Both the position numbers and the translations under genes were made by a program. A stretch of DNA of 64,000 bases from an uncultured Chloroflexia bacterium. Its GTDB lineage: Bacteria > Chloroflexota > Limnocylindria > Limnocylindrales > CSP1-4. Location of the stretch: NCBI GenBank assembly GCA_963713975.1, contig OY970218.1, positions 2,848,001 to 2,912,000 on the forward strand, written 5' to 3'. Of the stretch, positions 1 through 64,000 are shown piece after piece (position 1 is the first letter of the stretch; each line of letters begins with the position of its first letter). A model generated the notes under the pieces. That model was not told the origin of the DNA, searched no databases, and saw only the letters and a program-made list of their open reading frames with translations.

Positions 1-1428
1 GCCCAGCGCGACGTCTCCCTCCGCCAGGCGGAGGTCATCGCGCTCACCGCCGCCGCCGAGGCGAAGGCCGCACAGGCCGGTCCGCTGGCGGATGCCGAGG
101 CCCAGCAGGAGGTCACCCGGCGCCAGACCGAGCTCGCCCAGCTCCAGGCGGACCGCACCCAGAAGGAGCTGATCGCCAGCACCATCCGGCCGGCGGAGGC
201 CGAGGCGGAGGCACAGATCCGGCGCGCCGAGGGCGACAAGGGCGCCCGGATCGCGCAGGCCCAGGCGGAGGCCGAGCGCGTCAAGCTCGCCGGCCAGGCC
301 GAGGCGTCCGTGAACGTCACCATGGGCGAGGCACAGGCCCGGGTGACCATGGTCAACGCGGAGGCGATCGCCAAGCAGACGACGCTCGAGGGCAACGCCG
401 AGGCCGGCATCACCTTCACCAAGGGCGAGGCCGAGGCCAAGGCGCTGGCCCTCCGAGCCGATGCCTACCGGCAGTTCAACGAGGCGGCCATCATCTCGAC
501 GGTCCTCTCGATGCTGCCCGAGATCGTGCGCGCTGCCGCCGAGCCGCTCTCGCACATCGACAGCCTGACCGTCCTTTCCTCCGAGGGCGCCTCCGACGTC
601 GTCAAGACGACGACCCGGACGCTGGCGGAGGCATCCGCGTCCGTGAAGGGCCTCACGGGCATCGACATCCCGGAGCTGCTGAACAGCGCCCTGGGCAGCA
701 ACGCACCCGCCAAGGGCCCGGTCGTCGTCAAGGCGAAGCGCCAGTCCAACGAGGACGAGGGGTCCGGCGGCGGCGGTACCTCCGGCACCGGCGGCACCCC
801 GCCCCCATCGGGCTCCGGTCCGGCACCGGCAGCTCCCGAAGGCGGTGAGTCCGCGAGCGCCAGTCCGCCCGTTGGCGTCGAGCCCCCCGCGAGCGTCGAG
901 CCACCCAATTCGCCTGCGGGCCAGACCCCGTCCGTCGTCAAGCCGACGCCGGCCGTCAAGCCGACGCCGGCCGTCAAGCCGACGCCGGCCGTCAAGCCGA
1001 CGCCGGCCGAGCGCTTCGAAGCGGCGTCCAGGGCGATGGAGGCATCGCTGTCGCGGGCCACGGCTCCGCCCGCGTCGGCCCTCGGCGGGCTCACGTCGCC
1101 CATGCCCCCCCTGCCTCCGGTGAGCGACATGAGACCGGGCGACAAGCGGAAGGCCGCGATGGCCGCGGCCGGGGCGATCGGGATCAGCGAGTCGACCACG
1201 CTCAGCGAGTCCGCCCAGCGGCTGGCCGAGGAGCTGATCCGGGTCCCCGGGATCGAACGGTTCGGCAGCACGCGGCTGCGTGACCTGGATCGCGGTGGGC
1301 CGAGGTCGCTGCGGAACCTGTGGGGCGCTACCCGCGACGAGCTCTCGACCCGCTATGGGGACGTCACGATCGGGATGCTGCTCGACGCCTACGGTCGGGA
1401 GCACGGCCAGGGCGGACCGCCCCAGTAG
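1..1428 (+). CDS. Flotillin-family (SPFH) protein, 5'-truncated, with long Pro-rich C-terminal extension
   Basis: Frame 1 is open from base 1: AEAEA/AQAEAE coiled-coil repeats (IRPAEAEAEAQIRRAEG), then the flotillin C-terminal motif EAKALALRADAYRQFNEAA...LPEIVRAAAEPLSHIDSLTVLS...GLTGIDI. Confidence 0.85.
   Translation, partial: AQRDVSLRQAEVIALTAAAEAKAAQAGPLADAEAQQEVTRRQTELAQLQADRTQKELIASTIRPAEAEAEAQIRRAEGDKGARIAQAQAEAERVKLAGQAEASVNVTMGEAQARVTMVNAEAIAKQTTLEGNAEAGITFTKGEAEAKALALRADAYRQFNEAAIISTVLSMLPEIVRAAAEPLSHIDSLTVLSSEGASDVVKTTTRTLAEASASVKGLTGIDIPELLNSALGSNAPAKGPVVVKAKRQSNEDEGSGGGGTSGTGGTPPPSGSGPAPAAPEGGESASASPPVGVEPPASVEPPNSPAGQTPSVVKPTPAVKPTPAVKPTPAVKPTPAERFEAASRAMEASLSRATAPPASALGGLTSPMPPLPPVSDMRPGDKRKAAMAAAGAIGISESTTLSESAQRLAEELIRVPGIERFGSTRLRDLDRGGPRSLRNLWGATRDELSTRYGDVTIGMLLDAYGREHGQGGPPQ
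937..1008 (+). repeat. 4 x 18-bp perfect tandem repeat (GTCAAGCCGACGCCGGCC) encoding VKPTPA
   Basis: Directly visible; in frame within the flotillin tail. Confidence 0.95.
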
Positions 1429-1448
1429 TCACACGGGCACAGGCGATC

Positions 1449-1478
1449 CAGCAGGGCGGCCGCGAGGCCGCCCTGCTG
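1449..1478. terminator. Probable bidirectional terminator hairpin
   Basis: 13-bp perfect stem CAGCAGGGCGGCC / GGCCGCCCTGCTG with GCGA (GNRA) loop between convergent genes. Confidence 0.75.
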
Positions 1479-1481
1479 CGT

Positions 1482-2357
1482 TCAGCGGAGCATCCGGCTG
1501 GCGATCTCCCCGGCGAGCCCGCACGCATCCTGCGAGCCTGTGCCGGTGCCGAACGCCGCCGGGTCGATCAGGCTGACGTAGACGAGGCTGCTCCCCGAGC
1601 GCACAAGGATGCCGGCCGCGCCGAACTCGGAGAACGCGGTGCAGAACGCCTCGTCGCCCAGCCCGGTCACGTCGCCGTCGAGGTAGCCCTGTTCCTGAGC
1701 GGTCCGGCGGGCGCCCTGGAACTCACCCGCGGCATCGCCGCCGTCCTGCCGGGCGACACGACCCGTCGTGGATGTCTCGCTGGCTCCGACGATCCAGCAG
1801 TCGGGCGCATCGGGGATCACGCGCTTGTCCAGCACGACCTGGCCGATCGTGGCGTCCGCGATCCCGCCGATCGGCAGCGCCTGGGAGTCGGAGCCCAGCA
1901 CCTGGGCCAGGTCGTCGTCGGAGACGAGCTCGCAGGTCTTGGCGGTCCCGTCCAGGTTAATGCCGATGTCGTTCGCGAACGACGCGCCGAGGATGCCGAT
2001 CCCGATGACCCCGAGGATCGCGAGCACCACCAGGATGCCGCCGACGATCAGGCAGGCCTTGAGGCACCCGTTGCCGGAGCTGGCGGGCTGTGGGTTCCAG
2101 GAGCCGGCCGGGGGTGTCCCGGGCGGAGGAGCCCAGACGCCGGGCTGTTGCGGGGGCGATCCCCATTGACTGCCGCCCGGCTGGGCTGGCGGCAGGGTGG
2201 GTCCCTGGCCGGCCGTTTCCGCTCCACCCCATTGGGACGGCGCCGGCGGCGGGACGAGCTCCGCGGGCCACTCGCCGGCCGTCGCGGGCGGTCCGCTGGC
2301 CCGATCCGGGACGGGTCCGGACCCGGGCACGCCGCTTCCAGGTGCATCGCTGGACAT
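1482..2357 (-). CDS. Hypothetical membrane protein (Pro/Gly-rich N-terminus, one TM, Cys-paired extracytoplasmic domain)
   Basis: GGGAGG RBS before ATG; TM segment LIVGGILVVLAILGVIGIGIL; C-terminal CELVS...CW...GLGDEAFC resembles DUF3558-like domains. Confidence 0.7.
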   Translation of the reverse strand: MSSDAPGSGVPGSGPVPDRASGPPATAGEWPAELVPPPAPSQWGGAETAGQGPTLPPAQPGGSQWGSPPQQPGVWAPPPGTPPAGSWNPQPASSGNGCLKACLIVGGILVVLAILGVIGIGILGASFANDIGINLDGTAKTCELVSDDDLAQVLGSDSQALPIGGIADATIGQVVLDKRVIPDAPDCWIVGASETSTTGRVARQDGGDAAGEFQGARRTAQEQGYLDGDVTGLGDEAFCTAFSEFGAAGILVRSGSSLVYVSLIDPAAFGTGTGSQDACGLAGEIASRMLR

Positions 2358-2479
2358 CGAACCCTCCCGCGGTGAGCTGCATTGCTGGGGGCCATTCTGG
2401 GGCGTTGACGGGATTACGTCACGCGCTCGGGCCGGCCAGGGCGAGGCGCGTGCCGGCCGCCCGGCGACGGGATCTGGTC

Positions 2480-2485
2480 TACAAT
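2480..2485 (+). promoter_or_regulatory. Putative -10 box for the tRNA
   Basis: TACAAT 10 nt upstream of the tRNA 5' end. Confidence 0.5.
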
Positions 2486-2495
2486 CCTCGGCCGT

Positions 2496-2570
2496 GGCAG
2501 GGTAGCTCAGTGGCAGAGCAAGCGGCTCATAATCGCTAGGTCGCTGGTTCGAATCCAGCCCCTGCTACCA
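2496..2570 (+). tRNA. tRNA with CAT anticodon, most likely elongator tRNA-Met
   Basis: Cloverleaf: acceptor GGCAGGG/CCCTGCT, D arm GCTC/GAGC, anticodon loop CT-CAT-AA, T arm GCTGG-TTCGAAT-CCAGC, encoded ACCA. No initiator C1:A72 mismatch. Confidence 0.93.
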
Positions 2571-2580
2571 CACCTCGCGG

Positions 2581-2616
2581 ACGAAGGCGCCCGGGTCCCA
2601 GTGCCCGGGCGTTCGT
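2581..2616 (+). terminator. Hairpin downstream of tRNA
   Basis: ACGAA..CGCCCGGG / CCCGGGCG-TTCGT inverted repeat. Confidence 0.5.
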
Positions 2617-2808
2617 GTGTCGCCGATACGTGGTGAAACCTGAACCTCGCCTTACGGCCACGCGGCCCATCCATCGGCGATGCTGGCCCGTACAGGCAAT
2701 GGTGATCGGGGCCGCGGCCGGCGTTGCCGGGCCGGGATGACCCCGACGGTATACTCCCTCGGACGCCGGCGTCCCCCGTCGGCACTGTCGGACTCGGAGG
2801 CGCTCCGT

Positions 2809-4743
2809 TTGAACGCAAAGTTCCTGCGCAACGGGATCGTGATGCTCGTCCTCGTGGCGGGGACGGTCGTGCTGCTCTACACGTGGGTCCAGTCGTCCGC
2901 CCCCCAGCCGCAGAAGGGGTACTCGGAGTTCTACGACGCCGTCAAGGCCGGCACCGTCTCCAAGGCCGTCCAGGATGGTGAGACGCTCGAGGTGACACCG
3001 AAGACCGGCGGCACGTACACAGTGGTGGTGCCGAACTCGATCACCGGTGACGTCTACTCCGACATGCAGAAGGCGTCGGCGGCCGGCGGCCAGTCAACGG
3101 TGCCGGAGTACTCGAAGAAGCCCACGGCCGACACGTCGTGGATCGGCCTGCTCCTGACGGGCCTGCTGCCCCTGATCGTGATCGGCGGCTTCATCTTCTT
3201 CATGATGCGCCAGGCCCAGGGCACCAACAACCAGGCGATGTCCTTCGGCAAGAGCCGGGCCCGCATGTTCCTCGGCAACAAGACGGTGGTGACCTTCGCC
3301 GACGTCGCCGGTGTGGACGAGGCCAAGATGGAGCTCCAGGAGGTGGTGGAGTTCCTCAAGTACCCCGAGAAGTTCAACTCGCTTGGCGCGCGCATCCCGC
3401 GCGGCGTGCTCCTGGTGGGCCCTCCCGGGACGGGCAAGACGCTGATGGCGCGGGCCGTGGCCGGCGAGGCCGGCGTGCCGTTCTTCAGCATCTCCGGCTC
3501 GGAGTTCGTCGAGATGTTCGTGGGCGTCGGTGCCAGCCGCGTACGTGACCTGTTCGACCAGGCCAAGCGCAACAGCCCGTGCATCGTGTTCGTGGACGAG
3601 ATCGACGCGGTCGGCCGCCAGCGTGGCGCCGGGCTCGGCGGGTCCCATGACGAGCGGGAGCAGACCCTCAACCAGATCCTGGTCGAGATGGATGGCTTCG
3701 ACACCGCCACCAACGTGATCGTCGTCGCGGCCACCAACCGCCCTGACGTCCTGGACCCGGCCCTGCTGCGGCCCGGACGCTTCGACCGCCAGGTCATCCT
3801 GGACCGGCCGGACATGAAGGGTCGCACGGCGATCCTCAAGGTCCACACCAAGGGCAAGCCGCTCGACAAGACCGTGGTGGTGGAGGAGGTCGCGCGCCAG
3901 TCGCCCGGCTTCTCCGGTGCCGACCTTGCGAACCTGGTCAACGAGGCCGCGATCCTGGCCGCCCGGCGCAACAAGAAGGTCGTCGGCATGAGCGAGTTCT
4001 CCGAGGCCCTCGAGCGCATCGTTGCCGGCCCGGAGCGCAAGAGCCGGGTCATCAGCGACGACGAGAAGCGGATCATCGCCTTCCATGAGGGCGGTCACGC
4101 CGTCGTGCAGCGGATCCTCCCGAAGTGCGACCCGGTCGCGAAGGTCACGGTCATCAGCCGCGGCATGGCCCTCGGCTACACGATGGCCCTGCCCACCGAG
4201 GACCGCTACCTCCAGAGCAAGACGGAGTTCGAGGACAAGATCGCGGGCCTCCTCGGCGGCAACGTCGCGGAGCGGCTCGTGTTCGGCGACACGACGACAG
4301 GTGCGAGCAACGACATCGAGAAGGCAACCGATCTCGCGCGCCGTATGGTGACCGAGTTCGGCATGAGCGACCGCCTCGGGCCACTGTCGTTCGGCAAGCG
4401 TGACGAGATGGTCTTCCTGGGCCGGTCCATGGGCGAGCAGCGCGACTACTCCGACAACGTCGCGATGATGATCGACGAGGAGGTCAGGGCGATCATCGAC
4501 CGGGCCTACGTGCGCGCCACCGAGGTCCTCACCCAGCATCGGGACCGCCTCGACCGGCTGGCTGAGAAGCTCATCGCCGAGGAGACCGTGGACGCCTCGG
4601 AGTTCGAGAAGCTGTTCGACGACCTGCCGCCCAAGGAAGGGCGCTTCGCGGGGATCCCGCACATCGTCGCCCCGGGCACGGAGGGCGGGACATCGATCGG
4701 GCCCGGCACTCCAGCACCCAACCCTTCGCCGCAGCCGGCCTGA
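2809..4743 (+). CDS. ftsH: ATP-dependent zinc metalloprotease FtsH
   Basis: Two TMs, Walker A GPPGTGKT, Walker [33 protein letters not shown] zinc motif. Start placed at TTG 2809 behind GGAGG. Confidence 0.97.
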
Positions 4744-4767
4744 GCCGCGCCGGCGGCGCACGACCCG

Positions 4768-4800
4768 ACGGCGGACCTCCTGGGGTCCGCCGTTCTCGTT
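4768..4800 (+). terminator. Intrinsic terminator after ftsH
   Basis: ACGGCGGACC / GGTCCGCCGT stem followed by TCTCGTT. Confidence 0.6.
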
Positions 4801-4883
4801 CGCGACAGCCGCATCACACCGCATCTCCGGGGTGCCGTCGCGCTACGATCACGCACGCCGCCCCAACAAGCCCTGGAGACCCC

Positions 4884-6305
4884 ATGACAGACCCGCATGC
4901 CGCCCCCGGCGCGACCCCCATCGACATGGCCGTCGAGGCCGCGCTCGAGGCATCGCGCGATGCCCGCACCGAGGCGCTCCTCGAGTTCGCCCGGATCCCG
5001 AGCGTGTCGGCGCTGCCGGAGCACGCCGGCGACATGGTACGGGCGGCCGAGTGGGTTGCGGAGCGGCTCCGGGGGGTCGGCGCGACGGATGTCGAGGTGT
5101 CGCCGACGGAGCTCCACCCGATCGTCTACGGGCGGATCCACGAGGCCCCTGGTGGCCCGACTGCGCTCGTGTACTGCCACTACGACGTGCAGCCTGTCGA
5201 CCCCATCGACCTGTGGGATACGGCCCCGTGGGAACCCTTCGTCAAGGACGGACGGTTCGTGGGCCGGGGCGTGGCTGACGACAAGGGCCAGCTGGTCATG
5301 CACCTGTCGGCGCTCGAGGCCCTGCGATCGGTCGGGAAGGCGCCGGCGGTCAACCTCACCTTCGTGTTCGAGGGCGAGGAGGAGTACGGGTCGGCCAGCC
5401 TCTACACCTGGATCGAGGCCAACCGCGACCGGCTGTCCGCGGACGTCGCGATCATCAGCGATACCGGCTACTTCGAGGGCAACCTGCCCGCGATCACCGT
5501 CGGCCTGCGCGGGATCATGTATGCGCAGATCGATGTGGAACTGTCACCGGTCGACCTGCATTCGGGCATGTACGGGGGCACGGTGGCGAACCCCGCCAAC
5601 GCTTTGGCCGGGATCATCGCAGCGCTCAAGGGCCCGGACGGGCGGGTCCGCATCCCGAGGTTCTACGACGATGTCGTTGCCCTCACCGACGACGAGCGTG
5701 CGGCGATGGCCGCCCTGCCGTTCGACGAGGAGGAGTACCGCGCCGACATCCCCGTCCCGCAGCTCGTGGGCGAGGCGGGCTGGACCACGCTCGAGCGCAA
5801 GGGAGCGCGACCCACCCTGGACGTGAACGGCATGTGGAGCGGGTTCCAGGGCGAGGGGGCCAAGACGATCATCCCGGCCCATGCCCACGCCAAGGTCTCG
5901 ACCCGCCTTGTCGCCGACCAGGACCCCGCCAGGGTGTACGCGGCGTTCGCGGAGTTCGTGGCGGAGATCGCGCCGCCGGGCGTGACGGTCAGCACCTCGT
6001 ACATCCACGGCGGCGAGCCGTCACTGACCCCCATGGATCACACTGCGACCAGGGCCGCGGCGCGGGCCCTCGAGGCGGTTCACGGGAGGAAGCCCGTCTA
6101 CATCCGCGAGGGCGGCTCGATCCCGGTGACGGCCGCGTTCGACCACACCCTGGGCCTGCCGGTCGTGCTGCTCGGCTTCACGCAGCCCGCGTGCAACGCG
6201 CACGCGCCGAACGAGTACCTGCTGGTCGAGAACTTCGAGCTGGGGACCCGCGTGATCGTGCGCTTCTGGGACGAGCTCGCAAGTACCTTCGGCGGATCCA
6301 GGTAG
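4884..6305 (+). CDS. M20/M25/M40 family metallo-dipeptidase
   Basis: HYDVQP, GRGVADDKG, EGEEE, DLHSG, GGSIP and HAPNE motifs. Confidence 0.92.
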   Translation: MTDPHAAPGATPIDMAVEAALEASRDARTEALLEFARIPSVSALPEHAGDMVRAAEWVAERLRGVGATDVEVSPTELHPIVYGRIHEAPGGPTALVYCHYDVQPVDPIDLWDTAPWEPFVKDGRFVGRGVADDKGQLVMHLSALEALRSVGKAPAVNLTFVFEGEEEYGSASLYTWIEANRDRLSADVAIISDTGYFEGNLPAITVGLRGIMYAQIDVELSPVDLHSGMYGGTVANPANALAGIIAALKGPDGRVRIPRFYDDVVALTDDERAAMAALPFDEEEYRADIPVPQLVGEAGWTTLERKGARPTLDVNGMWSGFQGEGAKTIIPAHAHAKVSTRLVADQDPARVYAAFAEFVAEIAPPGVTVSTSYIHGGEPSLTPMDHTATRAAARALEAVHGRKPVYIREGGSIPVTAAFDHTLGLPVVLLGFTQPACNAHAPNEYLLVENFELGTRVIVRFWDELASTFGGSR

Positions 6306-6383
6306 TCCCGGGGGGTAGCGGCGCGCTGCAAACCCGGTGCTAGGATGCACCCACGGCTATCGATCGCGGGAGGACCGGCGCAC

Positions 6384-7460
6384 GTGACAACCGAGACGGG
6401 GGCGGGGGCGACACAGCAGGCGTCCTGGCGTTTTGAAGGACCGAACGGGAGCATGGCGCCCCGATCGGCCATCGAGGTGCTGGTCGATCTCAACGAGAAG
6501 GTTGCGGGCGGCAAGGTGGGGGAGTACCAGCCGGTGCCGCTGGGCTTCACGCCGCTCGACAAGACCATCGGGACCGGCCTCCGCGCGGGCGAGCTCCTGC
6601 TCATCGGCGGGGCGCAGGGAACCGGCAAGACGACGATGGCGCTGCAGATGGCGCGCAACGTCGCGTCCGGCGGCCAGGCGAACGTGCTGTACATCTGCTT
6701 CGAGCACGACGAGCTGTACCTGTTGAACCGGCTGATTGCCGCCGAGTCCGCGCTCGCCCACCTGCCCCACAAGACCGGTGCGATCAAGATCCAGGACGTC
6801 CGCAAAGAGATCCTGGGCACCTGGATGGCCGAGGGCGGCGGTGTCGCCCAGCTGGCCGCCAACCCGCGCCTGCGGCCGTCGCTGGACCGGATCGCCCGCT
6901 ACGGCCAGAACCTGTTCCTGCTCCGCGGCTCACAGACCGCGAGCACGATCGACGGGATGCGCCAGCTCATCCGGCAGCATCGCGAACTGTCCGGAGACCG
7001 TCGCCTGGTCGTGGTCGTGGACTATCTCCAGAAGGTGCCGGTCATCCCCGAGCCCGTGAGCGAGTCGGAGAAGGTGACCTTCGTCGTCAACGGCCTCAAG
7101 GACATCGCCCTGTCCGAGGACGTGCCGATGATCGCGATCGTCGCGGCGGACAAGGAGGGCCTCAAGGCCTCGCGCCTCCGCAACTACCACCTGCGCGGGT
7201 CGTCGGCGATCAACTACGAGGCCGACATCATCCTGATCCTGAACGAGAAGTACCAGATCGTTGCCAAGGTCAACATCGAGTTCAACCCGTACCAGGCGCA
7301 GCGCTTCCGGGACTGGGTGATCGTCTCGGTGGAGAAGAACCGCGGCGGCCAGGACGCGGTGGACCTGGAGTTCGAGAAGCACTTCGAGTTCTCCTGCTTT
7401 GACCCCAACGGGCGGACGGTGCAGGAGAAGCTGATCGAGGAGCGCCTCTACAACGACTGA
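6384..7460 (+). CDS. DnaB-like helicase C-terminal-domain (RecA-fold) ATPase without N-terminal domain
   Basis: GFTPLDKTIGTGLRAGELLLIGGAQGTGKT, VVVDYLQ, LRGSSAINYEADIIL, VEKNRGG. Start chosen at GTG 6384 after GGAGG (ATG 6453 is an alternative). Confidence 0.8.
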   Translation: MTTETGAGATQQASWRFEGPNGSMAPRSAIEVLVDLNEKVAGGKVGEYQPVPLGFTPLDKTIGTGLRAGELLLIGGAQGTGKTTMALQMARNVASGGQANVLYICFEHDELYLLNRLIAAESALAHLPHKTGAIKIQDVRKEILGTWMAEGGGVAQLAANPRLRPSLDRIARYGQNLFLLRGSQTASTIDGMRQLIRQHRELSGDRRLVVVVDYLQKVPVIPEPVSESEKVTFVVNGLKDIALSEDVPMIAIVAADKEGLKASRLRNYHLRGSSAINYEADIILILNEKYQIVAKVNIEFNPYQAQRFRDWVIVSVEKNRGGQDAVDLEFEKHFEFSCFDPNGRTVQEKLIEERLYND

Positions 7461-7779
7461 GGTTCCGAATTCGAGCCGCGGGGGGTCTCGCTACCTCGTG
7501 CGCCGGACGTACGGCTTCCGGCGCTGGGCGGCGACCTGATGCGCAGGACGCACGGCTGAGGCTGCCGCCGGACGCCAGGCAGTGCCTGGATGCCTGCCAC
7601 GCACATGCGACGCACGTCGGCGACGATGGGCCGCGGAACAATGTGCGCGTGACGCACGGGCCGGTCGGAATCGGCATGGCCCACGTGCCAGGGCCGGGGC
7701 GGATCGTGATCTGGACCGGCTCGCTCCCGTGACGACGCCGGCCTCGTTCGGGCTGTACCGGGCACGGTAGAGTTCGCGC

Positions 7780-8298
7780 ATGACCAACCCCAATGCCGAC
7801 CGCTTCCCGGGCGTCGTCGAGATCGTCGTTGAGATCCCGCGGGGAAGCCGCAACAAGTACGAGTTCGACGAGGTAGCCGGTGTCTACCGACTGGACCGGG
7901 TCCTGTCGTCGGCCGTGTTCTACAACTTCGACTACGGCTTCATCGAGGGGACGCGGGCCGATGACGGCGATCACACGGACGCCCTCCTGATCATCGACGA
8001 GCCGACCTTCACGGGCTGCCACGTCTGGGCGCGTCCGATCGGCGGGCTGGAGATGCGCGACGAGAAGGGCTTCGACTTCAAGACGCTGTGCGTCGCCGTG
8101 CACGACCCTCACCAGCAGCACATCGAGCGCCTCGAGCAGATGCGCCCGCACCGGCTCGTCGAGATCGAGCACTTCTTCAACACCTACAAGCTGCTCGAGG
8201 AGAAGGACGTCGATGTGGTGGGCTGGCGGGATCGGGATCGCGCGCTCGAGGTGCTGACGGCGGATCGCGTGCGCTACCGGCGCGAAGTTGGTGGCTGA
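7780..8298 (+). CDS. ppa: Inorganic pyrophosphatase (family I)
   Basis: EIPRGSRNKYE, LDRVL, YGFI, DGDHTD, DFK, EHFFNTYKLLE motifs. Confidence 0.93.
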   Translation: MTNPNADRFPGVVEIVVEIPRGSRNKYEFDEVAGVYRLDRVLSSAVFYNFDYGFIEGTRADDGDHTDALLIIDEPTFTGCHVWARPIGGLEMRDEKGFDFKTLCVAVHDPHQQHIERLEQMRPHRLVEIEHFFNTYKLLEEKDVDVVGWRDRDRALEVLTADRVRYRREVGG

Positions 8299-8878
8299 GC
8301 GCCCGGACCGACTGTTCGTCGCGGTGCCGCTGCCACCGGCGCCGCTGGCGGCCTGCAAGGCGCTGATCGAGGGCGTTCGCGCCGGACCGCTCGGTGACGT
8401 GCCCCGTTGGGTCCACGTCGACAACCTCCACCTGACGGTGCGCTTCCTGGGCGAGACACCGCCCGAGCTCACTCCGGATGCCGCGCTGGCCGTCCAGGAC
8501 GCGATCACGGGTGCGCGGGCGTTCGAGGTCGTCCTCGCCGGGGCCGGCGCTTTTCCGGAGGCGCGCAAGCCGCGCGCGCTGTGGCTGGGCATTGAACGAG
8601 GCGCCGGGGAGCTGGGCGCACTCATGGATGCGCTGGACCCCGCGCTGGAGCCCCTCGGCTGGCCGCGCGATGACCGCCCGTACCGCCCGCACCTGACGGT
8701 CGCGCGCCTGGATCGCTCGTCCATCGCCTCGTCCGGCGCAGTCGCCGACGAACTGCGGACGGCCGCCGCCGACTGGAGGACGTCCTTCCGGGCGGACCGT
8801 GTGGTCCTCTACCGCAGCCACCTCGGGGGCGGACCGCCCCGCTACGAGCCGCTGGTCGAGGTGGCGCTGGAGCCCTGA
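8288..8878 (+). CDS. thpR: RNA 2',3'-cyclic phosphodiesterase (2H family)
   Basis: RLFVAV, two HxT motifs (LHLTVRFLG, PHLTVAR). Confidence 0.9.
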   Translation: MVAERPDRLFVAVPLPPAPLAACKALIEGVRAGPLGDVPRWVHVDNLHLTVRFLGETPPELTPDAALAVQDAITGARAFEVVLAGAGAFPEARKPRALWLGIERGAGELGALMDALDPALEPLGWPRDDRPYRPHLTVARLDRSSIASSGAVADELRTAAADWRTSFRADRVVLYRSHLGGGPPRYEPLVEVALEP

Positions 8879-8964
8879 GCTTCGCCCGCGTGTTGCCCCT
8901 GTGCGGCAGGACGCGCTAGGCTCCGGGGGCTCTCCCCGTCCACCCACCCGGAGGTCGCCACCTG

Positions 8965-10338
8965 ATGGCCAGTGTCAATTCCCGCCGGACCAAGTTCGTG
9001 CTCGACGAGGACCGGATCCCGCGGGCCTGGTACAACATCGCGGCCGACCTGCCCGTGGTGCCTCCGCCGCCCCTCCATCCGGGCACCGGCCAGCCGATCG
9101 GCCCTGCCGACCTCGCGCCCCTGTTCCCAATGGCGCTGATCCTCCAGGAGGTCAGCTCGGATCGCGAGATCGAGATCCCGGACCCGGTCCGCGACGCCTA
9201 CCGGCTCTACCGCCCGTCGCCGCTGCATCGCGCCCACCGCCTCGAGGCTGCGCTCGATACGCCGGCCCACATCTACTACAAGTACGAGGGCGTGAGCCCG
9301 GCCGGCAGCCACAAGCCGAACACGGCCCTGCCGCAGGCGTTCTTCAACAAGGAGGAGGGCGTCAAGCGGCTCGCGACGGAGACCGGGGCTGGGCAGTGGG
9401 GGAGTGCGCTCGCGTTCGCGGGTTCCGTCTTCGGTCTCGAGGTCAAGGTCTACATGGTCAGGGCGAGCTACGACCAGAAGCCGTACCGCCGGATCCTGAT
9501 GGAGACCTACGGAGCGTCGGTCGTGGCCAGCCCCAGCCCCACCACGAACTATGGCCGGCGGGTGCTGGCGGAGACGCCCGACTCGAACGGCTCGCTCGGG
9601 ATCGCGATCAGCGAGGCGGTCGAGGACGCGGCGACCCGCGACGACACGAAGTACTCGCTGGGTTCCGTCCTCAACCACGTGATGCTCCACCAGACGGTGA
9701 TCGGGCTCGAGGCCCAGGAGCAGATGGCGATGGCCGGCGAGGAGCCGGACGTGATCGTGGCCTGCGCCGGGGGAGGGTCCAACTTCGCCGGGCTGACTTT
9801 CCCGTTCGTCGGTCGGAACCTGCGGGGCGAGGCGACCTACCGGGTCATCGCCGCGGAGCCCGAGGCCGCACCGTCGCTCACCCGCGGCATCTACGCCTAC
9901 GACTACGGGGACACGGGCAAGATGGCCCCGATCGTCAAGATGCACACGCTCGGGTCCGAGTTCATGCCGGAGCCGATCCACGCGGGCGGCCTGCGCTACC
10001 ACGGCATGTCGCCGCTCGTCTCCCTGCTCAAGGAGCATGGCCTGATCGAGGCACGCAGCGTGCACCAGCGGGCCTGCTTCGAGGTCGGGGTCCAGTTCGC
10101 GCGCGCCGAGGGGATCCTGCCGGCGCCGGAGAGCACGCACGCGATCAAGGTTGTCGTGGACGAGGCGATGGAGGCCAAGGAGGCCGGCGAGCCGAGGGTG
10201 ATCCTGTTCAACCTGTCCGGGCACGGCCACTTCGACCTGGCGAGCTACGAGCGGTACCTGCAGGGCTCCCTGGAGGACTACGAGTACCCCGCCGACAAGG
10301 TCGCCCAGGCGCTGTCCGCCCTGCCCCGGGTCGGCTGA
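8965..10338 (+). CDS. trpB2: TrpB2-type tryptophan synthase beta-like PLP enzyme
   Basis: GSHKPN PLP lysine, TETGAGQWG, GGGSN, IHAGGLRYHG, NLSGHG; no adjacent trpA. Confidence 0.92.
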   Translation: MASVNSRRTKFVLDEDRIPRAWYNIAADLPVVPPPPLHPGTGQPIGPADLAPLFPMALILQEVSSDREIEIPDPVRDAYRLYRPSPLHRAHRLEAALDTPAHIYYKYEGVSPAGSHKPNTALPQAFFNKEEGVKRLATETGAGQWGSALAFAGSVFGLEVKVYMVRASYDQKPYRRILMETYGASVVASPSPTTNYGRRVLAETPDSNGSLGIAISEAVEDAATRDDTKYSLGSVLNHVMLHQTVIGLEAQEQMAMAGEEPDVIVACAGGGSNFAGLTFPFVGRNLRGEATYRVIAAEPEAAPSLTRGIYAYDYGDTGKMAPIVKMHTLGSEFMPEPIHAGGLRYHGMSPLVSLLKEHGLIEARSVHQRACFEVGVQFARAEGILPAPESTHAIKVVVDEAMEAKEAGEPRVILFNLSGHGHFDLASYERYLQGSLEDYEYPADKVAQALSALPRVG

Positions 10339-10360
10339 CCGGGCGCGGGGACATCTACCG

Positions 10361-10627
10361 GTGCCCAAGCTCGCGTGTCGCGCATGCGGCCGGGAGGTCT
10401 ACACGGCGGCGTCGCTGGATTCGCTGTTCGCCGAGGAGCGTCGGTGCCCACGTTGTGGCGCGCTCCTGGACCCGGAACGTCGACTCACGGACCGCCGCCA
10501 GCACGTGCGACGAGTCAACCCGCCGGACGCGCCGGGCCCGCCCGATGAGACCGGTGAACGCCGCATTGGCGAGCGGCGCCGGGGCCGACGACGATCCGGT
10601 GAGACGGGTACGTGGCCGGGCCGCTGA
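10361..10627 (+). CDS. Small zinc-ribbon protein with Arg-rich ERRxx(D/E)RR repeats
   Basis: CRAC...CPRC, then ERRLTDRR and ERRIGERRRGRRR; fills the gap between trpB2 and tyrA. Confidence 0.7.
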   Translation: MPKLACRACGREVYTAASLDSLFAEERRCPRCGALLDPERRLTDRRQHVRRVNPPDAPGPPDETGERRIGERRRGRRRSGETGTWPGR

Positions 10628-10668
10628 GCAGAACGCACAGGCGCGGCAGCGTCCCCGATAATCGGGGC

Positions 10669-11541
10669 ATGCAGATCACCTTCCTGGGTCTCGGGCTGAT
10701 CGGGGGTTCGATCGCACGCGCCGTGCGCCTCTCGCCCGCGTACGAGGGTGCGAAGGTGGTCGCTTGGACGTCGTCCGGGGACGGCCCCAGGGGTGCACTG
10801 GCGGCCGGCATCATCGACGAAGCGGCGGACGATCCAGCCATGGCGCTCGCCGGCGCCGACCTGGTCGTCCTGGCGGCTCCCCCAGTTGCCTGCGTGTCGC
10901 TCGTGCGTCGCCTGGGCGACGACCTCCGGGCCGCGCTGGCGGATGGGGCGACGGTGACCGACGTGGCGTCCACGAAGGCCGCGCTGACGGCGGCGGCCCG
11001 CGAGGCACGGATCCCGTGGGTGGGCGGCCATCCCATGGCGGGCCGCGAATCGAGCGGGTTCGAGGCCGCCGACCCGGAGCTGTTCGCCGGCCGGCCCTGG
11101 GTGCTCACGGAGGCCGTCGGGGGCGGCGATCCGGAGGCCGTCCGGACGCTCGCGCTCGCCTGCGGCGCGCGCCCGGTCGCGCTCGACGCGGATCGCCACG
11201 ACCGCCTGGTGGCGTCCATCAGCCACCTCCCGTTGCTGGCATCCGTCGCGCTGGTCGAGGCCGTCGCTGGGACCGGTGGGCCCTCGGGCCCGGACTGGGC
11301 CGCCGCGATCACGCTGGCCGCGGGAGGCTGGCGCGACACGACACGACTGGCCAGGGGCGACGCCACCATGGGCGCGGAGATCGCGGCCACCAACGCACCC
11401 GCCATCGCCGAGGCCCTGCGCCGCTACCGCGACCGGATCGACGAGTGGCTCACGCTGCTCGAGGCGACGCCCGCGCCGGACACGGAGGTGCTCCGGCACC
11501 GCCTGGCGGCCGCGCGGGAGCGCCTGGACGAACCGGCCTGA
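10669..11541 (+). CDS. tyrA: Prephenate/arogenate dehydrogenase
   Basis: GLGLIGGS Rossmann motif, TDVASTK, GGHPMAG, HDRLVASISHLP, GWRDTTRLA. Confidence 0.9.
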   Translation: MQITFLGLGLIGGSIARAVRLSPAYEGAKVVAWTSSGDGPRGALAAGIIDEAADDPAMALAGADLVVLAAPPVACVSLVRRLGDDLRAALADGATVTDVASTKAALTAAAREARIPWVGGHPMAGRESSGFEAADPELFAGRPWVLTEAVGGGDPEAVRTLALACGARPVALDADRHDRLVASISHLPLLASVALVEAVAGTGGPSGPDWAAAITLAAGGWRDTTRLARGDATMGAEIAATNAPAIAEALRRYRDRIDEWLTLLEATPAPDTEVLRHRLAAARERLDEPA

Positions 11542-12122
11542 TGGGCAACCCTGACGAGCTGGTGCTGGTGGTGCCGCGCGCCGTCCTGATGGACCGCGAG
11601 GGCTGGCTCGGGGTCCGCCGCGGCGGGGTCGATGCGGCCCTCGACGTCGTGGCGCGCGAAGGGTTCTTCATGCGCCGCGGCGATGCCGAGGATGATCCGT
11701 CCCACAAGCAGGTGATCCCGTACCTCGTGCTGCGCGACGGCGAGCGGTGGTTCCTCATGCGGCGCACCCGGGCCGGCGGCGACGCGCGCCTCCACGACAT
11801 GTGGTCGATCGGGGTTGGCGGCCACCTGAACCCGGGGGACGGTGACATCCCTGGCGGGCTCCGGCGCGAGTGGGCCGAGGAGCTGGATGCGTCGTTCGTC
11901 CCGGAGTTTGCGCCGGTCGGCCTCCTCAACGACGATTCCACGGCCGTCGGCGCCGTCCATGTCGGTTTCGTATACGTGGCGGACGCCGCCGGCCGGGCCG
12001 TCCGGATCCGGGAGGCGGACAAGCTGGAGGGCAGCTTCGTGACCGGAGCTGAGGTGGCTGCCGTTCGCGATGACCTGGAGACGTGGAGCCGGCTCGCGTT
12101 CGACGTGCTGGCCGAGTCGTGA
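11541..12122 (+). CDS. NUDIX-family phosphoesterase
   Basis: EDDPSHKQVIPY, SIGVGGHLN, NUDIX-like GLRREWAEEL, VGAVHVG; TGATG overlap with tyrA. Confidence 0.82.
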   Translation: MGNPDELVLVVPRAVLMDREGWLGVRRGGVDAALDVVAREGFFMRRGDAEDDPSHKQVIPYLVLRDGERWFLMRRTRAGGDARLHDMWSIGVGGHLNPGDGDIPGGLRREWAEELDASFVPEFAPVGLLNDDSTAVGAVHVGFVYVADAAGRAVRIREADKLEGSFVTGAEVAAVRDDLETWSRLAFDVLAES

Positions 12123-12178
12123 CCCGGTAGGGCGCAGCGGCACGCGACGCCCGACCCGCCCGGTGAGATACTCGGACC

Positions 12179-13573
12179 GTGCCCATGGCTGATCGAACGC
12201 GCGCCGTCCGTCACCGGGTCGCCCACGCCGTCCTGCTGCTGGGCGTCCTGCTGCTGGGCGTGACCGGCGTGGCGCAGGCCACCGGGGCGGAGGCGGTCGT
12301 CCTCACCGCGAACGGGGTCGTGGACGACGCGCTCGCGGGCTATCTCGAGGAGGGCGTTGCCACTGCCGCCGCGGATGGTGCCGCCGCGGTGGTCGTGGAG
12401 CTGGACACGCCCGGCGGCAGTCTTGACGCCACCAGCCGGATCCGCAAGGCATTCCTGGCATCGACGGTGCCGGTGATCGTGTGGATCGCGCCGTCCGGCG
12501 CCCGCGCCGCCAGCGCCGGCACGTTCATCACGCTGGCCGGGAACCTCGCCTACATGGCGCCCGGCACCAACATCGGCGCCGCGACGCCCGTCAGCAGCAC
12601 CGGCGAGGACATCCCCGGCACCATGGGCGAGAAGGTCCTCAACGACTCGATCGCGGCCATCTCCGCCACGGCCGAGGCGCGCGGACGGCCCGTTGACTGG
12701 GCGGTGTCCACCGTTGCGGAGGCCCGCTCGTACACGGCGAGCGAGGCCGTTGCCGCGGGCGCCGTGGACGGCATCGCGGAGACGTTGGACCAGGTGCTGG
12801 CGGCCGCCGATGGTGAGACGGTGACCGTGGCCGGTGGCACCCCCGTCACCCTGGATCTCGCGGGGGCCACGGTGGTCGAGACCCCGATGGGTCCCGTCCT
12901 GGGCTTCCTGCACCTCCTGTCCGATCCGAACATCGCGTTCCTCCTGTTCGTCGTGGGCGTGCTGGGCCTCGCGACCGAGCTGATCAACCCGAACCTCGTC
13001 ACCGGGTTGCTGGGTGCCCTCGCACTGCTCCTGGCGTTCGTGGGGTTCGGGAGCCTGCCGCTCAACGTGGCCGGGGTGCTGCTCGTCGCATTCGGCTTCA
13101 TCCTGTTCGTCCTCGAGACCCAGATCGTGAGCCACGGCCTGTTGATGCTGGGCGGGATCGTGTGCCTCGCGCTGGGTGCGGCGGCCCTGTACACGGCGCC
13201 GATGACCCCGACCGGCCCGCTCGTCGCGGTGGCGCCGCCCGTCATCGCGGCCGTCACGGTGACGATCGGCGGGCTCATGGCGCTGATCGCGGTCGCGGCC
13301 GTCCGCACGCGGCGGATGGGGACGACGACCGGTACCGTGGGCTCCGTGGTCCCAACCGGGACCGAGGGCGTCGTCCGGGCTCCGCTGGCGCCGGGCGGCA
13401 CCGTGTACCTCGCCGGCGAGACCTGGAGCGCCCGCACCCCGGACGAGCGGAGCCTGCCCCGCGACACACCCGTCCGATTGATCGCCTTCGACGGCCTCAC
13501 CGCCCTCGTGGAACCCGTCGACGCCCAGCCCGATCCATCCCGGCCGACCCCGTTGATCGCCGACCGTCCCTAG
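12179..13573 (+). CDS. nfeD: NfeD membrane-bound serine protease (long form)
   Basis: Signal peptide, LDTPGG, RAASAG, MAPGTNIGAATPV, TM block, C-terminal OB domain (GETWSA). Confidence 0.9.
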   Translation: MPMADRTRAVRHRVAHAVLLLGVLLLGVTGVAQATGAEAVVLTANGVVDDALAGYLEEGVATAAADGAAAVVVELDTPGGSLDATSRIRKAFLASTVPVIVWIAPSGARAASAGTFITLAGNLAYMAPGTNIGAATPVSSTGEDIPGTMGEKVLNDSIAAISATAEARGRPVDWAVSTVAEARSYTASEAVAAGAVDGIAETLDQVLAAADGETVTVAGGTPVTLDLAGATVVETPMGPVLGFLHLLSDPNIAFLLFVVGVLGLATELINPNLVTGLLGALALLLAFVGFGSLPLNVAGVLLVAFGFILFVLETQIVSHGLLMLGGIVCLALGAAALYTAPMTPTGPLVAVAPPVIAAVTVTIGGLMALIAVAAVRTRRMGTTTGTVGSVVPTGTEGVVRAPLAPGGTVYLAGETWSARTPDERSLPRDTPVRLIAFDGLTALVEPVDAQPDPSRPTPLIADRP

Positions 13574-13587
13574 CCCCGGAGGACCCC

Positions 13588-14496
13588 ATGGAGCTCGTCA
13601 TCGCCCTCGTCACGCTCGCGGTCATCGCCGGGATCCTGCTGATGATCCTGTACCTGTCGGTGCGGGTCGTGCAGCAGTACGAGCGGATGGTCGTCTTCCG
13701 CCTGGGCAAGACCAACGAGAAGATGGTGCGCGAGCCGGGCCTCAGGTTCCTGGTCCCCGTCGTGGACCGGCCAGTGAAGGTGGACATGCGCGAGCAGTTC
13801 ATCGAGGTCCCGAGCCAGACGACCATCACCAAGGACAACGCCCCGATCAACGTCGACTTCCTGATCTACTGGCGCATTGCGGACGCGCTCAAGAGCGTGG
13901 TCAACGTGGCCAACTTCCCGGGCGCCCTCCAGGGCGTGGCGACCACGACGCTGCGTGCCGTCATCGGCGACATCCTGCTCGACGACGTCCTGTCCAAGCG
14001 CGAGCAGATCAACGAGGTCCTGCGGACGAAGCTGGACGAGGTCACCGAGCGCTGGGGCGGCAAGATCACGACCGTCGAGATCCGCGAGATCACGCCGCCC
14101 CGCGACGTACAGGACGCGATGAACCGGCAGCTGTCCGCGGAGCGGACGCGGCGCGCCGTGATCACCGAGTCCGAGGGTGCCCGGCAGTCCGCGATCAACG
14201 TCGCCGAGGGCCAGAAGCAGTCGGAGATCCTGAAGGCCGAGGGCGAGCGCCAGGCGGCCATCCTCCGGGCCGAGGGGTTCAGCCAGGCGCTCGAGCGGAT
14301 CTACGCCGCCGCCCACCAAATCGACGAGAAGACGATGGCCCTGCAGTACCTCGACGCGCTCAAGCAGTTGGGGACAAGCCCGTCGACCAAGTTCGTCATC
14401 CCGACCGAGTTCACCCGCCTGGCCGACCAGATCGGCGGATACGTTGACCGCGGCATGACGGCACGACCTGACCAGGAGAACGGGGACGCCCGCTGA
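13588..14496 (+). CDS. SPFH/stomatin-like (QmcA) membrane protein
   Basis: GGAGG RBS, N-terminal TM, VQQYERMVVFRLG, TKDNAPINVD, AERTRRAVITESEG. Confidence 0.9.
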   Translation: MELVIALVTLAVIAGILLMILYLSVRVVQQYERMVVFRLGKTNEKMVREPGLRFLVPVVDRPVKVDMREQFIEVPSQTTITKDNAPINVDFLIYWRIADALKSVVNVANFPGALQGVATTTLRAVIGDILLDDVLSKREQINEVLRTKLDEVTERWGGKITTVEIREITPPRDVQDAMNRQLSAERTRRAVITESEGARQSAINVAEGQKQSEILKAEGERQAAILRAEGFSQALERIYAAAHQIDEKTMALQYLDALKQLGTSPSTKFVIPTEFTRLADQIGGYVDRGMTARPDQENGDAR

Positions 14497-15473
14497 TGCG
14501 GCGAGTCCTGCTGGTGGCGACGGCTCCGGTCGTCGCCCTGGCGGCGGTGGGGCCCGTGGTGGACGGTCTCGCCCGACGACTCGCCGACGCCCCTCGCCGG
14601 CTGCCGGAGGAGTCCGGCATGGCGCCGGCGCTCGACCGGATGGGCGGTGAGGTGGTCCGGCTCCGGTCGCGTGACGGCCTGCGCCTCTCGGGCCGCTGGC
14701 TGGCAGCGGAGCCCGGCGGTGACGACTGGGCCCCGGACCCGCGCGAGGCCATCGTCCTGCTGCACGGTTACAGCGGGTCGGTCACGCCGGACCTCGTCGA
14801 GTTGGGACCGTTCCTCCGCCGGACCGCCGCCGTGCTGGGACTCGACTTCCGGGGGCACGGCGGGTCCGACGACGCGCCGACCACCTTCGGCCTCAACGAG
14901 ATCGAGGATGTGGCCGGCGCGCTGGCGTGGCTGGGGGAACGGGGAATCCGGCGCGTGGCGCTCGTCGGCTCGTCGATGGGCGGAATCACGGCGATCGCCG
15001 CCGTCGCGGTGCTGGGCGACGGTCGGCTTCCGTCGGCCGACATGGACCCCGATTCCCCGGCGTCCGCCGTCGATGCGCCGCGTCCGCGGATCGTGGCGGT
15101 CGTGGCGGACTCGGTGACACCCGAGCTGGACCTGGTCGTCGCGAACCGGCTGCGGGTTCCGTTCGGGCGTCGGATCGCCGGGCAGGCCTTCGCCCGGATG
15201 GCTCGCAACGTGGGCGGCGATCCGCGTGCGACCCAGCCGATCGCCGTGATCGGCCTGCTCGAGGACGTGCCGCTGCTGCTGATCCACGGCGGCCGCGACC
15301 GGACCGTGCGCATGGCGGACGGTCGCCGACTGGCGGCCGCTGCCCCGCCCGGGACCCGCCACCTGGTGATCGAGGCGGCCGACCACGGTCAGGGCCACGC
15401 GGTGGATCCGGCGGCCTACGAGGGGGCGGTGGCCGGCATCCTCCGCGAGGGCTTCCGAGCCGGTCGGGCCTAG
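14496..15473 (+). CDS. Alpha/beta hydrolase
   Basis: LLHGY, DFRGHGGS, nucleophile GSSMG, IHGGRD, ADHG; TGATG-coupled to the SPFH gene. Confidence 0.85.
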   Translation: MRRVLLVATAPVVALAAVGPVVDGLARRLADAPRRLPEESGMAPALDRMGGEVVRLRSRDGLRLSGRWLAAEPGGDDWAPDPREAIVLLHGYSGSVTPDLVELGPFLRRTAAVLGLDFRGHGGSDDAPTTFGLNEIEDVAGALAWLGERGIRRVALVGSSMGGITAIAAVAVLGDGRLPSADMDPDSPASAVDAPRPRIVAVVADSVTPELDLVVANRLRVPFGRRIAGQAFARMARNVGGDPRATQPIAVIGLLEDVPLLLIHGGRDRTVRMADGRRLAAAAPPGTRHLVIEAADHGQGHAVDPAAYEGAVAGILREGFRAGRA

Positions 15474-15494
15474 CGTGGGCGCTTCATTGGTTCG

Positions 15495-15700
15495 TTCGAC
15501 GACGCGGCGATCATCGCCGCGACCCTGGACCCGCCGCCTGGGCGCCTGGGCTTCACCCGCTGGTCGACGCGGCTGCTGGCCCGGCACCTTCATGTCGGGG
15601 ACGCCACGGTGGCCCGGGCGTGGCGCCGGTACCACGTCCAGCCGTGGCGGCGGGAGACGTTCTGAGTTCACGACCGAACCGGTCCTCGAGGCGGTGTTGT
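15495..15700 (+). pseudogene. IS630-family transposase internal fragment (HTH region), frameshifted
   Basis: Frame 3 reads IIAATLDPPPGRLGFTRWSTRLLARHLHVGDATVARAWRRYHVQPWRRETF*, continuing in +1 frame as EFTTEPVLEAV. Resembles the IS630 segment WS.RLLA..VARAW...QPWR..FKFSTDP.LEAKV. Confidence 0.75.
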
Positions 15701-15905
15701 CGCGGTAGTGCTTCGCCGGATCCCGACCCGATTCGCCCACGAGGGACCGCGCCGCCGGCTGGTCCCCATACCGTGGAGGCGGCCGGCATACACGATCCAG
15801 CGCAATGTCGCGACAGGATACGCTCCAATTCAGACGCATCCAGGGCCCCGTTCCCGCGAACTGCCCCACAATCCATGGCTGCCGTCGAGCCGGTATCGTT
15901 GGCGG

Positions 15906-17288
15906 ATGCCCACCACTCCGAACATCGTCATCCCTCCAGACAGCCCGGCGGCCTACTCGATCCAGCAGGGTCGCGCCCGCCGCGCGGCCGTGCCGCGACG
16001 CAGCCATGCGGCCTGGATGCCAACTGCCGATCGAGCGGACCCCGTATCGATGATGATCGCCACGAACGACGGGCGACTCCCGGAGCTCGTGCCGATCCGG
16101 ATCGGCCGCATGGTTGGGTCACCCTTCGCATTCCTGCGTGGGTCGGCCGGGGCGATGGCGGCCGATCTGGCGACGACCCCGCACATGGGTTCACACGTCC
16201 AGCTCTGCGGTGATGCCCATCTTGCCAACTTCGGGGTGTTCGCCAGCCCGGAGCGACGCCTGATGTTCGACCTGAACGACTTCGACGAGACCTACCGGGG
16301 GCCGTGGGAATGGGACGTCAAGCGTCTTGCGGCAAGCTTCGTCGTCGCCTCGCGACAGAACGGATACAGCGAGGCGACGGCGCGCGACATGGCCCGCGTC
16401 GTCGCCTGGGAGTATCGCCACTGGATCCGGCGCTACGCCGGGATGCGTGCACTCCAGGTCTGGTACGCGTCCATTCCGATCGAGGTGATCATCGAGCGCG
16501 TGGAGCGCGCGCGCACGCGGGGTGGCCTGCACCTCTCCGCATCGGAAGCGCGCAGCCGGGATCACATGCGTGCGCTGGGCAAATTGTCCGTCAAGGTGCC
16601 CGGCGGCGGCTGGCTCATCCGGGATCGGCCCCCGCTACTGGTCCGCCTTTCCGACGACGATCCAGGTCGGGACGAGGTTCCAGCCCTGTATCGCGCGTAT
16701 GTCCGTTCGCTGGCGCCGGATCGCCGCGTCCTGGTCGAGAAGCATCGGTTACTGGACGTGGCCTTGAAGGTGGTCGGGGTCGGGAGCGTCGGTACCCGCT
16801 GCTACGTTGCCATGTTCGCGGGGCCAGCCGGAGGTCCGCTGATCCTGCAGGTCAAGGAGGCCGGTCGGTCCGTGCTCTCGCCATACGTTCGGGGTCGCCA
16901 CTACACCCATCAGGGCGAACGGGTGGTCAGGGGCCAGCGGATCATGCAGGCGGTCTCCGACAGCTTCCTCGGCTGGACCAGGTCGACGGCCACGGGAACC
17001 GAGTACTACCTCCGACAGCTCCACGATATGAAGTACAGCATCGATATCGAAGGGCTTCGACCGCCCGGCATGCATCTCTACGCTGAGGTCTGTGCATGGG
17101 CCCTCGCCCGAGCGCATGCTCGATCCGGCAATCCGGCGGAGATCGCCGGATACCTCGGGCCAGGTGACCAGTTCGATCAGGCGATCGCCGCATTCTCCGT
17201 CAGTTATGCGGACCAGACCGAGCGCGACCACGCGGCCGTCGTCGCTGCTGTCAAGGCGGGTCGGCTGCCAGCGGAGACCGGCATCTAG
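15906..17288 (+). CDS. DUF2252 domain protein (kinase-like fold)
   Basis: LVPIRIGRM..SPFAFLRG, CGDAHLANFG, FDLNDFDE, GPWEWDVKRLAAS, KVVGVGSVG, LQVKEA, LARAHARSG. Confidence 0.9.
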   Translation: MPTTPNIVIPPDSPAAYSIQQGRARRAAVPRRSHAAWMPTADRADPVSMMIATNDGRLPELVPIRIGRMVGSPFAFLRGSAGAMAADLATTPHMGSHVQLCGDAHLANFGVFASPERRLMFDLNDFDETYRGPWEWDVKRLAASFVVASRQNGYSEATARDMARVVAWEYRHWIRRYAGMRALQVWYASIPIEVIIERVERARTRGGLHLSASEARSRDHMRALGKLSVKVPGGGWLIRDRPPLLVRLSDDDPGRDEVPALYRAYVRSLAPDRRVLVEKHRLLDVALKVVGVGSVGTRCYVAMFAGPAGGPLILQVKEAGRSVLSPYVRGRHYTHQGERVVRGQRIMQAVSDSFLGWTRSTATGTEYYLRQLHDMKYSIDIEGLRPPGMHLYAEVCAWALARAHARSGNPAEIAGYLGPGDQFDQAIAAFSVSYADQTERDHAAVVAAVKAGRLPAETGI

Positions 17289-17489
17289 TATGAGCGCGTC
17301 AGTAGTGCATTGATATAGGTGCGACGATGGGCGCCTGCTGTCAGCCGCACTCATTCTCGGCGATAAGGACCGCTCAACCCTGACCACCGGGACCGGGATG
17401 AGCACCGTCGACACCACTTCGTCTGGACCAGGATGGCCGACGAGATCCTGTCCCACACGCGCGAACGAGATTCAGGCGCGCGACACTAG
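17285..17489 (+). mobile_element. Internally deleted IS630-family element (MITE-like)
   Basis: CTAG at both ends, imperfect terminal inverted repeats, degenerate transposase N-terminus (AALILGDKDRSTLTT..MSTV) joined to C-terminus (HFVWTRMADEILSHTRERDSGARH*). Confidence 0.7.
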
Positions 17490-17599
17490 GCGGCCCATGG
17501 GGTTGGGCGCTCGCCCAGTCGACCCTATACTGGGCGCCACCTACCATGGGGACCGGGCCCTTGCCCGGGATGGACGGGAGTTCCGTGACAGGAGGCCGG

Positions 17600-18772
17600 A
17601 TGGCTGGCAAGGTCCTGGTCGTCGACGACGACGCGAGCGTTCAGCGACTGCTCCAGCTCACGCTCCAGCAGGAGGGATACGAGGTCGTCCTCGCGTCCGA
17701 CGGCGAGGACGGACTCCGCCGCTGGCAGCAGGAGTCGCCGTCGCTGATCCTGCTCGACGTTACCGTCCAGCAGTTGGACGGCTACGAGGTGGCGACCCGC
17801 ATCCGGGCCGAGGAGGGCGGCAGCGGCCACGTCCCCATCATCATGCTCACCACGGACAAGGACGTGCAGGGCAAGGTCCGGGCGCTCCGGGCTGGTGCGG
17901 ACGACTACCTGGTCAAGCCGTTCCACCCGGCCGAACTGCTCGCCCGGATGAAGAGCCTGATCGCCCGCTTCGCCCCCAGCGAGTCCCTGGTGGGGCGGCC
18001 GCCGCTGGGTCGCATCCATGCCTACTACGGAGCCAAGGGCGGGGTCGGGACGACGACCATCGCCATCAACGCCGCGATCGCGCTCCACTCGCTCGGCCGG
18101 CGAGTGTGCCTCGTGGACGGCAACCTGCAGTTCGGCGATCACCGGGTGTTCCTGGACCTCGGGCTCGATCGCAAGAGCATCGTGGACCTGGTCAGCGCCC
18201 CGGCGATGGACGCGGACCTGGTGCGGAGCATCGTGATCACGCACGACTCTGGGGTCGACCTGCTGCTTGCACCGCCGTCCCCGGAGGCCGCCGACCTCGT
18301 GACCGCGAGCCACCTCCACCAGATCCTGGAGATCCTGTCGGGACAATACGACTACGTGGTCGTCGACATCGACAAGCGACTCGAGGACCGGAACCTGATG
18401 GTCCTCGATGTCGCGAGCACCATCTTCGCGGTCATGACGGCGGACCTGTCGTGCCTCAAGAACGTCCGCCTGCTGCTCGAGACGATCGGCCACCTTGGAT
18501 ACGAGTCCAACAAGCTCAAGCTCGTGCTCAACCGATCCAACGCCTTCACCGGGATCAGCATCAAGAGCGCCGAGGGCGCCCTGCGCCGCCCGATCGAGTT
18601 CCAGGTCGTGAACGAGTATCGGGGCGCAATCTCGGCGCTCAACACCGGCGCGCCGTTCATGATCTCGAAGGGCGACTCCGTGCTGGGCCGCTCGGTGGCC
18701 GATTTCGCGCGGCTGGTCGACAAGGGCAACCCCCAGGGAGTCGGGCTCCTCGCACCCACCACCGGCAGGTGA
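17600..18772 (+). CDS. Response regulator receiver + MinD/ParA-like ATPase (CpaE/TadZ-like)
   Basis: REC: VLVVDDD, LLD, KPF. Deviant Walker A GAKGGVGTTT, DGNLQFGD, YDYVVVD, LVLNR; GGAGG RBS. Confidence 0.85.
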   Translation: MAGKVLVVDDDASVQRLLQLTLQQEGYEVVLASDGEDGLRRWQQESPSLILLDVTVQQLDGYEVATRIRAEEGGSGHVPIIMLTTDKDVQGKVRALRAGADDYLVKPFHPAELLARMKSLIARFAPSESLVGRPPLGRIHAYYGAKGGVGTTTIAINAAIALHSLGRRVCLVDGNLQFGDHRVFLDLGLDRKSIVDLVSAPAMDADLVRSIVITHDSGVDLLLAPPSPEAADLVTASHLHQILEILSGQYDYVVVDIDKRLEDRNLMVLDVASTIFAVMTADLSCLKNVRLLLETIGHLGYESNKLKLVLNRSNAFTGISIKSAEGALRRPIEFQVVNEYRGAISALNTGAPFMISKGDSVLGRSVADFARLVDKGNPQGVGLLAPTTGR

Positions 18773-18851
18773 CGGCGGGCGCCTGATTCTGGCCCTGTAC
18801 GAGGTTCCGGGCGTAAGCGCGGGTTGAGTGGCGCGGCCTACTGTGCCGCTC

Positions 18852-20429
18852 GTGCTTGCAACCCTCCTCTCGGCGACGCTCCACGGCATCTCGGGCCGGC
18901 TCGTCCGGGTCGAGGTGGATGTCGCTCCGGGGCTGCCAGGCTTCACGATCGTCGGCCTCCCGGATGCGGCGCTGTCGGAGGCCCGGGAGCGCGTCCGGGG
19001 GGCGCTTCGCAACACCGGGTACCACCACCCGCCTCGCCGGATCACGGTGAATCTCGCCCCGGCAGAGGTGCGCAAGGCCGGTGCCTCGCTGGACCTTGCG
19101 ATCGCCGTGGGGATCCTGTTGGGCTCGGAGCAGCTGCGTGCTGCGGCGGCCAACGTGGCGCTGATCGGCGAGTTGGGGCTCGGTGGCGATGTGCGCTGGG
19201 TGCCCGGCATCCTCCCGATGGGCCTGGCGCTTGCGGCGGCCGGCGTGGAGCGGGTCCTCGTCGCGACCGACGCGGCCCCCGAGGCGTCCCTCGTCCCGGG
19301 TCTCGATGTGATCCCGGTCGAGACCGTCGCCGACGCTGCCGACGCGGTCCGATCGTCGCGATCCCGCCGCGCCGTCCCGGTGCCGCTGGCACGTGCGGAC
19401 GGCCTCGCACAGTCGGCCGGCAAGCCGGCGTACAACGATGATGCCGGGTCGACGACCGGCGACCCGGGGCTGGACCTCGCGGACATCCGGGGGCAGGCCG
19501 TCGCGAGACGTGCCCTGGAGATCGCCCTGGCCGGCGGTCACGCGATGCTGTTGATCGGGCCCCCGGGGGCCGGCAAGACGATGATCGCGAGGGCGATCCC
19601 GGGTCTCCTGCCGGATCTCGACGATGCCGCCGCTCTGGCCGCGACGGCCGTGGCCTCCGCGGTCGCCAGCGGCCCCGTGCGCATGCTGCGGCGGCGGCCT
19701 CCCGTCAGAGCTCCTCATCACACCGTGTCCTATGCGGGAATGGTGGGTGGCGGACCGCGGATGTCGCCGGGCGAGGTCACGCTCGCGGATGGGGGAGTGC
19801 TCATCTGCGATGAGCTGCCGGAGTTCGGACGCGACGTCCTCGAGGCCCTGCGGCAGCCATTGGAGGACGGGAGCGTGGCGGTCGTCCGGGTCGGCAGGGC
19901 CGTGACATTCCCGGCGCGCTTCACGCTGGTGGCCGCCATGAACCCGTGTCCGTGCGGCATGAGCGGTGTCGAGGACCGCTCGTGCTCCTGTCCACCGGGT
20001 GTCCCCGAGCGGTATCGCCGCCGCGTCTCTGGACCGCTGCGGGACCGGATCGACCTCTGGGTGCGGGTCGGGCGAGTTCCCCCATCGGTCCTGGTCGGTG
20101 GTCCGCAACCCGAGGCATCGCTCGAGGTCGCCCGGCGCATCGCGGCGGCGCGCGAGCGCCAGCGGGCGCGGACCGGTGACGTTCCGAACGGCCGCGTGCG
20201 AGGCCGCAAGCTGCGCACGATCTGCCGGCTGGGCGGACTGGAGGCCGCGCGGGCGGTCGTGCTCGCCGACCGCGAGCGGCTCTCGGGACGCGGAACGGAG
20301 CGGCTGCTGCGGGTCGCGCGAACCATCGCGGACCTCGAGGGGGACGCGGTCGTGAGCACCGAGCACCTCGACGAGGCCGCACAGTTCAGGGCGTGGTCCG
20401 AGACAGCGTCGCCGGCGGAGGCCACCTGA
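18852..20429 (+). CDS. comM: YifB/ComM family Mg-chelatase-like AAA+ ATPase
   Basis: VGLPDAALSEARERVR, ITVNLAPA, GPPGAGKT, RAPHH, DELPEF, AAMNPCPCG, SGPLRDRID. Confidence 0.9.
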   Translation: MLATLLSATLHGISGRLVRVEVDVAPGLPGFTIVGLPDAALSEARERVRGALRNTGYHHPPRRITVNLAPAEVRKAGASLDLAIAVGILLGSEQLRAAAANVALIGELGLGGDVRWVPGILPMGLALAAAGVERVLVATDAAPEASLVPGLDVIPVETVADAADAVRSSRSRRAVPVPLARADGLAQSAGKPAYNDDAGSTTGDPGLDLADIRGQAVARRALEIALAGGHAMLLIGPPGAGKTMIARAIPGLLPDLDDAAALAATAVASAVASGPVRMLRRRPPVRAPHHTVSYAGMVGGGPRMSPGEVTLADGGVLICDELPEFGRDVLEALRQPLEDGSVAVVRVGRAVTFPARFTLVAAMNPCPCGMSGVEDRSCSCPPGVPERYRRRVSGPLRDRIDLWVRVGRVPPSVLVGGPQPEASLEVARRIAAARERQRARTGDVPNGRVRGRKLRTICRLGGLEAARAVVLADRERLSGRGTERLLRVARTIADLEGDAVVSTEHLDEAAQFRAWSETASPAEAT

Positions 20430-21724
20430 TGCTGGGGATCGGTCGACGCGGGCCCCTCGGCCGGGCGGACGCCGAGACGGTTGGGGGTCCGGCGCCCGCG
20501 GTGGACGCCGATACCGAGCGGGAGTCCTGGGTCGTGCTCGCAGGTACGGAGGGTGTCGGGCCAGTCTCGTTCGAGCGGCTGGTAGGGCGCTTCGGGAGTG
20601 CGGCCGCCGTGCTCGTCGCGGCACGCAGGAGCGGGGCGACGCGGCTGCTCGTGGAGGCGACGACCGGCCCTGATGGCGGTCCGGCGACGCTCACTACGCA
20701 GGCAGCCGCGGCCCTCGTTGGGGCGGCTGCGAGCCCTGGAAGCAGCCTCGATCCGGTGCGCCGGGCCGGACTGACCGTCCTGACCCTCGTCGACGAGGCG
20801 TACCCGAGGAGGCTGCGGACGATCGACCTGCCGCCCCCGGTCCTGTTCCTGCTTGGCGACCCGGGCGCCCTCGACCGGGCACGCTCGGTCGCGATCGTCG
20901 GGACGCGCCGCCCTACGGAGGTCGGGCGCGCGACGGCCGGTCGGATCGCGGACGCCGTCGCGATCGTCGGCGCCACGGTCGTGTCAGGCCTCGCTCTAGG
21001 GATCGACGGTGCAGCCCATGCCGCCGCGGTCCGGTCCGGCACGCCGACGGTCGCCGTGATCGGTGGGGGCCACGAGCGCCTGTATCCGGCCGCGCACCGC
21101 GTGCTGGCGCGGTCGATCGTGGCCGGGGGCGGAGCCGTGCTCAGCGAGTTCCCTCCGGGGACCCAGCCGTCCCGCGGAACGTTCCCCCGCCGGAACCGGA
21201 TCATCAGCGGGCTGGCCGATGCGACGATCGTCGTCGAGGCAGGGGCGAGGAGCGGTGCGCTGACCACGGCCGCGTGGGCGCTCGAGCAGGGGAGGGGCCT
21301 GTACCTCGTTCCCGGCCGCCTGGAGGACCCGGCTGTCGCGGGGTGTCTCGCCTTCCTCCGCGAAGCGGGACCGGAGGCGCGGATCGTGGCCGGGATCCCG
21401 GAGCTGCTCGAGGACCTGGGCCTGCTCGATCCGGGCGGTGTTCCCGTGGGTCGCCGGGATCCCGTGCTTGCCGCGCTCAGCAGCGTGGAGCGGGACCTCG
21501 CGCGCCACCTCCTGGCGGGCCGGTGCACCGTGGACGAGCTCGTCTGCGCAACGGGTGCCCGGAGCGCCACGGTGCTCGGTGGGCTCACGTCCCTCGAGGT
21601 CCGCGGCCTGGTCCTGGAGGCCTACGGGCGCTACCGGCCGACCGGCGCGCTCGCCGGCCGAACCGGGCGTCCGCGGAACGGGCTCCCGGCCGTCCGTGGT
21701 CCCGTCAGGCGGAGCGCCGCCTGA
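20429..21724 (+). CDS. dprA: DNA-processing protein DprA
   Basis: VAIVGTR, VSGLALGIDGAAH, SEFPPG, FPRRNRIISGL, VVEAGARSGAL, C-terminal winged helix. Confidence 0.92.
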   Translation: MLGIGRRGPLGRADAETVGGPAPAVDADTERESWVVLAGTEGVGPVSFERLVGRFGSAAAVLVAARRSGATRLLVEATTGPDGGPATLTTQAAAALVGAAASPGSSLDPVRRAGLTVLTLVDEAYPRRLRTIDLPPPVLFLLGDPGALDRARSVAIVGTRRPTEVGRATAGRIADAVAIVGATVVSGLALGIDGAAHAAAVRSGTPTVAVIGGGHERLYPAAHRVLARSIVAGGGAVLSEFPPGTQPSRGTFPRRNRIISGLADATIVVEAGARSGALTTAAWALEQGRGLYLVPGRLEDPAVAGCLAFLREAGPEARIVAGIPELLEDLGLLDPGGVPVGRRDPVLAALSSVERDLARHLLAGRCTVDELVCATGARSATVLGGLTSLEVRGLVLEAYGRYRPTGALAGRTGRPRNGLPAVRGPVRRSAA

Positions 21725-21742
21725 TCCGGAGGGTGGCGACGG

Positions 21743-21772
21743 TTGCCGGGCGTTCGGGTCGAGTGCTACGCT
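21743..21772 (+). promoter_or_regulatory. Putative sigma70-type promoter
   Basis: TTGCCG - 18 nt - TACGCT with extended -10 TG. Confidence 0.5.
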
Positions 21773-21871
21773 CGACGATGGCCCCGGCTGGCGGCATGGC
21801 CGGCAACGTCCCCGGGTGCCGGGACCTGTCTCGCGACGTAGTTCCCGGCGGGCCGATTGGAGGACAACGTA

Positions 21872-23512
21872 TTGCGGAAGCTCGGGGCCACCCTGGCAGC
21901 GCTACCTGTCCTCGCGCTCGTATACCTCGCGCTGCTCGGTCGTCGCGGACTTGCCCGGCTCGGTGCCGGGGTCGCGGCCGCGGCCGTGATCGCCGTCGTC
22001 GCCCTGGCCAGCCTGCCCCCCGCCCCCAGCGCCGCCATCCCCGCTGCAGCGACACCCCAGCCGGTCGGGGCGCGGGTTCTCGGCGCCGTCGCGACCGGCC
22101 ACGGGCTGAGGCAGCCGATCTCCATCGCCTTCGATTCGCCGATGGACCCAGCCTCCGTCGCGGCGGCACTGCGCCTCCAGCCCGAGACCGCCGTCACGTT
22201 CGGCTGGGATTCCGCGGGGCGTGTGCTGACGATCACGCCGCTCCGGAGCTGGGAGCCGCACACGCTGTACGCAGTCACCGTGGCCCAGTCCGCCCGCGCG
22301 ACAGCCGGCGGCAGCCTCTCACAGGCCCTGCGATCGGTGACCCTCACGGACTCGGCGGGCAGGGGCGTGCTGACGGCGACCCATGCGGACGGCAACCGGG
22401 TCCGCAGCGACTCCGCCTTCAAGATCACCCTGGACCGGCCCGCATCGGTCGCTGCCCTCCAGACGGCCCTCCGCTCGGAGCCGGCCATCCCCGGCGAGGT
22501 CAGCGCCGGTGAGGCCAGTGGCGAGTTCCTGTTCACCCCCGCCGCCCCGCTTGCCGCGGACACGGAATACGAGGTCTCCCTTGCCGGCCTGGTCGGGAGC
22601 GATGGGCTGGCCTTCGAGGACCTGCCCGCCCTCGTGATCCGCACGGCCGCGGCGCCCGAGGTCGTGCGCTTCCGGCCCCGCTCCGGCGAGGGAGACGTCG
22701 AGCGATCCGCGACGATCTCCGTCCGCTTCACGGAGCCGATGAAGCGCGCCCAGACCGCGGAGGCATTCCGGGTGTCCGTGGGTGGGACAGCCATCAAGGG
22801 ATCCACGTCGTGGGCAGAGCAGGGTACGGTCCTGGTCTTCGTGCCCACCGCCCCCCTCCCGTACGGCGCCACGATCCGCATGCGCGTCGAGGCGTCGGCC
22901 GCATCGCGAGCCGGGGTACCGGTTTCCTCCGCGGCCGCGGGCACCTTCAAGGTCGTTCCGAAACCGGCCCCCAAGCCCAAGGCAGCCCCCGCGTCCAGCA
23001 CGAAGCCGAAATCCAAGCCCAAGCCCATCGGCAACTCCGGGGGCGGGGGCGCCGTGTCGGGCAGCTGGTCCGGCGTCGAGGCCTACTACCTGAAGCTGAT
23101 GAACTGCACGCGGACCGGCGGCTGGGTGACGTCATCGGGCAGCTGCTCCTCGCCAGGCGGACGAGACGTCCCACCCCTCGCCCTCAGCTCCGGCATCAGC
23201 GCCGAGGTCTCGCGGCCCTATGCGAAGCTCCTCGCGACCCGCAACATCTGCTCGCACTTCGTGGGCGGCAACCCCGGCGACCGCCTCCGCAGCGCCGGGT
23301 ACAGGAGCTACCGCTGGGGCGAGAACCTGGGCTGCCGCTCGGGCAACGCGTACTCGGCGGTCCTGGGTTCGCACCGCTACTTCCAGAGCGAGAAGCCGTA
23401 CAACGGCGGCCACTATCGCAACCTCATGGATGCCCGGTTCCGCCAGGTCGGGATCGGCGTATGGGTTGCGAGTGGGCGGGTTCGGCTGGTGGTGGACTTC
23501 TACACTCCGTGA
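21872..23512 (+). CDS. Exported protein with three Big_5/SbsA-like Ig domains and a C-terminal CAP (SCP) domain
   Basis: N-terminal hydrophobic segments; ISIAFDSPMD, ISVRFTEPM, FTPAAPLAADTEYEV repeats; PK-rich linker; DRLRSAGY..WGENLG, GHYRNLMDARFRQVGIGV. TTG start after GGAGG. Confidence 0.8.
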   Translation: MRKLGATLAALPVLALVYLALLGRRGLARLGAGVAAAAVIAVVALASLPPAPSAAIPAAATPQPVGARVLGAVATGHGLRQPISIAFDSPMDPASVAAALRLQPETAVTFGWDSAGRVLTITPLRSWEPHTLYAVTVAQSARATAGGSLSQALRSVTLTDSAGRGVLTATHADGNRVRSDSAFKITLDRPASVAALQTALRSEPAIPGEVSAGEASGEFLFTPAAPLAADTEYEVSLAGLVGSDGLAFEDLPALVIRTAAAPEVVRFRPRSGEGDVERSATISVRFTEPMKRAQTAEAFRVSVGGTAIKGSTSWAEQGTVLVFVPTAPLPYGATIRMRVEASAASRAGVPVSSAAAGTFKVVPKPAPKPKAAPASSTKPKSKPKPIGNSGGGGAVSGSWSGVEAYYLKLMNCTRTGGWVTSSGSCSSPGGRDVPPLALSSGISAEVSRPYAKLLATRNICSHFVGGNPGDRLRSAGYRSYRWGENLGCRSGNAYSAVLGSHRYFQSEKPYNGGHYRNLMDARFRQVGIGVWVASGRVRLVVDFYTP

Positions 23513-23582
23513 CCCCGGCGCCGCCCCGGACCGGGACCATCGGGCGGGTGACGCGGGCTCGCGGGCGGGCGAGCATGCGGTC

Positions 23583-23978
23583 GTGATCAGGAATGTCGTC
23601 ATCCACCTGTCCAACGAGCAGCCGCTGCTCGCGGACCTGTACACCCCTCCCAACCCGGCCGACGTCGGGCTCCTGTGCACCAACATGCGCTTGATGGACG
23701 GCAAGCGACCGGTGTTCATCGACCGCACCGAGTCCACCTTCTTCTTCCCGTACCTCCACATCCGGTTCCTCGAGATCCCCGCCGCCGAGCTGCAGCGGCA
23801 CCTCGCGGAGGCCGGGGCAGGTCCGCTCGGCGTGGCCCAGACCGGGCCGTTTGCCGGTGACGGCAGCGCGCGCCTGCCGGCCCTGTTCGAGGAGGCGGCG
23901 CAGGATCCCGCGGCGGAGGATCCGGAGGCCGAGATCGAGATCGACGAGGACTTCCTGCAGCGCGTCCGCGACATCTAG
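23583..23978 (+). CDS. Small hypothetical protein
   Basis: GTG start; coding-like codon usage IRNVVIHLSNEQPLLADL...FPYLHIRFLEIP, acidic tail EIEIDEDFLQRVRDI. Confidence 0.7.
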   Translation: MIRNVVIHLSNEQPLLADLYTPPNPADVGLLCTNMRLMDGKRPVFIDRTESTFFFPYLHIRFLEIPAAELQRHLAEAGAGPLGVAQTGPFAGDGSARLPALFEEAAQDPAAEDPEAEIEIDEDFLQRVRDI

Positions 23979-24043
23979 GACGCCGCTCGCAGCACCTGCC
24001 GATCATCGGCGCGCAAGGGGCCGGTGCTACACTCCCGGCCGCC

Positions 24044-26497
24044 ATGGCCAAGAACCTCGTGATCGTGGAGTCGCCCGCCAAAGCGCGGACGATCGAGCGC
24101 TACCTCGGCGCGGACTACCAGGTCCTCGCCTCGTACGGCCACGTCCGGGATCTCCCGGAGAACCCCGGCAAGGGCAAGTTCGGCGTGGACGTGGACCACG
24201 ACTTCGCGCCCGAGTACGTCATCTCCGAGGATCGTCGCAAGCATGTCGCGGCGATCGAGAAGGCTGCGAAGGGCGCCGCGAACGTGTGGCTGGCGACGGA
24301 CCTCGACCGCGAGGGCGAGGCGATCGCATGGCACGTGACCGAGGCCGCCAACATCCCCGCCGCCAAGACGAGCCGGGTGACGTTCAGCGAGATCACCGAG
24401 GGTGCCATCCGGGAGGCGTTCGCGAGCCCGCGCGAGATCGACCAAGACCTCGTCGACGCCCAGCAGACCCGCCGGATCATGGACCGCCTGGTGGGCTACA
24501 CGCTCAGCCCGCTGATCTCGCGCAAGATCCGCAGCGGGCTCTCGGCCGGCCGCGTACAGTCGGTCGCGGTGCGGATGGTCGTCGAGCGCGAACGCGAGAT
24601 CCGCGCCTTCACGGCTCGGGAGTACTGGACGCTCGAGACCCTGCTTGCCACTGCGGACGGATCGACGTTCACGGCCGACGTCGCCCGCATCGACGGCAAG
24701 GCGCCGGACATCTCGGACGGCGAGACGGCGGAGCGCCACGCGTCCGCCCTGCGTGGGCTGGCGCCGGTCGTCGACTCGGTGACCACGCGGACATCGAAGC
24801 GCAATCCGGCCCCACCGTTCACCACCAGCACGCTCCAGCAGGAGGCGAGCCGCAAGCTCGGCTTCAGCCCCAAGCGCACGATGTCCGCCGCGCAGCGCCT
24901 GTACGAGGGCGCCGAGACCGCGGACGGGCATGTCGGCCTGATCACCTACATGCGGACCGACTCCACGGCGATCGCGAGCGTCGCCATGGCGGAGGCGCAG
25001 GCCGTGATCGTCGAGCGCTTCGGCGAGCGGTACGGGACCGGCAAGGGCCGGGTCTACAAGACGAAGCAGAAGGGTGCCCAGGAGGCCCACGAGTCGATCC
25101 GCCCGACGTCGTTCCTCCGTGATCCGGAGTCACTCGAGGCCTACGTCCAGGGCGACGAGCTCAGGCTCTATCGCTTGATCTGGCAGCGAGCGGTCGCATC
25201 ACAGATGGCGTCCAAGGAGCTGGAGACCACGACCGCCGAGCTGGTGGCCGGCGTGTACCGCCTGCGGGCATCGGCGACCAGGACGCTGTTCGACGGCTTC
25301 TCGCGGGTCTACACGGAGGGCAGGGATGACGAGGCGGAGGAGGCGGAGCGCCGGCTGCCTGCGTTGAAGGCCGGGGATGGGACGGCTGTCCAGTCGGTCA
25401 CGCCGTCGCAGCACTTCACGGAGCCCCCGCCGCGCTACACGGAGGCGACGCTGATCAAGGCCCTGGAGGAGCACGGCATCGGCCGTCCGTCCACCTTCGC
25501 CGCGACGATCTCGACGATCATGGACCGCGGCTATGTCAGGGTCGAGGAGCGCCGCCTGCGCCCGGAGGAGATCGGTGAGATCGTGACCGACCTCCTGGTC
25601 GATCACTTCGGCGAGTACGTGGACCTCAAGTTCACGGCCCGCATGGAGGAGGAGCTCGACGAGGTGGCGCGCGGAGAGCGTGAGTGGGTGCCGCTCCTTC
25701 GGGCGTTCTTCGGCCCGCTCAAGGAGCGCGTCGACGAGAAGCGCAGGGAGCTCAAGCGGCGCGACTTCACCACCGAGCCCACGGACGAGGTCTGCTCTGA
25801 GGGCCATCCGATGGTCATCAGGCTGGGCCGCAACGGGAAGTTCCTGGCCTGCTCCACGTTCCCCGACCACAAGGAGACACGTCCGCTGCCGGGCGAGGAG
25901 ACCCCCGGTCTCGAGGGCGAGGGCGACCCCTGCCCCGAGTGCGGCCAGGGCGTGCTCGCAACCCGGCGAGGTCGGTTCGGCGCGTTCCTGGGCTGCGCAC
26001 GCTACCCGGATTGCACCTACATCCGGAAGGACGGCCCGCCGCCGCCCGACCAGCTCCCGTTCGAGGTCGTCTGCCCCAAGAATGCCGACGGCCCGCTCGT
26101 CGCGCGTCGCGCACGGCGTACCGGAAACGTCTTCTGGGGATGCTCCAAGTACCCCAAGTGCGACTTCACGACCAACGACGAGCCCACCGGTGCGCTGCAC
26201 GACGCCGCCGACGCCACCCATGCGGATGGACGGGGAGCGGTGGCCCGCAAGGGAGAGGCAGGCATCTGCCTGACCTGCGGCGCGACCGTCGAGCTGCCCG
26301 ATGGGACCGTCGTGGGACGGCGCCTCCCGGGCGGACCACCCAACCCGGCGGCCCTGGAACGTCCGGTCCGCGGCGGCAGACGTGGGGCCAAGACGGGGAG
26401 CGGATCCGCGAAGGCCGCGTCCGGCGCCAGGCGCACGACCCGGTCCTCGGGCGCCACCAAACGCACGGGAACCGGGTCGCGGCCCAAGAGCGAGTGA
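24044..26497 (+). CDS. topA: DNA topoisomerase I
   Basis: LVIVESPAK, ATDLDREGEAI, SAGRVQS, ITYMRTDS (catalytic Tyr), GIGRPST, C-terminal Zn ribbons and basic tail. Confidence 0.97.
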   Translation: MAKNLVIVESPAKARTIERYLGADYQVLASYGHVRDLPENPGKGKFGVDVDHDFAPEYVISEDRRKHVAAIEKAAKGAANVWLATDLDREGEAIAWHVTEAANIPAAKTSRVTFSEITEGAIREAFASPREIDQDLVDAQQTRRIMDRLVGYTLSPLISRKIRSGLSAGRVQSVAVRMVVEREREIRAFTAREYWTLETLLATADGSTFTADVARIDGKAPDISDGETAERHASALRGLAPVVDSVTTRTSKRNPAPPFTTSTLQQEASRKLGFSPKRTMSAAQRLYEGAETADGHVGLITYMRTDSTAIASVAMAEAQAVIVERFGERYGTGKGRVYKTKQKGAQEAHESIRPTSFLRDPESLEAYVQGDELRLYRLIWQRAVASQMASKELETTTAELVAGVYRLRASATRTLFDGFSRVYTEGRDDEAEEAERRLPALKAGDGTAVQSVTPSQHFTEPPPRYTEATLIKALEEHGIGRPSTFAATISTIMDRGYVRVEERRLRPEEIGEIVTDLLVDHFGEYVDLKFTARMEEELDEVARGEREWVPLLRAFFGPLKERVDEKRRELKRRDFTTEPTDEVCSEGHPMVIRLGRNGKFLACSTFPDHKETRPLPGEETPGLEGEGDPCPECGQGVLATRRGRFGAFLGCARYPDCTYIRKDGPPPPDQLPFEVVCPKNADGPLVARRARRTGNVFWGCSKYPKCDFTTNDEPTGALHDAADATHADGRGAVARKGEAGICLTCGATVELPDGTVVGRRLPGGPPNPAALERPVRGGRRGAKTGSGSAKAASGARRTTRSSGATKRTGTGSRPKSE

Positions 26498-26540
26498 GCG
26501 GCGTGGGCCAGGCGAGGTGCGATCGTCCGACGGCCGTGCC

Positions 26541-27506
26541 GTGACCGGCCAGGAGGCGCTGCGACGGTTCATGCGCTCGCTCGAGGCCCGCGACACCTCG
26601 CCCGAGACGCGCCGCTCCTACCGGGCAACAATCGCGGCGTACCTGGCCTGGCTGTCCGCCCGCGACGCCGACTGGCGGTCGCCGGGCCGGACGACGCTGC
26701 GGGCCTATCTCGGTGAGCTGTCCGAGGGTCACGCCAGGACGTCGGTCGCCCAGCGCCTGGCGGCCCTGCGGGCCTTCCACCGCTACTGCGCGCGGGCAGG
26801 GATCGCACCGGGCGACCCCTGGGGCGCGATCGCGACGCCACGCCTGCCCAGGCGCCTGCCACGCGTGCTCGAGGTGGAGCAGGTCGACGCGCTGCTGGCG
26901 GCGGTGGACGAGGACCTGGTGGCCGCCCGCGGGGGCACCTCGCGGTCCGGGAGCCGGGACCCGGAACTGGCGATCGCGATCGCGTTGCGGGACCGGGCCC
27001 TGGTCGAGACCGCCTATGCCGCCGGGCTGCGGATCAGCGAGCTGGCGGCGTCCGAGCTCGGCAACCTCGACCTGCGTCGTGGCGAGGTCCGGGTGATGGG
27101 CAAGGGGCGGAAGGAACGGATCGGCCTCCTGGGGCGTCCGGCCCGCGATGCCCTGACTGCGTATCTGGACGAGGCTCGACCCGTCCTGACATCCCGGGCG
27201 GACCCGCTCGCCGAGGAACCCGTGGAGGTGTTCCTCAATCACCGCGGTGCGCCCCTGGGTGTGCGGGGCCTGCGCATGCGCCTCGATCGACTCCGTCGCC
27301 GGGCCGGCCTGCCGGAGGGCGTGAGTCCCCACACCCTCAGGCACTCGTTCGCCACCCACCTCCTCGACGGTGGCGCGGACCTGCGCGTGGTGCAGGAGCT
27401 GCTCGGTCACGAGAGCCTGGCCACCACCCAGGTCTACACGCACGTGTCGCCGACCCGCCTGCGCGACGCTTACCGCATGGCGCATCCGCGGGCACGGTCC
27501 ACCTGA
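26541..27506 (+). CDS. xerC: Tyrosine recombinase XerC
   Basis: RDRALVETAYAAGLRISEL, GKGRKER, PHTLRHSFATHLL, VQELLGH, TTQVYTHV; follows topA. Start uncertain (26517 or 26541). Confidence 0.88.
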   Translation: MTGQEALRRFMRSLEARDTSPETRRSYRATIAAYLAWLSARDADWRSPGRTTLRAYLGELSEGHARTSVAQRLAALRAFHRYCARAGIAPGDPWGAIATPRLPRRLPRVLEVEQVDALLAAVDEDLVAARGGTSRSGSRDPELAIAIALRDRALVETAYAAGLRISELAASELGNLDLRRGEVRVMGKGRKERIGLLGRPARDALTAYLDEARPVLTSRADPLAEEPVEVFLNHRGAPLGVRGLRMRLDRLRRRAGLPEGVSPHTLRHSFATHLLDGGADLRVVQELLGHESLATTQVYTHVSPTRLRDAYRMAHPRARST

Positions 27507-29173
27507 TGGACGATCCGGACGTCCTGACCGGCGTCGTCGCCGACGAGGAGCCGGGCCTGCATCCCGCGGCGGCGGGAGCGGCCACGCGCCTGGGTGCGTC
27601 ATCGACACGAGCGCTCGCGCGTGCCGGCCTCATCGTCACCACCATGTTCCTGGCCGCCCGCGCCATGGGCTATGTCCGGACCATCGCCTTCGCCGCCGCG
27701 GTGCCCGAGGTGTCGCAGCTGGCCCCGTTCTACGCCGCGTTCCGGATCCCCGACTTCCTGTTCCAGCTGGTGGCCGCGGGCGCGCTCTCGTCCGCCCTGA
27801 TCCCGGTCATCGCGGGCCTGTTCGCGAAGGACGAGGAGGCGCGTGCATGGCGCGTCGTCTCGACGGTCGCGACGTTGATGCTCTCCGTGCTGCTCGTCCT
27901 TGCCGCCCTGGTCCTGTGGTTCACGCCGGAGTTCGTGGCCGTCATCACGCCGGGCTTCGATAGGGCGCAGCTCGCCCAGACGGTCGAGCTCACCCGGACC
28001 ATGGTCCTGTCGCCGCTGCTGCTGGCCGCGGGGGCCGTGGCCACGAGCGTCCTCAACTCCCGGGAGCGGTTCGCGGCGGCCGCGGTCGCGCCGCTGGTCT
28101 ACAACGCCGCGATGATCGTCGGCGCGATCGTGCTGGTGCCCATCTACGGCATCCCGGGGCTGGCGTATGGGGTCGTGCTCGGCGCGCTGGGGCACATCGT
28201 GGTCCAGCTGCCATCGCTGGCCCGGTTGGGGGCACGGATCCGTCCGCACGTCGACCTGCGGGACGACCAGGCGCGCACGGCGCTGCTCCTGATGGTGCCG
28301 CGTGCGGTCGGTCTCGGGGCGACCCAGGTGGTGTTCCTGGTGATGACCAGCCTCGCGTCGACGCTCGGACCCGAGGCGATCCCGGTGTTCAACTTCGCCT
28401 TCGCCATCCTCCAGATCCCGATCGGGGTAATCGGGGTGCCGCTGGGCATCGTCCTCCTGCCGTCGCTGTCCCGGGAGGCGGCGCTGGGTGCCGGCGAGGG
28501 GTTCACGAGGCTTGTGACCCGCGGGCTGTCGCTCCTGGGCTACGTCATGGTCCCCATCGCGGCCCTGGGCATCGTGGTCTCGCTGGATGTGGTCCGCCTC
28601 CTGTTCGGCGTGGCGGACATCGGCGAGGACGCGACCAAGGCCACGGCGGCCGCCCTCGCGATCTTCCTGGTCGGGCTGACCGCCCACGCGCTGATCACGG
28701 TCCTGGCCCGCGCGTTCTATGCGCTCCAGGACACCAGGACGCCGGTCGGCGCGGCCCTGGTGGCCGTGGTCGCCAACATCCTGATCGCGAACCTGCTCAT
28801 CGGATCGATGGGGCTGAACGGCCTGGCTGCCGCGATCGCGATCTCCGCGTGGCTCGAGACGCTGGTGCTGGTCGTGCTGCTGCTGCGGCGCGTCCCGGCC
28901 ATCGGGCCCGGCATGGGACACGTCTGGCTGGTCATGGCGAAGACCGTCGTGGTGTCGCTCGCCGGCGCGCTGGCCGCCTACCTGGTCGAGTCGGCGCTCG
29001 TGGGGGCCTGGGGCGTGGATCCCGGGTTCATCCTGATCCTGGTGCGGATCACGCTGGCTGCCGCGGCGGGCGGGCTCGTGATCGTCGCCGGCTCGATCGC
29101 GTTGCGGATCGATGAGCTGCGGTCTATCGTCGGGGTGATGGTGGACCTCATTCGACGACGCGGGCGCGCGTGA
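27506..29173 (+). CDS. murJ: Lipid II flippase MurJ (MviN)
   Basis: AAFRIPDFLFQLVAAGALSSALIPV, many TMs, RAFYALQDTRTP. Confidence 0.92.
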   Translation: MDDPDVLTGVVADEEPGLHPAAAGAATRLGASSTRALARAGLIVTTMFLAARAMGYVRTIAFAAAVPEVSQLAPFYAAFRIPDFLFQLVAAGALSSALIPVIAGLFAKDEEARAWRVVSTVATLMLSVLLVLAALVLWFTPEFVAVITPGFDRAQLAQTVELTRTMVLSPLLLAAGAVATSVLNSRERFAAAAVAPLVYNAAMIVGAIVLVPIYGIPGLAYGVVLGALGHIVVQLPSLARLGARIRPHVDLRDDQARTALLLMVPRAVGLGATQVVFLVMTSLASTLGPEAIPVFNFAFAILQIPIGVIGVPLGIVLLPSLSREAALGAGEGFTRLVTRGLSLLGYVMVPIAALGIVVSLDVVRLLFGVADIGEDATKATAAALAIFLVGLTAHALITVLARAFYALQDTRTPVGAALVAVVANILIANLLIGSMGLNGLAAAIAISAWLETLVLVVLLLRRVPAIGPGMGHVWLVMAKTVVVSLAGALAAYLVESALVGAWGVDPGFILILVRITLAAAAGGLVIVAGSIALRIDELRSIVGVMVDLIRRRGRA

Positions 29174-30291
29174 CCGCGCGGCAATCCGCCGACGCCGGGT
29201 CCGCGCGGTCCGACCCGGGCGCTCCAGGTGACCTGGACCTCGAGGCATGGGACGCCGTGGTGGAGGCGAACGCCCGGAGCTCGTACCTGCAGCTCAGCGC
29301 GTGGGCACGGGTCAAGGCCGTGAACGGATGGTCCGTCCGCCGGCTGCATGACCCGGAGGCCGGCGTGGGAGCCCAGGTGCTGCTCCGCAGGCCAGGCCCG
29401 CTGCCGTGGGCGTTCGGCTACGCACCGCGGGGACCGGTGCTCGGGACGTGGGACGCCGCCTCGATCCAGCGGTTCACCGAGCTCGCGCGTTCCGGGCTCC
29501 GGGATGGCGTCCGGGCGAGCCACCTGCGGATCGACCCGGAGATCGAGCGTGGCGCCGGGCCCGACGAGGGCGACGTGGTCACGGCGGCCCTCCGGGACGC
29601 GGGCTGGCAGCCTGCCCCGGCGATCCAGCCGGTCTCCACGCGGGTCATCGACCTGGCGGCCGACGAGGACGCCCTGTGGGCCGACCTGCGCAAGAAGTGG
29701 CGCCAGTACGTCAACAAGGCCCGGTCCGGGGGCGTGCGGATCGTCGATGCGGGACCCGACCGGCTCGAGGAGTTCTATCGCATCTACCGCGAGACGGCGG
29801 ACCGGGCGGGCTTCCTGATCCGTGCCCAGTCCGCGTACCGCGATGCCTGGGACGCCTACGCCCCGGGTGGCAGGGCGCGGCTGCTGTTCGCGGAGCTCCC
29901 GGGCGGCGATCCGGTGGCGACCCTGTTCCTCGTGCGTGCCGGATCACGCGTGGTGGAGCCCTATGGTGGCATGACCCAGGCGGGCGCCGAGTCCCGGGCG
30001 AACTACCTGCTCAAGTGGGAGGCGATCCGCAGTTCGCGGGAGGCGGGGGCCACGAGCTACGACCTCTGGGGGCTCGCGCACGCCGGGATCGACCACTTCA
30101 AGACCGGGTTCGGCGGCCGGGAGATCCGGTACGTCGGGGCGTGGGACCTCGTTCTCGATGCGCTGGGGAGGAGGACGTACGCCGTGGCCGTGCGGACGCG
30201 GGTCCGTGTCGAGCGGATGCGGCACGGGCTCCGCGCTCGGGGCGGCACGTCCGCCGCGGGGTACGGCGGCGAGGCCGGGGGAGACGGGTGA
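29170..30291 (+). CDS. FemABX-family peptidoglycan bridge aminoacyltransferase
   Basis: YLQLSAWARVK, YAPRGP, LRIDP, KKWRQYVNKA, NYLLKWEAI, YDLWG, FKTGFGG. Confidence 0.88.
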   Translation: MTARQSADAGSARSDPGAPGDLDLEAWDAVVEANARSSYLQLSAWARVKAVNGWSVRRLHDPEAGVGAQVLLRRPGPLPWAFGYAPRGPVLGTWDAASIQRFTELARSGLRDGVRASHLRIDPEIERGAGPDEGDVVTAALRDAGWQPAPAIQPVSTRVIDLAADEDALWADLRKKWRQYVNKARSGGVRIVDAGPDRLEEFYRIYRETADRAGFLIRAQSAYRDAWDAYAPGGRARLLFAELPGGDPVATLFLVRAGSRVVEPYGGMTQAGAESRANYLLKWEAIRSSREAGATSYDLWGLAHAGIDHFKTGFGGREIRYVGAWDLVLDALGRRTYAVAVRTRVRVERMRHGLRARGGTSAAGYGGEAGGDG

Positions 30292-31430
30292 TCGATCCGA
30301 TCCGCGAGCTCGGACCGGACGAGCTCGGCACCTGGGACGCGGCCGCGGTGGACGCGCCGGGCGGCCACGTCCTCCAGTCACGCGCCTGGGCCGAGCACCG
30401 CCGGGCCTCCGGATGGCAGCCACGCTATCTCGCCGCCGGTGATGGCCGGGCACTGGCCCTCGTGCGCGGCTGGCCGCTGGTCCCGGGCGGGTCGGGATAC
30501 ATCCCACGCGGCCCCGTCGGGTCGGCGACTCCGTGGACGGCCGAGCGGGCGCCGGACGCTGGAGCGGCCATCGGGGACATGCTCGTCGCGGTCGCCCGGC
30601 ATCTCGGGCAGGGCGGGGTCGATGTCCTTGCCGCCGACCCGGAGGTCGCCGACGCGGATTCGGGCTATCGGGACATCCTCGCGACGGCGGCGTTCCACGC
30701 GATCCCCGAGATCCAGCCGTCGCGCCACCGGATGGCGCTGGACCTGCCCGCCGACGGCGATCCGGCCACGATGCTGGACGCGGTCGCCAAGGCCACCCGG
30801 CAGCGGATCCGCAGGGCCGAGCGCGATGGCGTGGTCGTCATGCGCTGGGACGCGGCGCGGCACGAGGTCGACGGACTGGTTCGCGCGTCCGAGGCCGGCG
30901 CCGCCGCGCTCGACCGGTTCTACGGGCTGCTCCGGGCGACGGGTGATCGGCGTGGGTTCGGGTTCGCCGGGCCGGTCGAGTTCACGGCGTGGTGGCGGCG
31001 CGCGCTCTCGGCGGGGCATCTCGTCTATCTCGAGGCACGCGAGGGCTCGCCGGACGGCGACGTGCTGGGCGGTCTCGTCCTGTATCGCCACGGACGGCGC
31101 CTCTCGACGGCCCACTCGGGGGACCGCGCCGAGCGGCGCCGGGACCACCCGGGTGCCATGCACCTGCTGCGCTGGCGGGCGATCGAGCTGGCCCTGGCAG
31201 AGCGGCGGGCGGAGATGGACCTGGGGGGCGTGGACCTGCCCGGAGCCCGCAGGCCACCGGAGCCCGGTGAGCCGACGTACGGGCTCTACGAGCACAAGCG
31301 GTCGTTCGGGGCCTCCTGGGTGGCGCTGGCCGGAGCCCAGGAGCGGGTGGAGCGGCCGTGGCGGTATGCGGCGGGCCGGACCGCGGCGCGCGTGGCTCGT
31401 GCAGGGCGACGTGGTGGAGGGAGCGGGTGA
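30288..31430 (+). CDS. Second FemABX-family aminoacyltransferase
   Basis: HVLQSRAWAEHR, YIPRGP, TRQRIRRAERDGV, HLLRWRAI, DLGG, GLYEHKRSFG; GTGA overlap. Confidence 0.82.
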   Translation: MIDPIRELGPDELGTWDAAAVDAPGGHVLQSRAWAEHRRASGWQPRYLAAGDGRALALVRGWPLVPGGSGYIPRGPVGSATPWTAERAPDAGAAIGDMLVAVARHLGQGGVDVLAADPEVADADSGYRDILATAAFHAIPEIQPSRHRMALDLPADGDPATMLDAVAKATRQRIRRAERDGVVVMRWDAARHEVDGLVRASEAGAAALDRFYGLLRATGDRRGFGFAGPVEFTAWWRRALSAGHLVYLEAREGSPDGDVLGGLVLYRHGRRLSTAHSGDRAERRRDHPGAMHLLRWRAIELALAERRAEMDLGGVDLPGARRPPEPGEPTYGLYEHKRSFGASWVALAGAQERVERPWRYAAGRTAARVARAGRRGGGSG

Positions 31431-33070
31431 GCGATCCCCGGACGCCGGTGCAGCGCTCGGTCGCAGCAGCCGGTCCGCGCGAGCCGAGGCCCATGGCGGG
31501 GCTGCTCGCCCGGCTCGAGGCGGTCGGCCTCGTCCTCGGCGTGCGACGGGCGGGACATGCTGTCGCACCCGCGGAGCTGGCCGGGCTGCTCGTGATGGGC
31601 GTGGCCGAGGACTCACGAGTGGTCGGGGATGGCGGGCTGTTCGTGGCGGTGCCCGGCTTCCACGTTGACGGCCACGACTTCGTGGGACGTGCGGCCGCCG
31701 CGGGAGCTGCCGTGGTCATCGTCGAGCGCGAGGTCTCCGGCGTCGCCGTCCCGCAGGTCGTGGTGGGGTCGGCCCGGCGGGCCCTGGCGCATGCGGCCGC
31801 GTGGTGGTCCGGCGACCCCTCCCACGGGTTGGGCGTCGTCGGGGTGACCGGCACGGATGGCAAGACCACCACGACGTACCTGGCGGCGGCGGCGCTGGAG
31901 GCGGCCGGGATGAGCACGGGGCTGGTCGGGACGGTGGAGACCAGGGTGGGCGCCCTCACGGAGCGCCACGAGGCTCACGTGACGACGCCCGGCGCCCCCG
32001 AGCTGCAGGCCACGCTGCGGGCGATGGTCGCCGGGGGCAACGCCGCGGCCGTCGTGGAGACGACGTCGCATGCCCTCGAGCTGGAGCGCGTGCTGGGTGT
32101 CGCGTACGACGTGGCGATGTTCACGAACCTCACCCATGAGCACCTTGATCTCCACGGGACGTTCGAGGCGTACCGGGCCGCCAAGCTCCGCCTGTTCGAG
32201 ATGCTGGCGAGCGGTGTCGGGAACCCGGCCAAGGTCGTGGGTGGACGCCCGTGGCCCAAGCTGGCGGTGCTGAACGTGGACGATCCCGAGGCATCGGCCT
32301 TCGCGGCGGCCGCGCGCACGGCCGGGGCGACCGTCATCTCCTACGGGACGGATCCGGCCGCCGACGTCCGGGCCACCCGGGTTCACGAGGACGCCCGGCG
32401 GCTGCGGGTGGACCTTGCCGGCCCGTCTGGGACGGCATCGCTGGACCTGCGGCTTGCGGGGCGGTTCAACGTCCACAACGCGCTCGCCGTCGTGGCCATG
32501 GGCGAGGGCCTCGGCCTCGACGGCGTGGCGGTTCGCGCCGGCCTCGAGGGCGTCCGTGGCGTTCCCGGTCGGATGGAGCGGATCGAGGCCGGCCAGCCCT
32601 TCGGGGTCATCGTGGACTACGCCCACTCCCCGGCATCACTCCAGGTGGTGCTCGACCTGCTGGCGCCGGTTGCGGCCTCCGGTGGCGGCGCGCTGCTCGC
32701 CGTCTTCGGTTCCGGCGGCGAGCGGGATCGCGCGAAGCGGGCGGTCATGGGCCGGATCGCCGGCGAGCGGTGCCGTCTCGTCATCGCGACCGACGAGGAC
32801 CCCAGGGGCGAGGATCGCTTCGCCATCATCGACGAGGTCGTCCGGGGTGCGGAGTCTGCCGGCCGGACGCGAGGCGTCGACGTGCTGGCGGTCGCCGATC
32901 GGCGCGAGGCCGTGGCCGCCGCCCTCGAGCATGCCCGCCCGGGCGACGTGGTCCTCCTGGCGGGCAAGGGCCACGAGCCGACGATCCTCTACGCGGATCA
33001 CGAGATCCCATGGGACGAGGCCGCGGTCGCACGGGAGATCCTGGCGGCCATGGGCTGGACGGCCGGCTGA
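31427..33070 (+). CDS. murE: UDP-MurNAc-L-Ala-D-Glu:diamino acid ligase MurE
   Basis: GVTGTDGKTT, ETTSHAL, TNLTHEHLDLH, PGRME, VDYAH, GGERD, EDPR, AGKGHE. Confidence 0.92.
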   Translation: MSDPRTPVQRSVAAAGPREPRPMAGLLARLEAVGLVLGVRRAGHAVAPAELAGLLVMGVAEDSRVVGDGGLFVAVPGFHVDGHDFVGRAAAAGAAVVIVEREVSGVAVPQVVVGSARRALAHAAAWWSGDPSHGLGVVGVTGTDGKTTTTYLAAAALEAAGMSTGLVGTVETRVGALTERHEAHVTTPGAPELQATLRAMVAGGNAAAVVETTSHALELERVLGVAYDVAMFTNLTHEHLDLHGTFEAYRAAKLRLFEMLASGVGNPAKVVGGRPWPKLAVLNVDDPEASAFAAAARTAGATVISYGTDPAADVRATRVHEDARRLRVDLAGPSGTASLDLRLAGRFNVHNALAVVAMGEGLGLDGVAVRAGLEGVRGVPGRMERIEAGQPFGVIVDYAHSPASLQVVLDLLAPVAASGGGALLAVFGSGGERDRAKRAVMGRIAGERCRLVIATDEDPRGEDRFAIIDEVVRGAESAGRTRGVDVLAVADRREAVAAALEHARPGDVVLLAGKGHEPTILYADHEIPWDEAAVAREILAAMGWTAG

Positions 33071-33074
33071 CGCG

Positions 33075-33788
33075 GTGCGGAGCTGCCTGTTCATCAGCCT
33101 GCTCGGCGCGATCGTCGTGGCGTTCGTGATCGCGGTTGGCCTGCCGGCGTTGGCCGCGGGGATCATCACCGGGGGCCTGGGTGCGGCGGGCCTGGCCGCG
33201 GACGACACCACGGTGACCGTCTCCAGCGACCCGCCGACCGACCTGCTGGGGCTCCACGCGGACCGCGTCCGGGTGAGCGCGACCGACGCGACGTTCCGGG
33301 GCATGGCGATCGGGCTGCTGGAGCTGACGCTCGGGGACGTGCAGGTTCTGGAGCGGACCGCGGAGAGCGTCCAGGGACGACTGACCGACGTTGAGGTCTC
33401 GGTCCCGGGCGGTGGTCCGATCGCCATCCCCACGATCGGCATCGAGGGCGGCGGCGACACGGTCACGATGAGCTCGGTGATCCCCAGGGCGGCGGTCAAG
33501 CGCCTGATCGCCGACGCCACGGAGGCCCGCACGGGATCGCGCCCGACGTCGGTGGTCCTGACGGTCCCCGACGGCGTCGCGGTCAAGGTCGCCGGTGTGA
33601 CAGCGTCGGGCCGGCTCGTCGTCCGCGACGGCGACCTCGTGCTGGTGGGAGATGGAACCTCTGCGGGCACCGACAGTGTCATCCTTCGTGGCGGCGAGGA
33701 CCTGCCCGTGGAGCTCACGTCCGTCTGGATCACCGGGTCCGGGGGCCTGCGCATGACCGGCGACCTCTCCGTCGGGATCCTGGGTTGA
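33075..33788 (+). CDS. Exported LmeA/DUF2993-like protein
   Basis: N-terminal TM, beta-rich body with DLLGLHADRVRV pattern; GTG start just after the murE stop. Confidence 0.6.
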   Translation: MRSCLFISLLGAIVVAFVIAVGLPALAAGIITGGLGAAGLAADDTTVTVSSDPPTDLLGLHADRVRVSATDATFRGMAIGLLELTLGDVQVLERTAESVQGRLTDVEVSVPGGGPIAIPTIGIEGGGDTVTMSSVIPRAAVKRLIADATEARTGSRPTSVVLTVPDGVAVKVAGVTASGRLVVRDGDLVLVGDGTSAGTDSVILRGGEDLPVELTSVWITGSGGLRMTGDLSVGILG

Positions 33789-33837
33789 GCCACGGCTGAG
33801 CCACGGGCCACCGGGATACAACGGGTAGACTCCGCGC

Positions 33838-36129
33838 ATGGCCGAGCCTGTCGTGCGCGATCCGGAGGTGCCCGTCGAGGCGCCACGTCCGGCCACGTCC
33901 GGCCCGCGGAGGGCCACGCGGAGTAGCGCGGCGAGCGCCCCGGTCGAAGGTCGTCGGGCCCCGGTCGTGCGAGCCGTGGCCTTCGATGCCGGGGCCGTGC
34001 GAAGCCGCTTGCTGGCGGAGCTCCACCAGCAGCACCCGCACGCGGATCTCGAGGTCGTCGAGCGAGCGTTCGACCTCGCCGTCGAGGCCCACGCCAGCCA
34101 GGTCCGCGCGTCCGGCGAGCCCTACGTCACGCACCCGATCGCGTCGGCCCAGATCCTCGCGGAGCTGGGCATCGACCCTGTCGCCGTAGCGGCTGCGCTC
34201 CTGCACGACGTCCCGGAGGACACCGAGTTCAGCCTCGCGGACGTCGAGGAGCGGTTCGGGCCCGAAATCGCCCACATGGTTGATGGCGTCACGAAGCTGT
34301 CCAAGTTCAGCACCCACAGCCATGAGCAGCAGCAGGCAGAGAACATCAGGAAGATGTTCCTGGCCATGGCCGACGACATCCGAGTCGTGCTCATCAAGCT
34401 CGCCGACCGGCTCCACAACATGCGCACGCTCGGCGCCCTCAAGCTCGAGAAGCAGCAGCGGATCGCCCGCCAGACGATGGAGATCTACGCCCCGCTCGCT
34501 GAGCGGCTCGGGATCTGGCAGATCAAGTGGGAGCTCGAGGACCTGTCGTTCAAGGTGCTGGAGCCCGAGGCGTACCGGGAGCTTGCCAAGCTCCTCGATA
34601 CCCGGCGGCGCGGCCGAGAGACCTACATCGATCGGGCGATCTCGGAGCTCCGGCCGCGTCTCGAGGGGGCCGCGATCGACGCCGAGCTGCAGGGCCGGCC
34701 CAAGCACATCTACAGCATCTGGCGGAAGATGCAGCGCAAGGGCGCCGAGTTCGGCGAGATCTACGACGTCTACGCCATCCGCCTGCTCGTGGACGAGATC
34801 CGCGACTGCTACGCGGCGCTGGGCATCGTGCACGCCCTGTGGCGCCCCATCCCCGGTCAGTTCGACGACTACATCGCGGTTCCCAAGAACAACCTGTACC
34901 AGTCGCTGCACACGGCCGTGATCGCGCTCGACGGCAAGCCGCTCGAGATCCAGATCCGCACCCACGCGATGCACCAGGTCTCGGAGGTCGGCATCGCGGC
35001 CCACTGGCGCTACAAGGAGGGCTCGAAGGCAGAGCGCGACTACGACGCCAAGCTCGCTTGGTTGCGCCAGCTGATGGAGTGGCAGCGGGACGTCAGCGAG
35101 TCCGACGCGACGGAGTTCGTGGAGGGGATCAAGCTCGACATCTTCCAGGATCAGGTCTTCGTGTTCACGCCCCGCGGCGACGTCAAGGACCTGCCGGCCG
35201 GTGCCACGCCGCTCGACTTCGCCTACCGCATCCACACCGACATCGGACATCGCACGATCGGCGCCAAGGTCAACAACCGCCTCGTGCCCCTGGACTACCG
35301 GCTCAAGAACGGCGACATCGTCGAGATCGTGACCACCAAGGGCGAGCACGGCCCGTCGCGGGACTGGATGAACATCGTCCGGACATCCCACGCACGCGAG
35401 AAGATCCGCCAATGGTTCAAGAAGAAGGACCGCGCGGAGAACATCACCCACGGTCGGGAGAGCCTCGAGCGGGAGCTCCGCCGGCTGGCCCGGACCAGCA
35501 TCCAGGCGGTGGGCATGGACCACATCGTCGAGGTGGGCAAGACATACCAGCACGACACGGCGGACGACTTCTTCGCCGCCATCGGTTACGGCGCCATCTC
35601 GCCCCAGCAGGTCGTCATGCGCCTGGGCGTCCTCGACGATGGCCACAGCGCGCTGCCCACGGTCGCACCGGTCCAGCCCGCCCGGGCCGGCGGCGTGCGG
35701 GTCAAGGGGGTGGGGGACCTCCTGGTCCGCTTTGCCAAGTGCTGCCACCCGATCCCCGGCGACCCGATCCAGGGATTCATCACGCGCGGCAAGGGCATCA
35801 CCGTGCACCTGCGCACCTGCCCGACCGTCATCAACGAGCGCGAGGTCACACGCCTGATCGACGTCGAGTGGGAGGCCGCTCCGGCCCAGACCTATCCGAT
35901 CGCGATCACCGTCGAGGCCTACGACCGGACGGGTCTACTGTCCGACATCACCCAGGTGATGGCCGAGAACAAGGTGAACATCCTGGCCGCAAGCGTGAGC
36001 GTGAACCCGGACCACACCGCGGCCGTGACGATGACGATCCAGGTGGCCTCGGTGGCCCAGCTGGCCAAGGTCATGAGCCGCGTCGAGCAGCTCAAGGACG
36101 TCCTGAGCGTCCAGCGGGACCTCAGCTAG
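33838..36129 (+). CDS. relA: Bifunctional (p)ppGpp synthetase/hydrolase Rel
   Basis: HD domain LLHDVPEDT, KLADRLHNMRT, GRPKHIYSI, YQSLHT, EIQIRT, TGS (DFAYRIHT), CCHPIPGD, ACT domain. Confidence 0.96.
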   Translation: MAEPVVRDPEVPVEAPRPATSGPRRATRSSAASAPVEGRRAPVVRAVAFDAGAVRSRLLAELHQQHPHADLEVVERAFDLAVEAHASQVRASGEPYVTHPIASAQILAELGIDPVAVAAALLHDVPEDTEFSLADVEERFGPEIAHMVDGVTKLSKFSTHSHEQQQAENIRKMFLAMADDIRVVLIKLADRLHNMRTLGALKLEKQQRIARQTMEIYAPLAERLGIWQIKWELEDLSFKVLEPEAYRELAKLLDTRRRGRETYIDRAISELRPRLEGAAIDAELQGRPKHIYSIWRKMQRKGAEFGEIYDVYAIRLLVDEIRDCYAALGIVHALWRPIPGQFDDYIAVPKNNLYQSLHTAVIALDGKPLEIQIRTHAMHQVSEVGIAAHWRYKEGSKAERDYDAKLAWLRQLMEWQRDVSESDATEFVEGIKLDIFQDQVFVFTPRGDVKDLPAGATPLDFAYRIHTDIGHRTIGAKVNNRLVPLDYRLKNGDIVEIVTTKGEHGPSRDWMNIVRTSHAREKIRQWFKKKDRAENITHGRESLERELRRLARTSIQAVGMDHIVEVGKTYQHDTADDFFAAIGYGAISPQQVVMRLGVLDDGHSALPTVAPVQPARAGGVRVKGVGDLLVRFAKCCHPIPGDPIQGFITRGKGITVHLRTCPTVINEREVTRLIDVEWEAAPAQTYPIAITVEAYDRTGLLSDITQVMAENKVNILAASVSVNPDHTAAVTMTIQVASVAQLAKVMSRVEQLKDVLSVQRDLS

Positions 36130-37480
36130 CGCTGGCCGCCGGCTCACTGGACGGGGCCGCCGCCGTGATCTCCTCGTCCGTCGGGCCGCCGGCCGGTTCG
36201 AACTGCGCCGCACCACGGATGCGCCGGAGCCACACCAGGACCAGGCCCCCGGTCGCGATGCAGGCGACTCCGCCCACCGCCAGCGAGGCCTCTACGCTGA
36301 ACGCCGAGGCGAGCCAGCCCATCAGCAGGCTGCCCGCGGGGGCAGACCCGACGAAGACCGTCGTGTACACGCTGATGACCCGACCGCGCAGCGCGTCCGG
36401 TGCGGCGAGCTGGACCGTCGTGTTGGCGGTTGCCGCCATGCCGATGGCGCCCATGCCCATGAACAGCATCGCCACGAGGGCGAGCGAGTAGACCTGGATG
36501 AACGCCGCGGCCATGAGGGCGACGCCGAGCATCAGCGTCCCGAGCGGGATGATCACCGGGCGTGATCGGCCGGAGAACGCGATCGCCAGCGCGGCCACCA
36601 GAGACCCGATGCCGGAGGCCGTCATCAGGAAGCCATAGCCGGTCGCGTCCGTGTTGAGCACCTCCTGGGCGAGCGCCGGGATGGTGACGGAGAAGTTCAT
36701 CCCGAAGGTGGACACGAGGCCGACGGTCACCGTGGCCAGCAGGACGAGCTCGGCGTGGCGCACGTACCGGAGCCCCTCGGCCAGGGAGGACCGGACCTCT
36801 GCCACCGACTGCGGCCGGGGCAGGATGGTCGGGTGCTGGAGCTCGTCGTCGCGCATTGCCAGGTAGGCGGCGATCACGGCCAGGAAGCTGATGCCGTTGA
36901 GCAGGAACGCGATCGCGACGTCTCCCCCGAAGAACCCGATCGTGAGGCCGGCGATGGCCGGACCGACGATCCGTGCGCCGTTGAACACGGCGGAGTTGAG
37001 GGCGATGGCATTGGCCACGTCCTCGCGCCCGACCATCTCGACCGTGAACGCCTGGCGGGTGGGCATGTCCACGGCATTCGTGACCCCGAGGATGACCGCG
37101 AGCACGCAGATCTGCCAGATCTGGACGACATCGGTCGCGACGAGCCCGAACAACAGGAACGCCAGGACCATCTGGACGGTCTGGGCGGCGATGAGCGTCC
37201 GTCGCTTGGGCAGCGCGTCCGCGATCAGTCCGCCGAACAGGCCGAGGACCAGCACGGGCAGGAAGCCGAGGGCCGTCACGAGGCCGAGGACGAACGGGTC
37301 ATGGGTCAGCTGCAGGACGAGCCAGCCCAGGGCCACCTGCTGCATCCAGGTGCCGATGAGCGAGGTGAGCTGGCCCGCGAAGAACAGGCGGTAGTTGCGG
37401 TGGCGGAAGGCGAGTCCCCCGTTGCGGAGCGCGAAACCCGATCCGAACTGGGGCAGGCCCGTGCGGCGGTGCCTGGTCAC
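36122..37480 (-). CDS. MFS transporter (DUF894/MFS_3 type)
   Basis: RNYRLFFAGQLTSLIGTWMQ, DMPTRQAF, ALNSAVFNGARIVGPA, LRGRVISVY; about 12 TMs. Confidence 0.9.
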   Translation of the reverse strand: MTRHRRTGLPQFGSGFALRNGGLAFRHRNYRLFFAGQLTSLIGTWMQQVALGWLVLQLTHDPFVLGLVTALGFLPVLVLGLFGGLIADALPKRRTLIAAQTVQMVLAFLLFGLVATDVVQIWQICVLAVILGVTNAVDMPTRQAFTVEMVGREDVANAIALNSAVFNGARIVGPAIAGLTIGFFGGDVAIAFLLNGISFLAVIAAYLAMRDDELQHPTILPRPQSVAEVRSSLAEGLRYVRHAELVLLATVTVGLVSTFGMNFSVTIPALAQEVLNTDATGYGFLMTASGIGSLVAALAIAFSGRSRPVIIPLGTLMLGVALMAAAFIQVYSLALVAMLFMGMGAIGMAATANTTVQLAAPDALRGRVISVYTTVFVGSAPAGSLLMGWLASAFSVEASLAVGGVACIATGGLVLVWLRRIRGAAQFEPAGGPTDEEITAAAPSSEPAASAS

Positions 37481-37995
37481 CGCGTCGTCCCCCTGCGGGT
37501 CGACGGTGACGCCGGGACATGGGCGTGGGTGGGCTCGCGACCGGCGTCGAGGTCGGCGAGATGGCCGGCGAGGTGGACGCGCCGCTCCTCGGCCGCCGCG
37601 ATCATCGCGTCGAGGCGCTCGATCTTGCCCCGCAGGGTCGCGACCTGGCGGTCCACGGACTCGATGGCGTCGCCCACGATGCGCCGGCGCTCGGCGACGT
37701 CCGTGGAGGTCCGGAAGCGGAGCCGGTTGCGGACGCGGGCCTGCTCGTCCTCGAGGAGCTGGCGGATCTCGGCCAGCGAGAACCCGGCGTCATCGCGCAG
37801 GCCGCGGATGAACCGGAGCCGCTCCAGGTCCTCGGCGTCGTACAGGCGATAGGCGCCATCGGAGCGGGCGGCCGGTGCGAGCAGGCCGAGCTCCTCGTAG
37901 TAGCGGATGGCGCGCGGCGTGAGGCCGGTCTCGGCGGCCACCTCCTGGATGCGGAGGAGGCTGGCGGCGTCGATGGTCGTCGGGTGATCGATCAC
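37477..37995 (-). CDS. MerR-family transcriptional regulator
   Basis: LRIQEVAAETGLTPRAIRYYEELGLL...YRLY, GFSLAEI, coiled coil; GTG start 6 nt after TATCCT. Confidence 0.9.
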   Translation of the reverse strand: MIDHPTTIDAASLLRIQEVAAETGLTPRAIRYYEELGLLAPAARSDGAYRLYDAEDLERLRFIRGLRDDAGFSLAEIRQLLEDEQARVRNRLRFRTSTDVAERRRIVGDAIESVDRQVATLRGKIERLDAMIAAAEERRVHLAGHLADLDAGREPTHAHVPASPSTRRGTTR

Positions 37996-38010
37996 CCTCG
38001 CAGGATACCG

Positions 38011-38034
38011 AACCTTGCCGCATGCGTGAAGGTT
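38011..38034. promoter_or_regulatory. Dyad operator, probable MerR-family binding site
   Basis: AACCTT-GC-CGCATGCG-TG-AAGGTT inverted repeat just upstream of the merR -10 box. Confidence 0.6.
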
Positions 38035-38069
38035 GTGGATCGGTCGCGAGTCCGGCGTATCCTCGTGGC

Positions 38070-38420
38070 ATGACCGTGGATCCCGACTCCCGTGCCCGGA
38101 CACACCTCGCGAACGAGCGGACGTTCCTCGCCTGGTTCCGAACGGGGATCACGTTCGTGGCGCTGGGGCTGGCCGCTGCGCAGTTCCTCGCCCGTGACGT
38201 GACGCCCGGCGTGCCGCTGGTGCGCGCAATCTCGACGGTAATGATCGGCAGCGGGGCAGTCCTCGTGGTCGTGGGGCTGTTCCGGTACCGCGAGGGCCGG
38301 CATCGGATCGAGGACGAGGTCTTCCACCCGGCGTCGGCCTCGATCGTGATCGCCGCCGCGGCCGCCCTCGTGATGGCGGTCCTGGGCGTCGCCTTCGTCT
38401 GGCTGCTCCACCCGGCCTGA
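38070..38420 (+). CDS. DUF202/YidH family membrane protein
   Basis: RTHLANERTFLAWFRTG signature, three TMs. Confidence 0.88.
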   Translation: MTVDPDSRARTHLANERTFLAWFRTGITFVALGLAAAQFLARDVTPGVPLVRAISTVMIGSGAVLVVVGLFRYREGRHRIEDEVFHPASASIVIAAAAALVMAVLGVAFVWLLHPA

Positions 38421-38468
38421 CGCACAGCGCGTCCTCGCCGGGGCGGGGGAGGGCTAGACTCTCTGGCG

Positions 38469-39755
38469 ATGCCGACCTTCCGCGCCCCCCGGGGCACCCG
38501 TGACCTCCTGCCGGACGAACGCGCCGCGTTCGACCGCCTGACCCGGATCGCAGCCGACCTGGCGGCCCGCTACGGCTACCGGGCCATCGAGACGCCGCTG
38601 TTCGAGCAGGCCGCCTTGTTCGAGCGAGGGATCGGCAGCGTGACCGATGTCGTGGAGAAGGAGCTGTTCCGGATCGCGCCGCGAACGGAGGAGTCCGAGT
38701 CGTGGGCGCTCCGGCCGGAGCCCACGGCCGGCATCGTCCGGGCGTATGTCCAGCACGGCATGCAGACGTGGCCCCAGCCGGTGAAGGTCACGACGACGGG
38801 GCCCATGTTCCGCTACGACCGGCCGCAGGCCGGTCGCTTCCGCCAGTTCTGGCAGTTCGACGTGGAGGCGATCGGGGACCCTGGTCCTGCGGTCGACGCG
38901 GAGATCATCGAGCTCGGCACGCGCTTCTACGCGGAGGCCGGCGTCTCGGGTGTGGAGGTGCTGGTCAACTCGATCGGAGACCCGGCCTGCCGTCCGGCGT
39001 ACCTGGCCGCGCTGGTGGACCACTACCGCGGCCACGCGGACGCGCTGCCGGCCACGGAGCGGGATCGCCTGGAGCGCAACGCCCTGCGCCTGCTGGACTC
39101 CAAGGACCCGGCGATGGCACCGATCAACGCCGCGGCACCGCGGATCACGGACCACCTGTGCGAGGCTTGCGCGGCGCATTTCGAGGCCGTCAAGGCCCAC
39201 CTGGACGCGCTCGGAGTCCCGTTCCGCGTGGAGCCCGGGCTGGTCCGCGGCCTCGACTACTACACGCGTACCGCATTCGAGTACTACGTGGCGGGTCGCG
39301 AGGGCCAGCAGCAGGCACTGGGTGGTGGCGGCCGCTACGACGGCCTCGTGGCGCTGCTGGGCGGCAAGCCCACGCCGGGTATCGGGTTCGGCCTCGGGCT
39401 GGACCGCGTGGCGCTCGTCCTGGCGGAGCAGGGAGGTCCCAGCGCGGCCGTCGAGGGTCCGCTGGCGGTCGTGGTGGGAGCGGATCCCGACGACACGATC
39501 GGCCGGCTGCGGATCACCACGGACCTGCGGGCGGCCGGGCTGCGCGTCCGTGCGGACCTGGCGCGCCGCAAGCTGGGCCGCCAGCTGGAGGCGGCCGGCA
39601 GGGATGGTGCGCACTTCGCCGTCATCCTCGGGGACGAGCTGGCGGCGGGGCAAGTGGGCCTGCGAGACCTGCTGGCAGGGACTCAGCGTCTGGTCGCCCT
39701 CGGCGATCTCGCGCGGGAGCTGGCCCGCGCCGAGGCCGGTCACAGGCACGGCTGA
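38469..39755 (+). CDS. hisS: Histidine--tRNA ligase
   Basis: PRGTRD, LRPEPTA, FRYDRPQAGRFRQF, LVRGLDYYT, GGGRYDGL. Confidence 0.96.
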   Translation: MPTFRAPRGTRDLLPDERAAFDRLTRIAADLAARYGYRAIETPLFEQAALFERGIGSVTDVVEKELFRIAPRTEESESWALRPEPTAGIVRAYVQHGMQTWPQPVKVTTTGPMFRYDRPQAGRFRQFWQFDVEAIGDPGPAVDAEIIELGTRFYAEAGVSGVEVLVNSIGDPACRPAYLAALVDHYRGHADALPATERDRLERNALRLLDSKDPAMAPINAAAPRITDHLCEACAAHFEAVKAHLDALGVPFRVEPGLVRGLDYYTRTAFEYYVAGREGQQQALGGGGRYDGLVALLGGKPTPGIGFGLGLDRVALVLAEQGGPSAAVEGPLAVVVGADPDDTIGRLRITTDLRAAGLRVRADLARRKLGRQLEAAGRDGAHFAVILGDELAAGQVGLRDLLAGTQRLVALGDLARELARAEAGHRHG

Positions 39756-39842
39756 CGCGGCTGCGGCTGGCGTTCACGGCCGGCAGGGCCTCGTGCCGTA
39801 CGATAGGGGGCCCGACCCACCGCAATCCGGAGACAGCGATCC

Positions 39843-41711
39843 GTGCCCGTCGACCACGCCCTGCTTGCCACCCCGTATCGGACCCATACCTGCGGCGAGC
39901 TCCGCGCTGAAGACGCCGGCTCGAATGCGAAGCTGGCAGGCTGGGTGCACCGCTGGCGTGACTACGGGAAGCTGATCTTCATCGACCTCCGCGACCGGCA
40001 CGGCATCACCCAGGTGGTGATCGACGCGGCGGATGCCCGAGAGGCGCACGAGATCGCGAGCCGCTGCCGCTCGGAGTTCGTCATCGCCATCGAGGGTGTC
40101 GTGGAGCGGCGCCAGGCGGGCAGCGAGAACGCCCGCCTGGAGACCGGCGCCATCGAGGTCCAGGTGCGCGGGATCACCATCCTCAACGAGTCGAAGACCC
40201 CGCCGTTCTACGTGAACGACCCGGACGCGCCCATCGACGAGAGCCTGCGGCTCAAGTACCGCTACCTCGACATCAGGCGCGAGGCGATGCAGCGCCGCCT
40301 GCTGCTCCGCAGCCGGCTCGTCCAGGCGATCCGCGAGGTCCATCACGCGAACGGGTTTGTCGAGGTCGAGACACCCAACCTGATCAAGAGCACGCCGGAG
40401 GGTGCGCGGGACTTCATCGTCCCGAGCCGCCTCCAGCCGGGCACGGTCTATGCCCTGCCGCAGAGCCCGCAGCAGCTCAAGCAGCTGCTCATGGTTGCCG
40501 GGATCGACCGCTACTTCCAGATCGCGCGCTGCTTCCGCGACGAGGACCTGCGCGGCGACCGCCAGCCGGAGTTCACCCAGCTGGACCTCGAGATGAGCTT
40601 TGTGGACGAGGCGGCCGTGATGGCCTTCATCGAGCACATGGTCATCGAGGTCACGCGGGCGACGGCTCCCGACCGGCCCATCCGCGAGATCCCGTTCCCG
40701 GTCTTCGAGTACGAGGACGCGATGGAGCGCTTCGGGTCGGACAAGCCGGACCTGCGGTTCGCCATGGAGCTGTACGACCTGGCGCCGGCCTTCACGGGCG
40801 CCGACGGCACGCCCGTCAGCGGCTTCCGGGTCTTCGACGAGACGATCGCGGGCGGTGGCCGGGTGAAGGGCATCACGGCCCCCGGGATGGCCGGCGCCAC
40901 GCGCCGCGAGATCGACGAGCTGACCGAGATGGCCAAGCGCTTTGGCGCCCGGGGTCTCGTGCACCTGGCCGTCCAGCCGGGCGGCGACCTCCACGGGCCG
41001 GTGGCAAAGTTCCTGGCGGCGGAGATGCAGGCCGCCGTCAAGGTCGCGGCCGGCGCGGGCGATGGCGACCTGGTGCTCGTGATCGCCGACACAGGCGAGA
41101 CCGCGAACGACGTCCTCGGCCGGTTGCGGGTTGAGCTCGGTGGACGCCTCGGCCTCGCCGACCCGGACGAGCTCGCCTACTGCTGGGTCAACCACTTCCC
41201 GATGTACCAGTGGGATGAGCCGTTCAGCCGCTGGGATGCGACCCACAACCCGTTCAGCGGCGTGGTTCCCGAGGACGAGGCGTTGCTCACGACGGTCTCG
41301 GGCAACCTCGACGACCGCTCGCCGGACGATCCCGCCGGCCGGGCCAAGGCGATGCAGTACGACGTCGCCCTCAACGGCTGGGAGCTGGGCGGCGGCTCGG
41401 TCCGCATCTGGAAGCCGGACCTGCTGGCACGCAGCTTCAACCTGCAGGGCTACACGCTCGAGCAGATGCGCGAGCGCTTCGGGGCGATCCTGGAGGCATT
41501 CGAGTACGGTGCCCCGCCCCATGGCGGGATCGCGCTGGGCGTGGACCGCTGGGCGGCGCTCCTCAGCTACCAGACGAACATCCGCGAGGTCATGGCGTTC
41601 CCCAAGACCCAGTCCGGCTCGGACCTGATGCTCGAAGCGCCATCGGCGCCGGACGATGGCCAGTACGCGGAGCTCGGGCTGAGCTTCGTGGGGGTTCCCG
41701 ACAGGAAGTAG
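39843..41711 (+). CDS. aspS: Aspartate--tRNA ligase
   Basis: RTHTCGELR, FIDLRD, LPQSPQ, RCFRDEDLR, EFTQLDLEMSF, PPHGGIALGVDR. Confidence 0.96.
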   Translation: MPVDHALLATPYRTHTCGELRAEDAGSNAKLAGWVHRWRDYGKLIFIDLRDRHGITQVVIDAADAREAHEIASRCRSEFVIAIEGVVERRQAGSENARLETGAIEVQVRGITILNESKTPPFYVNDPDAPIDESLRLKYRYLDIRREAMQRRLLLRSRLVQAIREVHHANGFVEVETPNLIKSTPEGARDFIVPSRLQPGTVYALPQSPQQLKQLLMVAGIDRYFQIARCFRDEDLRGDRQPEFTQLDLEMSFVDEAAVMAFIEHMVIEVTRATAPDRPIREIPFPVFEYEDAMERFGSDKPDLRFAMELYDLAPAFTGADGTPVSGFRVFDETIAGGGRVKGITAPGMAGATRREIDELTEMAKRFGARGLVHLAVQPGGDLHGPVAKFLAAEMQAAVKVAAGAGDGDLVLVIADTGETANDVLGRLRVELGGRLGLADPDELAYCWVNHFPMYQWDEPFSRWDATHNPFSGVVPEDEALLTTVSGNLDDRSPDDPAGRAKAMQYDVALNGWELGGGSVRIWKPDLLARSFNLQGYTLEQMRERFGAILEAFEYGAPPHGGIALGVDRWAALLSYQTNIREVMAFPKTQSGSDLMLEAPSAPDDGQYAELGLSFVGVPDRK

Positions 41712-41739
41712 CCGCGGCGAGGGTGGCAGCGGGCTCCCC

Positions 41740-42483
41740 TCAGGGCCCCGAGATCCCCTCGAGCATCGCGATCGTGGCCGCGGCCACCTGGGCCTGCTGG
41801 TCCTCGCGCGAGATGGTGGCCGGCGGATCGTTGGGCTGGCCTGCGTAGTAGCCCATCTGCTCGTGGTTGCCGCCCTCGATCGGGACGAACACGGTGTCCG
41901 GTGGCAGCTGTGCCCGGGCCTCCGGCCCGGACATGCGAGCGGCTCCCGCGTCCAGCGTCCCGTACGCCGAGACCACGGGCAGGGGCAGGGTCGAGAGGTC
42001 CGTGGCGGGGTACGACGCCCAGAACGCGAGCCCGGCAACGGTGTCGGGATGATCGGCGGTGTACTGGGCTGCCATCGACCCGCCGAGCGAGTGGCCGGCC
42101 AGCGCCCAGGTCGAGACCTCGGGATGGGCCTCGATGGCGGCGTCGGCCGCGGCGATGTCGAACACGGCGAGATTGAACGGCATGGGGGTGATGACCACCA
42201 GGTAGCCTGCCGCCGCGATCTGCCTGGCCAGCGGCCCGTAGGCCTCCGGCGGCACCTTCCCGCCGGGGTACACGACGAGCCCGGTGGAGTAGTCGCCGTC
42301 GGCGGGCGCCCATTCCAGTCGGCCGTCGTTCTCCGAGAAGGTCACCTCCGGTGTCGACGCCAGGGATGCGGTTGCCTCGGGCAGGAGCGGCTGGGGCTGC
42401 ACGTACCAGGCGAATGCCGCGACCAGGACGCCGACGAGGACCAGCAGGGCGATGCCGACGGTGCGGCGGCCGGGACGGCTCAT
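41740..42483 (-). CDS. Exported alpha/beta hydrolase (Abhydrolase_5-like)
   Basis: N-terminal TM, YPGGKV, GHSLGG, GTLD, IEGGNH. Confidence 0.85.
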   Translation of the reverse strand: MSRPGRRTVGIALLVLVGVLVAAFAWYVQPQPLLPEATASLASTPEVTFSENDGRLEWAPADGDYSTGLVVYPGGKVPPEAYGPLARQIAAAGYLVVITPMPFNLAVFDIAAADAAIEAHPEVSTWALAGHSLGGSMAAQYTADHPDTVAGLAFWASYPATDLSTLPLPVVSAYGTLDAGAARMSGPEARAQLPPDTVFVPIEGGNHEQMGYYAGQPNDPPATISREDQQAQVAAATIAMLEGISGP

Positions 42484-43160
42484 TCGTGGTCCTGCGGGCC
42501 CGGCACGGGAGCCTCGTCGGGCACGTCTGCGGCGGCCACGCCCCACTCGTGTGCATGAGCGTCGGCTGGCTCGGGCGGGCCGTCGTAGGGCGGCAGGTCT
42601 CGACGCGGCACCGAGACGTCGTGGGTCACGCCCGGGTCGCCGGTCTCCAGGAGGCGGCTGGGAACGCCTGCCTGCTCAAGGTCGGCGAACAGCTCGTCCG
42701 GCATCCGGCTCACGTCGAGCGCGCGAAACGCCTCGAGATGGGTCACCGGGAGCAGGGCCGGGAACCCCGCCTCCCCCCGGTAGGACGGGCGCACCACCGA
42801 CGCGCGGTCCTCGCCGTGAGCGGCGATCAGGGAGGTCACGGTCTCCGCATCGACCCAGGCGAGCCGTGCCGGCCAGACCATGGCGGCGTCGGTACCCGTC
42901 ACCAGGCGGATTGCTGCATTGATCCCGTTGACGATCTGCGCGACGGGTCCGCCCTCCACGGCGGCCGGGTCGACCAGCGTCACCTCCGTGTTTGCCAGGG
43001 CGGCGGCCACCCGGCCGTCGGGATCGAACGAGCAGGCCACGATCGGGGTCGCACCCCCGGACCAGGCCGCGTTGGCGATGCGGCGGATGCCGGGCGTCCC
43101 GTCGGCATCCGCCAGGGCGGAGGCGGGGGTGGCGGCAAGGATCACGGCGGCGACGGTCAT
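42480..43160 (-). CDS. MobA/MocA-like NTP-transferase-fold protein, degenerate
   Basis: VAAVILAA start, VRPSYRGEAGFPALL, GVTHDV; the GxSxR motif is absent; GAGGAG RBS. Confidence 0.65.
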   Translation of the reverse strand: MTVAAVILAATPASALADADGTPGIRRIANAAWSGGATPIVACSFDPDGRVAAALANTEVTLVDPAAVEGGPVAQIVNGINAAIRLVTGTDAAMVWPARLAWVDAETVTSLIAAHGEDRASVVRPSYRGEAGFPALLPVTHLEAFRALDVSRMPDELFADLEQAGVPSRLLETGDPGVTHDVSVPRRDLPPYDGPPEPADAHAHEWGVAAADVPDEAPVPGPQDHE

Positions 43161-43303
43161 GGCTTCTCCTCAGGCACGCCGGAGTGTAGCCGCCCCCGGA
43201 ACCTTTCCGGGTCGGGCGCGTTATTGTGCAGAGACAGGTCTGATACCGGCGACGTCATCCCACCCCTCCGAGGAGTCCAGAGCTGCGCGCTTCTGCCGAC
43301 CTG

Positions 43304-46300
43304 TTGCGGATCGTGCTCCGCAGGAGTCGGGCCGACTGGCCGGTCGTCCTGGCGTCGTGGCTCCTGCTCACGAGCGCTCTGGGGCTGCTCTCGGCGGGGA
43401 CGCTGTACACGGACGCGGTCACGCAGGCGGGTCTCTACCGTGAGCTGCGCGACGCCCCCGCCGCGGACCGGGCCATCGTGGCCCGGACCCAGGTGCTGCC
43501 GGACCGGCTCGAGACGGTGGATGCGGCGATCACCCCGGAGCTGGAACGCGTGCTCGGCCAGTCGGGCGGCGAACTGGTGCGGGTGCTGCGCTCCAGTCCG
43601 TTCGCGGACTCCGGCATTGATCCGGCGAAGGTGTCCGACCTCGCCCTGTTCGCGTCCTTCGAAGGGATCCGCGAGCATGCCCAGCTGGTCGACGGCCGCT
43701 GGCCGGACGCCGGGCAGACGCCGGTCGAGGTCACGGTCTCCGAACCGGCCGCCCGCGTCCTTGGCGTGGCGACGGGCGACCGCCTCTCGCTCACCGGTCG
43801 TCTCGACGGACGGCCTATCGAGGCACTGGTGACCGGCACCTGGCGCACCGACGCCGCGGATCCCTACTGGATCGGTGAGCCCCTGGCCCTGACCGGCTCC
43901 GAGACCGGCGGCTCGTTCACGCTCGTCGGGCCGCTCGTCGCCGAAGGCGCAGATCTCACCGGGCCGATCGCCGGGGCTCGCCCGCTCGACGCCCAGTGGC
44001 GCGCCATCCCGGCCCTTGATGGGTTCAGGCCGGAGACGCTCGATGCCGCCGCGGCCGAGGTGACCGGACTGGGCAGCACGATCAACGCCGCCCTTCCGCA
44101 ATCGAACCAGGCCACCGTCAGCACGAAGCTGCCGGCCATCCTTTCCGCGGTGGACCGCTCGGTGCTCGTGGCGCAGTCCGGGATCCTGTTGCTGCTCATC
44201 CAGTTCGCGGTGCTCGCCGGGTACGCGGTGATCCTCGTGGCCGCGCTCCTCGTGGACAGGCGGCGGGTGGAGACGGCCCTGCTTCAGGCCCGCGGTGCCG
44301 GGTTCGGCCATCTTGTCCGGATGGCCTTCGCGGAGGCGCTGCTGATCGTCGTCCCGGCGGTCGTCGCCGCGCCTTGGCTGGCGGCCCTGCTCGTCGTGGC
44401 CGTGCGCCTCAACCCGGCCCTCGACAGCGTCGGCCTTGGGACGCCGCTCCCCGGTCCCGCGACGTTCACGGTCTCGGGTCTTGCCGGCGTTCTCGCCCTC
44501 GTCGCCCTCACGCTGCCGACGCTGGCCACCGGCGTGAGCATCGCCGGCGTGCGGGCGGCCGTCAGCCGGCAGGTGGGCAGGACCCTGCCGCAACGTCTGG
44601 GCCTGGACCTCGTCCTCGTGGCCCTGGCTGCTATCGCACTGGTCCAGCTCCGCCTCTATGGGGCTCCGCTGACACGGAACACACGGGGGACGCTCGGCGT
44701 GGATCCGCTGCTCGTGGCCGCGCCGGCCATCGGCCTGCTGGCCGGAGCCGTCCTCGCGGTCCGGCTGGTGCCTCGACTCGCCGAGCTGGCCGAGCGCGTG
44801 CTGAGCCGGGGTCGTGGTCTGGTCTCTGCGCTCGGCGGGCGCCAGCTTGCCCGGCGACCGCTGCGCTATACCAGGGCGGCCCTGCTCCTCGTCATGGCGG
44901 CCGCCCTCGGGACGTTCTCGGCCGCCCATGCCGCCACGTGGACCCGCAGCCAGGCGGACCAGGCGGCCTTCGCATCCGGCGCGGACGTCCGCCTGGAACC
45001 CGGCGCGCGGGCGGCGCTGCCCGCCTGGGGTCTGGGCGAGGCGCTCCGGGCGATCCCGGGCGTCACGGTGGCCACGCCGGTCGTCGAGGCCTCGGTCAGC
45101 CTGGGCACCGCCCTTCGCGAGGGCACGCTGCTGGGCATCGACGGGCCGGCCATGGCGGACGTGGTCCGGCTGCGGGATGAGGACGCCACGGGGGCGACGC
45201 TTGACGCGCTGCGCTCCCTGGGCGACGGCCGCGCGTCCGGGCCCGGCATGACGCTTCCGGAGGGCACCCGTCGCCTGTCGGTCGTCGCCGACTCCCGGTT
45301 CGTGACACCGGAGGGGTTCGAGCCGCTGCCGGTCGGTTTCGAGGGCCTGACGGCCTCCGCCATCGTCCTTGACGGGGACGGCCGCGTGTCGCGGATCACG
45401 GCACCGCCGGCCGCCATTGACGTGGAAGGGTCGAGGGCCGAGATCCCGCTCACGCTGCCCGGCACGGCGGCGGCCCTGCGGGACCCCGTGCAGCTGCTTG
45501 GTGTGGACCTCGATCTCTCCGTCACCGGCGTTCCCAACGCGCTCGTCGCGGGTGACCTGACGGTCCGCTCGCTTGGCACGAGCCCGGACGATGCGGGCGA
45601 CGCATGGACGGAGACGCCGGTCACCGACATCGCCGGGGCGTCATGGACGCTCGACAGCGGTGGCGGGCCGATCCGGCTCGAGCCCGCGACACCGGGGCAC
45701 CTCGTCGTCGACAGCCTGAGCCCGTACCAGCGCCTCGTGTGGCGCCTGTCGACCGGCGCGGTCCCGGCTCCGGTCGTGGACGCCATCGTGAACCCGGCCT
45801 TCCTCGAGCGGTCAGGGGCGCAGGTGGGAGAGGAGCTCAAGGGCACCGTGTTCGGGCTGCCGGTCACGTTCCACCTCCGCTCGGCGATCGGTTCCTTCCC
45901 GTCCCAGCAGCCGTCCAAGCCGCTCCTCCTGGTGGATGGCGCCGCTCTCGACCTCGCCCGCTTCGCCGGTGGCGTGTCGCTGGCGCCAACCGGGGAGTGG
46001 TGGCTCGCCACGGAGCCCGGGACGTCGGCCGGGATCGCGGAGCTGGTCGGTGGTCCGCCGTACGCCGCCTCGTCGGTGGTGGACCGCTCGGCCGTGCAGG
46101 CCCGCCTGGCGGGCGATCCGCTGGCCCTCGGCGTTATCGGGATACTGGGCCTCGGGGCCGTCGCTGCGCTCGTGTTCGCGGCGATCGGCTACCTGGTCAC
46201 GACGACCGTCTCCACGCAGGAGCGCCTCGGGGAGTTCGCGCTCCTCAAGGCACTCGGGCTGGCACCGCGCCAGCTCCACGTGTGGCTCACGCTCGAGGGT

Positions 46301-46555
46301 GCCGCGCTCCTCAGCGTCGGCCTGCTGGCCGGGGTCGCGCTGGGCCTCGTCCTGGCCTGGCTGGCCCTCCCGTTCGCGACCCTCACGGCGTCGGGCGAGG
46401 CGCCGGTGCCGGCTCCGGTCGTGGTGGTGCCGCCCGGGGCGCTCGTGCCCACCGTCGCCCTCGGCCTGTTCCTCGTGGCTGCCACCGCGGTTCTGGTGCG
46501 CCGTCTCGTGCCGGCGGCGCGCACCAGCGCGGTCCTCCGCGCCCGGGACGAGTAG
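43304..46555 (+). CDS. FtsX-like ABC transporter permease 1
   Basis: Large extracytoplasmic domains, ETALLQARGA and EFALLKALGL FtsX motifs, GADVRL; true start may be CTG 43283. Confidence 0.85.
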   Translation: MRIVLRRSRADWPVVLASWLLLTSALGLLSAGTLYTDAVTQAGLYRELRDAPAADRAIVARTQVLPDRLETVDAAITPELERVLGQSGGELVRVLRSSPFADSGIDPAKVSDLALFASFEGIREHAQLVDGRWPDAGQTPVEVTVSEPAARVLGVATGDRLSLTGRLDGRPIEALVTGTWRTDAADPYWIGEPLALTGSETGGSFTLVGPLVAEGADLTGPIAGARPLDAQWRAIPALDGFRPETLDAAAAEVTGLGSTINAALPQSNQATVSTKLPAILSAVDRSVLVAQSGILLLLIQFAVLAGYAVILVAALLVDRRRVETALLQARGAGFGHLVRMAFAEALLIVVPAVVAAPWLAALLVVAVRLNPALDSVGLGTPLPGPATFTVSGLAGVLALVALTLPTLATGVSIAGVRAAVSRQVGRTLPQRLGLDLVLVALAAIALVQLRLYGAPLTRNTRGTLGVDPLLVAAPAIGLLAGAVLAVRLVPRLAELAERVLSRGRGLVSALGGRQLARRPLRYTRAALLLVMAAALGTFSAAHAATWTRSQADQAAFASGADVRLEPGARAALPAWGLGEALRAIPGVTVATPVVEASVSLGTALREGTLLGIDGPAMADVVRLRDEDATGATLDALRSLGDGRASGPGMTLPEGTRRLSVVADSRFVTPEGFEPLPVGFEGLTASAIVLDGDGRVSRITAPPAAIDVEGSRAEIPLTLPGTAAALRDPVQLLGVDLDLSVTGVPNALVAGDLTVRSLGTSPDDAGDAWTETPVTDIAGASWTLDSGGGPIRLEPATPGHLVVDSLSPYQRLVWRLSTGAVPAPVVDAIVNPAFLERSGAQVGEELKGTVFGLPVTFHLRSAIGSFPSQQPSKPLLLVDGAALDLARFAGGVSLAPTGEWWLATEPGTSAGIAELVGGPPYAASSVVDRSAVQARLAGDPLALGVIGILGLGAVAALVFAAIGYLVTTTVSTQERLGEFALLKALGLAPRQLHVWLTLEGAALLSVGLLAGVALGLVLAWLALPFATLTASGEAPVPAPVVVVPPGALVPTVALGLFLVAATAVLVRRLVPAARTSAVLRARDE

Positions 46556-46557
46556 CC

Positions 46558-49500
46558 ATGGCCTGGATCCTCACCGCCCTGCGCCGTCTCCGCGCGGACG
46601 TCGCACCCACCGTCGGCCTGGTCATCCTGGTCCTGGTCACGGCGCTCGTGACGTCGCTGGCGCCGAGGGTCGTCGCCGCCCTCGCGGACGACGCCGTGCG
46701 GGCGGATGTGGTCGCGGCGCCCCCCGCGGCCCGCAACATCACGGTGCAGCGGCGGCAGCCCATCGGGTCGGGACCGGAGGGCGATCCCCTGGCCCCGGCC
46801 CGCGCCACGGGGACGGCGATCGAGGCCACCTTCCCGGCCCGCGTGCGGGCGCTGATCAACGCCCGGGACCTTGTCGTCGAGAGCGGTCGGTTCCGGGTCA
46901 CGAAGCCCACGACCGACCCGGCCTTCATCCGGTTCCGCATCCAGCCCGGGATCGAGGACCACCTCGAGTACGTCGAGGGACGGGCGCCGACCGGCGCCGT
47001 CGGCACGCGCGACGACGTCGGGCCCGAGTCGCAGAACGACGTTCCGGTCTACGAGGCCGGGGTCTCGGTGGCGACCGCGGAGCGCTTCGGGCTCGAGGTG
47101 GGGGAGGCGGTGCCGCTCGAGGGCGACCCGGGCGATCCGCTGATCGGCCGCACCCCGCAGGCGGTGTATGCGTTCGCGACGATCACCGGCATCTACGACG
47201 TGCTCGATCCCGACGCCGACTACTGGCTCGACGACCCGCTGCCGATCCGCCCCGTGATCCGCGCGCTGTCCTCGGAGGTCCAGCTGCTTGACGCCGCGCT
47301 CCTCCTGGACGAGTCCGCGCACACCACGCTCGCGACGTCCATGCGCGAGATCAACCGACCCCTCGCCTACACGTGGCGCTCGTTCCTGGACGACGGCGGG
47401 ATCAGCGCCCGCGACACGCCGGCGCTCATCACCGCCCTGCGACGGCTCGAGGTGCTCTACCCGTCCGCGAACGTCTCCTTTGGCGCCGACACTGCCCTGC
47501 GGACGGACCTGCTCGCGATCCTCGAGGCACACAGTGCGGCTTGGGGGGCCGCGCAGTCGACCATTGCCGTCACGGCGATCGGCCCCGCCCTGGTGGTGAT
47601 CGCCACGCTCGCCCTCGTTGCGGTGCTGGCCTCCCGCCGCCGCCGGTCCACGATGGCGCTGGCGCGAAGCCGGGGTGCCTCCGCCGTGCAGGTGACGGGT
47701 CCGACCCTCGTGGAGGGCCTGGTCATCGCGGTGCCGCCCTCGGTCATCGCCCTGGCCGCGGCCATCCTGCTCGTCCCGGGGGCCGTGGCCCGGTCCACGG
47801 CGGCCGCGGCCGCGTTGGTGGTCGGCGTCTCCGTCGCGATCATCGTGGCCACCGTCATGCCGATCGCGCGGTCGACGGGACCCGACCGACGGCCCGGTGA
47901 CCGGCAGGCGGGTCGAGTGGGCGGACGGCGCCTCGTGCTCGAAGGCATGGTCGTCGCCGTGGCGGTCGGTGCCGCGCTGCTCCTGAGCCAGCGTGGGATC
48001 CGCGGTGGCACAGGTGACACGACCGGTGGGTTCGACCCGCTGGTCGCGGCCGTGCCGGCGCTCGTGGGGATCGCGGCCGGACTCGTCGCGATGCGCGTCT
48101 ACCCGCTGGTGATGCGCTCCGTGGCCCGCCAGGCGCGCCGTCGTCGAGGGCTGGTCCCCGTGCTGGCGGCACGCCGGGCCACCGAGGGCGGATCAGGGTC
48201 GGCCGTCATGCTCGTGCTGCTTGCCACGGCCACCGTCGGGGCATTCGGGGCGGTGGCGCTGGACAGCCTGGATCGCGGCTCGGAGCTCGCGGCCTGGCAG
48301 GAGGTGGGGGCGGCCTACCGGGTGGACCCACGGTCCGGTGCACTGCCCTACGACCTCGACCCGGCGGCCCTGCCGCAAGTCGAGGTGGCGGCCACGGCCT
48401 TCGAGACCAATGCCGCGCTTCGCCTGAACGGACCCCAGACCCTGCTCGCGGTGGTCGACGCCGACGCGCTGCGCGAGGTCCTTGCCGGCACGCCGGTACT
48501 GCCCGCGTATCCCGCCGGCTTCGCCGATCCCGGCCCGGGTCCGATCCCGGTCATCATCTCGCGCACGCTCGCGGAGAGCGCGCGCGGCGTGCGGCTCGGG
48601 GAGACGTTCGAGATGAGCGTCGAGGGTCACGTGCTTGCGTACCGCGTCGACGCGATTGTCGATTCATTCCCGGGCCTGCCGCCCGACCGGGGATTCGTGG
48701 TTGCCGGGCGCGAGCGGATCGCCGCCCAGGTCCCGCAGGCCCGCATGGTGCCGGTCGTTGCCTACCTGCGGGCTCCGCCCGGAGCCGCCGGGGACATCCG
48801 TGTGGCCGTGGAGCGGGTGTCGCCCACCCTGACGGTCGTGTCCCAGGCCGAGGATGCCGCGGCCCGTCGCGAGGCCCCGGTGACGGGAGCCGTCAGGTCC
48901 ATGATCCTGGCCGCCCTGCTGGTCACCGCGGCCTACGCGGCCCTCGGGGTCTCGGCAGCGTTGGCCCTCGCCGGACTGGCTCGCACGGTCGAGGTCGCGC
49001 ACCTGCGCACGCTCGGTCTGACCGGGCGTCAGTCGTTCAACCTCCTCGCCGCCGAGCATGGCCCTACGACGGTCGTGGCGGTCGTGGCGGGCGGCGTGCT
49101 GGGCGTGGCGCTGTTCGCCCTGCTGCGACCGGCGATCGGCCTCGGGCTCCTCGTGGGGGCGCCCGTGGAGGTCCCGGTCGTGCTGGAACCCGCCGCCCTG
49201 GTCGTGATCCTGGTTGTGTTGATCGCCGTCGTCGGACTCGGGCTCGTGCTCGGGACCGCGCTCCAGCGGCGGGTGGCGCCGACAGCCGTGCTTCGAGGAA
49301 GATTTCGAGTGATGTCAGAACCGCCGCGCCTGTCCGACGACTCCGCCCCCGTGACCGAAGACCCGCCCGCGCGACTGCCCGGGCCGACCGGTGTCGACCC
49401 GCTGGCCGGCGCCGTCGTGGCCAGGGAGCCCCGACCCCGGTATGGGGACGGAGCGGTGATCGTCTGCGACGGCCTGGTCCGCATCTTCAAGCTGGCCGAC

Positions 49501-50337
49501 CTGGAGGTGGTGGCGCTCCAGGGTCTCGACCTGCTCGTCGACGAGGGGGAGATGATCGCCATCGTCGGTGCGTCCGGCAGCGGCAAGTCCACGCTGCTCG
49601 CGATCCTTGGGGGCATGGATGTCCCGTCAGCCGGCCGCGCGGTCGTCGCCGGCTACGACCTCGGCCGCATGGGCAACGCGGAGCGAACGCGCTTCCGGCG
49701 CCGCGTCGTCGGCTTCGTCTGGCAGCAGACCGGCCGCAACCTGCTCGACTACCTGTCGGCGGCGGAGAACGTGGAGCTGCCGATGCTGCTCGACGGCCGT
49801 CGGGAGCGCAGGGAGCGCGCGCTGGAACTCCTCGAGCTGGTCGGCCTCGCGGATCGTGCCGACCATCGGCCGGATCTGCTCAGCGGTGGCGAGCAGCAAC
49901 GCGTCGCGATCGCGGTGGCCCTGGCGAACGACCCAAGCGTCGTGCTCGCCGACGAACCCACCGGCGAGCTGGACAGCCGGACGTCCGGCGAGATATTCGG
50001 CCTGCTGCGGCGAGTGAACGCGGAGCTGGGGACGACCATCGTGATCGTCACCCACGACGCGTTCGTCTCCGAGCAGGTGGGCCGCACCGTGGCGATCCGC
50101 GACGGCCGCACCAGCACGGAGACCCTGCGCCGGACCGAGCAGACGGACGAAGGCGACCACCGGGTCATCAGCGAGGAGTACGCCGTCCTTGACCGCGCAG
50201 GCCGCCTGCAACTCCCACGCTCGCACGTGGAGTCCCTCGAGCTGCGCAGCCGCGTCCGTCTCCGCCTCGAGGACGATCACGTCGGCGTCTGGCCGGACCG
50301 CGCTGAACCCGGGCCGGCCGAGGAGGGGGAGCGATGA
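46558..50337 (+). CDS. FtsX-like permease 2 read in frame into an ABC ATPase (ATPase part from ATG 49312)
   Basis: MAWILTALRR..., ALARSRGAS, HLRTLGL; no stop before [27 protein letters not shown]. The junction may contain an extra T. Confidence 0.8.
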   Translation: MAWILTALRRLRADVAPTVGLVILVLVTALVTSLAPRVVAALADDAVRADVVAAPPAARNITVQRRQPIGSGPEGDPLAPARATGTAIEATFPARVRALINARDLVVESGRFRVTKPTTDPAFIRFRIQPGIEDHLEYVEGRAPTGAVGTRDDVGPESQNDVPVYEAGVSVATAERFGLEVGEAVPLEGDPGDPLIGRTPQAVYAFATITGIYDVLDPDADYWLDDPLPIRPVIRALSSEVQLLDAALLLDESAHTTLATSMREINRPLAYTWRSFLDDGGISARDTPALITALRRLEVLYPSANVSFGADTALRTDLLAILEAHSAAWGAAQSTIAVTAIGPALVVIATLALVAVLASRRRRSTMALARSRGASAVQVTGPTLVEGLVIAVPPSVIALAAAILLVPGAVARSTAAAAALVVGVSVAIIVATVMPIARSTGPDRRPGDRQAGRVGGRRLVLEGMVVAVAVGAALLLSQRGIRGGTGDTTGGFDPLVAAVPALVGIAAGLVAMRVYPLVMRSVARQARRRRGLVPVLAARRATEGGSGSAVMLVLLATATVGAFGAVALDSLDRGSELAAWQEVGAAYRVDPRSGALPYDLDPAALPQVEVAATAFETNAALRLNGPQTLLAVVDADALREVLAGTPVLPAYPAGFADPGPGPIPVIISRTLAESARGVRLGETFEMSVEGHVLAYRVDAIVDSFPGLPPDRGFVVAGRERIAAQVPQARMVPVVAYLRAPPGAAGDIRVAVERVSPTLTVVSQAEDAAARREAPVTGAVRSMILAALLVTAAYAALGVSAALALAGLARTVEVAHLRTLGLTGRQSFNLLAAEHGPTTVVAVVAGGVLGVALFALLRPAIGLGLLVGAPVEVPVVLEPAALVVILVVLIAVVGLGLVLGTALQRRVAPTAVLRGRFRVMSEPPRLSDDSAPVTEDPPARLPGPTGVDPLAGAVVAREPRPRYGDGAVIVCDGLVRIFKLADLEVVALQGLDLLVDEGEMIAIVGASGSGKSTLLAILGGMDVPSAGRAVVAGYDLGRMGNAERTRFRRRVVGFVWQQTGRNLLDYLSAAENVELPMLLDGRRERRERALELLELVGLADRADHRPDLLSGGEQQRVAIAVALANDPSVVLADEPTGELDSRTSGEIFGLLRRVNAELGTTIVIVTHDAFVSEQVGRTVAIRDGRTSTETLRRTEQTDEGDHRVISEEYAVLDRAGRLQLPRSHVESLELRSRVRLRLEDDHVGVWPDRAEPGPAEEGER

Positions 50338-51041
50338 CCGAGCGGTATGCCCGGCCGGGTCCGGACCAGGCGGCCATGGTCGTGGCGAAGGGCCTGGTGC
50401 GCGACTACGAGACGGGTCTCACCGTCGTGCACGCGCTGCGGGGGATCGACCTGCACGTGGCGCGGGGCGAGCTGCTCGCGGTGCGCGGCCGGTCCGGGTC
50501 GGGCAAGACCACGCTGCTCAACCTGCTCGGAGGCTTGGACGTGCCTACGGCCGGCACGGTCACCGTGGACAGCACGGAGGTCACCGGCCTGGACGAGAAC
50601 GCGGCCGCCGGGGTGCGGCGGCACACGATCGCGTTCGTGTTCCAGACGTTCGGGCTGATCCCGATCCTGACGGCGGCGGAGAACGTGGAGGTCCCGCTGC
50701 GACTGGTGGAGGCTGAGCCCCGGGAGCGGGACCGCCGGGTGGCGGAGCTGCTGGAGCTCGTCGGCCTGGACGCGCGCGCCGCGCATCGCCCGCACGAGCT
50801 TTCGGGCGGCGAGCAGCAGCGGGTGGCGATCGCCCGGTCGCTGGCCAACCGGCCGAAGCTGCTCCTGGCCGACGAGCCGACGGGCCAGCTCGATTCCGAG
50901 ACCGGCCGACGGATCATGTTGCTCATCCGGACCGTGGTCCGGGCGGAGGGTGTCACCGCGGTGGTCGCGACCCACGATCCGATCATGCTGGAGGTTGCGG
51001 ACCGGGTGATCGAGCTGCTGGACGGCCACCTCGTGAGCTGA
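50334..51041 (+). CDS. ABC transporter ATP-binding protein (LolD/MacB type)
   Basis: [28 protein letters not shown]; ATGA overlap. Confidence 0.92.
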
Positions 51042-51077
51042 CCGGCTGGCGTGCATGCCGCAGGCGGCTTGTGCGCG

Positions 51078-51130
51078 GGGTTCGCCGAGCGCCCCGGGTT
51101 CGCCGAGCGCCCCGGGTTCGCTGAGCGCCC
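51078..51130 (+). repeat. 3 x 18-bp intergenic tandem repeat GGGTTCGCCGAGCGCCCC
   Basis: Two exact copies and one near-exact copy upstream of typA. Confidence 0.9.
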
Positions 51131-51163
51131 GATCCGGGCGCATGTGCGACACTCTCGCAGCCC

Positions 51164-53098
<1,935 letters not shown>

Positions 53099-53352
53099 CG
53101 CACGGTTCGTCGCCCGCCCGCAGCCGTGCCCTTTGTGCTGTTAGCTGTCAGTGGGCACATCTGGCCTTACGCGCGAGCTACCCGGTGATCTGCCGCCCCA
53201 GCGGGCCGGATCATCGCCCTTGGCTAGCAGCGTGAGCCCGGGACCCTCTGCGGAATCGCTGACGTCGAAAGCGTTCGCCTGTGGCTAGTGGCCCGCTTTC
53301 ATCGGTGCTCCTGCCGGCGGAACCGGGCCAGACCGCCGCGCGCCATGTGGGA

Positions 53353-53652
53353 TCAGTGGACGTGGATGCGGGCCCGTAGCCGCTCGACCAGCACGGGACG
53401 GATCACCTCGCCGTCCGTCTGGTCCGAGACCCGGCGGGGCACGGCTGGATCCACCTTCGGCTCGGTGCCCCTCCAGCGCCACGGGACGTCCTGCTGCTCC
53501 TGGATCCCGTCGGGCCAGCGAGGCTCGCGGCGTAGGAAGAACAGCGACACCCACCCGTCGCCCCGATCCGCGACGATCCGGCTGACGAGGAGTGGGACGA
53601 GGAAGGCAGCGACGATCGCGAAGACCCCCAACGCCAGGACATCAGGACTCAT
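53353..53652 (-). CDS. Small single-TM hypothetical protein
   Basis: GGGAG RBS, ATG, TM VLALGVFAIVAAFLVPLLV, motif WPDGIQEQQDVPWRW. Confidence 0.6.
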   Translation of the reverse strand: MSPDVLALGVFAIVAAFLVPLLVSRIVADRGDGWVSLFFLRREPRWPDGIQEQQDVPWRWRGTEPKVDPAVPRRVSDQTDGEVIRPVLVERLRARIHVH

Positions 53653-53793
53653 GCCCTGATTCTCCCACCACGTGGAAGCATCCCGGCGGTGGCACGCGGC
53701 GCGGTCCACGGGGCGCCGGCGCGCGGCCATGACGGCGAGGGCACCCGGCCGGCCCTGGCGCGGGGGCCGGGCGTCACCCGGCCCCCGCCCAGA

Positions 53794-55611
53794 TCACTTC
53801 CGGTTGCGCATCACGAGCACGACCGCCCCGGCACCGAGCCCGACGATCACCAGGAGCAGCACGATCGGGAGCAAGCTGCCGCCCTCGTCCGCCGGTGGCG
53901 GCGGCTCCACGGCCGGACTCGGCCGCGGAGCGGGAGAGGCCGTCGGCGCCGGCACCGGCACCGCCGTGACGGTCAGGATGACGTTCGCCTTGGCGTTGCC
54001 CTTCGTGATCACGGGCACGCCACTCGAGGTCGCCCAGAGGGTCGTGCCATCCCAGATGGATCCTCGCGCGACGTAGTCCGCGTTCGGGTCGATCGCCGCC
54101 GGGTCGTATGGGACCGAGAACGGCACCGGAACGGCCCCGACCGGGATGATCAGCTGGAAGCCGACCGTCTCGCCCGTGTCCACGCGGACGATGAGGGCCG
54201 TGCCGTACGCTTCGGGGTCACGGGCCGGGTCGAGCCCGACACCGGTGATGGTCCCAGAGACGGCGCCCTTCAGCAGGTCCGGCCGGAACGCCAGCGGCAG
54301 CTCCACGTCCTCGGTCATGGGCCACGGCACCTTGACCGCCACTCCGATGGGCGTCACCCAGGCCAGGTCGCCGTCCTGGATGCCAGCGTACAGATAGTAC
54401 GACGCACCGGCCGACACAGCCGACATCGGATAGGCCAACTCATACGGCACCGGGATCGAACCCGGGTCACGGATCGACGTGGAGGTGACGATGTTCCCCT
54501 CGTTGGGACCGCCGCTTCCCTCGATCAGAAGGACGACCGCCCTGGCATCGGCGGATAGCTCGTGGTCCTCCTTGTAGGTCAGCGTCCCCTTGATGATCCC
54601 GGTGTCGGGCGACGGGGACGGAGTGGCGCTTGCCGTCGCCTCCGCGGTGGGGGACGGAGTCGGCGAAGGTGACGGGGTCGGTGACGGGGTCTCCGTCGGC
54701 TCCGCGGTTGGCTCGGACGTCGGCTCCGCGGTTGGCTCGGACGTCGGCTCCGCAGTTGGCTCGGACGTCGGCTCAGCAGTTGGCTCGCCTGTCGGCTTGG
54801 GTGTCGCCGATGGCTTGGGAGTGGGCTTCGGCGTCGGCTCGGCCGTCGGCTCGGCCGTCGGCTTGGGTGTGGCGGTCGGGGTGGGCGCGCTGCCACTGAC
54901 CAGGATGACAGGCACCTTCACCGCCGTGACGACCGCGCCCCCCACGATGGCTGGAACGGCCTCCGGCGACGACCACTGGCGGTCGCCGTCAACAATTCCT
55001 GCGCGCACGGCGTAGGTGACCGACGGATCGACGACCCCGGGGTCGAACTGGACGGTGAACGGGATCGGCTCCTTGGCCGGGGACGGGATCGACTGGCGGG
55101 CAACCATCGTCCCCGTAGATAGGTTGACGAGGGCGGCGAAGGCGGTTGCCCCTGCCGTGAGGGCGCTCCCGTCCTGGCGAGTGATGGTCCCGCTCACCGT
55201 CGCCGTCGAGGCCGAGCTCAGCGGGGCGACCAGCACCGACAGCCCCGAGGTCGGTCCACCGGTGATCACCGGCACGGGCTCCACGCTCTGCAGCGTTCGC
55301 GAGTCGTCGACGATGCTGGCGAAGACGGCGTAGCTGTGACCCGGATCGATGGCGGCCTCGTCATACGGGACGACGAACGCGAGCGGCAGCTGGGCGCCAT
55401 CGACACGTTGCGAGCCGACGATCACGCCGGCGTCCGGGCTGGCCTGCTGGTCCACGATCGAGATCATGGCCACGGCGTTGGGGCCCAGCGCCATCTTGTC
55501 CTTGCTCACCAGCGTTCCCGAGACGGTCGGACCGGCGGCGTCGACACCAGGAGCCGGCACGAGACCCGCCAGGAGCAGCAGCGGCAGGAGGAGGACAAAG
55601 GGCTTGCGCAT
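53794..55611 (-). CDS. Surface protein with four YbaY/YscW-like domains, PT-rich linker and C-terminal membrane anchor
   Basis: Signal peptide; four repeats of (V/I)xGT(L/I)...P.PF...YD...IDP...Y...A.I.DG...PV; TM plus RNRK tail. Confidence 0.78.
   Translation of the reverse strand: MRKPFVLLLPLLLLAGLVPAPGVDAAGPTVSGTLVSKDKMALGPNAVAMISIVDQQASPDAGVIVGSQRVDGAQLPLAFVVPYDEAAIDPGHSYAVFASIVDDSRTLQSVEPVPVITGGPTSGLSVLVAPLSSASTATVSGTITRQDGSALTAGATAFAALVNLSTGTMVARQSIPSPAKEPIPFTVQFDPGVVDPSVTYAVRAGIVDGDRQWSSPEAVPAIVGGAVVTAVKVPVILVSGSAPTPTATPKPTAEPTAEPTPKPTPKPSATPKPTGEPTAEPTSEPTAEPTSEPTAEPTSEPTAEPTETPSPTPSPSPTPSPTAEATASATPSPSPDTGIIKGTLTYKEDHELSADARAVVLLIEGSGGPNEGNIVTSTSIRDPGSIPVPYELAYPMSAVSAGASYYLYAGIQDGDLAWVTPIGVAVKVPWPMTEDVELPLAFRPDLLKGAVSGTITGVGLDPARDPEAYGTALIVRVDTGETVGFQLIIPVGAVPVPFSVPYDPAAIDPNADYVARGSIWDGTTLWATSSGVPVITKGNAKANVILTVTAVPVPAPTASPAPRPSPAVEPPPPADEGGSLLPIVLLLVIVGLGAGAVVLVMRNRK
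54695..54790 (-). repeat. 4 x 24-bp tandem repeat encoding (T)SEPTAEP linker
   Basis: GTCGGCTCCGCGGTTGGCTCGGAC and variants on the + strand. Confidence 0.9.
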
Positions 55612-55736
55612 CGGACGACACCTCACGGAGATGGGCGGCGGGCGGTCGTGACTGCCCAGAGTCTACGGGACGCTCCCGGAACCGCCCGGGAGCGCACCGG
55701 GGAGGCCATGCGCCACGGACGTACAATCCGCGGACC

Positions 55737-56924
55737 ATGGCGATCTATCTCGACCACGCTGCGACCACGCCACTGCGCCCGGAAGTGCTCGAGGCGATGC
55801 TGCCGTACCTGGGTGGCACGTTTGGGAACCCGTCGTCCGCGCACACGTGGGGCCGTGCGGCCCGCGAGGGGCTGGACGACGCCCGGGAACGCCTGGCACG
55901 GGCGATCGGTGCCGATCCGCGCGAGGTCGTGTTCACCAGCGGCGGCACAGAGGCAAGCAACATGGCGCTCAAGGGTGCCGCCTGGGCCGGGCGGGCTCGC
56001 GGCGCCCGGCTCGTCACGTCGACGGTGGAGCATCATGCCGTCGGCCACTCACTGTCCCACCTGGAGAAGTTCGGCTTCGAGATCGTCGAAGTGCCCGTCG
56101 ACCGTTACGGGCGCGTCGACCCGGCCGATGTGGAGCACGCGATCACGGACCGGACGATCCTCGTCACCGTGATGCTGGCCAACAACGAGGTCGGAACCGT
56201 CCAGCCGATCGCAGAGGTCGCCCGGGTCGTCCGGGGGCACCGCGGGATCCTTCTCCACGTGGACGCGGTACAGGCCGCGCCCTGGGTGGACCTGGATGTC
56301 CACGCTCTTGGCGCGGACCTCGTCGCGCTCGGGGCGCACAAGGCAGAGGGCCCCAAGGGCTCCGGCGCCCTGTGGATCCGCAAGGGCACGCACGTCCTCG
56401 CCCAGCAGCATGGCGGATCACAGGAGCGACACCGGCGGGCTGGCACGGAGAACGTGGCGGGCGCGGTTGGCATGGCGAAGGCGTTCGAGCTGGTCGCGGC
56501 GGAGCGAGCGGCGTCCGTCGAGCGCGTTGGCGCACTGCGTGACCGCCTGGCGACAGCCGTGCTGGAGGTGGAGGGCGTGGAGCTCACCGGTCATCCGACC
56601 GAGCGCCTGCCGCATATCCTCTCGGTGGTCGTGCACGGGATCGACGGCGGCTCCGTGGTGCTGGCGCTGGATCTCCTGGGGATCGCCGCGTCCACCGGCT
56701 CCGCGTGCTCCAGCGGCTCTGGCGAGGTGAGCCATGTCCTCGCGGCCATGGGCTATCCCGCCGACGAGGCGCGGGGCGCCGTCCGCCTGAGCCTGGGACG
56801 GTCCACGACCGAGGCGGAGATCGACGAGGCATCGAGGCTCGTGCCGGAGGCCGTCCGCCGGCTCGTGGCGGCTGCCCCGCGCGTTCCGGCCGGGATCTCG
56901 ACCCCGGGGGTCACGCCCGGATGA
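55737..56924 (+). CDS. iscS: Cysteine desulfurase IscS/NifS
   Basis: [45 protein letters not shown]. Confidence 0.93.
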
Positions 56925-58093
56925 GCCGGATCCTGGTCGCGATGTCGGGTGGCGTGGACAGTAGCGTGGCGGCCGCGCTGCTCCGTGACCAGGGCCACGA
57001 TGTGGTCGGCGTCTGGATGCGCCTCCACGAAGTGGCGGACAGCACCGCGGAGTTCCGGAAGAGCTGCTGCTCGGTCGACGCCGCGGACGATGCGCGGCGC
57101 GTGGCCGCCCGGCTCGAGATCCCGTTCTACGTGATGAATCTGGAGCGCGAGTTCGGGGCCGGGGTCATCGAGCCGTTCCTTGCCGCATACCTGGACGGCC
57201 GCACGCCCAGTCCGTGCGTGGACTGCAACACGGTCGTGAAGTTCGGGGCCCTGCTGGGACGGGCGCGCCATCTCTACGACTGCGAGGCGGTCGCCACGGG
57301 CCACTACGCCCGGCGGCGGGTCATCGAGACCGCCGACGGATCGCGCGCGGTGCTTGCCCTGGCCGCCGACGAGGCCAAGGACCAGACGTACTTCCTGTAC
57401 GGCCTCCGCCAGGATCAGCTGTGGCACAGCCGCTTCCCGCTGGGCGACCTCACGAAGCCCGAGGTGCGCGAGGTCGCTCGGGGGCTGTGCCTCGCGACGG
57501 CGGACAAGCCCGAGAGCCAGGAGATCTGCTTCGTGCCCGGCGGCGACTACCGCGCTGAGCTTCGGTCCCGCGGCGGCTGGGTCCCGGAGCCGGGACCGGT
57601 CCTGGACGCCGATGGCGTTCACCTCGGAGAGCACGCCGGTGCGGCCGGCTTCACGGTCGGCCAGCGGAAGGGGCTCGGTGTCGCGATCGGTGAGCCCCGC
57701 TACGTCTCGCGCATCGATCCCGCCACGAATGCCATCGTGCTCGGCCGCCGGGAGGACCTGGAGACGCGCACGATCCGGATCGAGGGCGGAACCTTCGTCG
57801 CCGACGCGCCACCCGGGCGCCGGGACGGGGACGGCGGCTTCAGCCCCTTCCGTGCCAGGGTCCGGATCCGCCATCGAGCGCCGCTCGTGGATGCGTGGGT
57901 GCACCCCGCATCGGCAGCGGAACCGGGCCGTAACGGTCGCTGGACGGTCGAGACCGACACCCCCGTGTGGGCGGTCGCACCCGGCCAGGCCTGCGTCCTC
58001 TATGACGGCGACGTGTGCCTGGGGGGCGGACGCATCGCTGCCGCCGAGCCGCCGGTCCCGGTCCCGGCCCGGCCCGCCGAGGTGCCGGCATGA
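56921..58093 (+). CDS. mnmA: tRNA 2-thiouridine(34) synthase MnmA
   Basis: [50 protein letters not shown]. Confidence 0.95.
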
Positions 58094-58371
58094 CGATCGG
58101 GCCCGCGCTGCCGCTCGCGATCCTCGTCGGCCTGGTGAACACCGCGCTCTACGTGCTCATCCGCGGCGAGACCGGCGGCCGGCTCCCGATCACCCTCACG
58201 GCGGCCGTCCTCGGCGCCTGGGCCGGCGCCGCCATCGGTGGACGGCTCGGGGTCACCGTGCTCGCGATCGGGGACTTCGCCTTGATCACCGCCTGCATCA
58301 TGGCGTGGGTGGGCATCGGAATCGTGGCCGTCCTGGCAACGCTTGGCCCGCGATCCGGGGAAACCAGGTGA
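58090..58371 (+). CDS. Small multi-TM membrane protein (GlsB/YeaQ-like)
   Basis: ATGA-coupled to mnmA; three Gly-rich hydrophobic segments ([12 protein letters not shown]). Confidence 0.65.
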
Positions 58372-58595
58372 GGCGGGTCCGGCGACCCGGCTCAGGCGGA
58401 CCGGCAGACCGACCAGCGACGGGCGTCGACGACGCGCTCGGCCCCCTCGCGGACCTCGGGCAGCTCCTGGGCGGCGACAGTGACCGGTCACGCCGGTTCC
58501 TGGGTGGGATCGCAGCAGGGGCCCTGGTCGGGGCGGCCGTCGCCGGCGCTGCGCTGATGCGCTGGCGAGGCTCGGTCCGGCGCGATCGAGGCTGA
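58368..58595 (+). CDS. Small hypothetical protein with C-terminal Gly-zipper TM
   Basis: GTGA overlap; RRFLGGIAAGALVGAAVAGAALMR. Confidence 0.55.
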   Translation: MRRVRRPGSGGPADRPATGVDDALGPLADLGQLLGGDSDRSRRFLGGIAAGALVGAAVAGAALMRWRGSVRRDRG

Positions 58596-58635
58596 CGGCA
58601 CCGAGCGACCGCCCACCGTTCGGTACCATTGGCCG

Positions 58636-61437
58636 ATGTCCACCACGTTGCCGTCCGAGCCCGTCATCCCGTACCTGTCCGGCGCCGAGATCCGGGCTCG
58701 CTTCGTGGAGTTCTTCGCAGAGCGCGGCCACACGGTGGTTCCCAGCGCGAGCCTCGTTCCGGCGGGCGACCAGACGCTGCTGTTCACCAACTCCGGCATG
58801 GTCCAGTTCAAGGACGCCCTCACCGGGGTGGAGCGACGCGAGTACGTGCGCGCGGTCGACTACCAGCGATGTCTCCGGGTTGCCGGCAAGCACAACGACT
58901 TCGAGGAGGTTGGGCGCACCCCGCGGCATCACACGCTGTTCGAGATGCTGGGCAACTGGAGCTTCGGCGACTACTTCAAGCGCGAGGCGATCCACTGGGC
59001 ATGGCAGTTCCTCACGGGTGACCTGCAGATCCCGGCCGCACGGCTGGCGGCGACCGTCTACACCACCGATGACGTGGCGCACGCGATCTGGAAGGACGAG
59101 ATCGGCCTGCCGCCCGAGAGGCTGGTCCGCTGGGGAGACTTCCCGAATGGCGACGAGGCCAACTGGTGGCGGATGGGGGACCTCGGGCCGTCGGGTCCGT
59201 GCTCCGAGCTCCACTATGACCGCGGAGCCCACCTTGCCGAGGGACCCGAGTGCACACCGGACCACAGCGAGCACTGTCCGCGCTGGCTGGAGATCTGGAA
59301 CCTCGTGTTCATGGAGTTCGAGCTGCACCTCGACCGCAGCCTGACCCCGCTGCCCGCCCCGGGCGTGGATACGGGGCTGGGTCTCGAGCGGGTCGCGAGC
59401 GTCGTGCAGGGCGTGACCAACAACTACGACACGGACCTGTTCACGCCGATCGTCGGCCGCATGAGGGACCTCCTCGGGCACGACCCGGCCGCCTTCGAGC
59501 AGGAGCGCTTCAGCTACCAGGTGATCGCGGACCACAGCCGCGCCGTGACGTTCCTCGTGGCCGACGGCGTCCTGCCGTCCAACGAGGGCCGGGGCTACGT
59601 CCTGCGCAGGATCACGCGGCGCGCGATCCGCCACGGTCGCCTGCTCGGTCGGACCGAGCCATTCCTGGGCGAGACGGCCAAGGTCGTGATCGACACCATG
59701 GGCGAGGCGTACCCGCTGCTCGTGGAGCGCAAGGCCGAGATCCTCGGCGTCATCGAGCGCGAGGAGCGGCAGTTCAACCGCACGCTCGCCGCGGGTGTCG
59801 GGCTCCTCGAGGAGGCCCTGGTCCCGCTGACAGACGCGGAGCGCGTCGTGGGCCGGTCCCCGGAGCATCTCCCCGACGATGCGCCGGTGCTGCCCGGCGA
59901 GGTCGCGTTCCGCCTTCACGACACCTACGGCTTCCCGATCGACCTGACGGTGGAGCTCGCGGCCGAGTATGGCGTCCGCACCGACCTCGAGGGGTTCCGG
60001 ACAGCGCTCGAGGAGCAGCGCGACCGCAGCAGGACCGGGACCAAGGCGGACCTGCTCAGGACCGCCGAGCTGGCGTCGCTCTACAACGCCCTGCTGGGCC
60101 GGACCGGGACCACGGAGTTCACCGGCTACGAGGCCACGTCCGGTGACGCGACCATCGTCGCGATCCTGCGGGACGGCACCGAGTACGAGTCGCTGGAGGC
60201 CATCGCCGAGGTGGAGCTCCGTGCGGAGGCGAGCGCGACGGCGGAGATCGTCCTCGACCGCACGCCGTTCTACGCGGAGAGCGGCGGCCAGGTCGCCGAC
60301 ACGGGTGTCCTGCGCCTGGTCGACGGCACGGCCGTGTTCGAGGTGCGTGACGTCCAGCGCGTGGCCGGCACCCAGACCGCCGGACTGATCGTCCACCGCG
60401 GGGCCCTGCACGGGGCGATCCGGGTGGGTGACGTGTTGCGTGCCGAGGTCGATCCCGAACGCCGGGCCCACACGATGCGCAACCACACCGGTACCCACCT
60501 GCTGCACCGCGCCCTGCGCAACGTTGTGGGGGACCGCGCACGCCAGGCGGGCTCGCTCGTCGATCCCGACTACCTGCGCTTCGACTTCCCGTTCGACCGG
60601 GCGCTGGCCGACGAGGAGAGGACGGCCATCGAGCACGAGGTCCGCCGCGTGGTCCGCGAGGACCGGCCGGTGAGCATCGAGTGGATGACGATGGCGGAGG
60701 CTCAGGACGCGGGCGCAGACGCCTTCTTCGACGAGAAGTATGGCGAGAGGGTGCGCACCATCCGGGTCGAGGGGTTTAGCCACGAGCTGTGTGGCGGCAC
60801 CCACTGCCGCGCATCGGGCCAGGTGGGCAACTTCATCATCATCGGCGACCGCAGCATCGGGTCCGGGATGCGCCGCATCGAGGCCGTGACCGGCGTCGCC
60901 GCCGATCGGCTGATGGAGGAGCGCTTCGCCCTCCTGGACCGGGCCGCCATCGCGGTCGGGGCCCGCGGCCCGGAGGCGGTCGAGGAGCGCATCGCCACCC
61001 TCCAGGACGAGCTGCGCGACACGAAGCGGCGTCTCAAGGCCGGAGGGGCGGCAGGCGGCCCTCCGAAGGCGGCCGACCTCGCCGGGCGGGCGGTGGAGAT
61101 CGCCCCGGGCGTGCTGTTCGTGGGTGCCGCCCTGGACCTCGAGTCGATCGACGCGCTCAAGGGGCTTGCCAGGGACGTTCGTGGCTCGCTGCCGAGCGGC
61201 GTCATCGCCCTTGGCCTGGCCGCAGACGAGCCGCAGCTGTTCGTGACCGTGTCGGAGGACCTCGTGGCCCGCGGCATCGGGGCCGGCGCGCTGGTCCAGG
61301 GTGCCATCGCCGGCATCGACGGCCGGGGCGGGGGCCGGCCGCAGATGGCCCAGGGCAAGGGCACGCGAGCCGAGGGACTCGGGGACGCGATCGCGGCCGT
61401 CCGTGCGGCCGTGGCCGCGGGAGCCGGGTCCTCATGA
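58636..61437 (+). CDS. alaS: Alanine--tRNA ligase
   Basis: LFTNSGMVQFK, HHTLFEMLGNWSFGDYFK, GPCSE, EIWNLVFM, DTGLGLER, HTGTHLL, ELCGGTH. Confidence 0.97.
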   Translation: MSTTLPSEPVIPYLSGAEIRARFVEFFAERGHTVVPSASLVPAGDQTLLFTNSGMVQFKDALTGVERREYVRAVDYQRCLRVAGKHNDFEEVGRTPRHHTLFEMLGNWSFGDYFKREAIHWAWQFLTGDLQIPAARLAATVYTTDDVAHAIWKDEIGLPPERLVRWGDFPNGDEANWWRMGDLGPSGPCSELHYDRGAHLAEGPECTPDHSEHCPRWLEIWNLVFMEFELHLDRSLTPLPAPGVDTGLGLERVASVVQGVTNNYDTDLFTPIVGRMRDLLGHDPAAFEQERFSYQVIADHSRAVTFLVADGVLPSNEGRGYVLRRITRRAIRHGRLLGRTEPFLGETAKVVIDTMGEAYPLLVERKAEILGVIEREERQFNRTLAAGVGLLEEALVPLTDAERVVGRSPEHLPDDAPVLPGEVAFRLHDTYGFPIDLTVELAAEYGVRTDLEGFRTALEEQRDRSRTGTKADLLRTAELASLYNALLGRTGTTEFTGYEATSGDATIVAILRDGTEYESLEAIAEVELRAEASATAEIVLDRTPFYAESGGQVADTGVLRLVDGTAVFEVRDVQRVAGTQTAGLIVHRGALHGAIRVGDVLRAEVDPERRAHTMRNHTGTHLLHRALRNVVGDRARQAGSLVDPDYLRFDFPFDRALADEERTAIEHEVRRVVREDRPVSIEWMTMAEAQDAGADAFFDEKYGERVRTIRVEGFSHELCGGTHCRASGQVGNFIIIGDRSIGSGMRRIEAVTGVAADRLMEERFALLDRAAIAVGARGPEAVEERIATLQDELRDTKRRLKAGGAAGGPPKAADLAGRAVEIAPGVLFVGAALDLESIDALKGLARDVRGSLPSGVIALGLAADEPQLFVTVSEDLVARGIGAGALVQGAIAGIDGRGGGRPQMAQGKGTRAEGLGDAIAAVRAAVAAGAGSS

Positions 61438-61469
61438 GCCACGGCCGCCGCGTGGCAGGGGTCGCTTAG

Positions 61470-62732
61470 ATGTCCTTCCTGCGACGTCTCTGGGACCGCG
61501 ACCAGGCGCCGGTCCCCGCCGCGTGCACGGCGCTCGACATCGGCACCGAGTTCGCGAAGGCACTCGTGTTCGAGATCGACGACCAGGGCCACGGCACCGT
61601 CCGTGGAGTCGGCCGCCGGCGGCAGGGACTCAGCCACATGCAGTCGGGCACCGTCGCCGACATCGCCGCCGTCGTCGACAACTGCGCCGTCGCGCTCCAG
61701 GAGGCCGAGGAGATGGCCGGGTTCCGGCCGACCCAGGTCGTGATCGGGATCGCTGGCGAGCTCGTCAAGGGGTTCACGACGACCCTTACCCAGGAACGCA
61801 AGAAGCCCGAGGTCCCCATCAACGACGCCGAGCTGGTCAAGCTCATCGACAGCGTCCAGCGCGAGGCGCTCCAGGAGGCGGAGCGGTCGATCACCTGGGA
61901 GACGGGACTCCCGCACGTGGACGTGCGCCTCGTGCACAGCGCCATCGTCGGCGCGTCCATCGACGGCTACGGGCTCTCCAACCCGGTCGGCTTCCAAGGC
62001 CGCCACATCCGGATCGGCATCTTCAACGCCTTCGCACCCCTCGTGCACCTGGGAGCGCTGCAATCGGTGGCGAGCCAGCTGGATCTCGAGCTCCTGGAGA
62101 TCGTCGCGGAGCCGTACGCGGTGGCGCGGGTCCTGGGCGCCGAGCACGTGCGCCAGGCCGGCGCGCTGTTCGTGGACGTCGGAGGCGGGACGACAGACGT
62201 CGCGCTCGTCCGCCAGGGCGGCATCGAGGGCACGCGGATGTTCGCCCTCGGAGGCCGCGCCTTCACGAAATCGATCGCGGACCGCCTGGACCTGCCCTTC
62301 CCGCGGGCCGAGGAGCTCAAGGTGGACTACGCCCGTGGCTTCGCGATGCCGGAGCACGAAGCGGTCAAGGAGATCGTCGGTGACGACGTGGCGGTGTGGG
62401 CCGCCGGCGTGGAGCTGGTGATGGAGGAGCTCGCGGCCGGTGACATGCTCCCGTCGCGGATCCACCTTTGCGGGGGCGGATCCCGCCTGCCCGAGATCCG
62501 CGATGCCCTCGCCGCCGAGCGCTTCTGGAAGCGCCTGCCATTCGCGCGCCCGCCCGAGGTGGCGATCATGTCGCCGGGCGAGGTCGAGGCGATCTCCGAT
62601 GCCACGGAGTTGCTGGTGGACCAGCAGGACGTCACCCCGCTCGGGCTCGCCTGGCAGGCGATCGAGATCCAGACGTCGGAGGACCCACTGGACGCCGCGC
62701 TGCGCCGGGTCCTGCGGGCGATGAAGGTCTAG
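61470..62732 (+). CDS. FtsA/PilM-like actin-fold ATPase
   Basis: ALDIGTEFAK (phosphate 1), AEPYAVA, VDVGGGTTD (phosphate 2), GGRAFT, LCGGGSRLP (adenosine). Confidence 0.8.
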   Translation: MSFLRRLWDRDQAPVPAACTALDIGTEFAKALVFEIDDQGHGTVRGVGRRRQGLSHMQSGTVADIAAVVDNCAVALQEAEEMAGFRPTQVVIGIAGELVKGFTTTLTQERKKPEVPINDAELVKLIDSVQREALQEAERSITWETGLPHVDVRLVHSAIVGASIDGYGLSNPVGFQGRHIRIGIFNAFAPLVHLGALQSVASQLDLELLEIVAEPYAVARVLGAEHVRQAGALFVDVGGGTTDVALVRQGGIEGTRMFALGGRAFTKSIADRLDLPFPRAEELKVDYARGFAMPEHEAVKEIVGDDVAVWAAGVELVMEELAAGDMLPSRIHLCGGGSRLPEIRDALAAERFWKRLPFARPPEVAIMSPGEVEAISDATELLVDQQDVTPLGLAWQAIEIQTSEDPLDAALRRVLRAMKV

Positions 62733-62744
62733 GCCGGGATCGCG

Positions 62745-64000
62745 ATGGCCACGATCGTCTACCTCGACGCCGAGGACGAGATCACCACTGCTGCCACGCG
62801 GATCCGCCAGGCGGACGACGACAGGGTGGCGCTGGTGGTGCCGTTCGGGTCGCGCGTGGCGACCTCGCGGATCAACTTCCGGCTGCTCGCCCGCGAGGCG
62901 ACGGCCAACGGCCGCCGGCTCGACATCGTGGCGCCAGACGCGTCCGCCCGGGCCCTCGCCGCGTCGGCGGGGATCCCGGTCTTCGGCTCGGTCGGCGAGT
63001 ACGAGGCCGCGCTCGACCAGCCGGACGACGAGGGCAACATCGGGGTCCCGGTCGCCGTCGTCGGCGCCGGGGCGGCTGGATCCGTGGGTGCTGCCGCGGT
63101 GGCCGGCTTTGCCTCCACGTCGCGTCCGGATCCCGGCGCCGTCCCGGATCCCGGCGTGGCCGACGAGCGCGAGGCGGAGCTCGACGCCGTCGTCCACCGT
63201 GGTCGGGACGTGCCCGTGGTGAAGGCGCGGCGTCGCGCTCCCCGGGCCGGCCTTGTCGCCGGCCTGCTGATCCTTGCGGGGTCGCTGGTCGCCGCCGGCG
63301 CCGCGGCGTTCCTGTTCCTGCCCACGGCACAGATCAGCGTGACTCCCAGGATCGAACCGGTCGGACCCGTCGACCTCACCGTGCGCGCCGATCCCGCCGT
63401 GACGGCGGTCGACGAGGACGCCATGGTGATCCCCGCCCAGACGATCACGATCCCGGTCGAGGTGTCATCGGACTTCGCGGCGACCGGGAAGCGAACAGAG
63501 ACCACGGCGGCCACGGGCGGCGTCCGCTGGCGGAACTGCGATCCCTCCGCCTCCTACACCATCCCGGACGGCACCATCGTGAAGACCGCCGGTGGCATCG
63601 CGTTCACCGTCGACGAGTCCGTATTCCTGCCGGTTGCGGTCATCTCCGGAAGCGGCACGAACGTCAACCTCCGCTGCACCAACAGCGAAGTTGCCGTGAC
63701 GGCCGTCAAGCCCGGGCCCGCCGGCAACGTGGATGCGGGGACGATCCGGGTCGTCCCGGCGCGCTACAACCGGACGCTGATCACCGTGACCAATCCGTCG
63801 CCCACGACCGGAGGCGCGAAGGAGGAGTTCACGCGCGTCTCGACGAAGGACGTCGAGGACGCGCTGGCCACGCTCCAGGCGGACCTTGCAGCGCAGTTCG
63901 AGGTCGAGGTCGCGAACCCGGATCGGGTGCCTCCCGCCTCGACCGCCTTCCCGGAGACCGCGGTCCTCGGCGAGGCCACCCCCACCGTCGACCCGACGAC
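62745..64000 (+). CDS. Membrane-anchored baseplate J/gp47-like protein, 3'-truncated
   Basis: Own translation (absent from ORF track because there is no stop): MATIVYLDAEDEITTAATRIRQ...VALVVP...INFRLLAR, TM GLVAGLLILAGSLVAAGAAAFLFLP, then ATGGVRWRN..TIPDGTIV..F..VTAVKPGPAGNVDAGTI..VTNPSPTTGG. Confidence 0.75.
   Translation, partial: MATIVYLDAEDEITTAATRIRQADDDRVALVVPFGSRVATSRINFRLLAREATANGRRLDIVAPDASARALAASAGIPVFGSVGEYEAALDQPDDEGNIGVPVAVVGAGAAGSVGAAAVAGFASTSRPDPGAVPDPGVADEREAELDAVVHRGRDVPVVKARRRAPRAGLVAGLLILAGSLVAAGAAAFLFLPTAQISVTPRIEPVGPVDLTVRADPAVTAVDEDAMVIPAQTITIPVEVSSDFAATGKRTETTAATGGVRWRNCDPSASYTIPDGTIVKTAGGIAFTVDESVFLPVAVISGSGTNVNLRCTNSEVAVTAVKPGPAGNVDAGTIRVVPARYNRTLITVTNPSPTTGGAKEEFTRVSTKDVEDALATLQADLAAQFEVEVANPDRVPPASTAFPETAVLGEATPTVDPT

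Follow-up and report, generated by a model that had tools for sequence, protein, structure and literature searches.

In two described bacterial systems, MreB-RodZ and FtsA-FtsN, an actin-like protein is paired with a bitopic membrane protein. In MreB-RodZ, which acts where the wall is built, the bitopic protein has a folded cytoplasmic domain to which the membrane cytoskeletal ATPase binds, and FtsN uses the 1A-1C cleft of FtsA. Here a gene pair with features of both, and of PilM-PilN, is described from a 64,000-nucleotide stretch of Chloroflexota DNA (the window): gene A, which encodes an FtsA/PilM-type actin-fold ATPase, and gene B, which encodes a bitopic protein with a baseplate-wedge-type region. 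An original prediction, made from the DNA itself, had taken the pair for a domesticated scaffold across the envelope in which an actin-like filament organizes an outer ring of a phage-derived fold. Its individual observations held, and the interpretation as a whole was partly supported; it was too narrow in that gene B is commoner than gene A, that B occurs without A in whole families, and that the pair is found in Saccharibacteria as well. No functional description of the pair was found in the literature searched. We think it rather probable, on balance, that A and B form a two-protein module across the cytoplasmic membrane that likely acts in envelope growth, remodeling or division, and that this module belongs to the normal equipment of the cell in many Chloroflexota and, judged by gene order and domain layout, in Saccharibacteria.

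The host is a soil or freshwater Chloroflexota bacterium with a genome G+C content of 71%, and the pair is set amid housekeeping genes (Table 1). Third-position G+C was 0.93 for gene A and 0.90 for gene B, as in real genes. Gene A begins 32 bases after the end of alaS, and the bitopic gene said to follow 12 bp downstream does so, its ATG lying 12 bases past the TAG of gene A; it continues beyond the window edge to genome position 2912493 (which would be window position 64493). Both belong to a conserved block, mnmA-alaS-A-B-ruvX-mltG, whose first gene, mnmA, has the same place in class-level relatives (loci L067-L069); the true mnmA start is probably within the listed open reading frame, because the Pfam domain starts only at residue 75. 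The genes upstream of gene A are typA, a YscW-repeat protein gene, a class-V aminotransferase gene, mnmA and alaS, with no ftsZ, ftsQ or pilNO among them, and those downstream of gene B are ruvX, mltG, an M24 peptidase gene (pepP), efp, an FG-GAP protein gene, xseA and dxs, with no tail genes among them, as expected of the non-phage module that had been proposed. As the block consists largely of translation genes (mnmA, alaS, ruvX, efp), the neighborhood is a weak guide to function. A promoter and terminator scan returned 0 promoter-like sites and 2 terminator-like sites, both within gene B, versus 1.4 expected. In PADLOC-DB (anti-phage defense), 0 families matched gene A and 0 matched gene B at E up to 0.01, and a defense-system reading of the pair was rejected.

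Table 1. Positions in the window of the genes and protein regions discussed.
Feature	Position	Strand	Evidence
mnmA (tRNA 2-thiouridylase)	56705..58093	+	PF03054 237.6 bits, PF20259, PF20258
alaS (alanyl-tRNA synthetase), 933 aa	58636..61437	+	PF01411 602.6 bits, PF07973, PF02272
Gene A, FtsA/PilM-type actin-fold ATPase, 420 aa	61470..62732	+	PF14450 60.4 bits
Gene A, candidate C-terminal cationic amphipathic helix, residues 406-420, PLDAALRRVLRAMKV	62685..62729	+	hydrophobic moment
Gene B, bitopic membrane protein, 582 aa in full (ATG at 62745)	62745..64000 (residues 1-418 in window)	+	PF04865
Gene B, predicted cytoplasmic alpha/beta domain (Rossmann-like or STAS-like), residues 1-94	62745..63026	+	pLDDT about 97
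Gene B, low-complexity, poorly conserved, disordered linker, residues 95-167	63027..63245	+	pLDDT 35-42
Gene B, single transmembrane helix, residues 168-190	63246..63314	+	helix in AF2 model
Gene B, beta-barrel with Baseplate_J motifs, residues 252-359	63498..63821	+	structure matches

Gene A scores above the PF14450 FtsA cut-off of 31.8 bits, and the nucleotide motifs of the actin fold (D23-G25-T26, E214, D236-G238-G239-G240-T241-D243 and G335-G336-G337) were invariant in 27 aligned orthologs, which bears out the call of an actin-fold ATPase with a complete set of these motifs. The AF2 model (pLDDT 84.7) has the actin fold with the 1C (SHS2) insertion replacing 1B and was closest to E. coli FtsA (7q6d_A; Z 36.9, rmsd 2.8, 352/383 residues aligned), followed by PilM (Z 31.4 and 31.3) and MreB (Z 21.8). 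Against the family profiles, gene A scored 104.5 bits with TIGR01174 (FtsA equivalog; cut-off 175.85), 28.9 bits with TIGR01175 (PilM; far under the cut-off of 133) and 28.7 bits with TIGR00904 (MreB; cut-off 365.75). The check for a canonical ftsA beside ftsZ was positive: this gene scores 406.9 bits with TIGR01174, adjoins ftsZ (C1:3325413-3326366) and is located 416 kb from gene A, to whose product its own is 23% identical. Two MreB genes over the cut-off are present elsewhere in the genome, and no PilM over the cut-off was found in it. Gene A is a paralog distinct from the divisome FtsA and is neither MreB nor PilM. Within the genus, conservation was 87-95% for gene A and 81-98% for canonical FtsA, about equal, and the notion that gene A is exceptionally conserved was rejected.

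Amphipathic helices had been suspected at both ends of gene A. At the C terminus, an 11-residue window had a hydrophobic moment of 0.81, the top of all 410 windows; the feature was retained in the 27 aligned sequences (moment 0.58-1.06), and residues 406-418 are helical in the AF2 model. This segment is a candidate membrane-targeting helix, by which gene A may bind the membrane. The N-terminal stretch is likewise amphipathic and more variable.

Gene B is present in one copy in the genome. Its baseplate J/gp47 hallmarks were recovered as the strings IPDGT, AVKPGPAGN and VTNPSPTTGG and by PF04865 (Baseplate_J; cut-off 21.1 bits), which scored 38.5 bits on the window part (residues 249-361) and 37.1 bits on the whole protein, covering profile positions 16-113 of 255 only. 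In the AF2 model (mean pLDDT 86.9), the barrel resembled the phiCD508 baseplate protein 9gb2_G (Z 14.8, rmsd 1.9, 91 residues aligned, 26% identity), and residues 254-551 resembled T4 gp6 (5iv5_B; Z 8.4). The best Foldseek match was 8kea_d (E 8.7e-9, 349 columns), and alignments to wedge proteins of 348-386 residues spanned 345-369 columns at E 8.7e-9 to 5.5e-7, so that ectodomain residues 194-555 match whole small baseplate wedge proteins. The overall rmsd of the VIA matches over residues 250-553 is high because the domains are placed differently. A profile of baseplate wedge subunits (phrog_6) matched gene B at 6.2e-13.

The N-terminal alpha/beta domain is the best-conserved part of gene B, with invariant E12, T14, R21, S36, R42, N44 and L48. 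Fold matches to it were weak, and the best of them, to STAS domains (7lhv_A, Z 6.9; 2ka5, Z 6.7), fall within the noise level of the tool (Z under 8) and were tied with B12-binding and other Rossmann-like domains; no Pfam family was significant (best Chap-C, E 0.093). The linker ends in a basic stretch, KARRRAPR, ahead of the transmembrane helix, and with five K/R just before this helix and one just after it the positive-inside rule places the N terminus inside. The model and the Foldseek matches thus agree with the layout first proposed and support gene B as a bitopic protein with a predicted cytoplasmic alpha/beta domain and an ectodomain of baseplate-wedge (J/gp6) fold.

The proposed link between the FtsA-like ATPase and its bitopic neighbor was modeled using gene A and gene B residues 1-95. 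Three runs gave ipSAE values, which express model confidence and no measurement, of 0.74, 0.74 and 0.73 with unpaired, self-made alignments, the best of three controls giving 0.00; the mark applied is reached by 116/157 solved complexes and 2/215 mismatched pairs. The runs share at least 97% of their contacts, and the partner pLDDT was 88. On the gene B side, 14/20 interface residues are at least 90% conserved versus 16/75 among the others, whereas the predicted interface of gene A is no better conserved than the rest of the protein (10/27 vs 119/393). The model supports binding of gene A to the N-terminal domain of gene B through the most conserved residues of B. No solved structure in which an FtsA-type protein is bound to such an alpha/beta domain is known to us.

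Distribution was surveyed in 301 Chloroflexota genomes. Gene A was detected in 92/301, and gene B in 159/301 with a single-sequence query and in at least 169 once a profile search was added; ten genomes seemed to hold A without B, and the profile search recovered B in 10/10. The distribution is nested, 0 of the 92 carriers of A lacking B. The survey found the adjacency conserved: among genomes from outside the class Limnocylindria with both places listed, 49/52 have A immediately ahead of B in the same orientation, the remaining three having A and B on separate contigs in assemblies of 540-720 contigs, and within the class A adjoins B at 38/40 loci, the other two stopping at a contig edge. Gene B invariably lies just ahead of ruvX-mltG, in families without A too, and four class members that are 92-97% complete carry neither A nor B and retain mltG. 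Whole families have B without A, for example two with B in 18/19 and A in 0/19 genomes and with B in 17/17 and A in 0/17. Of the two genes, B has the wider distribution and the more firmly fixed position. Versions of B without a detectable N-terminal domain were seen at 5/11 loci lacking A and 0/8 loci with A; some families lacking A keep a diverged N-terminal domain, and B therefore does not strictly need A. A general role for gene B as an MltG partner was rejected since many families have MltG without B, among them three with MltG in every genome (18/18, 12/12 and 7/7).

A contig search beyond Chloroflexota gave, among the matches listed, 80 loci, all of Limnocylindria type and from close relatives only. 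One of the 80 is on a 2-kb contig labeled Methylomirabilota. Feature-based neighbors in the Atlas included Saccharimonadota and Peregrinibacteriota clusters at 0.98 for gene A and Saccharimonadota at 0.91-0.92 for gene B. As the contig search returned close relatives only, presence in the CPR is drawn from these neighbors and from published tables (PMC10633639). Proteins of 736-2100 aa were searched for fusions, yielding 16 matches at E up to 1e-10, all single-member clusters, most of them 55-88% identical to gene A and joined to alaS, B or ruvX domains; these look like run-on gene calls in high-G+C assemblies and were rejected as independent evidence.

Tables S1 and S2 for Southlakia epibionticum ML1 (Saccharibacteria) contain the same order, mnmA-alaS-A-B-ruvX-mltG, with mnmA as SEML1_0658, an FtsA-domain protein as SEML1_0656 (1284 bp, 427 aa) and a baseplate J/gp47 protein as SEML1_0655 (1671 bp, 556 aa), the latter mapped as SpoIIaa-like at residues 6-105 (DPAM), a barrel at 256-365 and then gp6 C-terminal domain III (PMC10633639). 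The two therein correspond to A and B in order, approximate size and B domain map; they come from a different phylum, and the equivalence is drawn from annotation, gene order and domain map. Each of the two carries the flags core and Patescibacteria-enriched, and TRANSIT calls from Tn-seq at T0, T1 and T2 were NE, ES and ES for SEML1_0655 and NE, NE and GD for SEML1_0656, that is, an essential B counterpart and a growth-defective A counterpart (PMC10633639). The essentiality of SEML1_0655 may include polar effects of insertions on the essential ruvX. The organism also has a separate essential FtsA, SEML1_0174, and a separate true PilM, SEML1_0104, the name PilM being given by PROKKA to SEML1_0656 (PMC10633639). 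The words FtsA, baseplate, MltG and RuvX are absent from the main text of that paper, and the pair appears only in its tables.

Several other explanations of the pair were weighed. Sources call gene A "cell division protein FtsA", and its closest fold and C-terminal amphipathic helix would fit the FtsA of this cell, or a redundant copy that acts together with FtsZ; this is very unlikely given its subthreshold TIGR01174 score in a genome whose high-scoring ftsA adjoins ftsZ, the low identity between the two proteins, a constant link to B with none to ftsZ, and the retention in Southlakia of both the A counterpart and a separate essential FtsA. The PF04865 and phrog_6 matches and the wedge fold would likewise suit a decaying baseplate gene in a prophage or contractile injection remnant. 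Sheath, tube, spike and gp25 genes are absent over 17 kb downstream and 10 kb upstream, the slot of B is constant across the phylum, a tail protein would have no need of the transmembrane helix and cytoplasmic domain that B carries, and PADLOC gave no match. The real injection cluster of the genome (sheath, two gp19 tubes, CIS tube, gpD/V hub, PAAR, gp25 and a 782-aa J protein) lies 630 kb away, and BLASTP found no similarity between the J protein of that cluster and B (best E 3.5). The prophage or eCIS reading was rejected on genomic context and is given hardly any probability. An apparatus at the cell surface that serves attachment, secretion or a pilus-like fiber, with the B ectodomain as adhesin or platform and A as a PilM-like cytoplasmic part, would agree with the PilM-like fold of A, the PROKKA name of its Southlakia counterpart and the need for the B counterpart in growth on a host; we consider it improbable, with pilN/O/P/Q, secretin, ATPase and pilin genes all absent nearby, a TIGR01175 score far under the cut-off in a genome lacking a PilM over it, a pair common in free-living Chloroflexota, and the true PilM of Southlakia encoded by a separate gene.

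The two remaining alternatives concern what A and B do to each other. They could be chance neighbors, both inserted into an old, tightly packed operon with no binding and no shared function, as might be argued from adjacency being weak evidence by itself, from the many families with B and no A, and from the ordinary conservation of the interface on A. That A never occurs without B, that both were lost jointly in four class members, that B lacking the N-terminal domain is confined to lineages without A, and that the complex model reaches the mark, its controls staying at 0.00 and its contacts falling on invariant residues of B, leave this improbable too. In a signaling module, the B ectodomain would sense the wall space and a STAS-like domain would switch the ATPase A, with an output directed at growth control or at the translation and RNA genes transcribed together with the pair. 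The invariant S36 and T14, the STAS/anti-sigma-antagonist folds as best, if weak, matches of the N-terminal domain, the SpoIIaa-like assignment of the Southlakia counterpart by DPAM and an operon dominated by mnmA, alaS, ruvX and efp speak for it. Against it, the STAS-like assignment is within the stated noise of the tool, kinase, phosphatase and sigma factor genes are all absent from the block, and FtsA-type proteins are known as membrane tethers and not as signaling enzymes. To our knowledge, the domains of baseplate wedges serve a structural role and are not known to sense ligands. We regard signaling as unlikely.

In the membrane-spanning module that we favor, gene A would be an ATP-binding FtsA-type protein held on the inner membrane face by its C-terminal amphipathic helix, and its 2B subdomain and neighboring 1C-side loops would hold the cytoplasmic alpha/beta domain of gene B. 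Gene B would cross the membrane once and expose some 360 residues of baseplate-wedge fold to the wall space. In this way a structural scaffold outside would be coupled across the membrane to gene A and its nucleotide or assembly state, in a manner analogous to FtsA-FtsN, PilM-PilN and MreB-RodZ. A bolder extension, which we hold to be possible but doubtful, is that bacteria have, in addition to MreB-RodZ and FtsA-FtsN, a third such pairing of actin-like and bitopic proteins. In it a whole phage-type wedge protein would have been adopted into the envelope machinery, where it would build an oligomeric and possibly ring-shaped platform that an FtsA-like polymer inside the cell positions or switches, and the module would be an ancient Chloroflexota-CPR trait needed for normal growth. 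Any polymerization of A and any oligomer of B would be part of this picture.

A large part of the bacterial diversity not yet in culture belongs to Chloroflexota and Patescibacteria, about whose envelopes very little is known; the conserved and apparently important pair couples a cytoskeletal ATPase with a fold that is otherwise familiar from the tails of phages. If the favored reading is correct, the pair would be a new member of the small set of actin-like systems joining the cytoplasm to the cell wall, a clear instance of exchange between the tails of phages and the core machinery of cells, a shared trait relevant to Chloroflexota-CPR kinship, and a handle on how little-studied single-membrane lineages build or divide their envelope. 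Southlakia epibionticum, a genetically tractable organism with Tn-seq data, makes direct tests of the module possible.

Compared with FtsA-FtsN, gene A has the same FtsA-type actin fold, including the 1C insertion and the C-terminal amphipathic helix, and is predicted to grip the cytoplasmic part of a single-pass protein whose bulk is outside. Gene A falls outside the FtsA equivalog and does not lie beside ftsZ; where FtsN offers a short peptide, gene B offers a folded 94-residue domain, the model puts the contact on the 2B side of gene A rather than in the cleft used by FtsN, and the ectodomain has the baseplate-wedge fold where FtsN has a SPOR domain. The likeness to PilM-PilN of the type IV pilus platform, a pair that also exists in fused form as GspL, consists of a near fold and a bitopic protein encoded downstream; pilO/P/Q or pilins are absent near the pair, the PilM profile score is far under its cut-off, and the gene B ectodomain is unrelated to PilN. 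MreB-RodZ differs in that gene A is FtsA-like by both structure and profile, that two MreB genes are already in the genome, and that the cytoplasmic domain of RodZ is a helix-turn-helix whereas that of gene B is alpha/beta. With the wedge proteins of contractile tails (P2 J, Mu gp47, T4 gp6, Afp and other CIS; PF04865), gene B shares the barrel with its PG..GN and TNP...GG motifs and the later domains, over about 350 columns, and it differs from them in its membrane anchoring by an N-terminal transmembrane helix, in its cytoplasmic domain, in the absence of gp25, gp7/I, hub, tube and sheath partners nearby, in its lack of sequence similarity to the J protein of the CIS in this genome, and in its fixed housekeeping locus.

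The source genome is a single contig of 3.62 Mb with ~71% G+C, of which the window spans G000:C1:2848001-2912000; matching database proteins are labelled Candidatus Limnocylindrales and Chloroflexota. Gene A, encoding an FtsA-like actin-fold ATPase, starts 32 bases after the end of alaS and is preceded in order by typA, a YscW-repeat protein on the opposite strand, a class-V aminotransferase, mnmA and alaS. Gene B, encoding a membrane protein with a baseplate-like ectodomain, starts 12 bases after the A stop codon. Third-position G+C was 0.93 for A and 0.90 for B, matching real genes of this genome. From the sequence and the start of the Pfam domain, ruvX most likely begins at a GTG 100 bases past the B stop, and its own stop overlaps mltG by 4 bases. 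Genes 3′ of mltG encode an M24 peptidase, efp, an FG-GAP protein, xseA, dxs and further housekeeping functions. The pair had been predicted to lie in a non-phage setting, and the genes 3′ of B bear this out, with zero tail genes among them. A consensus scan of the locus returned 0 promoter-like sites and 2 terminator-like sites, both within B, against 1.4 expected.

Features of the locus and related genes (G000:C1 is the source contig; B parts are from the structure model)
Feature	Position	Strand	Description
Gene A	61470-62732	+	ORF, 420 aa
Gene B	from 62745, past the window edge	+	582 aa in the genome; end equivalent to window position 64493
B N-domain	B residues 1-94		alpha/beta, cytoplasmic
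B linker	B residues 97-167		disordered, poorly conserved, basic stretch at end
B TM helix	B residues 168-190		single
B ectodomain	B residues 194-555		
YscW-repeat ORF	53794-55662	-	622 aa; 4x YscW lipoprotein-chaperone domain (PF09619, 162.5 bits); between typA and aminotransferase gene
Candidate small ORF	58015-58371	+	118 aa; between mnmA and alaS; hydrophobic stretches resembling a small membrane protein; no Pfam match
MreB paralogue	G000:C1:887185-888162	-	TIGR00904, 479 bits
MreB paralogue	G000:C1:1343829-1344800	+	TIGR00904, 476 bits
Contractile injection system (CIS) cluster	G000:C1:3532988-3543546 (locus L157, 988-11546)		complete-looking; outside the window

A matched Pfam FtsA (PF14450) at 60.4 bits and the NCBIfam FtsA equivalog at 104.5 bits, below the cut-off of 175.85; scores against the NCBIfam PilM and MreB models were 28.9 (cut-off 133) and 28.7 bits (cut-off 365.75). 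The original prediction had set A apart from canonical FtsA, and the genome indeed carries a canonical ftsA (406.9 bits) adjoining ftsZ (416.5 bits) ~416 kb away, the product of which is 23% identical to A (E 8e-15). Two MreB genes scored above cut-off, and no PilM did in the whole genome; the actin-like cytoskeletal-type genes thus number 4 (2 MreB, FtsA and gene A). The structure of A was modeled with AlphaFold2 from an alignment of 27 orthologues (mean pLDDT 84.7) and searched against 48,161 representative chains by a method independent of Foldseek. The best matches were FtsA of E. coli (Z 36.9, rmsd 2.8 over 352 aligned residues), S. aureus (Z 35.5) and T. maritima (Z 33.0), followed by three PilM entries (Z 31.4, 31.3 and 26.9) and by EutJ, Hsp70s and MreB (Z about 22). 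By this ranking, the modeled A is an FtsA/PilM-type protein with a 1C insertion. Its phosphate-1, connect, phosphate-2 and adenosine motifs do not vary across the orthologue alignment, and its final 15 residues make up a cationic amphipathic helix, kept in 27/27 sequences, with the top hydrophobic moment in the protein. Since identity within the genus (87-95%) resembles that of canonical FtsA (81-98%), A is well conserved, not exceptionally so. A search for longer forms of A as genuine fusions gave only probable run-on gene calls. The single-member protein cluster P0398 (791 aa) is 45% identical to A over 95% of its length and additionally has protein-kinase domains (PF00069, PF07714), either as a genuine fusion or through an error of gene calling. 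An 83% identical copy of A on DATHGS010000569.1 (locus L089, 2057 bases) lies in a bin labelled Candidatus Methylomirabilota; this 2-kb contig is probably mis-binned.

B was modeled from 59 sequences (mean pLDDT 86.9, about 97-98 in the folded parts). Top Foldseek matches in the PDB were the baseplate wedge proteins of cyanophage A-1(L), phi812, phiCD508, Mu, AFP and diffocin (lowest E 8.7e-9, alignments of ~350 columns), and PHROGs returned 'baseplate wedge subunit' (6.2e-13). The barrel (residues 252-359) aligned with the phiCD508 wedge protein at Z 14.8 and rmsd 1.9 over 91 residues with 26% identity, while T4 gp6 and other structures matched residues 250-553 with a different domain placement. 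The N-domain, the most conserved part of B, matched only generic, Rossmann-like or STAS-like folds (Z 6.7-6.9). The genome holds 1 copy each of the N-domain and the ectodomain. Its real CIS cluster lies 630 kb from the pair and encodes a sheath, two gp19-type tubes, a CIS tube with LysM, a gpD/V hub, PAAR, gp25 and a 782-aa Baseplate_J protein; BLASTP found no similarity between this last protein and B. A zinc-ribbon protein with an NADase-translocation-like domain is encoded 3′ of that cluster.

Complex prediction with A and B residues 1-95 gave scores of 0.74, 0.74 and 0.73, and 0.00 for three controls. The runs shared ≥97% of contacts, with a partner pLDDT of 88. The score mark was passed by 116/157 solved complexes versus 2/215 mismatched pairs, a calibration that is only approximate here because the alignments were custom-made. 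Predicted contacts on B were residues 12-15, 17-18, 21, 37, 40-44, 46-47, 50-51, 67 and 70-71; conservation reached ≥90% at 14/20 of these versus 16/75 other residues (p = 8e-5, merely descriptive because the sequences are related). On A, predicted contacts fell in helices 262-272 and 296-322 and loops 58-59, 97-98 and 143-147, whose conservation does not exceed that of the remainder of A and which, from model topology, would correspond to the 2B subdomain and the adjoining side of 1C. The FtsZ tail docks on the 2B subdomain of FtsA; FtsN and PilN bind on the 1A-1C side.

An exhaustive search found B homologues in 4484 representative clusters at E ≤1e-3 (2045 at 1e-10). B was found in 23/24 genomes of the genus and 0/16 of the sister family with 1.1-Mb genomes. 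Among 301 sampled Chloroflexota, including a few unpublished-flagged genomes (G078, G184, G212, G266, G310), B was found in 159 (single-sequence query, E ≤1e-5), A in 92 (E ≤1e-30) and MltG in 264. A profile search revealed B in 10/10 genomes with A and no single-query match; A was therefore never seen without B in the 301 genomes, and B occurs in at least 169. The predicted conserved adjacency held in a neighborhood survey of genomes with both positions listed (G212 and G310 left out): outside the class Limnocylindria, A immediately preceded B in the same orientation in 49/52, and in the remaining 3, from fragmented assemblies, the two were on separate contigs. Among 59 loci picked as B matches (L015-L073), ruvX followed B in each of the 58 long enough to show it, and mltG followed ruvX wherever the locus extends. 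Entire families, among them f9, f20 and f36, carry B without A, with unrelated genes upstream (solute-binding proteins, plsY and a glycosyltransferase, or an aminotransferase). The N-domain was found in 8/8 loci with A and undetectable in 5/11 without, a comparison in which distance from the sequences behind the profile is a confounder. Four Limnocylindria members lack both A and B and retain mltG. The idea that B is a universal MltG partner was rejected, as many families have MltG without B. In large genomes of family f23, the B profile matched at up to 9 places per genome (in G151:C1, e.g., at 753692, 2334846, 2345278, 2348015, 5512923 and 5542498), mostly open frames of 650-1020 aa without the N-domain part, an apparent expansion of the ectodomain family.

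A likely counterpart exists in Southlakia epibionticum ML1 (Saccharibacteria), for which tables S1 and S2 of PMC10633639 place SEML1_0658 to 0652 on one strand, tightly packed, with overlaps at 0656/0655 and 0655/0654 and, by a single base, at 0654/0653. The TRANSIT HMM calls tabulated at T0, T1 and T2 are: 0658 (mnmA) NE, NE, GD; 0657 (alaS) ES, ES, ES; 0656 (1284 bp; PROKKA 'PilM', ProtNLM 'FtsA domain-containing', PF14450) NE, NE, GD; 0655 (1671 bp, baseplate J/gp47 family) NE, ES, ES; 0654 (ruvX) NE, ES, ES; 0653 (mltG) NE, NE, NE; and 0652 (LysM-CHAP protein) GD, ES, ES (PMC10633639). DPAM assigns 0655 a SpoIIaa-like domain at 6-105, a barrel at 256-365 and, after it, gp6 C-terminal domain III (PMC10633639), a layout that agrees with the model of B nearly to the residue. 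The flags core and Patescibacteria-enriched are set for 0655 as well as for 0656, and Southlakia has a distinct FtsA (SEML1_0174) and a distinct PilM (SEML1_0104) (PMC10633639). The equivalence of 0656/0655 to A/B is based on the gene order, annotation and domain map given in these tables. The words FtsA, baseplate, MltG and RuvX are absent from the main text of PMC10633639. Feature-based Atlas neighbors of A and B from Saccharimonadota and Peregrinibacteriota agree with this, as leads only.

The best-supported reading is that A and B form a membrane-spanning pair, in which A, an FtsA-type ATPase tethered at the membrane, would grip the cytoplasmic head of bitopic B, and B would expose a scaffold of baseplate-wedge fold to the wall space. 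The architecture, the mltG neighborhood and the Southlakia fitness data suggest an envelope or division role. Of these, the tabulated calls for 0655 may reflect a polar effect on ruvX, although upstream 0656 tolerates insertions at first. Normalized reads for 0656 drop from 2427 to 660 to 221 (PMC10633639). A role of the pair in signalling deserves continued consideration, since the other genes of the operon are translation-related. Literature searches found no description of the A-B pair, and database names are 'cell division protein FtsA' for A and 'baseplate J/gp47 family protein' for B. As a membrane-spanning pair, A and B would work like FtsA-FtsN, PilM-PilN and MreB-RodZ, yet belong to none of them.
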